Position numbers and translations under genes: made by a program
Source: a virus
Lineage: Duplodnaviria; Heunggongvirae; Uroviricota; Caudoviricetes
Reading direction: 5' to 3' (one strand)
DNA: 26,013 bases
IMG/VR virus record: IMGVR_UViG_2671180460_000013
In this document: positions 1 to 26,013 of the stretch, piece after piece
Layout: the number at the start of each line of letters is the position of its first letter
Numbering within the stretch: the stretch's first letter is position 1
Notes under the pieces: generated by a model
The model's database searches: none
The model's input: only the letters and a program-made list of their open reading frames with translations
Told to the model about the DNA's origin: nothing

Positions 1-381
1 TTATGAGTTCTGGAATTCTTCTGCCCGTCTTTCCAGTTCAGCCATGAAAGAAGTTTTGGCTTTTTCGTGAGCATCTGGGGCCATGATGCTGATGATTTGT
101 ATATTGTCATAATCCATCCAGTGCCTTGTATAAACCAGATAGATATTTGAAGTTCTGTCTATTTGGGCTTTGCTTTTCTTCCATGGTGGTTCTGACGGTA
201 GTCTTATGTGTAATTTATATACAAACGAACCACATAATCTTGCGTTATCTTCCCACTGCCCTTCATTGCCGAATCTGTCAGGGAGAACACCGGTATTTAA
301 CCAGTTTTCCAGAGCCTTTCCGTAAACTTTTGCAATGTCCTGGTATTCAACATCTTTATGAATGCTTACTTTGCTTGCCAT
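1..381 (-). CDS. hypothetical protein (126 aa), distal gene of a two-gene cargo operon; faint RelE/ParE-like C-terminal pattern, function unassigned
   Basis: ORF track 1..381. ATG at 379-381 overlaps the TGA of the upstream gene (TGATG), stop TAA at 1-3. Sampled lines are AT-richer than the structural genes. Confidence 0.5.
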   Translation of the reverse strand: MASKVSIHKDVEYQDIAKVYGKALENWLNTGVLPDRFGNEGQWEDNARLCGSFVYKLHIRLPSEPPWKKSKAQIDRTSNIYLVYTRHWMDYDNIQIISIMAPDAHEKAKTSFMAELERRAEEFQNS

Positions 382-1007
382 CAGGAAAACTCCGGTGCCG
401 GGAGTCCCATGTTTTTATGCTCGGCAATAATCATTGCTTTCACATTTCCGTCAGACAGCGTATTGCCCAGGCTGGTTGTTTTGTCTGGTGCGGTGCTTCG
501 TTTGATGGTGTTGATGGCATCACGAGCGATAAACTCCCCCTGCGCAATTGCCCGACCAAAACGAACCAGTTTATTGCGATAGGCGATTCTTTGCTCCAGG
601 CTATCCGGATACATTTTTGCCAGGTTATCCGGATCCATTACAATTTTGACAGCCTCTTTAACACGGGTGTGCTGCTTAATTGACTCTTCGCATATTTTTA
701 TGATTTTTGCGGTTTTGTCAGTAAATAGTGCTCCCTTACCTCTGTTCTGTCGTTCTTCAATGACTGCATTGAGCGCGGCACGCATGTTGTCATTCAGCCC
801 GTTGATATATTCAATAGCTTCTTCGAGAGGCAGAAACACCTGACCATCATGATGCTCAAATGTAAGCATTGAAACCACTCTGGCGTGTGTCGCGGATTCA
901 ATAACTGTTGTTGGTAGTATCGTGCTTTTAGCTGGCACCGGAGCCAGTGATGCTGTCAGAGCTGTAGTAATAGCAGCAATGGCAGCAGACTTTGATTTTC
1001 GTTTCAT
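381..1007 (-). CDS. exported protein of unknown function (Sec-type signal peptide), about 208 aa
   Basis: ORF 381..1019. Internal ATG at 1005-1007 is preceded by GGAG. N-terminus MKRKSKS followed by hydrophobic AAIAAITTALTASLA and a VPA cleavage-like site. Confidence 0.55.
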   Translation of the reverse strand: MKRKSKSAAIAAITTALTASLAPVPAKSTILPTTVIESATHARVVSMLTFEHHDGQVFLPLEEAIEYINGLNDNMRAALNAVIEERQNRGKGALFTDKTAKIIKICEESIKQHTRVKEAVKIVMDPDNLAKMYPDSLEQRIAYRNKLVRFGRAIAQGEFIARDAINTIKRSTAPDKTTSLGNTLSDGNVKAMIIAEHKNMGLPAPEFS

Positions 1008-1544
1008 AATGCACTCCACAGGTTGATGTGTTCAGCATATCGCAAATAGCAGCTTGTATAAAGAAACGCCACATCAGCAGCGATCGTTTTACGCGCTTTT
1101 CTTCTTGTTGCGATCCTTTTTTCAGTTTTATTTTGGAGCTTAATTTTGTGCGGGCCGCGCCGTGTCTGCCTTCTTTGTTTGATGGTTGTTTGACGCGATC
1201 CTTTCGTGATCGTTTTTTTGTCTCGCGTAAAGTATGAAAACTCTTTTAATATCATGCGGTTTTATTGCTCCGGCCATTTGTGCGATCGTAAAAACCACTT
1301 TGAAAACTGCAAAAAATTTCAAAGCGTGAAATTTCAGATCTTCGCTTTTCCCTCAGTTGCTGCGCGGGCTGGCGGTCATTTTTGCACGGCAGAAAACTGA
1401 AAAAGTGTTTCGACACAAAACCCGCGGGTTGGAGGGGGTAGCGCGGTTTACGTTACCTCACGCTTTACGTCACGCCGTTTGCGCGGTGTGCGCATACAGC
1501 GCCAGAATGGCATGCAGAACGATTAATCAGGTGGCAGATATGAA

Positions 1545-1568
1545 AACGCACGGCCGGGACCGTGCGTT
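1545..1568 (-). terminator. candidate intrinsic terminator hairpin downstream of the tail operon
   Basis: 9-bp inverted repeat AACGCACGG / CCGTGCGTT with a 6-nt loop, followed on the minus-strand transcript by UUCAU. Lies about 40 nt after the stop of the 1607..3304 gene. Confidence 0.4.
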
Positions 1569-1606
1569 GCGTGATGGGGCGTTTATGTGGCTTTTATGTC
1601 TGGTGT

Positions 1607-3304
1607 TCAGGCGATAATGTCGCCGTATTTTTCGCGCAGGCTCGTCGCCTGCAGGGCATCTGCGGCAAGTTCGCTGCTGTTCATTGGTGTGCCAGTGTTG
1701 CTATGGGTGTGGTTTGCTGTATGTGTGGCCAGTAATTGAATCAGATCCAGAATATCGATCAGCAACGTCAGCAGGTTAAGCCCTGACTTTTCCCGCGAGC
1801 CGCCGCGACCAATAAATACTGTCGGAGCGGTAAACTCCAGACCGCCGTCCGCTCTGCATGTTCTGCGGCCTCCCACGTTTTCGGTGAGGTCATGCTCAAT
1901 GGTGGATATCGCCCCTTTGAGTTGAGTCAGCAAATCCTGCGCTACCATCTGGATATGCTCACCGGCTGCGATCGCATAATTGCCGGTAGTAAGGTGTTCT
2001 GTCTGGCCTGTCATCAGTTTGCTGGTACCAAGAACACTGGTTATGTCGTTTGCCTGGACTGTTGTTGTTCTGGTTGTTGTTGTGCGTTCTTCCTGATCGC
2101 TGTTAATGGTTCGCCTGGCTGAATGCTCCCTGATTTGCTGGTCGGTTTCTCTGTGCCAGCTTCCGTCAGTCGTGACGCGCTGAAACACTTCTGCGCGCTG
2201 TTGCTGCAGCTGTTCGCCGGGCTTTACATCAGGCAGGTTATGGCCTGCGGGTAAGATTTGCCTGATGACAGGTTTATCCGGTCGTCCTTCAATGTTGGAT
2301 ATTTCCACGATGGTGCCAGCCGGCGGGTAGGCAAAACATCCCGCCTCGCTACCAGCCATCGGGACGGGGAGTGGTACTGCCGGATAAACAGGCGTATCGC
2401 TTTTATCGTTGCCGTTCTCATCAAGCAGTTGCACATCGACGGCGTAGCGTGGGCGGAAACTGTCGGCAACATCGCCCAGGGTGACGGATTCCGTTGGGGC
2501 AATGACGCGCGCCAGCCTGGTATGTAGAGTACCGCTGGCCAGTTCCGGGAACTGTGTTTCCATCTGTCTGCGTAATGGTGATTTGGAAACAGGGCTACCC
2601 GTGGTGGTAAGGCGTTCCCATGTCAGGGTCATTTTCTCGTTGTTGAGGGCTACACGGGTAATGCGCCCGGCTGGAAGGTTCACGCCCGGTCGCACAGTTT
2701 CCATAAACATGATGTCGATGCTGTTTCCGCCGCTTTGCCCGAGTGTGTACTGTTGCGGAATATCCGGCATGGTAATACTGGCAAACCGTGAGTCCGATGC
2801 GCTTCCCACAAATACGGAACCGTCCGGCATTGGATGCCAGACGTAATCGCTGATACTGAATGCTCGCCCCAGCTGGCTAAGCAGTTGTGTTCCGCTGCCG
2901 CTGTGGGTGATGTAAGGTGTCGGAGTACCGACGTAATCCGCGTCTGGCGTGATGAAAACGATGCCGCTTTGTTTACCCAGACTATCGAGTACATCCCGTA
3001 ACGTTGGATGTTGCATGGAGCAGGGGAAATCAAAATCCAGCACGGCAGCTGCTTCACGGATAAAAAGGCGGCGTGAGCCATTTTCGGCGGGTTGATCGCG
3101 TTCAATGTAGCCGGAGAAATAGCGCCATGCCTCACCATTACGGCCGAGATCAATTTGTATCATTGCGCCGGCAAGACTTTTTTTGGGTGGCAGATTATTA
3201 ACAGAAATGAAGCCACGACCGGCAGCATTCAGGGTAAGAACAAGGCTGATATCGGCAATTTCCGCCAGCTCGCCATTAATCATACAGCGTTGGATTAATT
3301 TCAT
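1607..3304 (-). CDS. baseplate central spike protein (gpV / gp5-like OB-fold and His-rich tip) with a ~300-aa N-terminal extension, possibly a hub-spike fusion
   Basis: 565 aa. Motif AGTIVEISNIEGRPDKPVI resembles the OB-fold signature of P2 gpV / VgrG. C-terminal THTANHTHSNTG resembles the HxH metal-binding apex of spike proteins. ATGA overlap with the upstream gene; AGGAGG RBS. Confidence 0.5.
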   Translation of the reverse strand: MKLIQRCMINGELAEIADISLVLTLNAAGRGFISVNNLPPKKSLAGAMIQIDLGRNGEAWRYFSGYIERDQPAENGSRRLFIREAAAVLDFDFPCSMQHPTLRDVLDSLGKQSGIVFITPDADYVGTPTPYITHSGSGTQLLSQLGRAFSISDYVWHPMPDGSVFVGSASDSRFASITMPDIPQQYTLGQSGGNSIDIMFMETVRPGVNLPAGRITRVALNNEKMTLTWERLTTTGSPVSKSPLRRQMETQFPELASGTLHTRLARVIAPTESVTLGDVADSFRPRYAVDVQLLDENGNDKSDTPVYPAVPLPVPMAGSEAGCFAYPPAGTIVEISNIEGRPDKPVIRQILPAGHNLPDVKPGEQLQQQRAEVFQRVTTDGSWHRETDQQIREHSARRTINSDQEERTTTTRTTTVQANDITSVLGTSKLMTGQTEHLTTGNYAIAAGEHIQMVAQDLLTQLKGAISTIEHDLTENVGGRRTCRADGGLEFTAPTVFIGRGGSREKSGLNLLTLLIDILDLIQLLATHTANHTHSNTGTPMNSSELAADALQATSLREKYGDIIA

Positions 3305-3876
3305 GTTTTCCCTTCCTCCTTCACGCTCCCGATGCCAATCCAGTCCAGCCCGGAGCCAATACCATCATTGATATTTTTCCAGAAAGTCTCCTGGGTATTC
3401 ATTCCTTTATCTGGTGCCTGCTCACTGCCGTTCTGTGTCTGCTGCTTTGCGATTGTTTTCTGTGAGCCACTGCGTGCCGATGCTTTTTCCGGCACGCTTA
3501 ATTTTTCCCTGAGGGTAAAGGTGACCTGCCAGTGCATCTTGCCCTGTTGTTCCGTGGCATCGATGCCGCCCGAAAAAACACCCTGTCGCATATTAATCGC
3601 CTTAGCAGTAGCGTTGGCGATGCGGTATGTTTTTTTGGCTCCGTTACTTTCTGTTGCCTCCGCAAGCTGAAAAATACGGGTCAAAATAGCTTCATCGTTA
3701 AAATCAATAACCCCCGACACGCGCAGCTCTTTGGCCTTGTTTCCCTGCTGGGCGCTCGTGGTGCTGGTTGATTGTCCGGACATATCTTTGTCCGGTAGTT
3801 GCATGGTGGCGCTGACGGTGATGTTGCGCAGCAGAATGGCTTCCCCGTCAAGCGCAAGGACAATCATCTGGGTCAT
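3301..3876 (-). CDS. hypothetical tail/baseplate-associated protein (191 aa)
   Basis: ORF with ATG at 3874-3876; its stop overlaps the start of the spike gene (ATGA). Sits inside the tail operon; no recognisable motif. Confidence 0.4.
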   Translation of the reverse strand: MTQMIVLALDGEAILLRNITVSATMQLPDKDMSGQSTSTTSAQQGNKAKELRVSGVIDFNDEAILTRIFQLAEATESNGAKKTYRIANATAKAINMRQGVFSGGIDATEQQGKMHWQVTFTLREKLSVPEKASARSGSQKTIAKQQTQNGSEQAPDKGMNTQETFWKNINDGIGSGLDWIGIGSVKEEGKT

Positions 3877-4570
3877 GTAGTGCTTCCCTTAGTGATGAGA
3901 GATTATCGCCGACGAACAGCATCACAGCTGTAAAAACCCACTCGGGGTGTGGGATGTTTTTTTGTATCAGCACTGCGGCCTGGCTAAGGGCTCCCTTGTA
4001 GCAAAAGCGCCACACCGGGCAAAATTTTTGCCGGAGTGCTGCCTGCTGATCAGCGATTTCCTGTAGTGCTTTATCTCTCGCATTCATGAACTGACGCAAC
4101 GATGATGACAATGTTTCCGGTGATGTGACGGCAGGAGTGGCTGCCTGTGCAATGGTTGCTGCCAGTGACATGCTGCGAGTGGTCTGTGTCGATAGCATTA
4201 TCGGTTCCGGAAGTGATGTTAGCGGTCTGGCGGGGATTTGCATTCTGCTGATGGCCAGTGAAAGCTGGCTGGAGATCATGCGGGACATTCGTCCCACCTC
4301 TGGCAACGGAAATGCGCCTGAAAATTGCCTGGCGAGTGATAGAAACTCGTCGGCAGACGGGGCGCAAAATAACAGCGCCACAACGTCTTTTTCTGTGTTT
4401 TCTGTCAGATAAGGTAAAAGCGCGGATACAGCATTATCCGGGCTGAGGTAACGCCCTGATGGTGTAATGTTTCCCGTATTTTCTGACCATGGGTGGAGGC
4501 AAACCATTGAACAGGTAATAGCTATGGGGGCTGGTCGCAAAACAGAGCGTATCCATGTTGAATTGTTCAT
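3848..4570 (-). CDS. hypothetical protein (240 aa), Ser/Thr/Ala-rich with a Cys-containing C-terminus; possible accessory or chaperone of tail fiber 2
   Basis: ATG at 4568-4570 with AGGAAG RBS, 24 nt after the fiber-2 stop. Lacks the conserved C-terminal motif of classical tail fiber assembly proteins. Confidence 0.4.
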   Translation of the reverse strand: MNNSTWIRSVLRPAPIAITCSMVCLHPWSENTGNITPSGRYLSPDNAVSALLPYLTENTEKDVVALLFCAPSADEFLSLARQFSGAFPLPEVGRMSRMISSQLSLAISRMQIPARPLTSLPEPIMLSTQTTRSMSLAATIAQAATPAVTSPETLSSSLRQFMNARDKALQEIADQQAALRQKFCPVWRFCYKGALSQAAVLIQKNIPHPEWVFTAVMLFVGDNLSSLREALHDPDDCPCA

Positions 4571-4594
4571 TTGTTCTTCCTGTGTGTCCGGATA

Positions 4595-6151
4595 TTACCC
4601 CATTCCGTTCTGGCGTAATGTTGTTCCCGCAAATATTTTTGCCACCACAACACAGGGAAGGGGGCCATTTTCTGCGCTGGCTGTCTCCTCCAGTGTCGAT
4701 GTATCCAGTGCATAGTAAGGTGTGTCTGGCATCACCACCCGTATTCTTACTGTTATTGTGCTCGCGGTAGCCGAAACAGAACCGACAAAATACTGAGCAG
4801 GAATGTATTTCCGGTTCTGATTCATGTAGAGATAACGTGGTTCGAGCAGAGCAGAAACAACGATACCCACTCCCCCAACAGAGGATTTCCTGACAGGATT
4901 AGATACATCCAGTTCCATAGCATAAATACGTGAACCATCCGGTAGGCTTTTAAATGAATCCAGGTTGCTGTTCAGGGTACTTGCAGCCACCTTTGGAATG
5001 ACCGGATGAGTGCCATCAACAAATAAGTCTCCGGATTGTTGTCTGGACAGTAAATTGGTCGGCGCAGAAGAAATTGCGGGGTCCTCTGATGAATGGATGT
5101 CAAGAGATTCTATCTGTTTGCGAACAAAGGCCACACTGGCAATTTCATTATCTGCTGCATCATCCGGCGGTGTTGGTATAGTCGGCTTTCCTGTGAATTC
5201 CGGGCTTTCCAGAGGAGCCCTTGTTTCAATAAGTTCCCTGAGTGCAACCTCGTTTACTTTCAGGTTTTCCCAGCCAGTCAGCCAGCCATTACCAGTGGAC
5301 CAGTAACGGTTGTAATAAATATTGCCATTAATGCCGTAGAAAATAATGGCCTTTGCTGTATGTGACGGAAGTGGTGGGTTCTGGTTCGCCTCCAGCCAGC
5401 GGATACTTATCACCCCCCGAAAAACAATGCCGGGAAGTACACCGTTTGCCCCATCCACATAATATTCTCCTGGTTCCACATATCTTATCCATGCCAGAAA
5501 ATCAGCATCAGAGTTAAACCTGACGGCCTCTCCCGGAATAAAAATATGCCCAAAACCAAATGCGCCTGGTGTCGCCAGACGACCTTCAGAACGGTCACGG
5601 ATACCATTCTGAGGTTCCATTGTGGCCGCTTTTTTTAGCCCGAGATTATCGCGTGATTCCTGTTGTGCCTCTTCGCCCTCATCAGCAATTTCTGACAGGC
5701 GATTAGGTGCTTTCAGTGCTGTTTTCAGTTCCGGAGTGATATCCACCTGCCAGCTCTGCGGAGGGGCTGTGACTTGTGCAGACTGAGCAATGCCGCTGTA
5801 TATAATCGTGAAATTACGAATAAGTGATTCGCCTGTTACTTTTTGTCGAACAGGCGTTTTTATTACGCCGCACAATGTTCTGCTGGCCTGATGGATGAGG
5901 CAAATCCAGTCATAACTGAATGCGGAGTCATCGGGAACAACGGCACTACACACAATATTGTTCTGACTTAACTGCCCATAGGTCAGTTCATTAACAATAT
6001 ATGTGATTTTTTCTTCCGGGATGGCATCATCTTCGCGCGTCGGCTCCCGCTCCATCAGGGCAAAAATAATGGCATCAGGGCGTGCAGGTAAATTACTGGC
6101 TGTGCATTCAGCAACCCACTTTTCAAATGCTTTCGTTAACAGTGCGCTCAT
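4595..6151 (-). CDS. tail fiber protein 2 (518 aa)
   Basis: N-terminal ~150 aa alignable by eye to the N-terminus of fiber 1 (PARPD, YxW motifs). Contains the fiber motif SPEFTGKPTIPTPP...EIASVAFV. C-terminal half is unrelated to fiber 1. AT-richer than neighbours. Confidence 0.7.
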   Translation of the reverse strand: MSALLTKAFEKWVAECTASNLPARPDAIIFALMEREPTREDDAIPEEKITYIVNELTYGQLSQNNIVCSAVVPDDSAFSYDWICLIHQASRTLCGVIKTPVRQKVTGESLIRNFTIIYSGIAQSAQVTAPPQSWQVDITPELKTALKAPNRLSEIADEGEEAQQESRDNLGLKKAATMEPQNGIRDRSEGRLATPGAFGFGHIFIPGEAVRFNSDADFLAWIRYVEPGEYYVDGANGVLPGIVFRGVISIRWLEANQNPPLPSHTAKAIIFYGINGNIYYNRYWSTGNGWLTGWENLKVNEVALRELIETRAPLESPEFTGKPTIPTPPDDAADNEIASVAFVRKQIESLDIHSSEDPAISSAPTNLLSRQQSGDLFVDGTHPVIPKVAASTLNSNLDSFKSLPDGSRIYAMELDVSNPVRKSSVGGVGIVVSALLEPRYLYMNQNRKYIPAQYFVGSVSATASTITVRIRVVMPDTPYYALDTSTLEETASAENGPLPCVVVAKIFAGTTLRQNGMG

Positions 6152-6157
6152 TACTTC

Positions 6158-6694
6158 TTAATTCTCGCTAATATTCTGCGGTAATTCTGGCCATACAATT
6201 GCGGCATACGATGATTTATCTGTAACCTGACTGAATGTCATCTCTCGTAACGTTTTTGTATAAATACGCCAGACTTTCAGCTTTTCCTTGTCTTCATCGC
6301 TGATTAACCCCAGCAGCAAGTCTGTCTTTTTATCGGATATTTCCCGTTCAGCAATCTCTATAAAACGCGCACGCTCCGACTCCGCCCGCTGTCTGTAGTC
6401 AACAGGAACAGGAAGAACTGCGCCATCTTTATAATACCAACGTGCTTCAATACAAAAACCTTCGGGTAATTCATCCGCTTCCACAATGGTAAAACCTGCC
6501 GGATAAAGCCGGGATACGTCTTCCGCCATTGAATAAATAACGCCGGTTTCAGGATGCGTGCACAGCTTGTACTTCTTCGTGAATTTATCCAGTGATTCAT
6601 AAAAATCCTGCCCGTCTTCACTACGGAAATACTGAATGCCTTCACCATAAGGCATATCTTCAGGGTAGTAACGCGTAACATTTCTGAGCTCCAT
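6158..6694 (-). CDS. tail fiber assembly protein (P2 gpG / Tfa-like)
   Basis: Start moved to the internal ATG at 6692-6694, preceded by AAGGAG. KDGAV motif and C-terminal WPELPQ resemble P2 gpG as recalled. Immediately downstream of fiber 1. Confidence 0.8.
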   Translation of the reverse strand: MELRNVTRYYPEDMPYGEGIQYFRSEDGQDFYESLDKFTKKYKLCTHPETGVIYSMAEDVSRLYPAGFTIVEADELPEGFCIEARWYYKDGAVLPVPVDYRQRAESERARFIEIAEREISDKKTDLLLGLISDEDKEKLKVWRIYTKTLREMTFSQVTDKSSYAAIVWPELPQNISEN

Positions 6695-6708
6695 TGTTTT
6701 CTCCTTAA

Positions 6709-8406
6709 TTAACCTGACACAGAACGCCATGCGCCATTTATATAAATCTGAGCCTGTTTGTAATACACGCCACCGATATTATCCGCAGAGTTGCTCCCGG
6801 TATCCTGAACCAGAATACCGGACAGGGTGCAGCCAGACGGTGCGCGGAACGTCCAGCTGTGTTCGTTCCCTCCCGGGTTGTAAAACACCTCACTGGTGTA
6901 CTGAAAATTCTGCACGCCTCCTGTTCTGGTCTGGTAGCGTTCATCGAAATTGCCATAATCAGTTGGTGTTACCCGCCCTGAAACATTCACTTCCCGGTTA
7001 CTTTGTAACGCGCCATTCTGAAAACGGAATATGTGCTGACCATTGGCATAAACATCCAGCAGGCCGTCACCATTCTGTTTCAGGCCGGTATCGTTATCCC
7101 CGAAAGCAATTGAGTTACCGCCCAGCGCGTTCTGAACGCCGATACCAAGTGCACCATTGACCTGCGAACCACCGCCAACAGACACTTTATGCGACATGGA
7201 TATTTCACCCGTCCGCAGATTAATAGTGAACGGTCGAAGTGGACCAATATCGCCATTCTCGCCCTGACCTTCACTGGTAGGGATAAGGTGCAGGCACTCT
7301 TCCGAACGACGAAAAATCAGACCAAAGGCTTCGTCGAAAATTCGCAGCGCATTAATACCACGGATTTTCAGCTCCCCGGTCATGGTATCGCCGTCGCGCT
7401 CAACAGCGCCTTTTGCCTTATCCATTACGATTTTTACTGCCTTTGATGTGGCGGCACGGTCTTCTGCGTCACTGTCGGTGTCATTACTGTACTGCGCAAA
7501 ACCCTTTTCGTTCAGTGTGGCATCCGGATGTCTGCGGGATTTTTCGTGTTCTGCCAGCGCATTGCTTTGTTCCTCGTCGGGTGTTTCCGGGCGCAGATCC
7601 TGTGGGCCGTCTCCTGTCATTTTTGCAAGTGGCGCGACAAAGTGTCGGAAGCCGTTATCGTCTGTATAGGACGCATGTTCCTGGCGGGCGCAGAACGTAA
7701 AAACGGTATTCCATTCGCCGGTAACAAATCCCTGCCAGCTTGCATCAATCCAGAGGGTATCCCCGACCGCAGCCGGCAGGCTGTAAGGTTCGCGCAGACT
7801 GACGCGCAGACCTCCCACATAACCCACGCCGGCGGCAACAGTAGCGGTACCGTCCTGATAGCTGACCTGAAAACCATCCCCCAGAAAAGCGGCTTCACCG
7901 TAGTGATCAAACGCCAGCAGCCGGCGGGCCTCATCCATTCCTGCAAGGCGTGCAGTGAAATCAATCTGCCAGACATCAGCGCTGACATCGATATGCATTG
8001 CTGCGGCTGCGCCGTCAAACTCCATGGAAAATGTGCGGATCAGGTTGTTTCCCTGCACGCCGTTCGCTGTTTTAATTTTTTGCTGACGAGGTGTGTGTGC
8101 AATCATGCAGAGCACGCCGCTTTCTTCGTTCAGCAGACCGATCCAGTTGTATTCGAAGTCGCCGACTGTCGTGTCCAGAATGATGGAAAACGCGGTCGCG
8201 TTCGGCGACAGGAGGCCGTACTGGGTGACCGGCGCACGATACTGAATCATGGATTCATCAGGGAGTATCTCATCGCGGGGGATCTCTGCGGATTCATCCT
8301 GTCCCGGAATATATGCAAAAACAAATGTATCCGGTCGCGCAGGTTTTCCACTGATGATCTGATTTGCGCACCAGTGTTCGTATTGTTCAGTAATAATCGT
8401 GCTCAT
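6709..8406 (-). CDS. tail fiber protein 1 (P2 gpH-like)
   Basis: 565 aa. AEHEKSRRHPDATLNEKGF, GDNDTGLKQNGDGLLDVYANGQHIFRFQNG and C-terminal YINGAWRSV match recalled P2 gpH blocks. ATGA overlap with the upstream gpI-like gene. Confidence 0.85.
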   Translation of the reverse strand: MSTIITEQYEHWCANQIISGKPARPDTFVFAYIPGQDESAEIPRDEILPDESMIQYRAPVTQYGLLSPNATAFSIILDTTVGDFEYNWIGLLNEESGVLCMIAHTPRQQKIKTANGVQGNNLIRTFSMEFDGAAAAMHIDVSADVWQIDFTARLAGMDEARRLLAFDHYGEAAFLGDGFQVSYQDGTATVAAGVGYVGGLRVSLREPYSLPAAVGDTLWIDASWQGFVTGEWNTVFTFCARQEHASYTDDNGFRHFVAPLAKMTGDGPQDLRPETPDEEQSNALAEHEKSRRHPDATLNEKGFAQYSNDTDSDAEDRAATSKAVKIVMDKAKGAVERDGDTMTGELKIRGINALRIFDEAFGLIFRRSEECLHLIPTSEGQGENGDIGPLRPFTINLRTGEISMSHKVSVGGGSQVNGALGIGVQNALGGNSIAFGDNDTGLKQNGDGLLDVYANGQHIFRFQNGALQSNREVNVSGRVTPTDYGNFDERYQTRTGGVQNFQYTSEVFYNPGGNEHSWTFRAPSGCTLSGILVQDTGSNSADNIGGVYYKQAQIYINGAWRSVSG

Positions 8407-9038
8407 GCTTTGTCTGCCTGTAATGTGTAATGCTCCACGGACAGGCCGTAATGTCCTGCCTGTAGCGAAGCGGTTAACCAGATGGTGTCCTTTCTCACCG
8501 TTGCTTCTGCTGTGTGATACCTGTAATGACCATCGAATGTGCCGGCTGTCAGCCGGGCGGTGGTTGTATTGATTACCTGAAAGAAATAGCGCCTGCAGGT
8601 ACGGCCATACTGGCGCACGAGCTGCATCATCAGGGCATTGTTTTCGCTTAACTGGGTGTCATTGATACGCAGTAAAATAACGTCCCAGTCATGCTGCAGC
8701 TGTCGTTCCAGGGTTTTTACCTCTCCCACCCCAAGACGCTTAAAGATGCGTTCGAAGCCTGCGCGTTCGCCCGAGTCCTGAGCGTTGATAAACGCGTGTT
8801 TTACCCTTAAGCGAAATAATGAAACTGGCTCCCCACTGAAGCGGGTGATGTTGCGCTGATAGGCAAGCAGGTTAAGCAGAGGCTCTGCGCAGGTATCAAC
8901 ATCAATTTGCTGTAGTGGCCATGTCAGCCAGCTGTAGACCTTCTCCCAGTAACGACGTGAAGAATGTGCCAGTGTTAATGGCTCTCCCTTGTTCATCCAG
9001 GTTGGGAGAGGGAATTCGGGCATCTCCGGAATATTCAT
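8403..9038 (-). CDS. baseplate protein, P2 gpI-like (tail protein I family)
   Basis: Start moved to the internal ATG at 9036-9038 (GGAGG RBS, ATGA overlap with the J-like stop). Position between the J-like gene and the tail fiber matches the P2 J-I-H order. Sequence similarity is weak. Confidence 0.55.
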   Translation of the reverse strand: MNIPEMPEFPLPTWMNKGEPLTLAHSSRRYWEKVYSWLTWPLQQIDVDTCAEPLLNLLAYQRNITRFSGEPVSLFRLRVKHAFINAQDSGERAGFERIFKRLGVGEVKTLERQLQHDWDVILLRINDTQLSENNALMMQLVRQYGRTCRRYFFQVINTTTARLTAGTFDGHYRYHTAEATVRKDTIWLTASLQAGHYGLSVEHYTLQADKA

Positions 9039-10219
9039 GACCCCACCTCCACGATAAGGGATTCCAGGCGAGGCACAGCCAGGTCGCTGAGAATATCCGG
9101 AAGGGAAAACGTGACCGATTCCACCTGTGGAAATACCTGGTGGATCTCTTCGCCCAGTCGGGACATGCTGAAACGGCTGTACGGCCATGTTTTCTGAACG
9201 TCATAATCGCTGTTTTCGCGAAACGCACAGCGGACCAGATTCTCTACGTTGCGTAATAAAGCCTGTATCTCTTCAGCGTTGAGGTTCAGCGTTGCATACA
9301 GCCAGAGTGTCACGGTCAGGGCATGGCGCGTTTCAGGCATGGAAAAACAACGCAAATCATCGCCGTGTCCGTGATGACCTTCATCGTTAATAAATGCGTT
9401 TACTGCATCAACGAACGGTTCGGATGCGATGCCGGTATCCAGCAGAATGTAAGCATTTGCTGTGCCGGGGCCGCGTGGTGCGTCATGCAAAAAATAGATG
9501 CGGTCGGCACTGATACCTGCAACGCCGGCAATTAATCCCCGGTAAACAGCATCTGTGTGATAAGCGCCGGCAAGATTAAACTGATTGCGAACACGATCAC
9601 GCAGCTCGTCATCGCTTTCTTCGTTGGCACCCGGTGTGGTCAGCCAGTTTTCATCGTTCTCAACGCCGGCAATACCATCAATCGCCACCGGAAGGATGCG
9701 GTAATATCCCGGCGCAAGGTTAAAGCCGGCTCCGGCCTGTTCCGCAGAAACATCGATGTTCATGCTGAGTGTTCCTGCCGGAATAACGGTATCCCTGACA
9801 ACGGTCAGCGTATAAATCACGCCGTTAATGCGTTCTGTCTGAATCTGCGTACCGGCCGGCACGGTAACTGTGCGATCAATGTCGTTTTTGGTGAAACGAA
9901 TCACGCCGGCTGCGTGCGTGGCGGCCTTGCGTTGCAGGTTTACCGCCCAGGCAAAAACATCAACGAATACACCGCTGGCATCAGCCAGAAACAGGTTTTT
10001 CATCACCACATTAACCAGCGCATCTTTCAGCCACATCACGGGCTTTGTGGTGATGGCTGTAATCAGTCGCCAGAACGGCGACATGCGGGATGTGTTGGTA
10101 ATAAGCCCTTCGTCTTTGACAATGGCTTCAAATTCAGCGCGCGCCTGTTCTTCGGTTACCGGCATGCCATTATCAGCCAGAATGCGCTCGTAATCTGCGG
10201 TAGGTTTGCCGTTAATCAT
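9035..10219 (-). CDS. baseplate wedge protein, Baseplate_J family (P2 gpJ / T4 gp6-like)
   Basis: About 394 aa; ESDDELRDRV region resembles recalled P2 gpJ. ORF-track start at 10222 is TTG; the adjacent ATG at 10217-10219 is used. Confidence 0.65.
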   Translation of the reverse strand: MINGKPTADYERILADNGMPVTEEQARAEFEAIVKDEGLITNTSRMSPFWRLITAITTKPVMWLKDALVNVVMKNLFLADASGVFVDVFAWAVNLQRKAATHAAGVIRFTKNDIDRTVTVPAGTQIQTERINGVIYTLTVVRDTVIPAGTLSMNIDVSAEQAGAGFNLAPGYYRILPVAIDGIAGVENDENWLTTPGANEESDDELRDRVRNQFNLAGAYHTDAVYRGLIAGVAGISADRIYFLHDAPRGPGTANAYILLDTGIASEPFVDAVNAFINDEGHHGHGDDLRCFSMPETRHALTVTLWLYATLNLNAEEIQALLRNVENLVRCAFRENSDYDVQKTWPYSRFSMSRLGEEIHQVFPQVESVTFSLPDILSDLAVPRLESLIVEVGS

Positions 10220-10562
10220 CAAGAGATACCGTAAAAGTCAGGTGGTCAAAAAAATCTTCGGTGTGGGCGCTAATCAGCAGGCGACCAGAAAGCGGGGTTT
10301 CTTCTGTCACACTGACCGTGCCAGGTGTGATGCGCTCATCATCTTCAATCAGTAGTGTCATCTGCATTATGAGGTCGGCACGAAGCGTCGGGCTTTTTTC
10401 AGCCAGCAGGCGCGTTGCCAGTCCGCTCTCAATGATGGCGTGCTGGCAGTCCTGGGCAATACTTTCCCTGTTGTTGCATAACACCGGCTCACTGGCGCTG
10501 TTCAGCGTGAGATTGCGACCGGTGATAAGCAAATCAATGTAAAGCGGTTTATCAGTATGCAT
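10212..10562 (-). CDS. small baseplate protein, tentatively GPW / gp25-like
   Basis: Internal ATG at 10560-10562 with GGAG RBS gives 116 aa, overlapping the tape-measure stop. Size and position match P2 gpW; motif match is loose. Confidence 0.45.
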   Translation of the reverse strand: MHTDKPLYIDLLITGRNLTLNSASEPVLCNNRESIAQDCQHAIIESGLATRLLAEKSPTLRADLIMQMTLLIEDDERITPGTVSVTEETPLSGRLLISAHTEDFFDHLTFTVSLDD

Positions 10563-12648
10563 GTAGCTCCATCCACTCGTTGAGACGGGCAGGAGATGGA
10601 TCCTGCACGTTGACGTTGACCACACGACGGGAGTTATCGATTGTGGTCTGGTTTTCGTTGTTGTTCTGCATCTCTGCCGCAATGCCACCCGGCCCCGCGC
10701 TGATGGCTTTACCACCGGTTAATACGGAGCCTTCGCCACTTCCTGTGCTTTCTGATGTGCCGATGTTAACGCCGGGGATCATGTTGAGTTTGTCCACAAT
10801 CCAGCCCCATGAATCACTGAAGGACTGTTTCACCAGTTCCCAGAGGTTACTGAAAATGTTCAGGATGCCGCCGGCGATATCCTTCAGGGCGTCCAGAGGT
10901 GAATGCGTGGAAAAATAGTTAACCAGTGCATTCCAGCCGTCCTGGATTGTGTTCCATGCATTGCCGAACCATGCCCCCATACTGCCGACCATTTCAGCCA
11001 CCCACTGAAAGGCGGCGGTGTCCATCAGTGCGGCTTTGATTTCATCCCAACGGGTGATCAGGAAATAAATGCCCACACCCAGCGCAGCCAGTGCCAGGAT
11101 GATTAATGTGATGGGGCTGAAAAGTAACTGTGTTGCAATTGCAGCTCCGCTGGTGACTGCGGTGTAGATTTTCATTGCTATGCCGGCGGCACCCAGCGCA
11201 ACAGAATAAAGCCAGAGTCCGGCGCGCTGTAATTTCAGCAGCGCCAGCTGAATTTTTGCTTTGACGTTGTATGTTCCCATAGCAATGGACATGGCCAGAT
11301 ACAGCGCCCTGACCGTTCGGGCAACTACAGTGAATGCCCACATGGTAGCCGTCAGTGTGCGTTTCAGCAGAATGAGAATCTTCAGAGGTGTAACTGCTGC
11401 CAGCCAGACCAGCCGCAGTCCTGTCCAGACAAACTTCGCCACACCCACCATAATGTTGACAACGGCACCCACTGCGGCAATGCCCAGCAGGGCGGCAGAC
11501 AGTAAACCAATAGCCCGTGTGATATTGGGATACAGACGTAACCAGGCAACAAAGGATTTACCGCCTTCGTTGCTTTTCTGGATAAACGGGTACAGAACAG
11601 GCAGCAACTGCGTGCCGATTTCGATGCGAATGCCGTTAATAATTGCGGCGGCCTGTTCCCATGGATCAGCCATGGCCTGCGCCATTTCGACAGCCTTATC
11701 CATCCCTTTGATATTGCCCAGCGTGGCGATATTCTTTTCAAGTCCGCCAATGTCCGCATTGAGTAATTTAATCATGGCCACAGCTTCATCGGAGCCAAAG
11801 GCGCTTTTCAGCAAATCGGAATCAGCCACTTTTGACAGATCACCAAATTTGCCCCTGATAAGTTTCATGATCTCGACAACACTTTTCATCGTGCCGTTTT
11901 TATTCACGAAATTAAGCCCCAGCTTTTTCTGGGCGCTGCCTACTGCGGCAAGAAATGCCTTGTACTTTGTCCCGGCCTCGCTGCCACTCATGGTGGCCTG
12001 CAGTTGTCCCAGCACGGCGAACTGTTCAGCCGCATCAATACCGGCCGCTTTTGCACTGGCACCCAGCGTGGTGAACGCCGCTGACATGTTATCGCCGGTT
12101 GTTTTAAACATTTGCACGGCGGTGGCGGTTTGCCCGGCGACCTGCTCCACCCATTTGCTTTTTCCCATGGCATCAGCCTGGTCTTTAAAGATGCCGTACA
12201 TGGTGCCCATGTAGGCGGTAATGGTCTGGCTGCTGGATTTGGTTGCTGCTGCCACCGTTGCTGATGCGGTGGTGAAGCGGGACAGCTCATCGTCAGTTAA
12301 CCCGGCAATGGCTGACTGGATGTCGTAAGAAGCACGCACAAAATCCTGCGCAGCCCCGCCGTATTCCATAGTGAAATCAACGGCGGCGCGGCTGAGTTTA
12401 CGCAATCCGGACTCTGCGACGCCCAGTGATTTCACCTCACCGAGCGCCCTGTCCATTTCAATGGCTGGCATCAGTGCCCCCTGAATGGCTGCACCCACTC
12501 CCCAGAGCGCAGCGCCTCCGGTAGCAATGTCCCGAAAGGCTCCCCGACTTGTTGCAGCAAATCCCTGAACCTGTCGCCCGGCTGCACGCAACGGCCTTGT
12601 CAGGCGGTCTGTCAGTTCAAGAAGTAATTCAAGGCGCTGTTGTGACAT
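10552..12648 (-). CDS. tail tape measure protein
   Basis: 698 aa, Ala/Gly-rich with a long hydrophobic central segment. Directly follows the frameshifted tail chaperone pair; its ATG overlaps the stop of the frameshift product. Confidence 0.8.
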   Translation of the reverse strand: MSQQRLELLLELTDRLTRPLRAAGRQVQGFAATSRGAFRDIATGGAALWGVGAAIQGALMPAIEMDRALGEVKSLGVAESGLRKLSRAAVDFTMEYGGAAQDFVRASYDIQSAIAGLTDDELSRFTTASATVAAATKSSSQTITAYMGTMYGIFKDQADAMGKSKWVEQVAGQTATAVQMFKTTGDNMSAAFTTLGASAKAAGIDAAEQFAVLGQLQATMSGSEAGTKYKAFLAAVGSAQKKLGLNFVNKNGTMKSVVEIMKLIRGKFGDLSKVADSDLLKSAFGSDEAVAMIKLLNADIGGLEKNIATLGNIKGMDKAVEMAQAMADPWEQAAAIINGIRIEIGTQLLPVLYPFIQKSNEGGKSFVAWLRLYPNITRAIGLLSAALLGIAAVGAVVNIMVGVAKFVWTGLRLVWLAAVTPLKILILLKRTLTATMWAFTVVARTVRALYLAMSIAMGTYNVKAKIQLALLKLQRAGLWLYSVALGAAGIAMKIYTAVTSGAAIATQLLFSPITLIILALAALGVGIYFLITRWDEIKAALMDTAAFQWVAEMVGSMGAWFGNAWNTIQDGWNALVNYFSTHSPLDALKDIAGGILNIFSNLWELVKQSFSDSWGWIVDKLNMIPGVNIGTSESTGSGEGSVLTGGKAISAGPGGIAAEMQNNNENQTTIDNSRRVVNVNVQDPSPARLNEWMELHAY

Positions 12649-13129
12649 TACGATCCCTTAAAAGCACGGATAATGCCGTTATTGACGGCGATGCTCATAT
12701 TTTCCCAGTAGTGGTTATCCAGCCAGACGGCGGCAGCCAGTGACTGCGGCGAGTCATCCTCGCCGGGCAGCCAGTGGCGGCGCAGAATCAGCATCCGGGT
12801 AAGGTCATTGCGATCAATGGCCCCCAGATGGCTTTTTATTTTTTTACGGTGATTTCCACTTCCGGCACAAACTCGTTATTCACGGCTGTTGCCAGGCTGG
12901 CCGGCATTCCTGGTTTTTCCAGCAACTGGTTCAGCAGATCGCGGTGCTCTTTAATCACGATACGGCGCAGGTAGTTTTTCAGCGGCGCGATTTTGTTATC
13001 CGGCATGAAGTCGTTCTGCAGGTCGTTGTAGGCTTTTACGGTCGGGATAAACGTCAGTTCATGCTCGCCGACCTGTAAAGTGATGGTGTTCTCTGCGGTA
13101 GTCTGGGTGTTTTTATCGTTCATCATCAT
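12648..13129 (-). CDS. tail assembly chaperone frameshift fusion product (E+E' / G-T analogue) made by a programmed -1 frameshift
   Basis: The -1 frame entered at the slippery site stays open for 63 codons (hand-translated, no stops) and ends at a TAA overlapping the tape-measure ATG (TAATG at 12646-12650). Confidence 0.6.
12836..13129 (-). CDS. tail assembly chaperone (P2 gpE / lambda gpG analogue)
   Basis: 97-aa ORF directly upstream of the tape measure gene, ending ...VKK-TAA on an A-rich slippery run. Three consecutive ATGs at 13121-13129; the third has the best RBS spacing. Confidence 0.7.
   Translation of the reverse strand: MMMNDKNTQTTAENTITLQVGEHELTFIPTVKAYNDLQNDFMPDNKIAPLKNYLRRIVIKEHRDLLNQLLEKPGMPASLATAVNNEFVPEVEITVKK
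12839..12845 (-). other. slippery heptamer A AAA AAA for the -1 ribosomal frameshift
   Basis: Transcript reads ACC GTA AAA AAA TAA; the X XXY YYZ heptamer sits at the last sense codons of the chaperone gene. Confidence 0.6.
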
Positions 13130-13155
13130 TTCCTTTTAAAGTCAAGAATAAGAGG

Positions 13156-13187
13156 GCTTAATAAGCCTGCAGGAAGGCTTATTAAGC
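13156..13187 (-). terminator. stem-loop (12-bp perfect inverted repeat) between the endolysin and the tail chaperone; candidate attenuator or partial terminator
   Basis: GCTTAATAAGCC, 8-nt loop, GGCTTATTAAGC, 7 nt after the endolysin stop. Followed on the transcript by a moderately U-rich tract (CCUCUUAUUCUU). Confidence 0.4.
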
Positions 13188-13193
13188 GTAAAA

Positions 13194-13535
13194 TCAGCGC
13201 ACGCCGTCGTGCTCAAGGCTGAAATGATTGCCATCCGGGCGGTTTTTAAAACGACCGCCCCATGCGCCACCAAGGGATTCCCAGTACTCGCCCAGCTCGC
13301 GGTAGGCCTCTGTGCGGGTCTGATATTCACCGTTAATAAACAGATTAAAATCCACGGCCAGCCGCTGGCAGTGCAGGCTGTTGGCAATGCCGGATCCCTT
13401 TTGTGCGTTGAGTTTTGCCTGTTCTGGCGTGCGGTACGCCTCACCGAACGTCAGGCCATAACCGCGCTGATGGGCAAACTGGATGAGTTTTCCGATCATG
13501 ACGGTAAATTGTTGTTGCTTATCGGAGAGTTTCAT
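13194..13535 (-). CDS. endolysin, M15-family zinc peptidase (L-alanyl-D-glutamate peptidase type)
   Basis: 113 aa. HCQRLAVD (H-x6-D) and C-terminal GNHFSLEH fit the M15 zinc-binding arrangement. AAGGAG RBS. Adjacent to the holin. Confidence 0.75.
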   Translation of the reverse strand: MKLSDKQQQFTVMIGKLIQFAHQRGYGLTFGEAYRTPEQAKLNAQKGSGIANSLHCQRLAVDFNLFINGEYQTRTEAYRELGEYWESLGGAWGGRFKNRPDGNHFSLEHDGVR

Positions 13536-13639
13536 TTTTGCTCCTTATGAGGTTGCTGAGGTTTGCGCAGCCAGTACCACAGTGCCCGGATAATTTTCCA
13601 GGCAATGGCGGCAGCTTTTTGTTCCCTGCGGGACAGCAT
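13532..13639 (-). CDS. small cationic amphipathic ORF (35 aa, MLSRREQKAAAIAWKIIRALWYWLRKPQQPHKEQK) between holin and endolysin
   Basis: Hand-translated; below the ORF-track size cutoff. ATG at 13637-13639 with GAGGAG RBS inside the holin 3' end. Its TGA overlaps the endolysin ATG (ATGA). Confidence 0.4.
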   Translation of the reverse strand: MLSRREQKAAAIAWKIIRALWYWLRKPQQPHKEQK

Positions 13640-13644
13640 TGCTG

Positions 13645-13941
13645 TTACTCCTCTTTGTTCTCTTTCTCGCCCAGCTTCCGGCGCATATGACGCAGGAAGA
13701 TTTCAACAATCTGGTAACCGGCAACGCCCATTGCGGTGCCTGCGCCGGCAATGGCCAGTGGGTCAAGGTTCGGGTAGCGAACCAGCAGGGCAGCGGCAGA
13801 AACACCCAGCGCGCTCCCCAGCAGGGTTCGGCCCACAAACAACCGCAACGTAATCGGCTCTGCGCCAGCCAGCACCCGACTTGCGGCAGCGATTCCGCCC
13901 AGAATGCCCAGAGTGATAATGGTGCGCTCATGCTCCTGCAT
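13645..13941 (-). CDS. holin (three predicted transmembrane segments, charged C-terminal tail)
   Basis: 98 aa with three hydrophobic stretches and a C-terminal RHMRRKLGEKENKEE. Directly upstream of the endolysin. GGGGTG RBS. Confidence 0.65.
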   Translation of the reverse strand: MQEHERTIITLGILGGIAAASRVLAGAEPITLRLFVGRTLLGSALGVSAAALLVRYPNLDPLAIAGAGTAMGVAGYQIVEIFLRHMRRKLGEKENKEE

Positions 13942-13944
13942 GGT

Positions 13945-14400
13945 TCACCCCATCAGTCCGCGCACGTCGTTCTCTGAGAGAACGGGCACGCCGTTGATAC
14001 GCACAAAGTCAGGGCTTGCCACCACGTACTTGATTTTGTGCGTGGTCAGATCTGCGCTCTCGGTGTCAATGCTTAACAGGCCGGAAAGCATCAGCTCACA
14101 ACCGAAGGCTTCAACGCGGATTTCTTCGGTTCCCGTATTGGCGTAAAACACAAAATCCATTGGCGGCAGGTCACGCCACGATCCCGCCTGAGCAGCCACT
14201 TCCCCGAGCTGGTTAAAGCTGCGGGTACTCATTTCGATTTCACCTTCGGCACTGACAGGGCCGCGCAGTTTGCCGTCAGGGATGCCACGGGTTTTGGCAA
14301 CGGCGCTTTCATCGCTGATGTCCAGTGAGATGCTTTTCACATGGATATCCGTTCCACCGATAAAAGTGTCAAACGCCATGCCGTTAATGCGGGTCGTCAT
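13945..14400 (-). CDS. tail tube protein (putative)
   Basis: 151 aa, immediately downstream of the sheath gene with an ATGA overlap. Assignment is by position and size, not motif. Confidence 0.6.
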   Translation of the reverse strand: MTTRINGMAFDTFIGGTDIHVKSISLDISDESAVAKTRGIPDGKLRGPVSAEGEIEMSTRSFNQLGEVAAQAGSWRDLPPMDFVFYANTGTEEIRVEAFGCELMLSGLLSIDTESADLTTHKIKYVVASPDFVRINGVPVLSENDVRGLMG

Positions 14401-15545
14401 GCGTTTTCCTCCAGAGATTTATCCAGCTGAATGCCCACTTTGATGGTTTTAGGGCAGGCGTAAGGGCGGACAACAATGCTGATGCTGACCGTCTTTTCGT
14501 CCTGCCAGGTGATAACCACGTCGCCTTTCCGGGGCGATTTCACTTCGCCCGGAAACGTGATGCCGTTAATTTGCATGGATTTCGCCATGGCACGCAGTGG
14601 GCGGGCAAACAGCGTTTCATGTGCGGCAATGCTGCCCGGCGTGCTGTTCAGCGAGCGGTCGGCAATCTTGGGGATGGCCATCAGCCGCACGCGGCGCGCC
14701 ACCTTATCAGCAATGCGGACATGCTCAATGACGTTGTAGTCCCCGCCTTCCACCTCAAGTGTTACACCGTCAGCCCAGTAAAGGCCGTCATAGTCGGCAT
14801 ACCACATGGGCACGCTGTAGCGGGCGGTTGCCAGTGCCTGCAGAGTGTCGAGATCAATTGCCTGCCCAGTGCTGTCTTTCGGGCGTTCTGTGGTTTTCAG
14901 TGCGGACAGGGGCCCGGTTGCCACACGTGCCGGACTGTCAGCAATGGTGACGGCGCTGTTACACAGGCGACCGGCAAGAACGCCCGGTTCAAATCCAAAA
15001 ATCTCCGGAACCAGCATGACCTGCGGGGCTGCAATGCCTTTCTGTAGTGCGGTCAGTTCGGCAACGTATTCCGCCCAGGTTTTACTGTTGTCGTTGGCGG
15101 CGATGGTCAGGATGAACCAGATGCGGCGCTGATATTTATTGATGATGGTCTGACGTAACGCCTGTATGGCGTTGATGTCATCCTTCGTGCTGACCGGCTC
15201 GGTGATCACCACGCCTTCAACTGAAACAGTTTCCTGAGCCGCCAGTATGGCGTTCTGCCATACCTGGCAGGCTGGCGTTGCTTCTTTGCCTTTGCCGGCT
15301 TCCGGCAGAACGGCAACATAGAAAAAGGCATTCTGTCCGGCATTGGTCAGTGCAGACTGAAGGAAGTTCTTCAGCGGGCTGGCGTTCTTTCCCAGTAGCT
15401 CATCCAGATCGCTGTTGGCATTAACCGGCAGAACCTCACCTTTGTTGTTTTGTGCATTGCCCACAAACAGCAGCGTATTTTCCACGCCGTCCGGTGAACT
15501 GCTGAATGTGTTGTACTGTTCAATCGTGACAGATGGCCATGTCAT
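14397..15545 (-). CDS. tail sheath protein (putative)
   Basis: Internal ATG at 15543-15545 with AGGAGA RBS gives 382 aa (MTWPSVTIEQY...). Position between tail-completion genes and tube. Not P2 FI-like in sequence. Confidence 0.6.
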   Translation of the reverse strand: MTWPSVTIEQYNTFSSSPDGVENTLLFVGNAQNNKGEVLPVNANSDLDELLGKNASPLKNFLQSALTNAGQNAFFYVAVLPEAGKGKEATPACQVWQNAILAAQETVSVEGVVITEPVSTKDDINAIQALRQTIINKYQRRIWFILTIAANDNSKTWAEYVAELTALQKGIAAPQVMLVPEIFGFEPGVLAGRLCNSAVTIADSPARVATGPLSALKTTERPKDSTGQAIDLDTLQALATARYSVPMWYADYDGLYWADGVTLEVEGGDYNVIEHVRIADKVARRVRLMAIPKIADRSLNSTPGSIAAHETLFARPLRAMAKSMQINGITFPGEVKSPRKGDVVITWQDEKTVSISIVVRPYACPKTIKVGIQLDKSLEENA

Positions 15546-15564
15546 GGTTTGTCTCCTGATTTTG

Positions 15565-16278
15565 TTATCTCGTGCCGCCGTAATGCAGGCTGCGCAGCTG
15601 CGCTTCCAGAATGCGGGCAAATTCAGCATCGCTGGCTCCCAGAAATGCGCGGGAGGGGATTTTGATTTCCCATACACGTTTTTTCTGCTCGCCTTTCAGA
15701 ATGCTGATCACCAGTCCGGCCTGCGCCATACTCATGTTTTCCATAATCCATTTCAGAGAAGGCTTTCTGCGTCCCCTGCGTCCGGTTTTTTTGCTGACTG
15801 CGCCGACGGGGGCGCGAAAGCCCAGAGAAAGAAGGCGTTCTGCCTGCCGTCGTGTGGCGGGACGGGTGCGCATGGCTTCGCTGTCCCGGCGTTTTGTGGC
15901 GCGGCCTTTGATGGTTGCGCCGTGCTGTTGCACCCACGCGACCGCCCCACCATGAGAGCCGGTGTTGTAATCCCCTTTTTTGAAGAAAAGGCGGACACTT
16001 TTCCCGCTGCCGTCAACCCTGATGGCCAGCAGTTTCGGCAGTCCCAGCAGCATTTTGTTTTTATACCTGCCGCTGGCTTTATCCGGTCTTTTTCGTGGTG
16101 CCCAGGCTGCCCCCTCCGGTGTTCGCTGTGCTTTCACATTGCGTCGTGCAGCCGGTATCAGGCCGTATTTCGCAATGCGAACCAGCAGCTTTCTGGCCTT
16201 TGCCGGCGGAAGTTCTGCCTCTCTGATGGCGCGACGAACCAGCCGGAGTTGTGACTCGTTAATCACGGGGCGCGTCAT
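15565..16278 (-). CDS. virion morphogenesis / tail completion protein (P2 gpS / Mu G family) with a C-terminal extension
   Basis: 237 aa. Region RRNVKAQRTPEGAAWAPRKRP matches the recalled hallmark of this family. ATGA overlap with the upstream R-like gene. Confidence 0.65.
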   Translation of the reverse strand: MTRPVINESQLRLVRRAIREAELPPAKARKLLVRIAKYGLIPAARRNVKAQRTPEGAAWAPRKRPDKASGRYKNKMLLGLPKLLAIRVDGSGKSVRLFFKKGDYNTGSHGGAVAWVQQHGATIKGRATKRRDSEAMRTRPATRRQAERLLSLGFRAPVGAVSKKTGRRGRRKPSLKWIMENMSMAQAGLVISILKGEQKKRVWEIKIPSRAFLGASDAEFARILEAQLRSLHYGGTR

Positions 16279-16748
16279 GGCATCACCTGGCAGTGAAGCT
16301 GATGCGCCTGAGCCACCCAGATTTCAGGCTTTTCCAGCTGGTAACGTTTCCCGCCTCTGGGGATGGGGCCGTTTTCGTCCTCAACCAGGGTGATGGGATC
16401 AACCAGCGGCAGACTGATTTCCAGCCATGCCACTTCATTTTCATCATCCACTTCGACGTCAACGGCTGGCGCATCCGGTGCCAGGCGCTGGCGCAGGTCG
16501 CCGCCGTTGTCTGCCAGCCAGGCTTCAACCAGAGAAAACACCAAATCCGGATTGAGCTGACGATAGGGCCATGCGTCCCATCGCAGAAAAGCCGTATATT
16601 TTCGGACCTGCGTACATAACTGCCCGTGCCCCAGCGACTTCGTAAACGGAACGAGCGTGATGTCATCCATGTCACTGGTGAACGGAATGCGTGCGCGTGC
16701 CGGCAGATTGTTTTCAATGAATGCCGTCAGGCTGGCGAGTTGCGTCAT
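16275..16748 (-). CDS. tail completion protein, P2 gpR-like
   Basis: 157 aa. LVFSLVEAWLADNGGDL...LEISLPLV resembles recalled P2 gpR. AAGGAA RBS. Follows gene L by 9 nt. Confidence 0.6.
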   Translation of the reverse strand: MTQLASLTAFIENNLPARARIPFTSDMDDITLVPFTKSLGHGQLCTQVRKYTAFLRWDAWPYRQLNPDLVFSLVEAWLADNGGDLRQRLAPDAPAVDVEVDDENEVAWLEISLPLVDPITLVEDENGPIPRGGKRYQLEKPEIWVAQAHQLHCQVMP

Positions 16749-16757
16749 ACCATTTCC

Positions 16758-17252
16758 TTAATCAATCAGCGCGATGGATGCACGCGGTCGGCCCAGCAGC
16801 GCCCGCACCGCCATGGCCGCTTCAGCCAGCAACGTCCGGCGGCTTTCGCTGGCTTCTGATGATGGCTGCGCCTCGCGCCGCCCCACGCTGGCAGATTCCG
16901 GCAAAAGATCGGCCTTTGCGCGGGCATACACAGCCTTGGTGTACAGTGCTGTAATGTGGTTCTGCATCCGTTCAGGTTGTGCATCCGTATTGCGCGGCTC
17001 TGGTTGCAACACGGTGTAACCCGGAATATCAGCGGCCCGGATGTGGCCCTGTTCCTGCCAGTATTCACGGCGTGCAGCCAGTTCAGTGTTAATCTCTGTT
17101 ACCGCGCAAAGCAGCGCCGTCAGCACCGTTTCGTGTGACGTGACGGCGGGGATGCTGCGGCTCTTTTCAAAATCGCCGGCATCAATATCCGGCCAGAATC
17201 CATCGTTCTGAATAATGGCCTGCTGATAGTGAATGCTTTTCCCGTCAAACAT
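16758..17252 (-). CDS. L: head completion/stabilization protein, P2 gpL-like
   Basis: ORF-track start at 17447 is GTG. The internal ATG at 17250-17252 (GGAG RBS, MFDGKS...) gives 164 aa, matching P2 gpL size. FWPDID resembles FFPDID recalled from P2 L. Confidence 0.7.
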   Translation of the reverse strand: MFDGKSIHYQQAIIQNDGFWPDIDAGDFEKSRSIPAVTSHETVLTALLCAVTEINTELAARREYWQEQGHIRAADIPGYTVLQPEPRNTDAQPERMQNHITALYTKAVYARAKADLLPESASVGRREAQPSSEASESRRTLLAEAAMAVRALLGRPRASIALID

Positions 17253-17350
17253 GCTCACTCCGGGGAAAGGCGGGCTGACCGGTTTCCGCAGTGTGCTGAT
17301 GGCTTTTGCCGGCACACCTCCACCGCGCCCGCCCGGTTGTTGGGAGTCGT

Positions 17351-18061
17351 TTACGTGCCCTGCAACGCGCGCAGTCTTGCGGCAATGCGCTGGCGCAGGG
17401 TTTTCACCTGAATTTTTGGATGCAGCCAGGCAGCCTGTTCCAGACACTGGTCGGCCTGTTGCAGTCTCTCCGGATCGTTAATTGCACTGGCCAGCGGTTT
17501 ACCGTCATCGCCGCGCAGCAGCAGGACGCCTGCAAAGCGCCAGTAGCGGGCAGCAAGGCGTTCATTCACGCGCCATTTGTCACGGATTTTTTCAAACACC
17601 TGCTGAAAATATGGCGCGATACTGTTCCCACGTTCAGCTTCGGTTTCTGCCCATTCAAGAATGAAATGGGCCACAAACGTTGGCAGCTCGCTTTTGAAGT
17701 TCTCCGGCGTCTTTTGCCCCTGCTCAATGGCAATGTCAGCCCACCGCAGCGCCATCTCAAACTGCCCGGTATCGAACAGCCAGATGATGCAGTACACCAG
17801 AATGGGATTCTGATAGACGCGTTCCCCCTCCAGATAAGCCTGTGCGTGTGGCAGCCAGCGGGGCAGCAGCGTGTTCCGTTTGAATTCCAGCTTGTCAGAC
17901 AGCAGCTCCATGTTGTGCAGTTGTCTGATGTCGTTATCCAGTGCCAGCAGCTTAATGTGCTGACTCTCTGTGCTGATGGCGCTCCCGTCCGTTCTGGTCA
18001 TGAGCGCCGCACGGCGCTCATCCATCTGTCGGGCACGTTGTCGCTGCATTGGCGTTGGCAT
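17351..18061 (-). CDS. M: terminase small subunit, P2 gpM-like
   Basis: 236 aa; position between N and L as in P2; GGAG RBS. Confidence 0.8.
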   Translation of the reverse strand: MPTPMQRQRARQMDERRAALMTRTDGSAISTESQHIKLLALDNDIRQLHNMELLSDKLEFKRNTLLPRWLPHAQAYLEGERVYQNPILVYCIIWLFDTGQFEMALRWADIAIEQGQKTPENFKSELPTFVAHFILEWAETEAERGNSIAPYFQQVFEKIRDKWRVNERLAARYWRFAGVLLLRGDDGKPLASAINDPERLQQADQCLEQAAWLHPKIQVKTLRQRIAARLRALQGT

Positions 18062-18078
18062 ACCGTGCGCTCCGTTTA

Positions 18079-19092
18079 TCAGGCGATGGTGACCGCAGAC
18101 TCATCCACGGCAGCATATAAATCCGGATCGCCCAGGGCGTACCCCTCGTAACGCCAGTATGAGTTTTCGAACTGTTTGCGATCGCCCACATCTTCTGCCT
18201 TGCGGCGGCGGGAGCCTTTCAGCGTCAGGATCTGCAGGTTTGGCAGCATGGTCACCACCATACGTTTGCCCGGCATAAACGGCGGAATGATGGCCTTGCG
18301 GCCTGCAATGTTCTTTGTCAGCAACTGTGCGGCTACTTTTTCGGTAGGCTTATCCTCTTTGTTGTAGAGGCGTAGTTCTTCAGCAGCCACAAGGTCTGCG
18401 CCGACCAGTACGGTAAGTCGTGGGTCGTTGTGATACTGTGCCGGGATGTAAGTGCGGATCAGGTCTGAGGCCATGGCATCAAGACCGACATAATCGCCGC
18501 CTTCGCCCAGGGTAACGGCGTCTGTCAGAATACGGGAGGTATTGCCGGGCTGTTCTCCCCACTTTTTGGCGATTTCATGCCAGCCGATGTTGACGTCTTC
18601 GCCGTTCGGATGACTTTCCGGGTCAGAGTTTTCCGCTGCTGTTTTACCGTTAAAGCCAATGCGCAGCATATCCAGCGCAAAGTTGGTGACGGCGGCGGAG
18701 TTCATCAGGTTGAAAAATTCCTGCGGGCTGCCGGCATTCGCCCAGATGGCGAGTTGTTCCCAGGTGATCACGCAGCAGGAATCAGTTTCAACGAGTTTAA
18801 ATTCGTTGCCTTTGATGCCCGAACCTTTAGCGAAACGACCGCTTTTCACGCGACCGGTGCGCAGTGTGGATTCGCCCACGGTGACGACCTGCCCCTGCGG
18901 GTGCGGAACGTCCATGCAGGTGATGAAACTCAGAAACTCCGTGCTTTCCAGCAGGGCTTTACGCAGAGCAATACTGCGTGGCTCGGTCAGCGAAAAGAAA
19001 CGATCGCTTGATTTCCCGCAGTCACTGAATGTTTTTTGCAGTTCGCTGATGTACTGATTAACCAGCTTTTGTGCTTCTGGTGTCATGTTCAT
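18079..19092 (-). CDS. N: major capsid protein, P2 gpN family
   Basis: 337 aa. GEGGDYVGLDAMASDLI...YHNDPRLTVLVGADL matches the recalled P2 gpN block GKGGDYASLDALVMD...YQEDPDLVVIVGRQL. Confidence 0.9.
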   Translation of the reverse strand: MNMTPEAQKLVNQYISELQKTFSDCGKSSDRFFSLTEPRSIALRKALLESTEFLSFITCMDVPHPQGQVVTVGESTLRTGRVKSGRFAKGSGIKGNEFKLVETDSCCVITWEQLAIWANAGSPQEFFNLMNSAAVTNFALDMLRIGFNGKTAAENSDPESHPNGEDVNIGWHEIAKKWGEQPGNTSRILTDAVTLGEGGDYVGLDAMASDLIRTYIPAQYHNDPRLTVLVGADLVAAEELRLYNKEDKPTEKVAAQLLTKNIAGRKAIIPPFMPGKRMVVTMLPNLQILTLKGSRRRKAEDVGDRKQFENSYWRYEGYALGDPDLYAAVDESAVTIA

Positions 19093-19106
19093 TGCGTTCT
19101 CTCCGG

Positions 19107-20003
19107 TTACACCAGGTTAAAAGTTTCGCCACCGGCCGGATTGTTGCCCGGCAGCTTCGTGGCGTCCTTGCTGAGTTCAGCAAATGCGGTTTCCATACTG
19201 GTAACCTTCTCCGCGATGGCGTTCACTGTGGAGAACAGCTTTTCCCCCTGCTCAGTGGTCAGCGTGAAGGTTTTGTCGTCCTTGTTGTTCTGTTCTGCGT
19301 TGTTCTGCCCCTGATCGCCGGTGCTGCCTTCCGGCTTGTTATCACCGGTATCTTTCGGGGCATCCTTCGCGCTGAACTGCGCGACGTTTTCTTCCAGCTT
19401 GTCCAGGCGTTCGCTGGTTTTATTAATAGCGCCCATTAACTGGCTGAACTGTTCTTCGTTCATGGCTTGGTAGATTCCCTGTTGGTGGTTGTCAGATGAG
19501 AAGAAGCGGGAGAAGAAGTTGCGCTTGGCCAGCTCATCATCAGACTGCAGCGTAAAATTCAGCGCCTCTGCGTTGCCCATATGGATGGTTTCCCCCATGG
19601 AAAACTGCAGGCGTGTGGTGTTAACGCTGGCCGGGGTATCCGTCACGGCGATACCTGACACAAAGAATTTGCCCGTGCCCAGATAGTTTTCCCGCACCTC
19701 AATGGAGGTAAAAAGCTTCTGCCCGGCCTTATTGGCTTCAATCAGGAAGCGATTTGGGATCAGGCGTGCTTTAAGCTGCACCTTGTCACCAAATTTTTCG
19801 ACTTTCAGGGCATCAACAAGGCCGTAGTTATTGGTGAAGGCACGCCATCCGGAATCGGCGTGATATGGCCAGAGCATGGCGGCTCGCTCGTCCGGGTTGT
19901 AAACCTCGGCGGCATCTGTCAGCCACTTCGGATCAATTTCCCGACCGTCGATGGTGGGGCCTGATGTGGCAACCACAACCCAGTCTGTTTTCTGCTTCGT
20001 CAT
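19107..20003 (-). CDS. O: capsid scaffolding protein, P2 gpO-like
   Basis: 298 aa, first gene of the minus-strand head operon, divergent from P. Charged, low-complexity C-terminal half typical of scaffolds. Confidence 0.8.
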   Translation of the reverse strand: MTKQKTDWVVVATSGPTIDGREIDPKWLTDAAEVYNPDERAAMLWPYHADSGWRAFTNNYGLVDALKVEKFGDKVQLKARLIPNRFLIEANKAGQKLFTSIEVRENYLGTGKFFVSGIAVTDTPASVNTTRLQFSMGETIHMGNAEALNFTLQSDDELAKRNFFSRFFSSDNHQQGIYQAMNEEQFSQLMGAINKTSERLDKLEENVAQFSAKDAPKDTGDNKPEGSTGDQGQNNAEQNNKDDKTFTLTTEQGEKLFSTVNAIAEKVTSMETAFAELSKDATKLPGNNPAGGETFNLV

Positions 20004-20086
20004 CTGAATTAATCCGCTGATAAAAATTAAACTGGCGTTATTTAACGGAGAAATAAAAATGTCGTCATCTGATTAATTTCCGGTAC

Positions 20087-20112
20087 TTTCGGATATGCGT
20101 ATATATCCGAAA
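20087..20112. promoter_or_regulatory. 10-bp-arm dyad TTTCGGATAT-N6-ATATCCGAAA centred midway between the divergent O and P start codons; candidate shared late-promoter regulator site
   Basis: Perfect inverted repeat read directly from the sequence. Centre lies about 96-98 nt from each start codon. No P2-style TGT-N12-ACA site is present in this spacer. Confidence 0.4.
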
Positions 20113-20197
20113 AATACCGAAAAGCGATATTCGTTTTTAAAAAAGCCTTTGCTGAAAATGCATAAATTAAAATTGCATCAGCAGGTGAGGTTTATTT

Positions 20198-21985
20198 ATG
20201 GCGTATTCTGATGAGGTGATTGCTGCTGCAAAATCGCTCTATCTGAAAAGACACACACCAAAAGAAATACAAAAGAAGCTCGGACTGAACAGCCCGCGAA
20301 TTGTTTATTACTGGGCGACAAAGTTTGAGTGGTACACACAGCTTAATGCTGAAGGCGTGGAGGATGTTATCGCTCGTCGTCTCGCTGTACTGGCGGAGCG
20401 TGATCATAAAACGCCGGAAGAGCACGATGAACTTGATCGCCTGATTGGTCATCACGTCAAACTGATGTCGGTCAGGAACAAGCACACGGAACGCATGGCC
20501 GAGATTGAACGAATGGGAGCGGATATTCCCCAGTCTGGTCGTTATGGAAAAGAAGAACGCGGAGAAAAAGGTGCAGGTAAGAAAGAGCGCCCCCGCAAAG
20601 CTAATGACGTTTCCGGACTGACTGCTGAAAGTTTTGAGCCGTTTACGAAAAAGTTGTTTGCTTATCAGTTGCATCTGCGTGAAAACAAATTCCGCCGTGT
20701 ACGCAACCTGCTTAAATCCCGCCAGATTGGGGCGACGTATTACTTCGCGTTTGAGGCATTTGAAGATGCAGTATTAACCGGCGACACACAGATATTTTTA
20801 TCGGCATCAAAACGTCAGGCCGAAGTGTTCCGTACTTATATTGTAAAAATTGCACAAACAGAGTTTGGCATTCCCATTAAAGGCAATCCGGTTAAGTTAA
20901 GTAATCTGGCTGAACTGTATTTTCTGGCGACCAACAGTAACACAGCGCAGTCAAACAGCGGTCACCTGTATATTGATGAATACCTGTGGATCCCCGGTTT
21001 TCGCCGTCTCAATGAAGTGGCATCAGGGATGGCCACCCATAAACACTGGCGCATTACCTATTTCTCCACGCCGTCAGCCAAAACACATCAGGGCTACCCG
21101 TTCTGGTCTGGCGATGAATGGCGCAAAGGTGACCCGAAACGAAAAGGGATTGAGTTCCCGTCCTTTGATGAGCTGCGCGATGGCGGGCGCGAATGTCCGG
21201 ATGGTCAGTGGCGCTATGTGGTTACGCTGGAAGATGCTATTGCCGGCGGCTTTAACCTTGCTGACATCAACGAGTTGCGCGAGCGGTACAACGAAACAGC
21301 GTTCAATATGTTGTTTATGTGCGTGTTTGTGGATGACAAAGAGAGCGTCTTTAAATTCGATGACCTCGTGCGCTGTGGCGTTGATGTCAGTACGTGGGAG
21401 GATTTTCACCCGGAAGATGCCATGCCATTTGGAAACCGTGAAGTGTGGGGTGGCTTTGACCCTGCACGCTCCGGCGATAACGCCACGTTTGTGGTGCTGG
21501 CACCGCCGCTGGTTGCGGCAGAACGATTCCGCGTGCTGGAAAAACACCACTGGCGCAGCATGTCATTCCAGTTTATGGCAGAGCGTATCCGCAGCATTAA
21601 GGCGCGCTATAACATGACGTTTATCGGCATTGACGTCACCGGCCTTGGCTACGGTGTCTTTGAGCTGGTTCAGGGATTTGCCCGCCGTGAAACAGTGGCC
21701 ATTCATTACAGCGTTGAATCCAAAAACCGCCTGGTGATGAAGATGCTGGATCTGATTTACGCCAACCGTATTGAGTGGGATGAGGAGGCAACAGATATTC
21801 CGGCATCATTTTTGGCCATTCGTCAGGAATCCACCAATAGTGGCAATAAAGTTACTTTTACTGCTGAACGTAGCGAAGAAACCGGGCACGCTGACATCTT
21901 CTTTGCCATAGCTCATGCCGCAAGTAATGAACCCCTGAACTATAAGCACAAGCGCAAATCAACATGGATCCTGTCAGATGAGTAA
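20198..21985 (+). CDS. P: terminase large (ATPase) subunit, P2 gpP-like
   Basis: 595 aa. ATG with AGGTGAGG RBS. Walker-B-like LYIDEY. Divergent from O and upstream of Q, as in P2. Confidence 0.9.
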   Translation: MAYSDEVIAAAKSLYLKRHTPKEIQKKLGLNSPRIVYYWATKFEWYTQLNAEGVEDVIARRLAVLAERDHKTPEEHDELDRLIGHHVKLMSVRNKHTERMAEIERMGADIPQSGRYGKEERGEKGAGKKERPRKANDVSGLTAESFEPFTKKLFAYQLHLRENKFRRVRNLLKSRQIGATYYFAFEAFEDAVLTGDTQIFLSASKRQAEVFRTYIVKIAQTEFGIPIKGNPVKLSNLAELYFLATNSNTAQSNSGHLYIDEYLWIPGFRRLNEVASGMATHKHWRITYFSTPSAKTHQGYPFWSGDEWRKGDPKRKGIEFPSFDELRDGGRECPDGQWRYVVTLEDAIAGGFNLADINELRERYNETAFNMLFMCVFVDDKESVFKFDDLVRCGVDVSTWEDFHPEDAMPFGNREVWGGFDPARSGDNATFVVLAPPLVAAERFRVLEKHHWRSMSFQFMAERIRSIKARYNMTFIGIDVTGLGYGVFELVQGFARRETVAIHYSVESKNRLVMKMLDLIYANRIEWDEEATDIPASFLAIRQESTNSGNKVTFTAERSEETGHADIFFAIAHAASNEPLNYKHKRKSTWILSDE

Positions 21986-23012
21986 AAAGAAAAAATCCCC
22001 CGTGTTACACGATGGCGTGGCAAAAAAAACAGCCAGCAAAATGACTTTTATTGAATTTGGTGACCCGGAACCGGTCGCTGCATGGGGCTGTTATTACGGC
22101 TCGCTCTGGGATGGCTATAACGGCTGGTACACGCCGCCCATTGAGCGCATGGATCTCGCCATGTTGTCCAATATCGCACCGTATCACGGCGCGGTATTGC
22201 GTGCGCGCGTCAATATGATCATGCAGGGTTTTCGGGGTGGCGGTGGTATGACACACGCCGCCATGGCGGCAGCAGTAACCAATCTGCTGATATTCGGGGA
22301 TATGGGGTTGCTTAAAGTGCGCAATGGCTTCGGTCGAGTGGTGCGCCTGCATACGTTACCTTCTCTGTACCTGCGGCGTAACAACGAGGGTGGCACGGTG
22401 ATTGTGCAGGCGGCACTGGAAGATCTCGTTTACCCGCCAGGCGAAGTGGTGTTCGTGGCCGTTTATGACCCGCAACAGCAGGTTTACGGTGTCCCGGATT
22501 ATATTCACGGGATGGAATCCGCCATGCTGAATGTGGATGCCACCCGCTTTCGCCGCAAGTATTACAAGAACGGCGCACATCTTGGTTATATCCTGTATTC
22601 CAGTGACCCGGACATGGATCCCGAGCTCGAGGCGGAATTCCGTAAAAAGATAGAGGCGTCAAAAGGGGCGGGCAATTTTAAATCCATGTTTATCAATATA
22701 CCGGGCGGAGACAAAGAAGGCGTTAAGGTGATCCCTATCGGGGATTCAGGTACAAAAGATGAGTTCCTGAATATAAAAACCATCAGTGCCCAGGATCAGC
22801 TTGTTGCGCACCGTTTCCCACCCGGACTTGCCGGCATCATTCCCGCAAATACGGCCGGGCTTGGTGACCCACTGAAATCCCGCGAGGCATATTACAGGGA
22901 TGAGGTTATCCCGATGCGCCGCCTGATTATGGAGGGGATCAACAGCGACCCGGATATCAGACGACTGGGGGAGGTGAAATTTATTCTTGATTTTGATGAA
23001 CCCATGGAGTGA
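21978..23012 (+). CDS. Q: portal protein, P2 gpQ-like
   Basis: 344 aa, the same length as P2 gpQ as recalled. Its ATG overlaps the last codons of P (GATGAGTAA). Confidence 0.85.
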   Translation: MSKKKKSPVLHDGVAKKTASKMTFIEFGDPEPVAAWGCYYGSLWDGYNGWYTPPIERMDLAMLSNIAPYHGAVLRARVNMIMQGFRGGGGMTHAAMAAAVTNLLIFGDMGLLKVRNGFGRVVRLHTLPSLYLRRNNEGGTVIVQAALEDLVYPPGEVVFVAVYDPQQQVYGVPDYIHGMESAMLNVDATRFRRKYYKNGAHLGYILYSSDPDMDPELEAEFRKKIEASKGAGNFKSMFINIPGGDKEGVKVIPIGDSGTKDEFLNIKTISAQDQLVAHRFPPGLAGIIPANTAGLGDPLKSREAYYRDEVIPMRRLIMEGINSDPDIRRLGEVKFILDFDEPME

Positions 23013-23077
23013 TGTGCGGTATGGGGAAAGAGCGGGTAAAATCGGTGGCAGTAAAACGCTGTTCCGGGAGGTGGAAA

Positions 23078-23335
23078 ATGCGCAGACAGAAAGCGCGATG
23101 TCATTGCTGCGGTGCACATGCAGTGATTGAGAAAACAGCCTGGAAAACCGATCAGTTTGCTGATGTGTATTACCGTTGCACCCGTCTCGAGTGCGGACAT
23201 ACCTGGGTGATGAATCTGACCTACTCGCACACACTGGTGCCCAGCGGGCTGGAGAATGGTGTGTTAAAGCTGTTGATTGAGCGGATGCGTCCGGAAGAAA
23301 AACAAATGGCTCTGGAGTTGTTGCAGGCCGGATAG
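23078..23335 (+). CDS. ogr: Ogr/Delta-family zinc-finger late transcription activator (putative)
   Basis: Internal ATG at 23078 with GGGAGG RBS gives 85 aa. CHCC ... CTRLEC gives the CxxC ... Cx4C spacing of P2 Ogr. Followed by a strong terminator. Confidence 0.7.
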   Translation: MRRQKARCHCCGAHAVIEKTAWKTDQFADVYYRCTRLECGHTWVMNLTYSHTLVPSGLENGVLKLLIERMRPEEKQMALELLQAG

Positions 23336-23355
23336 CTGACGCGCTTCGCTTGTCC

Positions 23356-23406
23356 AACCCGGAACGGGCGCACAAAGAATTTGCGCACCCGTTCCGGGTT
23401 TTCTTA
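23356..23406 (+). terminator. intrinsic terminator between convergent ogr and the Rrf2/par operon (possibly bidirectional)
   Basis: 13-bp perfect stem AACCCGGAACGGG / CCCGTTCCGGGTT around a 19-nt partly self-complementary loop, followed by TTTTCTTATTC on the plus strand. Confidence 0.6.
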
Positions 23407-23763
23407 TTCAATGGCAGACAACTGATAATTTGTGTCTTCCTGCAGGCTGGTTAAAGAAATATTATCCAGTGCAGCCAGAATAACGTGCTGTGTATATAAT
23501 CCGGAACATTTCATTGCCCGGACAATATCACCAACACTGTAATTTTCTTTTGTCGGGATATATCCACCACCCGGGCCGCGTGTGGCTTTTACCAGGCTAC
23601 TTTCCCGTAAATATCTGAATATTTGCTCCAGATATGACAGTGAAACGGTTTCTTTGCTTAATTGCCGGAGCGAGATTGGCTTTCCGGTGTACTGTTTCAC
23701 AAATTTAATCATTACCATAACTGCAACTGATGCACGCTGGCTTCCGGAATTATCTTTCATCAT
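23404..23763 (-). CDS. Rrf2-family transcriptional regulator (short; lacks the three-Cys cluster ligand set)
   Basis: Start at the ATG doublet 23758-23763 with GGAAG RBS. ISLRQLSKETVSLSYLEQIFRYLRESSLVKATRGPGGGY matches the Rrf2 HTH / GGGY signature. Only one Cys in the C-terminal half. Confidence 0.7.
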   Translation of the reverse strand: MMKDNSGSQRASVAVMVMIKFVKQYTGKPISLRQLSKETVSLSYLEQIFRYLRESSLVKATRGPGGGYIPTKENYSVGDIVRAMKCSGLYTQHVILAALDNISLTSLQEDTNYQLSAIE

Positions 23764-23774
23764 GATTACTTCCA

Positions 23775-24062
23775 TTAATGGCATAAATTGATGGAGCGGG
23801 TCAGTGAATAAAGAGGCAATACATTCCATCCCTTAGAGCGCCAGCTGTCTGCAACATCTTTACTTCTTGTTATCGCCGGTATTCCAATAGGATTATTTGC
23901 GTGCATCCATGCCACTGGCTCTGCTTCCAGTGATGCAAGTGCGATTTCCAGTGCGATTAACATATTGTGATCGTCTTCATCAAGACCGAACGGGATGTCT
24001 TCGCGCCACGATTTAAACTCTGTGATTTTACGTTGTAACCATTCTTTGGTAATGGTGGACAT
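23775..24062 (-). CDS. hypothetical protein (95 aa) co-transcribed between parR and the Rrf2 gene
   Basis: ORF-track start at 24080 is GTG. The internal ATG at 24060-24062 has an AGGAG RBS 6 nt upstream. No recognisable motif. Confidence 0.5.
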   Translation of the reverse strand: MSTITKEWLQRKITEFKSWREDIPFGLDEDDHNMLIALEIALASLEAEPVAWMHANNPIGIPAITRSKDVADSWRSKGWNVLPLYSLTRSINLCH

Positions 24063-24076
24063 AGTTACTCCTGTTT

Positions 24077-24391
24077 TCACTTCGGGAAAAACGCCTGAAT
24101 ATTTTTTTTCACCTGCTGCATATGGGTGGCGCTGTCTGCTGCTGGTTGCGCCGGTTTTTCAGGCTGTACTGGTAGCGGTGGCATCCGTATTTCGTCTTCT
24201 GACCATTCTGCCAGCGAATACGCCAACGCGGGGTGGCGTTTTATAAGAGCCAGTCCGGCCAGAAAAGCCGCGCGTTGTGCGCGGCTGCGTTCGGAGGCTG
24301 GCAGGCTGTCGAGGTAACTGCACGCCTCCCGTTCGCTCTTGACGACGGCGGGCTTCAGATAGAAACTTATCCGTCTGGTTGGTGTCGTCAT
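24077..24391 (-). CDS. parR: ParR-like centromere-binding protein (ribbon-helix-helix type, type II partition)
   Basis: Internal ATG at 24389-24391 with an AAGGAG RBS inside the parM 3' end. RISFYLKP...LDSLPASERSRAQRAAFLAGLAL parallels recalled R1 ParR (IAFKLNPD...LDSIPQGERSRLNRAALTAGLAL). Confidence 0.75.
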   Translation of the reverse strand: MTTPTRRISFYLKPAVVKSEREACSYLDSLPASERSRAQRAAFLAGLALIKRHPALAYSLAEWSEDEIRMPPLPVQPEKPAQPAADSATHMQQVKKNIQAFFPK

Positions 24392-24395
24392 TGAT

Positions 24396-25355
24396 TTACT
24401 CCTTGTCCATTGCGTACAGCCCATTAACCAGAGCAAACTGTGGCACCCCGTCCGCGATGAAAGTCGCATTAACTCCGCAGGCTTCGCGGATAGCGGGTGC
24501 CACAATCTCCGCTCCTCCACCTACAACCATCACCCGCCCGTAACCCGAAAAACCCGCCAGCGCGCGGATCACGCGTTGTTTCAGTGTTTCTTCCTTTTCA
24601 CGAATAACAGCCATCAGGCTGGCGTAATGTGCGTTATTGTGGATGTGCTGGCGCAGCCAGGCTTCATCGTGGCGATGTTCGATAATGGTATTAGCGATGT
24701 GGTGACTGGTACGCATACCGTTGGTGGCCATCACCGACAGCACGGCATCGGCCATCAGGGAAACGCCTACGTGTGGATCGCAAAACACCTGGCTGATACC
24801 TGCCAGTTGCCCCTGAACCTTTGCCACATCCAGCGTGGTTCCGCCCAAATCCACAATCAGCAGGGATTCAAACGGACTCATGTCAGCCAGTGCTTTAAAG
24901 CCTGCCGGAATGGATTCAGGCATAACCCGCACGTTACGGATAGTGAATGCCTCACCGTTCTGGTACTCCACCGGGCGCATGACGTTCGCTTTTTTGCGGT
25001 TGATGTTGGCCATGTCCGGCTGTGCGTTTGTGTCGAAATACTCGCTCAGTGGCAGGGTGACAACCACATCCACCTCCTGTGGCGTGATGCCTGATTTGAC
25101 CAGCGCGTGATGAATGGCAATTACATTCACATCGCTGTACTGGTATTGCGTGTCGGTCGTCTGGACAAAGCGATCGCTGACCGGATCAAAACCATAGCGC
25201 ACGCCATCAAGCATGTAGTTCGCGGGCTGCGTGCCACCGAACGGCGCAGACCATTCCGACTTGAAGCTGTTCGGGCTGATGGCGTTGCGGCGTTCGCCGT
25301 TCTCAGTCCATGCCAGCTTGATGTTGGTGGAGCCGTCATCGATACAAATTTTCAT
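24396..25355 (-). CDS. parM: ParM / StbA-family actin-like segregation ATPase
   Basis: 319 aa. MKICIDDGSTNIKLAW, ISPNSFK, YSDVNV..HHAL, VMPESIPAG, DLGGTTLD and VVGGGAE blocks align by eye with recalled R1 ParM along most of the protein. Confidence 0.9.
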   Translation of the reverse strand: MKICIDDGSTNIKLAWTENGERRNAISPNSFKSEWSAPFGGTQPANYMLDGVRYGFDPVSDRFVQTTDTQYQYSDVNVIAIHHALVKSGITPQEVDVVVTLPLSEYFDTNAQPDMANINRKKANVMRPVEYQNGEAFTIRNVRVMPESIPAGFKALADMSPFESLLIVDLGGTTLDVAKVQGQLAGISQVFCDPHVGVSLMADAVLSVMATNGMRTSHHIANTIIEHRHDEAWLRQHIHNNAHYASLMAVIREKEETLKQRVIRALAGFSGYGRVMVVGGGAEIVAPAIREACGVNATFIADGVPQFALVNGLYAMDKE

Positions 25356-25386
25356 GTCGCTTTTCCTTATGTTGATTAATTAATCG

Positions 25387-25484
25387 TTTACGGGATTCTG
25401 AAATCCCGTTTTTGCCTGTTTTATGCGCGCTTCATATATCGCGGCGCGTTTTTTGCTCATTTACGGGATTCGTGAGTCCCGTTT
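25387..25484. repeat. two copies of a ~20-bp palindromic motif (TTTACGGGATTC...TCCCGTTT) 73 bp apart upstream of parM; candidate parC centromere / operator flanking the par promoter
   Basis: ACGGGATT-ctga-AATCCCGT at 25390-25409 and ACGGGA-ttcgtgag-TCCCGT at 25463-25482. The proximal copy sits 30-55 nt upstream of the parM ATG; the distal copy overlaps the 3' end of the upstream ORF. Confidence 0.45.
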
Positions 25485-26013
25485 CTGTCAGTTTTTTGTT
25501 TCCACTGGTCAGGCCACCCCGCAGCAGGTCTGCTTTGCGGCTGGCGCGTTCAGTGGTTTCACTGATTCTCTGTGCGTGCTCTGCGTCGCGGATGGTGCGC
25601 AGCATGTCAGAAAGCACGGTAACGGGTGTTTTCATGGTGTTCTGGTCCTGCTGAAGTGTGGATGCCAGGCGTGCGGCGGCTTCAGGGTCTGATGCTCCCA
25701 GCTGTGCCAGATAGCTGGCGACCGGGTTATGGCGGATCTCTGTGCTGCTTACGCCATGATTATGGCTCAGGCGCTGCCAGAGCTGCGTGATTCGGCTGTC
25801 CGGGCGGGTATCCGGTTTGCGTACAATTTCAAATCCCTGCGGTGCAATGATGCTGCCGTCAACGTACAGACTGCCGCCCCGTAACAGGTGCTGCATCTGT
25901 TGTTCACCGATATGCAGGCCGAGAGATTCAGCAGACTCCCGCCATTCTTTAGCGAGTAATTCGTGGTTATCAGGCAAAGGCCGCTGCTGTTTGCGGCTCT
26001 GTGTCCAGCTCTG
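25432..26013 (-). CDS. hypothetical protein, 5'-partial (reading frame open to the window edge)
   Basis: ORF-track start at 25977 is TTG. Hand translation of 25978-26013 in frame shows no stop, so the gene probably starts beyond the window. Stop at 25432-25434. Confidence 0.5.
   Translation of the reverse strand, partial: QSWTQSRKQQRPLPDNHELLAKEWRESAESLGLHIGEQQMQHLLRGGSLYVDGSIIAPQGFEIVRKPDTRPDSRITQLWQRLSHNHGVSSTEIRHNPVASYLAQLGASDPEAAARLASTLQQDQNTMKTPVTVLSDMLRTIRDAEHAQRISETTERASRKADLLRGGLTSGNKKLTETGLTNPVNEQKTRRDI

Follow-up and report, generated by a model that had tools for sequence, protein, structure and literature searches.

Actin-type partition systems of plasmids and integrated elements

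The ParMRC system of R1 and the IncF plasmids (the parA locus) serves a low-copy theta plasmid, and its promoter is flanked by iterons in 11-bp phase that form two clusters. Related functions have been described for elements that normally reside in a chromosome. The srpMRC system stabilizes SXT/R391 elements while they are excised and replicating in rolling-circle fashion, and thereby reduces element loss (Carraro et al. 2015; PMC4489591). The ParM-like gene carries the centromere, composed of four 13-bp direct/inverted repeats, in its 5' UTR. The AlpAC system of the C. glutamicum prophage CGP3 is induced early and is needed for efficient replication of the phage DNA (Donovan et al. 2015; PMC4446434).

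Among E. coli P2-like phages, a “putative plasmid partitioning system” has been catalogued in the hotspot between gpA and gpQ (Rousset et al. 2022; PMC9122126). That catalogue lists exactly the gene arrangement described below and raises the idea of plasmid maintenance. Its accessions are those annotated on orf95 and the Rrf2 gene in a relative of our DNA that is 97–98% identical (L001). The finding reported here is therefore correct but not new. In the catalogue, the system is one among many occupants of the hotspot, whereas here the parMR pair proves to be constant and its carriers essentially always integrated. The literature that we searched yielded no expression, binding, or phenotype study of phage parMR.

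The locus considered here lies in a 26,013-nucleotide stretch of DNA (hereafter the window) from a virus of the Caudoviricetes (IMG/VR record IMGVR_UViG_2671180460_000013). As in R1, parM precedes parR, the same protein families are encoded, and repeated DNA is located immediately upstream of parM. However, the replicon here is a P2-type phage that integrates and whose replication starts from gpA, the upstream DNA holds two 42-nt repeats with palindromic cores and no promoter consensus, and ParR is shorter than its R1 counterpart, with one helix fewer. The resemblance to srpMRC lies in the presence of an actin-type partition system in an element that is normally integrated and that, once excised, replicates with an initiator of the rolling-circle type. 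The window ParM is a close R1-type protein, whereas SrpM and SrpR are distant relatives of the R1 proteins, and SXT/R391 is a conjugative element rather than a phage. AlpC and AlpA likewise represent an actin-like protein and a co-transcribed DNA-binding adaptor that are encoded by an integrated prophage and act on excised circular phage DNA, but they differ in the branch of actin-like proteins, gene order, the Gram-positive host, and an unrelated adaptor. Among described phages, close relatives are Escherichia phage P88 and Citrobacter phage PhiSM (Xuanwuvirus), whose gpA–parM–parR DNA is 95–97% identical and whose ParM is 100% identical. Their ParR is nevertheless another allele (52% identical), and their cargo is not the same as that of the window.

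The parMR pair adjoins the gpA replication gene

The features of the locus, from the end of the window inward, are as follows.

25432–26013, minus strand: 3' end (181 codons) of the gene for a gpA-type P2 replication endonuclease, truncated where the window stops
25457–25498, minus strand: candidate centromere/operator repeat 1, within the final gpA codons; palindromic core at 25463–25482
25384–25425, minus strand: candidate centromere/operator repeat 2, in the 76-bp spacer between gpA and parM
25355–24396, minus strand: parM, encoding an actin-fold ATPase of 319 aa; Pfam, PHROG, and PDB matches
24391–24077, minus strand: parR, encoding a ribbon-helix-helix adaptor of 104 aa from its ATG; Pfam PF10784
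23775–24062, minus strand: orf95, cargo, 95 aa; matches only PHROGs of unknown function
23404–23763, minus strand: gene for an Rrf2-family winged-helix regulator, cargo, 119 aa according to RefSeq relatives
23356–23400, either strand: strong bidirectional terminator-like hairpin with 21-nt arms that are 90% complementary
23009–23335, plus strand: gene for an ogr/delta-type zinc-finger late activator, after the portal gene; Pfam Ogr_Delta, 1.4e-12
21978–23012, plus strand: portal gene (gpQ type; Pfam and PHROG matches), the far boundary of the gpA–gpQ hotspot

The gpA fragment matches PHROG 6857/91 (“nicking at origin of replication”), and the gene is annotated as a “replication endonuclease” in two relatives (L001 and L002). 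In 84 of 86 related loci, this gene immediately precedes parM, one of these matches being just 39% identical, and the other two loci start at parM. A sequence-only reading of the window had already placed four open reading frames here as an operon, a layout that our analysis confirms on the minus strand: parM, parR, orf95, and the Rrf2 gene follow one another with gaps of 4, 14, and 11 nt. The Shine-Dalgarno sequence of parR (AAGGAG) is formed by the last two sense codons of parM (aag gag taa atca ATG), and hence the translational linkage that had been claimed for these two genes is right. A terminator scan found none after any of the four genes before the hairpin at 23356–23400, which closes both this unit and the convergent terminase–portal–ogr unit. 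The neighboring packaging module was correctly recognized as P2-type. The packaging and head genes come from a different module than those of P88, with a portal just 30% identical. The gap of ~390 bp between the portal gene and the Rrf2 gene is not empty and holds the ogr/delta gene.

Judged by its sequence, ParM is a genuine R1-type actin-like ATPase of the ParM/StbA family. Profile searches, which had been suggested as a check on a homology first seen by eye, gave matches to Pfam StbA_N (1.8e-82), the ParM C-terminal domain (1.6e-68), and PHROG 691, “partition protein” (2e-90). Structures of R1 ParM (1mwk/4a62) match residues 2–316 with E~2e-92, and the two proteins are 47% identical over their full length. 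The aligned sequences do not differ in their nucleotide-binding motifs, which are DDGSTNIK, MPESIPAG, DLGGTTLD, and GGGAE. The Pfam ALP_N match fell below its cutoff, and NCBIfam returned only matches far below theirs. Amino acid identity of ParM is 98–100% across the 86 related loci and at least 91% within Escherichia, the open reading frames of the module are intact at all 86, and a dN/dS of 0.05 over 72 distinct parM alleles indicates strong purifying selection. Plasmid ParMs, excluding plasmid records that contain prophage, are at most 52% identical to the window protein.

ParR carries the predicted ribbon-helix-helix domain, as borne out by a match to Pfam Plasmid_stab_B (PF10784; 3e-24). 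The structure of pB171 ParR (2jd3) gives a weak match (E = 0.011), and the protein can be aligned with R1 ParR and pB171-type ParR, the N-terminal ribbon-helix-helix region being common with R1. Three parts can be discerned: a DNA-binding part (dN/dS 0.12–0.14), a variable and relaxed linker (0.46–0.63), and a conserved C-terminal tail (0.07–0.25) in which N97, I98, F102, and P103 are invariant. The DNA-reading strand, RRISFYLKP, is invariant in an alignment of 24 ParR sequences. The tail motif, (K/R)xN(A/I)xx(L/F)(F/I)P, can be aligned to the C terminus of R1 ParR, which is reportedly the helix that binds ParM (Gayathri et al. 2012), and residues 87–101 are helical after a disordered linker in a low-confidence AlphaFold model of the monomer (pLDDT 66). 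Because the ribbon-helix-helix strand forms only in a dimer, a Foldseek search of this monomer model against the PDB was uninformative.

A helix of ~20 residues, found in ParR of the R1 type and also in that of more distant phages, is missing from the ParR proteins of the E. coli phages. By this comparison, the missing helix could alter how ParR assembles into higher-order complexes. Within Escherichia, ParR is diverse, with identities of 46–100%. Positive selection on the linker was considered and rejected (pN/pS 0.46–0.63). The diversity resides in this relaxed linker while the DNA-reading strand and the upstream repeats are largely conserved, and thus DNA-binding specificity does not appear to have diversified.

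Paired repeats upstream of parM

The two 42-nt elements that flank the end of gpA are direct repeats with 79% identity and a spacing of 73 bp. The palindromic core of repeat 1 reads ACGGGAyTCACrAATCCCGT, and that of repeat 2 is a perfect palindrome with 8-bp arms (25390–25409). The pair is kept in 56 distinct upstream variants that carry scattered substitutions, and its motif is unique to this spot both in the 26-kb window and in the whole L001 prophage. A Plesiomonas prophage (L087) whose ParM is 63% identical has an analogous pair of 26-nt repeats at the same position, spaced by 72 bp.

We regard the repeat pair as a candidate centromere to which ParR would bind. This centromere would comprise only two palindromes (four half-sites), and the R1-type parC of pHK01, examined as a control, shows two clusters of 11-bp-phased iterons. 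Both palindromes also resemble intrinsic terminators on the plus strand, so they could instead serve as backstop terminators. In the interval between gpA and parM, a consensus scan detected neither a sigma-70-like promoter nor a terminator on the minus strand, although the promoter scan is a crude test that a weak, ParR-regulated promoter could escape. An Rfam scan of positions 22900–26013 gave a single sub-threshold chance match, and no match to the P2 cos sequence was found with a 19-mer allowing up to three mismatches.

Exchangeable genes downstream from parR

The parMR pair and the genes that follow it occupy the hotspot, with replication gene A on one side and portal gene Q on the other, but the pair itself does not share the variability of that region. 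Whereas parMR is present in all 86 loci, orf95 is matched in only ~19 (13 of them at 98–100% identity), and the Rrf2 gene is restricted to loci that also carry orf95. A Pfam search of orf95 gave no match; its GC content is 43–45%, versus 55–59% for parMR. The Rrf2 gene, for which a longer version of the open reading frame reaches 23829, was identified correctly from the start, with matches to Pfam Rrf2 (3.9e-13) and to IscR structures (1e-10). Of 5426 complete E. coli genomes, 1372 (25%) contain the gpA–parM–parR block, whereas the four-gene block is present at full length in 37.

From these observations, orf95 and the Rrf2 gene are low-GC exchangeable cargo of the P2 gpA–portal hotspot and not partition genes. 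The proposed four-gene partition operon accordingly stands for parM and parR and fails for the other two. In 62 loci the cargo slot after parMR spans 0.9–4.1 kb, and its contents include IetAS, PDC-M11, and AbiL-like defense systems. The possibility that parMR, orf95, and the Rrf2 gene form a known defense system was dropped when PADLOC gave no match with any of the four proteins. The pair is kept in phages that have swapped their downstream cargo, their integrase, or even the entire morphogenesis module. It therefore constitutes the constant inner part of the region beside gpA, with variation confined to what follows it.

Distribution in integrating phages

In complete E. coli genomes, 1533 of 1535 near-identical copies of the gpA–parM–parR block lie on the chromosome, and a second count gives 1789 of 1791. 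Relatives with 97–98% identity, including L001, possess an integrase, a C-type repressor, and Cox, and adjoin pdxB. Since the window ends inside gpA, the evidence for an integrase comes from relatives: a tyrosine integrase is present in all 15 that have enough upstream sequence, and at least four integrase types are represented. Both P88 and PhiSM are functional temperate phages that can be induced and that integrate, each with an integrase, and integration of PhiSM at pdxB has been established experimentally (PMC6456863). In the annotated relatives L001 and P88, gpA, which encodes the P2 rolling-circle endonuclease, is the sole replication gene observed, with no plasmid-type replication initiator.

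Prophages of Plesiomonas, Hafnia, Serratia, and Enterobacter encode ParMs with 54–63% identity in the same int/cox/gpA...portal context, and gpA–parM–parR synteny is kept in them. Monophyly of the phage ParMs is unsupported, as the Serratia and Enterobacter proteins are 59–60% identical to a plasmid ParM versus 54–58% to the window ParM. In an integrating P2-family lineage (P88-like phages of the genus Xuanwuvirus and their relatives), parMR is a constant component of the early/replication region.

Possible functions of phage parMR

We see about an even chance that parMR is a genuine, selectively maintained type II segregation module that acts on the extrachromosomal phage genome. According to this proposal, transcription of the early operon, whose last gene is gpA, would read through into parM and parR, and ParMR would therefore be made while the phage DNA is replicating as a free circle, either after infection or after excision. 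ParR dimers would bind the two repeats with palindromic cores on either side of the gpA end, and the conserved C-terminal tail of ParR would capture ParM filaments, whose growth would push sister phage circles apart. The outcome could be the spreading of circles for replication and packaging. Alternatively, both daughter cells might inherit the element before integration or after an abortive excision. A fallback suggestion of the sequence-only reading, that an actin-like filament positions phage DNA, is close to this explanation and is viable. More tentatively, we propose the specific picture in which a P2-family prophage found in about a quarter of E. coli genomes uses R1-type ParM filaments in its extrachromosomal phase, acting through a minimal two-palindrome centromere beside the gpA origin region to separate or position circles produced by rolling-circle replication.

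The chief alternative, which we consider unlikely, is a facultative phage-plasmid: besides integrating, the element would exist as a low-copy circular episome whose inheritance is secured by ParMR. Modules of this type are stabilizers of low-copy plasmids, and the same speculation was offered with the hotspot catalogue (Rousset et al. 2022; PMC9122126). Two phage-sized plasmid records of the element were found. One, from an E. coli strain isolated from a cat, is a complete 34,461-bp copy entered as a circular “plasmid”, and the other is a 26.8-kb Shigella plasmid whose match to the query region is partial (28% coverage) and falls within parM. An identical phage thus appears in the records both as a circular plasmid and as an integrated prophage, so an episomal state does occur, a point against the segregation proposal. 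Against the phage-plasmid alternative, the complete copy still has its integrase, and the identical phage is integrated in another isolate. In addition, about seven P2-like phage-sized “plasmid” records without this ParM exist in E. coli, a rough baseline derived from capsid matches given that the window capsid is ~28% identical to most P2-family capsids. Such records are therefore not specific to parMR carriers. Phage-plasmids such as P1, N15, and SSU5 are recognized by an autonomous replicon in lysogens and by plasmid-type replication that replaces the integration module, and neither was evident in the complete E. coli genomes and annotated relatives. The initial designation as a candidate phage-plasmid is not supported, given the near-universal chromosomal residence described above. 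Likewise, an integrase and att sites in the chromosome, named beforehand as a sign against an extrachromosomal prophage, are what the relatives display. The module is presumably not a device for stable plasmid lysogeny.

An improbable second alternative is that the module acts against competitors in the lysogen, with ParR, ParM, or the repeats disturbing incoming related phages or plasmids with compatible centromeres through incompatibility or exclusion. Its position at the inner edge of a defense hotspot and the diversity of ParR relative to ParM would fit such a role. Nevertheless, PADLOC recognized nothing, the ParR diversity maps to a relaxed linker rather than to the DNA-reading strand, plasmid ParMs are at most 52% identical, and the promoter scan revealed no consensus.

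Very improbable, in our estimation, is an action on the integrated prophage, and hence on the host chromosome, by which parMR would help or perturb the segregation of that region. The repeats do normally sit on the chromosome, as the element is nearly always found there. If co-transcribed with gpA, however, the module would be repressed in lysogens, and integration sites vary with integrase type such that no constant chromosomal position exists. We know of no type II partition system that acts on a host chromosome region from an integrated prophage. Finally, a functionless plasmid-derived remnant hitchhiking with the hotspot is hardly credible, for although the region is known for gene turnover and the Serratia and Enterobacter ParMs make repeated plasmid capture possible, the purifying selection on parM, the uniformly intact reading frames, and the retention of parMR amid exchanged neighbors all argue otherwise.

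Implications

Two lessons for annotation follow from this locus. A ParMR match within a P2-like region marks neither a plasmid nor a phage-plasmid, and genes located downstream from parR are best annotated as hotspot cargo rather than partition genes. The parMR pair is very common, being carried by one in four complete E. coli genomes, and is strongly conserved in a phage that integrates. If the proposed segregation of extrachromosomal phage circles is true, the pair would represent an actin-like cytoskeletal element in the life cycle of a Gram-negative tailed phage and not a plasmid-maintenance device. A role in spreading or partitioning phage circles would then provide a tractable E. coli example to stand beside AlpAC and PhuZ, and would parallel the function of srpMRC in integrative and conjugative elements.

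ParM and ParR identity and gene layout

Both Pfam ParM domains are recognised in the window ParM (1.8e-82 and 1.6e-68), which also matches, over its whole length, the crystal structures of ParM from plasmid R1 (E=2e-92), to which it is 47% identical with unchanged nucleotide-binding motifs. ParR matches Pfam Plasmid_stab_B (3e-24) and, weakly, pB171 ParR, and the parR ribosome-binding site is formed by the last two codons of parM. The parM-parR pair seen in the sequence-only reading, with the parR ribosome-binding site inside the parM stop region, is therefore confirmed.

Gene layout of the region (window positions)
to 25432, minus strand: 3' end of the P2 gpA-type replication endonuclease gene, first in reading order
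76 bp between the gpA end and parM: gpA-parM spacer
25355-24396, minus strand: parM
24391-24077, minus strand: parR
24062-23775, minus strand: 95-codon ORF (orf95)
23763-23404, minus strand: Rrf2-type regulator
23356-23400: strong bidirectional hairpin after the Rrf2-type regulator
20198-23335, plus strand: terminase, portal and ogr/delta genes, converging on the minus-strand unit

The portal gene is followed at once by the ogr/delta gene, and the two overlap at the portal stop codon (23009 versus 23012).

Carriers are nearly all integrated prophages

Identity over gpA-parM-parR is 94-97% with Escherichia phage P88, with Citrobacter phage PhiSM, and with further Xuanwuvirus (Peduoviridae) phages. 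The closest full-length relatives (97-98% identical) are in an E. coli STEC chromosome, an E. albertii contig, and an IMG/VR contig. The STEC prophage adjoins pdxB and carries an integrase, a C-type repressor, and Cox. Chemical induction of a prophage region in E. coli K88 yielded P88, and PhiSM was found by experiment to lysogenise K-12 through integration into a 17-bp pdxB site (PMC6456863).

More divergent relatives, with a ParM of just 54-63% identity, come from Plesiomonas, Hafnia, Serratia, and Enterobacter and share the order int, repressor, cox ... gpA, parM, parR, variable genes, (ogr), portal, terminase. ParM homologues at 50% identity or less have conjugative-element or integrated-plasmid surroundings, and plasmid ParMs are at most 52% identical to the window ParM outside six records that contain the prophage itself.

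The proposal of a candidate phage-plasmid is not supported by these relatives, because 1533 of 1535 gpA-parM-parR copies in complete E. coli genomes are chromosomal, a tyrosine integrase is encoded in all 15 related loci that extend 9.3 kb or more upstream of parM (65/86 overall), and PhiSM integrates. The integrases of related loci span 37-100% identity, whereas ParM remains at 98-100%. One 34,461-bp circular "plasmid" record from a cat E. coli isolate (NZ_CP148288.1) still encodes an integrase, and a human isolate has the same phage as an integrated prophage in its chromosome (NZ_CP148378.1; 100.0% identity over 14.5 kb). The strain names of the two isolates are of similar series. The cat-isolate record shows that the circular form can attain assembly-level abundance, but plasmid lysogeny is not thereby demonstrated, and we consider facultative plasmid maintenance unlikely as the role of ParMR.

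The packaging and head genes (18079-23335) belong to another module than those of P88, although the early region and ParM are near-identical. The replication/ParMR block has therefore been combined with at least two morphogenesis modules. The window portal is only 30% identical to that of P88, and the capsid shares ~28% identity with most of the P2-family capsids found in plasmid records. A 226-kb contig labelled Vagococcus sp. (NZ_JBQPOM010000071.1) carries this Escherichia-type prophage with a 98% identical ParM; Vagococcus being a Gram-positive genus, this assembly is likely contaminated or mislabelled.

A constant parMR pair beside variable cargo

A four-gene partition operon had been proposed, and this held for only two of its members. 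Both parM and parR are constant in every related locus, but orf95 is matched in ~19 of 86 (13 at 98-100% identity) and the Rrf2 gene in 11 of those. Among 5426 complete E. coli genomes, 1372 carry gpA-parMR, against 37 with full-length matches to the four-gene block. GC content is 43-45% for orf95/Rrf2 versus 55-59% for parMR.

The slot after parR holds 0.9-4.1 kb of differing genes in the 62 loci where it can be delimited, and corresponds to the gpA-gpQ hotspot that Rousset et al. (2022, PMC9122126) described in P2-like phages. Sister phages (loci L080/L083, L027/L046, L015/L076) carry known defence systems there, and slot contents include IetAS (IetA and IetS, 3.6e-89 and 5.6e-41), PDC-M11 (A and B, 3.6e-131 and 5.7e-51), and an AbiL-like ATPase plus Toprim pair; in other genera the slot holds HicAB or a KAP NTPase. 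Judged by position, the orf95-Rrf2 pair is a candidate for an accessory or defence function. Several slot genes (cargo ORF clusters 22, 24, 29, and 30) have an N-terminal module like that of orf95 (…IPFG(L/M)D.ND..ML.A..IA.A.L.A.P…), fused to unrelated C-terminal parts. The orf95-type genes look like a modular family (PHROGs 660/60) of unassigned function.

Selection on ParM and the ParR mosaic

Across 72 distinct alleles, parM has a dN/dS of 0.05. Such selection data contradict the scarcely credible view of parMR as a functionless remnant. ParR alleles are numerous, at 46-100% identity within Escherichia in the protein database and 52-98% across the 86 related loci. The variation is patterned along ParR. 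At the N terminus the strand RRISFYLKP does not vary and the helices change little (pN/pS 0.12-0.14), constraint is relaxed over a ~26-residue linker (0.46-0.63), and the last ~12 residues are again constrained (0.07-0.25), with N97, I98, F102, and P103 invariant. The C terminus of R1 ParR, a helix that inserts into ParM, can be aligned with this tail, and an AlphaFold model has residues 87-101 helical after a disordered stretch. R1-type ParR and more distant phage ParRs keep a ~20-residue helix that is missing from the ParR of the E. coli phages.

Homology to the DNA of other phages ends within parR, at ~24194-24239 in its 3' half, and this part of the gene also shows raised synonymous divergence, which suggests that recombination exchanging cargo takes place within parR.

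A candidate centromere upstream of parM

Of two 42-nt direct repeats with a spacing of 73 bp, one falls within the last gpA codons and the other in the gpA-parM spacer. Each contains the palindrome ACGGGAyT-N4-AATCCCGT. The pair is kept in 56 distinct upstream variants, whose changes fall mostly in the palindrome loop and also at some arm positions, and the motif was found at no other place in the window or in one whole prophage searched. We regard this pair as a candidate centromere, or ParR binding site. It differs from the two clusters of 11-bp-phased repeats of R1-type systems (pHK01 control) and resembles srpC, the four-repeat centromere of SXT/R391. A GC-rich palindrome (ACGCGC…GCGCGCA, ~25425-25449) spans the gpA stop codon midway between the repeats, and an A-tract precedes each of these three elements.

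T-runs follow both repeat hairpins on the plus strand, where the hairpins score as terminators; action as backstop terminators is thus a genuine alternative. An analogous pair in the Plesiomonas prophage (72 bp apart, same position) has arms of only 4 bp, which better fits protein binding. In the more distant P2-like prophages of Serratia (L090) and Enterobacter (L091), a ~150-bp spacer ahead of parM contains a different large inverted repeat built around ATAGAAAAAT, with arms of 14-20 nt that are 26-28 nt apart. These repeats suggest that centromere or operator sites are lineage-specific and co-vary with ParR.

A possible role on free phage circles

A consensus scan of the gpA-parM interval found neither a sigma-70-like promoter nor a minus-strand terminator, from which we infer that parMR is expressed along with the early replication operon, when the genome would be a free circle. 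Sister circles with ParR on their repeats would be linked to ParM filaments and driven apart by them. Unintegrated or excised circles might thereby be inherited, or circles might be positioned for replication and packaging. Two systems studied by experiment lend this plausibility: with srpMRC, the SXT/R391 element is lost less often while excised and replicating (PMC4489591), and AlpAC of prophage CGP3 is induced early and required for efficient phage DNA replication (PMC4446434). That early-expressed ParMR separates free phage circles is, in our estimation, an even proposition. Interference with competitors from the lysogen seems quite improbable, and ParMR action on the chromosome very improbable.

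Relation to earlier descriptions

RefSeq annotates ParM and a "plasmid partitioning/stability family protein" in P88 and prophages, a supplementary table of Rousset et al. (2022, PMC9122126) lists the same gene arrangement, with orf95 and Rrf2 under identical protein accessions, and the PhiSM paper gives the gene only as "fitness" cargo (PMC6456863). Our literature search found no functional study of this module. Both the ParMR observation and the plasmid hypothesis have been published previously. What is added here is that carriers are integrated in essentially all cases, that parMR is a constant inner element beside gpA and not variable cargo, that ParR is mosaic whereas ParM is nearly invariant, and that there is one specific candidate binding site.

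Follow-up and report, generated by a model that had tools for sequence, protein, structure and literature searches.

A truncated IscR-like Rrf2 protein and an Eaa/DUF551-type protein encoded behind parMR of a P88-type prophage: candidate independent cargo of a P2-like variability hotspot

P2-like phages have a published variability hotspot on the cos-proximal side, between gpA and the portal gene gpQ, and about one quarter of them carry a partition system in it; the hotspot is enriched for defence determinants (old, tin, retrons and others) and also harbours non-defence cargo (PMC9122126; PMC13586616). The characterised cargo of this interval consists of defence systems or toxins, and the two genes considered here occupy the same slot, but their products have no similarity to those cargo proteins. 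Table S5A of Rousset 2022 (PMC9122126) lists, without test, an identical arrangement, down to the accessions of both proteins, so that the possibility of a "previously undescribed" module, raised in a preliminary description of this DNA, does not hold for the locus as such. In the supplements of that paper the Table S5A entry was the only one found, and no mention of Rrf2 was found in its main text.

The regulator encoded by one of the two genes is to be compared with IscR of E. coli and with CymR of Bacillus subtilis and Staphylococcus aureus, the characterised cluster-less member of the Rrf2 family, while the product of the other gene is to be compared with the exo-xis/ea proteins of lambdoid phages (Ea22, Eaa and the DUF551 variants). 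Rrf2 proteins are usually about 130-165 aa long, possess a long C-terminal dimerisation helix and bind palindromic operators as homodimers, and the output of IscR depends on the occupancy of its cluster. The early accessory regions of lambdoid phages, and the Ea22 variants among their products, have been described as mosaic. IscR contacts DNA with Ser40, Glu43 and Gln44, and with Arg59, Pro61 and the glycines of the wing (PMC5411485; PMC9338935), and the consensus of its type-2 sites is xxWWWWCCxYAxxxxxxxTRxGGWWWWxx (PMC4055776). CymR, in its turn, works together with an enzyme partner, named O-acetyl-thiol-lyase (PMC9338935).

The DNA analysed here (hereafter the window) is a stretch of 26,013 nucleotides, IMG/VR record IMGVR_UViG_2671180460_000013. 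Its host element is a P2-like phage of the P88 type (Xuanwuvirus, Peduoviridae) in the form of an integrated prophage, which adjoins pheA in an E. coli chromosome 99.7% identical to the window. The prophage has the order int, early operon, gpA (replication endonuclease), parM, parR, the two cargo genes, the convergent ogr, portal and terminase (the features from parM to ogr are collected in Table 1). In phage P88 itself and in vB_EcoM-569R5 the slot behind parR is filled with other, unrelated small genes. In the reading developed below, which as a whole we consider to be about evenly balanced between right and wrong, the region would be cargo that a P88-type prophage acquired horizontally in its gpA-gpQ hotspot.

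Table 1. Features between parM and ogr (positions in the window; the last column gives the basis of the assignment)
Feature	Position	Strand	Basis
parM, actin-like segregation ATPase, first in the four-gene block	24396..25355	-	Pfam StbA_N 1.8e-82, ParM_N 1.6e-68; PHROG 691; RefSeq ParM
parR, Plasmid_stab_B adaptor	24077..24391	-	Pfam PF10784 1.4e-24; PHROG 2515; RefSeq
AGGAG Shine-Dalgarno for the 95-aa gene	24068..24072	-	sequence; 5 nt from the ATG at 24062
95-aa gene, mosaic, Eaa/DUF551-N-type, WP_000104418.1	23775..24062	-	PHROGs, homologues, alignment, AF2
32-nt probable recombination junction within the 95-aa gene, encoding EIALASLEAEP	23917..23948	-	two-part match to L011
GGAAG ribosome-binding site of the Rrf2 gene	23769..23773	-	sequence
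Palindromic stretch, core CCATTAATGG, spanning the Rrf2 GGAAG and the stop codon of the 95-aa gene	23765-23788		inverted repeat I4
mini-Rrf2 gene, 119 aa, WP_000974052.1	23404..23763	-	Pfam, PHROG 24072, AF2, hhalign
21-bp hairpin, probably a bidirectional terminator, in the gap separating the convergent Rrf2 and ogr genes	23356..23400	.	inverted repeat I2; fold
zinc-finger late-gene activator of the ogr/delta kind, flanking the slot	23078..23335	+	Pfam Ogr_Delta 1.4e-12; RefSeq

Both open reading frames were found where the preliminary description had placed them, on the minus strand behind parMR. The four genes are tightly packed, with intergenic gaps of 4 nt (parM-parR), 14 nt (parR to the 95-aa gene) and 11 nt (95-aa gene to the Rrf2 gene), and the hairpin (-43.3 kcal/mol, z = -7.35) starts 3 nt past the Rrf2 stop codon, facing ogr; on the plus strand it is followed by a T-run. 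The short gaps and the hairpin after the stop codon fit the earlier view of the Rrf2 gene as the final one of the par transcript, and the two cargo genes most likely form the end of the transcript that begins with parM-parR. The promoter scan returned a single weak site, within the 95-aa gene, which is below chance expectation, and the Rfam and tRNA scans of the window gave no matches. The longest reading frame of the Rrf2 gene covers 23404-23829, and the RefSeq form, of 119 aa, covers 23404-23763; in one allele the first ATG is replaced by ACG, and therefore the second ATG (23760) suffices. The cargo genes are also AT-richer than the neighbouring genes, as had been noticed, with GC of 0.42-0.44 and GC3 of 0.40-0.43 against 0.55-0.57 and 0.58-0.65 in parR and parM. 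With coordinates, gaps, hairpin and base composition in agreement, the earlier description of the locus was accurate except in calling the 95-aa frame "unassignable" (see below).

The Rrf2 protein matches the Pfam Rrf2 family (PF02082) with E = 3.9e-13 and 50.1 bits against a cutoff of 30, the match spanning only positions 2-87 of the 132 of the profile, and PHROG 24072 with 2e-47. The wing motif of the winged helix-turn-helix (Lx3Gx6Gx2GGx2L) is present, the wing being LVKATRGPGGGY. Among the NCBIfam models every one of the Rrf2 family stayed below its cutoff, IscR being the best match: 52.8 against 73.3 for the Rrf2 superfamily (TIGR00738), 58.6 against 207.55 and 45.6 against 275 bits for the IscR equivalogs TIGR02010 and NF008110, and 48.5 against 195 bits for the CymR equivalog. 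Exhaustive HMM search revealed full-length relatives of 95-123 aa, and further members came from Mixta, Klebsiella and Enterobacter in a profile search; together they make up a small clade from temperate phages, whose members (about 104-123 aa) we call mini-Rrf2 proteins. The usual length of Rrf2 proteins is not attained in this subfamily. In a crude neighbour-joining tree with IscR as the outgroup 24 of the 25 short proteins fell into one clade of 25 leaves, and in the midpoint-rooted version of the same crude tree the clade was not recovered. The invariant columns of the subfamily are S41, S43, Y44, E46, G63-Y68 and L99. Literature searches combining Rrf2 with prophages or P2-like phages retrieved no paper on a phage-borne Rrf2 regulator, and we found no earlier description of a truncated phage subfamily lacking the sensor loop; it is the locus that has been catalogued, its protein being annotated as a member of the Rrf2 family.

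The structural comparisons lead to the same relatives. When the subfamily profile was compared with solved structures, the order of matches was IscR (2e-22), CymR (7e-15), RsrR (3e-9) and NsrR (4e-4). The best fold matches of the AF2 monomer model (pLDDT 86) were the apo-IscR structures 4hf0 and 4hf1, along with IscR-DNA complexes, and all top matches were Rrf2 proteins; a Foldseek comparison with predicted viral structures gave one significant match, a 111-aa protein. Of the long C-terminal helix the model retains only a short helix at 93-100, and this shortening may weaken or alter the dimerisation. On CymR the mini-Rrf2 protein lies in the same fold, and neither of them has Fe-S ligands, but CymR is of full length (about 138-140 aa), has the long dimerisation helix and is encoded in the chromosome.

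Alignment by hhalign to E. coli IscR covers residues 8-137 of the latter, with gaps totalling 21-23 residues, and these gaps delete the C92-H107 ligand loop together with the first half of the following helix. All the IscR ligands, Cys92, Cys98, Cys104 and His107, are absent from the Rrf2 protein. Its only Cys (C86, in the C-terminal half, as previously noted) and its only His (H93) are not conserved, and in the subfamily alignment no Cys or His is conserved at all. Proper alignment has thus brought to light no conserved cluster-ligand residues, and the earlier suggestion that the protein probably does not bind a cluster can be put more firmly: judging from these alignments, it cannot ligate a cluster in any way known for the Rrf2 family and, having lost the ligand loop as well as the N-terminal half of the helix behind it, should be unable to reach a holo form. 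The DNA-reading part, on the contrary, has been preserved. The contacts of IscR listed above (Ser40, Glu43, Gln44, Arg59, Pro61 and the glycines) correspond to S43, E46, Q47, R62, P64 and G65-67, every one of them kept, and the two proteins agree in the sequences of the recognition helix, SLSYLEQ(I/L)F, and of the wing, RGPGGGY. E. coli apo-IscR is, therefore, the described protein that resembles the mini-Rrf2 protein most, being its best match by profile and by fold and sharing with it the cluster-free state. The differences are that the overall identity is about 31-33%, that mini-Rrf2 is 21-23 residues shorter and its family lacks the N-terminal KGRY motif, and that its gene is situated in a prophage between parR and ogr, whereas the IscR gene is located upstream of iscSUA. 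We considered a recent capture of the host iscR and rejected it, because the identity to E. coli IscR is lower than the 40-47% reached with many longer database matches of Rrf2/IscR type (about 140-185 aa).

These observations provide grounds for the following reading, to which we give an even measure of confidence: the two genes would be independent genes of the type present in the early regions of lambdoid phages, one of them encoding an IscR-like DNA-binding protein, and would not make up a system of two components. Both would be genes of the kinds that lambdoid phages carry in their early accessory regions (exo-xis and nin). Mini-Rrf2 would be an IscR-type winged helix-turn-helix that has lost its Fe-S sensor loop and, beyond it, half of the next helix, in other words, a signal-blind and probably dimeric DNA-binding protein. 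With the base-reading residues of apo-IscR it should occupy operators resembling IscR type-2 sites, and would do so whenever the operon is expressed. Such operators would most plausibly lie in the host chromosome, because phages of different genera share a conserved reading head, whereas the operators of phages usually differ from one phage to another. As for the operators themselves, neither the window nor the whole prophage contains an exact copy of the core of the type-2 consensus; relaxed matches numbered 26 against 15.5 +/- 3.7 expected, which is marginally above chance, and around 12 representative mini-Rrf2 loci the relaxed matches showed no positioning near the mini-Rrf2 genes. The motif search of the window, the prophage and these 12 loci hence identified no operator for mini-Rrf2.

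Against this reading count the shortened C-terminal helix, the lack of the KGRY motif and the outcome of the motif search, and likewise the enrichment of defence systems in the hotspot, on which the reading does not draw. The pair, or the Rrf2 gene alone, could instead be an anti-phage or superinfection-exclusion determinant, acting, for instance, by repression of genes of incoming phages, and the location in a slot that houses old, tin, retrons and other defence systems, together with the patchy distribution, the AT-richness and the rapid turnover of the slot, would agree with such a role. However, PADLOC gave no match at E <= 1 for either protein, nor any for parMR or the variant genes of the neighbourhood, neither protein possesses an enzymatic or effector domain, the hotspot accommodates non-defence cargo as well, and relatives of mini-Rrf2 are found in early operons of lambdoid phages, outside recognised defence slots. 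We regard a defence function as unlikely.

The 95-aa protein, to which we now turn, has no match in Pfam, NCBIfam or PADLOC (in the latter at E <= 1) but can be assigned to a family, because it matches PHROGs 660 (3.3e-18), 60 and 5117 and has more than 270 homologues. These (274 were counted) come from enterobacterial prophages, and many are named Eaa or DUF551-domain proteins. The frame is, accordingly, neither unassignable nor spurious: it is conserved in related elements. Members of this mosaic family have in common the ALASLEAEPVAW motif, in which ALASLEAE is invariant and PVAW nearly so (alignment A1). With the Eaa/DUF551-type proteins the 95-aa protein shares the N-terminal helical module and the IALASLEAEPVAW motif, as it has in common with Ea22 variants the membership of a mosaic family; in contrast to the lambdoid exo-xis/ea proteins, it is devoid of DUF551 (PF04448; no Pfam match) or any other C-terminal domain, terminating with a short unique tail where its relatives run on into such domains, and it resides in a P2-like phage. 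The AF2 model (pLDDT 83.5) consists of a helical hairpin and a small alpha/beta unit, for which the fold search of PDB gave no informative match. The HMM and structure searches proposed earlier have, then, identified one protein as IscR-like and matched the other to PHROG families, the latter with no hit in Pfam and no informative one in PDB.

The origin of the 95-aa gene can be traced in related prophages of a longer form, in which four genes follow parR: one of 137 aa, one of 95 aa that is not the same as in the window, one of 88 aa and the Rrf2 gene. The reverse complement of the window matches one such locus (L011) in two pieces, at 4857-5440 (98.8%) and 6094-6742 (99.5%), the first falling at the beginning of the 137-aa gene and the second at the end of the 88-aa gene, with a 32-nt overlap of the pieces and with 653 bp of L011 between them. 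Since the two parts of this split match share a 32-nt repeat, the 95-aa gene looks like a deletion chimera of two paralogues; it probably arose by recombination at the repeat common to both, presumably in the direction from the longer form to the shorter one. The slot has other contents as well in the P88 lineage, some variants carrying a 69-aa and the 88-aa gene, and another a gene of about 200 aa, which from its sequence reads as Ead/Ea22-like, together with a 91-aa gene.

The two genes differ in the selection acting on them. The Rrf2 gene is intact in 25 of 25 loci, with 16 synonymous and 7 nonsynonymous variants, dN/dS of 0.08 against Salmonella and pN/pS of 0.08-0.13, whereas the 95-aa gene has 4 synonymous and 11 nonsynonymous variants at 18 loci, dN/dS of 0.73 (E. 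coli against Salmonella) and pN/pS of about 0.75; the variant spectra differ (Fisher p = 0.019), all these counts being based on few substitutions in closely related alleles. The Rrf2 gene is under purifying selection and looks functional, while the constraint on the 95-aa gene is weak. As part of the reading given above, and at the same even confidence that is assigned to it jointly, the 95-aa gene would not be required for the function of Rrf2. These data also bear on the idea that both genes are decaying, functionless hitch-hikers of recombination in the hotspot. In its favour are the chimeric structure of the 95-aa gene, its pN/pS and its lack of the C-terminal domain possessed by many of its relatives; yet in E. 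coli, E. albertii and Salmonella alike even this gene has retained an uninterrupted frame and a strong ribosome-binding site, and the Rrf2 gene, apart from being constrained and intact at all 25 loci, is a member of a phage clade that is conserved and has invariant functional residues. Decay of both genes is, in our opinion, quite improbable.

The preliminary description treated the two genes as a pair, possibly a module with a function of its own. They are not a conserved module, as relatives of each occur without the other. At none of 29 mini-Rrf2 loci outside the P88 lineage was a gene with the Eaa motif present within up to 6 kb on each side; the contexts of mini-Rrf2 genes vary, some being located behind DnaC-like and DUF1627-like genes of the replication and nin regions of lambdoid elements, or between the repressor gene (cI) and int in prophages of Klebsiella, Citrobacter and Mixta, or, in one unrelated element, 10 nt downstream of a GhoT/OrtT-like 58-aa gene. 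The Eaa-type family, for its part, is widespread without an Rrf2 gene. Even within the P88 lineage the gene upstream of Rrf2 is not constant, being of 95, 88 or 91 aa, with other genes beyond it. The 95-aa gene is, therefore, probably not the partner of the Rrf2 gene. With only 11 nt between the genes, and with the GhoT/OrtT-like neighbour just mentioned, one could imagine the 95-aa protein as an effector and Rrf2 as its regulator or antidote, in the manner of a toxin-antitoxin or regulator-effector pair; but two families that do not co-occur outside one lineage, an upstream gene that varies within this lineage, and a chimeric and weakly constrained candidate effector having no toxin-like domain or fold make such a pair very unlikely.

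Distribution data confirm that the two genes are accessory cargo appended after parMR and do not point to partition or maintenance, to which they had also been linked. Among 5426 complete genomes of E. coli the parMR junction is present in 1274 and the cargo in 37 of these, so that about 97% of the junction-bearing genomes lack it; every one of the 37 copies lies in a chromosome, and they are at least 99% identical. The same two genes were sought elsewhere, as the preliminary description had advised, and were found in prophages of Salmonella enterica and E. albertii as well as of E. coli (in the single-protein scan of genome contigs with mini-Rrf2, E. albertii only), but in none of the 72,556 plasmids of PLSDB; in deposited phage genomes the Rrf2 gene was not found. 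ParR is the known autoregulator of ParMR systems. The least probable of the alternatives, to which we attach hardly any credence, would make the Rrf2 protein an additional regulator, acting on the parMR operon or on prophage maintenance; its apparent co-transcription with parMR may be cited in favour, but the gene is missing from nearly all genomes with the junction and from the plasmids, its relatives occur in phages that have no parMR in the stretches examined, and autoregulation in ParMR systems is, as said, known from ParR.

Returning to the reading of the two genes as independent lambdoid-type cargo, we see its implications on two levels. Gene pairs in the hotspot can be accidents of recombination and not systems, which matters for screens that treat adjacent genes as units. 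If the Rrf2 protein regulates phage genes only, or does nothing measurable, it would be one more uncharacterised entry in a catalogued hotspot. The other level is that of the host. Yersinia cannot do without IscR for type III secretion and virulence, and in E. coli IscR controls more than 40 genes (PMC5411485). A speculative extension, which we put forward tentatively and hold to be rather doubtful, is that the mini-Rrf2 proteins serve temperate phages of Enterobacterales as a dedicated mimic of apo-IscR that senses no signal, occupying type-2 sites of the host (suf, hya, ydiU and others) or competing or forming heterodimers with IscR itself; during lysogeny or early infection such a mimic could detach from the true cluster status of the cell the host regulon for Fe-S and oxidative stress, or else those genes of mobile elements that are gated by IscR. 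Should this be true, a permanently "apo", phage-borne copy of an IscR-like protein would be a simple route by which a prophage rewires the IscR regulon of its host.

Among the short phage-borne IscR-like Rrf2 proteins that lack the cluster loop (mini-Rrf2), the only recurrent neighbour of the gene is one encoding a DUF1627-like protein of 234-242 aa. Two different lambdoid lineages, L004 and L099, share the order DnaC-like replication gene, DUF1627-like gene, mini-Rrf2 gene, the last two being immediate neighbours. In the integrase-bearing island of L101 and L102 a GhoT/OrtT-like gene lies 10 nt upstream of the mini-Rrf2 gene; no other context of the subfamily gives any hint of a toxin paired with a regulator. 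In a Klebsiella-type prophage (L047) the mini-Rrf2 gene has a copy of a roughly 22-nt direct repeat, GAATCGAGTTTTGACCAATG..., on either side, an arrangement which suggests either insertion of the gene as a cassette or a role for the repeats as binding sites.

In the window, a palindrome extends over the 95-aa gene's stop codon and the Rrf2 ribosome-binding site; it may bind a protein, serve as a translational-coupling element or have arisen by chance.

Coordinates of features in the window and in the comparison loci
Feature	Location	Remarks
ogr/delta zinc-finger gene	window 23009-23335	flanked by the portal gene and the cargo slot; Rrf2 is convergent with it
Palindromic stretch	window 23765-23788	perfect core CCATTAATGG
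42-nt direct repeat, two copies	window 25384-25425 and 25457-25498	copies 79% identical
DUF1627-like winged-helix gene, then mini-Rrf2 gene	L004 1304-2358; L099 4297-5327	
58-aa GhoT/OrtT-like membrane-toxin gene and mini-Rrf2 gene	L101 and L102 4814-5348	
Repeat copies flanking mini-Rrf2	L047, about 5949-5972 and 6395-6418	
Additional 209-aa gene	L005-L010 6946-7575 (Salmonella enterica prophages)	on the opposite strand, separating Rrf2 from ogr

As to the partition genes, one copy of the 42-nt repeat lies ahead of parM (24396-25355), in a gap of 76 nt, and the other within the 3' end of gpA, each containing a short ACGGGATTC...GAATCCCGT-like hairpin. We regard these repeats as candidates for the parC centromere and the ParR-binding site. 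Across E. coli genomes, 1405 of the 1407 matching places are chromosomal and two are on plasmids. ParMR, a plasmid segregation system, is found here on a P2-like prophage, which is chromosomally integrated in all complete genomes examined.

The longest ogr reading frame begins with GTG at 23009, overlaps the stop codon of the portal gene and encodes 108 aa, while the length of the product varies with annotation (85 aa in RefSeq, 104 aa in other assemblies). Unlike the window prophage, phage P88 has no ogr at the corresponding position.

The early operon of the P2-like prophage of NZ_CP043414 (L001) contains SPFH-domain, MarR-family and ead/Ea22-like genes, so that this element has accessory genes of lambdoid type at other positions too. 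In the cargo slot itself (the gpA-gpQ variability hotspot), the Salmonella versions carry an extra gene, whose product gave a weak, sub-threshold match to DUF6338 and no match in PADLOC. Long hydrophobic stretches in its sequence suggest a membrane protein. The presence of this additional gene is a further sign of cargo turnover in the slot.

Follow-up and report, generated by a model that had tools for sequence, protein, structure and literature searches.

Paired palindromes upstream of parM as a putative centromere in a P88-like prophage

Two near-identical palindromes lie upstream of an R1-type parM gene in the 26,013-nucleotide stretch of viral DNA analysed here (the window). We favour the interpretation that these palindromes and their A-rich flanks form a minimal, split parC, bound by ParR and built of inverted rather than direct repeats. 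The proposed parC cassette belongs to a P88-like, P2-family prophage, in which it comes last in the early operon. The site is most likely a centromere, with a palindromic layout that is unusual for an otherwise well-known ParMRC-type system. In the literature on the motif, on phage P88 together with ParM, and on Xuanwuvirus, no description of the palindrome site was found.

The palindrome pair and its gene context

The motif TTTACGGGATTC-N5-TCCCGTTT is found at 25387-25411 and 25460-25484, with a start-to-start spacing of 73 bp. When searched for as the pattern TTTACGGGATTCNNNNNTCCCGTTT, these are two exact matches in the window, both on the + strand, and none of 100 dinucleotide-preserving shuffles contained a match; the near-identical copies 73 bp apart described in a sequence-only reading of this DNA were thus confirmed. 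Each palindrome is part of a 42-nt direct repeat that reaches past the palindromes seen at that time, and the two repeat units precede the parM ATG by 52 and 125 nt (Table 1). The same reading had placed both copies immediately upstream of parM. This holds for the proximal palindrome, which is located in the 76-bp gap between gpA and parM, but not for the distal one, which falls within the final ~17 codons of the gpA-type replication endonuclease gene; the final gpA codons are encoded by DNA of the par cassette. Further copies were sought in the replicon, as had been suggested: with up to one mismatch allowed, the core GGGATT-N4-AATCCC has no third place in the 26-kb window, and phage P88, a relative whose complete genome is 35.8 kb long, likewise has this core in only two places. 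No tandem array of direct iterons was found in the palindrome region, where the strong repeats are the inverted half-sites GGGATT and AATCCC. A degenerate direct iteron, AAAC-N-G-N-C, was abandoned, since of the units chosen by eye it fitted only 2.

Table 1. Coordinates of the features of the putative par cassette and its neighbours in the window
Feature	Position	Strand	Description
parR	24077..24391	-	104-aa adaptor of the R1/pB171 ParR family; proposed palindrome binder
parM	24396..25355	-	actin-like segregation ATPase, 319 aa; Shine-Dalgarno AAGGA at 25368-25364
Proximal 42-nt repeat unit	25384..25425		palindrome and A-rich flank; parM-sense CATAAAACAGGCAAAAA-CGGGATTTCAGAATCCCG-TAAACGA; reference copy
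Seven phased A-runs	25387..25497	- (parM-sense)	period ~10.5 bp; both palindromes embedded
Proximal palindrome ACGGGATTCTGAAATCCCGT	25390..25409		arms ACGGGATT/AATCCCGT, 8+8 bp, perfect; 4-nt centre
Proximal core GGGATT-N4-AATCCC	25392-25407		starts at -52 from the parM ATG; intergenic, between gpA and parM
Spacer between palindromes	25412..25462		G+C-rich dyad round an AT centre (CGCGCCGCGATATATGAAGCGCGC, parM-sense); gpA stop TGA at 25432-25434
gpA-type replication endonuclease, 3' end	25432..26013	-	runs off the window
Distal 42-nt repeat unit	25457..25498		direct repeat, 79% identical to the proximal reference copy
Distal palindrome ACGGGATTCGTGAGTCCCGT	25463..25482 (core 25465-25480)		arms ACGGGATTC/GAGTCCCGT, 9+9 bp at 89%

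The gene order on the minus strand is replication endonuclease gpA, then R1-type parM, then parR. The predicted ParM protein matched the Pfam StbA_N (1.8e-82) and ParM C-terminal (1.6e-68) domains, which together cover residues 1-316, and aligned over its full length with the R1 ParM structures (E 1.9e-92), in agreement with the earlier naming of this downstream gene as parM. The ParM sequences of the E. coli and Hafnia copies are 94% identical. The parR gene, directly downstream, starts 4 nt past the parM stop codon. Its product matched PF10784 (Plasmid_stab_B, 1.3e-24) and the PHROG 'partition protein' family (7.9e-45), with a weak match to the pB171 ParR structure 2JD3 (E 0.011). The ParR homologues found number 87, all at least 46% identical; the 19 that were aligned (47-91% identical overall) share the N-terminal DNA-reading strand, MTTPTRRISFYLKP, with T5 through P14 invariant, and the C-terminal motif NIxxxFP. 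An AlphaFold2 model of the ParR monomer was poor (mean pLDDT 61) and left the ribbon-helix-helix fold unconfirmed, the N-terminal strand not being formed, as is expected for an obligate dimer. The upstream gene is annotated as 'replication endonuclease' in P88; its full-length relatives carry PF05840 (Phage_GPA), and it matched the PHROG 'nicking at origin of replication' (5.8e-20). A PADLOC search for defence functions gave no match for ParM, ParR, the Rrf2 protein, a 101-aa ORF or the Ogr-like protein.

The element encodes an integrase and P2-type structural genes. It is an integrated P88-like (Peduoviridae) prophage of the P2 family and not a plasmid, so the earlier treatment of the replicon as a plasmid was not borne out. 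Among 5426 complete E. coli genomes the region was present in 1271, at 1394 chromosomal places as against 2 places on plasmids. One complete copy of the element has been deposited as a 34.5-kb circular 'plasmid'.

Conservation, linkage and phasing of the block

In 105 of 107 motif-bearing viral contigs parM was found within 200 nt of the motif, and in the remaining two parM is deleted except for its first ~50 nt. Two loci have a different gene upstream: L031, in which Rep and P88 gpA share only 31% identity, and L045, in which the upstream ORF (corresponding to the gpA C-terminal part) is 40% identical. In both, a close match to window-type sequence begins just upstream of the distal palindrome and runs on into parM. 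The outer end of the distal repeat unit, at which this similarity starts, marks the left border of the par cassette. Where the upstream gene changes, the palindromes stay together with parMR.

Variation within the palindromes was followed in 70 unique haplotypes, and spacing and position in 58. The GGGATT/AATCCC arms are almost invariant among the 70, while the 4-nt centres and the spacer vary. In the proximal arms the only change, at arm pair 3, is confined to a single haplotype, other variation falling in the 4-nt centre and the outer flank. The distal left arm reads GGGACT in the parM sense in 29 of the 70 haplotypes, the window type among them; the commonest form is a perfect GGGATTCACAAATCCC. 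The proximal core is at -52 from the parM ATG in 57/58 haplotypes, and the palindromes are 73 bp apart in 54/58, with 72 or 74 bp in three. Hafnia also has a spacing of 73 bp despite its diverged spacer, both by sequence count and by equal-length alignment. An ungapped comparison with Hafnia gave differences at 0 of 24 arm positions but at 24 of 65 others (Fisher p = 0.0002), and the Hafnia loci had been retrieved via ParR, independently of the motif. All sequences compared are close relatives, and no ParM intermediates were found between 94% and about 52% identity: a scan of genome contigs with a ParM alignment gave only copies 98-99% identical or plasmid types ~50% identical, and a distant-mode search of the phage collection returned the same 14 records only. 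A metagenome scan for the double palindrome added 47 P88-type loci and no new diverged lineage. That scan also gave an unrelated dispersed repeat, GGGATTGGCAAATCCC, in environmental contigs.

Both palindromes are embedded in a tract of phased A-runs that is predicted to be intrinsically curved. The periodogram of the A-tracts peaks at 10.5 bp with a power of 1.38, a value reached by none of 2000 shuffles and by none of 2590 equal-length windows of the 26-kb sequence. The units that recur at this period are only loosely alike in sequence. The Hafnia phage type shows the same signature (1.11 at 10.7 bp), as do R1-type parC (1.29 at 10.5 bp) and other plasmid parC regions (IncL/M, 1.61; IncF, 1.20; IncI/K). 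The parC of R1 is strongly curved (PMC2241845).

The palindromes had been described as flanking a presumed parM promoter and as a candidate parC or operator. No sigma-70-like promoter on the parM-sense strand passed the thresholds of a promoter tool scan. A weight-matrix scan of both strands of the E. coli and Hafnia types likewise found nothing on the parM-sense strand exceeding shuffled sequence, the best score there being 5.8 against a shuffled median of 6.3. The run GATATAT in the spacer differs from one haplotype to another and shares letters with the gpA stop codon. ATGAGC (25460-25455) and TATATG (25438-25433), 16 nt apart, resemble a promoter weakly, and the pair does not score above chance. 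The position of this pair is common to the window type and Hafnia. The spacer is the most variable part of the block, both among haplotypes and against Hafnia, although its length is conserved. Since no promoter is detectable between the blocks, unlike in R1, the operator half of the suggested role lacks support; position, linkage to parM, and conserved arms and spacing speak for the parC half.

Alternative roles for the palindromes

Conserved arms with variable centres are equally expected of an RNA or DNA hairpin, which counts against the parC reading, and it is conceivable, if unlikely, that the palindromes act as hairpins in RNA or single-strand DNA rather than as a protein-binding duplex. 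They might form stem-loops in a gpA-parM transcript for stabilising, processing or attenuation, or else be intrinsic terminators of antisense (+ strand) transcription toward gpA, with a T-run after each stem. The stems are indeed conserved and the loops variable, and each strand folds more favourably than shuffled sequence (z -3.2 and -3.5); the folds of the whole region are dominated by trivial cross-pairing between the two identical palindromes. With a stem of 8 bp, a loop of 4 nt and the tail TTTTGCCTGT, the proximal palindrome scores on the + strand as a canonical terminator, and T-runs kept in Hafnia also follow the distal palindrome and the central G+C dyad. However, the + strand has neither a gene nor a promoter directed at the palindromes, its nearest operon ending ~2 kb away at 23335, and the sense (minus) strand has no U-tract after either stem. 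A Rho-independent terminator was therefore rejected, as no + strand unit ends at the proximal fit. Compensatory double changes were seen at 0 of 18 pairs in the 70 haplotypes, all changes being one-sided, in a set of close relatives that gives low power. In the mRNA-sense strand the GGGACT variant puts a C-A mismatch into the distal stem, and in Hafnia the outer C-G pair is lost. An Rfam scan of 23000-26013 (E <= 1) returned nothing in the palindrome region, with no match at 25356-25500, and on these two grounds, lack of compensatory changes and of an Rfam match, a structured cis-regulatory RNA was also set aside. A hairpin role would further leave the fixed 73-bp spacing and the block-wide 10.5-bp A-tract phasing unexplained.

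In P2 and 186, the origin has been reported inside gene A. The distal palindrome lies within the gpA 3' end, and a tblastn search with the C-terminal 193 aa of gpA matched only the same 14 phage records, in which the palindromes and parMR are also present. It is nonetheless most improbable that the palindromes belong to the replication module, be it as origin, as nick site or as binding site of the gpA rolling-circle endonuclease. An origin should co-vary with its initiator, yet L031 and L045, with their divergent Rep and C-terminal ORF, keep palindromes and parMR near the window type; a P2-type origin with a gpA nick site was rejected for this reason. The separation of gpA from parMR and the palindromes came only from L031, L045 and L016. 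The border of similarity just upstream of the distal palindrome also speaks against this role. The gpA stop itself wanders, from the spacer in E. coli types to the palindrome centre in Hafnia, so the coding overlap looks like a by-product of a module junction. Operators for some other dimeric regulator, whether the co-encoded Rrf2 or another phage or host factor, are very unlikely as well. Helix-turn-helix dimers, Rrf2 among them, classically have perfect palindromes of 16-20 bp as their sites, and the same strand carries an Rrf2-family gene at a distance of 1.5 kb. The Rrf2 dimer had earlier been named as a possible binder in place of ParR. That proposal is not supported: in 50 loci spanning parM to the portal gene, all with phage-type parM and parR and with the palindromes present, Rrf2 was found once. 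The gene belongs to a variable cargo region, in which other cargo replaces it in P88, in vB_EcoM-569R5 and in the L111 and L117 lineages, and it is parMR, rather than any gene of the cargo, to which the palindromes are tied. In the loci examined, co-variation with the palindromes was seen for no other candidate regulator; a host factor is still conceivable.

Two further observations count against the parC reading, namely that the strong repeats are inverted, with only four clear half-sites, and that the element is nearly always chromosomal, where a centromere has no obvious use. The conserved N-terminal strand of ParR, T5 through P14, counts in favour of it, as an apparent match to the invariant arms.

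Comparison with known partition systems and a proposed mechanism

The canonical place of parC is immediately 5' of parM-parR (PMC5016525, PMC2241845). The locus has an actin-like ATPase, ParM, followed directly by a small ParR adaptor gene, and a repeated cis site immediately upstream of parM with helically phased A/T tracts. As in R1, this site consists of two blocks round a non-repeat core, and the A-tracts are phased at 10.5 bp; ParM is about 52% identical at best to plasmid ParMs, and ParR belongs to PF10784. In place of the two palindromes, however, the parC of R1 is built from 2 x 5 direct iterons of 11 bp (AAAACAACCC-like; PMC2241845); that R1 parC uses direct iterons, as had been stated, is evident also from the 11-bp direct iterons of the pHK01 locus. 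Direct tandem iterons that take one ParR dimer per 10-11 bp unit are lacking here. All ParR proteins characterised to date, as of a 2022 paper, bind direct repeats (PMC9426499), and a palindromic site would therefore be a different layout. The core of R1 parC also holds the par promoter, none being detectable here, and R1 is a low-copy plasmid, not an integrating P2-like phage: the autonomously replicating low-copy replicon typical of ParMRC is absent from this locus, the element being almost always chromosomal.

The nearest plasmid relatives are of the IncL/M type (ParM 52% identical) and carry, likewise upstream of parM, a pair of repeat blocks with a start-to-start distance of 73 bp. In these and the IncF types (e.g. 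pEGKP4.3, p19-7P3), T-tracts are phased at 10.3-10.4 bp and ParR ends in a motif of the N(I/V)xxLFP type. They differ in having direct 10-bp repeat units (TGTATTTTTC), a good sigma-70-like promoter between the blocks, read from sequence as TTTACA-17-TAATAA, and an N-terminal ParR strand NRKCSFYIYP where the phage protein has TRRISFYLKP. The ParR proteins of pB171 par1 and pSK41 are of the ribbon-helix-helix type and bind as dimers in a cooperative manner; the phage ParR, placed in the R1/pB171 family, would bind likewise. Both of those sites are made of direct repeats, which in pSK41 form a continuous array of 20-bp units (PMC5016525). A small parC has a precedent in pB171, whose ParR needs just two 10-bp repeats upstream of parM (PMC9426499). 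Direct and inverted repeats are both accepted by the ribbon-helix-helix proteins omega of pSM19035 and ParG of TP228 (PMC9426499, PMC5016525), and an inverted arrangement would therefore be mechanically compatible with such an adaptor. These type Ib proteins differ in having ParA-type Walker ATPases, not ParM, as partners and repeat units of 4-7 bp. The AlpA-AlpC-alpS system of the Corynebacterium glutamicum prophage CGP3 resembles the present locus, as interpreted here, in that an integrated prophage carries genes for an actin-like filament protein and for a DNA-binding adaptor whose target repeats lie upstream of its own operon. Its actin-like family is unrelated, its adaptor gene comes first, its host is Gram-positive, and alpS has 24 short TTAAnnG repeats, not palindromes. 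Expression of the CGP3 alp genes is switched on early upon excision, and efficient replication of the phage DNA depends on them (PMC4446434, PMC5539076). By analogy, AlpAC offers a functional model for why an integrating phage might keep such a system.

From these comparisons we infer a mechanism in which ParR dimers of the ribbon-helix-helix type would occupy the GGGATT and AATCCC half-sites, whose centres are about 11 bp apart, the period of the R1 iterons, giving a head-to-head pair of dimers on each palindrome. The two loaded palindromes, exactly 7 helical turns apart on curved, A-tract-phased DNA, would give a small segrosome in the shape of a U or a ring, as R1 parC does. The C-terminal tails of ParR (NIxxxFP) would catch the ends of ParM filaments, which would push circular phage genomes apart. 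With no promoter detectable inside the site, read-through from gpA is the probable source of parMR transcripts, and any autoregulation by ParR would act as a roadblock or on a weak, non-canonical promoter.

Whether P88-like phages carry a working plasmid-type ParMRC, with the palindrome pair as its minimal centromere, to move or partition a circular genome is a more doubtful matter, and we put it forward tentatively. The circle could be a pre-integration form, an excised form or an unrecognised plasmid-like carrier state. The high identity of ParM between E. coli and Hafnia, together with the presence of the region in 1271/5426 genomes, would imply a function in the circular phase of the phage; such a function has been shown for the unrelated AlpAC of CGP3 (PMC4446434). 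Were the proposal correct, this ParR would be the first shown to read inverted, not direct, repeats, and its site would be very small, about 115 bp with four half-sites, and easily dissected. Binding of ParR to the palindromes would mean that actin-type partition accepts a wider range of centromere layouts than known. The palindrome site also predicts partition-type incompatibility between co-resident P88-like phages. About one in four complete E. coli genomes contains an integrated P88-like phage of the P2 family.

Two palindromes in front of parM

The pattern TTTACGGGATTC-N5-TCCCGTTT matched the 26,013-bp window exactly twice, at 25387-25411 and 25460-25484 (73 bp from start to start), and had no matches in dinucleotide-preserving shuffles, which confirms the repeated palindrome noticed in the sequence-only reading. 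That reading had placed both copies immediately upstream of parM. This holds for the proximal palindrome, the copy nearer parM, which lies within the gpA-parM gap with its core beginning 52 nt before the parM ATG; the distal palindrome, however, sits in the last ~17 codons of gpA, a coding overlap that had gone unnoticed. The search for further copies that had been called for found no other GGGATT-N4-AATCCC core (≤1 mismatch) in the rest of the window, and P88, a related phage whose complete genome was searched as well, has such cores solely at the two homologous places.

Features of the palindrome region and neighboring genes
Feature	Position	Strand	Remarks
Proximal palindrome	25390-25409		perfect 8+8 bp dyad ACGGGATT/AATCCCGT, 4-nt centre
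Distal palindrome	25463-25482		9+9 bp, 1 mismatch
42-nt direct repeat	25384-25425 and 25457-25498		each unit extends beyond its palindrome
gpA-type replication endonuclease, 3' end	stop codon 25432-25434	minus
gpA-parM gap			76 bp
parM	25355-24396	minus
parR	24391-24077	minus
101-aa ORF	23775-24080	minus	downstream of parR
Rrf2-family gene	23404-23829	minus	after the 101-aa ORF
Ogr/Delta-like zinc-finger gene	23009-23335	plus	GTG start overlaps portal stop

Seven A-runs on the parM-sense strand of 25387-25497 are phased at 10.5 bp, with a periodogram power of 1.38 that went unmatched in 2000 shuffles and in 2590 equal-length segments of the window. The same analysis gave 1.29 at 10.5 bp for the R1-type parC, 1.11 for the Hafnia phage-type region and, as T-tracts, 1.61 for the IncL/M type and 1.20 for the IncF type. 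In complex with ParR, the strongly curved R1 parC adopts a U shape (PMC2241845). Being 73 bp, or 7.0 helical turns, apart, the two palindromes face the same side of the helix.

Conservation and ownership of the site

Across the block's 70 unique haplotypes, the GGGATT and AATCCC arms were near-invariant, and variation was found in the 4-nt centres, the outer flanks and the spacer. Only one polymorphism in the arms is common, a T/C difference at position 5 of the distal left arm, where the window has the C form. Hafnia loci, found through their ParR homologue and thus independently of the motif, retain perfect cores, GGGATTCATGAATCCC and GGGATTTGAAAATCCC; in an ungapped comparison of the block they differ at 0 of 24 arm positions versus 24 of 65 others (Fisher p = 0.0002). 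Of 58 unique upstream haplotypes, 54 have the two copies 73 bp apart and three have them 72 or 74 bp apart. The 73-bp distance recurs in Hafnia, where the spacer has diverged (counted from the sequences; the alignment is also of equal length). The N-terminal strand is the DNA-reading part of ribbon-helix-helix proteins. In ParR this strand, MTTPTRRISFYLKP, is invariant from T5 through P14 in 19 homologues with an overall identity of just 47-91%, their divergence being mostly in the linker; such conservation fits the invariant arms.

The exact motif was found at 107 loci in viral contigs, and parM lay within 200 nt of it at 105. The other two are deletion derivatives in which the palindrome pair and the initial ~50 nt of parM survive. 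In these (L070, ~4090-4300; L079, ~6335-6500), window similarity is lost ~50-60 nt into parM; other sequence stands in place of parMR, and the gpA end is kept. Three loci lack the usual link to P88-type gpA: the L031 Rep has only 31% identity to P88 gpA, the ORF upstream in L045 has 40% identity to the gpA C-terminal region, and in L016 an IS66-family element takes the place of all sequence upstream of the proximal palindrome. Window similarity in L031 and L045 begins within ~5-18 nt before the distal palindrome, at a point matching the outer end of the 42-nt repeat unit, and runs into parM. Judged from this border, both palindromes are part of the par cassette and the gpA overlap is a junction effect. 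Consistent with this, the gpA stop codon shifts from the spacer in the E. coli types to the centre of the distal palindrome in the Hafnia lineage.

Par-cassette DNA encodes the last codons of P88-type gpA. At 940 aa this protein (window 25432-26013; 5195-8017 in comparison locus L001) is ~180 aa longer than the 768-aa L031 Rep, and no Pfam domain was found in its extra C-terminal part. In locus L119 the gene is broken into two ORFs of 609 and 296 aa. The L016 element (IMGVR_UViG_2874920711_000009, ~11486-14165 in parM-sense coordinates) has inserted into the spacer that separates the palindromes; gpA is cut at residue 762 and the distal palindrome is lost, with the proximal one and parM remaining.

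Possible functions of the palindromes

We read the palindromes, with moderate confidence, as a parC bound by ParR; this binding, its stoichiometry and the biological role are inferred. ParR dimers would occupy the GGGATT and AATCCC half-sites, whose centres lie ~11 bp apart, the R1 iteron period, with a head-to-head dimer pair on each palindrome. With a spacing of seven turns on curved DNA, the two loaded palindromes would come together as a small segrosome, offering the conserved ParR C-terminal tails to the ends of ParM filaments. Ribbon-helix-helix partition proteins, omega and ParG among them, accept direct and inverted repeats equivalently (PMC5016525), and two 10-bp repeats suffice for pB171 ParR (PMC9426499), which makes the proposal mechanically reasonable.

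The suggestion that the palindromes are an operator flanking a parM promoter with AT-rich -10-like hexamers was not supported. A promoter tool detected no sigma-70-type promoter on the parM-sense strand, our own scan of this strand gave a best score of 5.8 against a shuffled median of 6.3, and the GATATAT run overlaps the gpA stop codon and differs among haplotypes. Since this strand has no detectable promoter, parMR is probably transcribed by read-through from gpA. Action as an RNA or hairpin is unlikely: on the plus strand T-runs follow the stems and the proximal stem scores as a terminator, but no plus-strand transcription unit ends at the palindromes. Moreover, the region has no Rfam match, none of the base pairs shows a compensatory change in the 70 haplotypes, and in 29 of these the distal stem has a C-A mismatch on the mRNA strand.

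Binding by another regulator is very unlikely. The co-encoded Rrf2 dimer, named as a possible binder in the sequence-only reading, was ruled out as the cognate one because the site is conserved in all 50 loci spanning parM to portal and the Rrf2 gene is present in one (L123, Escherichia albertii, 99% identical to the window). We give least credence to a role in replication. The cassette border in L031 and L045 and the shifting gpA stop speak against a gpA-specific origin or nick site.

A ParR-bound parC of this kind would differ in layout from that of R1, which has 2 x 5 direct 11-bp iterons around a promoter (our scan; PMC2241845), as the sequence-only reading had rightly said of its direct iterons. 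In common with ParMRC systems, the phage locus has ParM and ParR, a site with repeats upstream of parM, and phased A-tracts; direct tandem iterons are absent, and the locus is not plasmid-borne. All characterised ParR proteins bind direct repeats, according to a 2022 study (PMC9426499). Our repeat scans found mixed direct and inverted repeats upstream of other, uncharacterised plasmid ParMRC loci, and the palindromic layout may therefore be less exotic than the literature implies. The closest plasmid relatives of the window ParM, IncL/M-type loci with 52% identity, have two TGTATTTTTC iteron blocks exactly 73 bp apart (L121, 1060-1181; L128, 2876-2978). This is the spacing of the phage site; the plasmid blocks surround a good promoter.

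The partition system in P88-like prophages

The window is not a plasmid but a prophage of the P2 family, of the P88 / Xuanwuvirus type (Peduoviridae). Positions 23000-26013 matched 14 phage records at 94-97% identity (megablast), annotated with replication endonuclease, ParM and partition protein, and the gene order is that of P88; terminase, portal and the Ogr/Delta-like gene are on the plus strand. Both ParM Pfam domains were found in ParM (1.8e-82 and 1.6e-68), which aligned over its full length with R1 ParM structures (E 1.9e-92), and ParR matched PF10784 (1.3e-24) and, weakly, the pB171 ParR structure. Given these domain and structure matches, parM and parR form a genuine type II partition pair, located at the far end of the early operon of the phage.

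P88-like prophages with a plasmid-type partition system are very common in E. coli: the 161-bp putative parC region occurs in 1271 of 5426 complete genomes, in up to three copies per genome, at 1394 chromosomal and 2 plasmid places. We found no published description of this site or of the par system of P88-like phages. The nearest functional precedent is AlpACS of CGP3, an integrated prophage with an actin-like filament and DNA adaptor, which promotes phage DNA replication (PMC4446434). The wider puzzle, a plasmid-partition machine strongly conserved in an integrating phage common in E. coli, may be more interesting than the palindromic site itself.

One complete P88-like genome (L138; NZ_CP148288.1, 1-34461), with integrase, C/Cox, gpA, parMR and structural genes, was deposited from an E. 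coli isolate as a 34.5-kb circular non-mobilizable 'plasmid'; the circle may represent excised phage DNA that replicates, or a plasmid-like state. In P88 (L137), 34928-35068 is annotated as a hok/gef-family host-killing gene, which gives the phage a second plasmid-maintenance-type module besides parMR. A contig labelled as the Gram-positive Vagococcus sp. WN89Y (L124; NZ_JBQPOM010000071.1) encodes a ParM 98% identical to that of the window and is probably a contaminating or mislabelled enterobacterial contig.

The region between parR and portal (23009-24080), where the Rrf2 gene is located, is a variable cargo slot that holds unrelated genes in other phages and gave no match to PADLOC defence models. 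The Rrf2 gene, the 101-aa ORF and the Ogr/Delta-like gene occur together in only one of 50 comparable loci, again L123.

Scanning metagenomes for the double palindrome also drew an unrelated, densely dispersed palindromic repeat, GGGATT(G/T)NNNAATCCC, typically GGGATTGGCAAATCCC, at loci L141-L236 (e.g. L195, 33-594; L164, 4575-4668). It was found in environmental contigs Ga0190283, Ga0190284 and Ga0164315, sometimes in several copies per kb.
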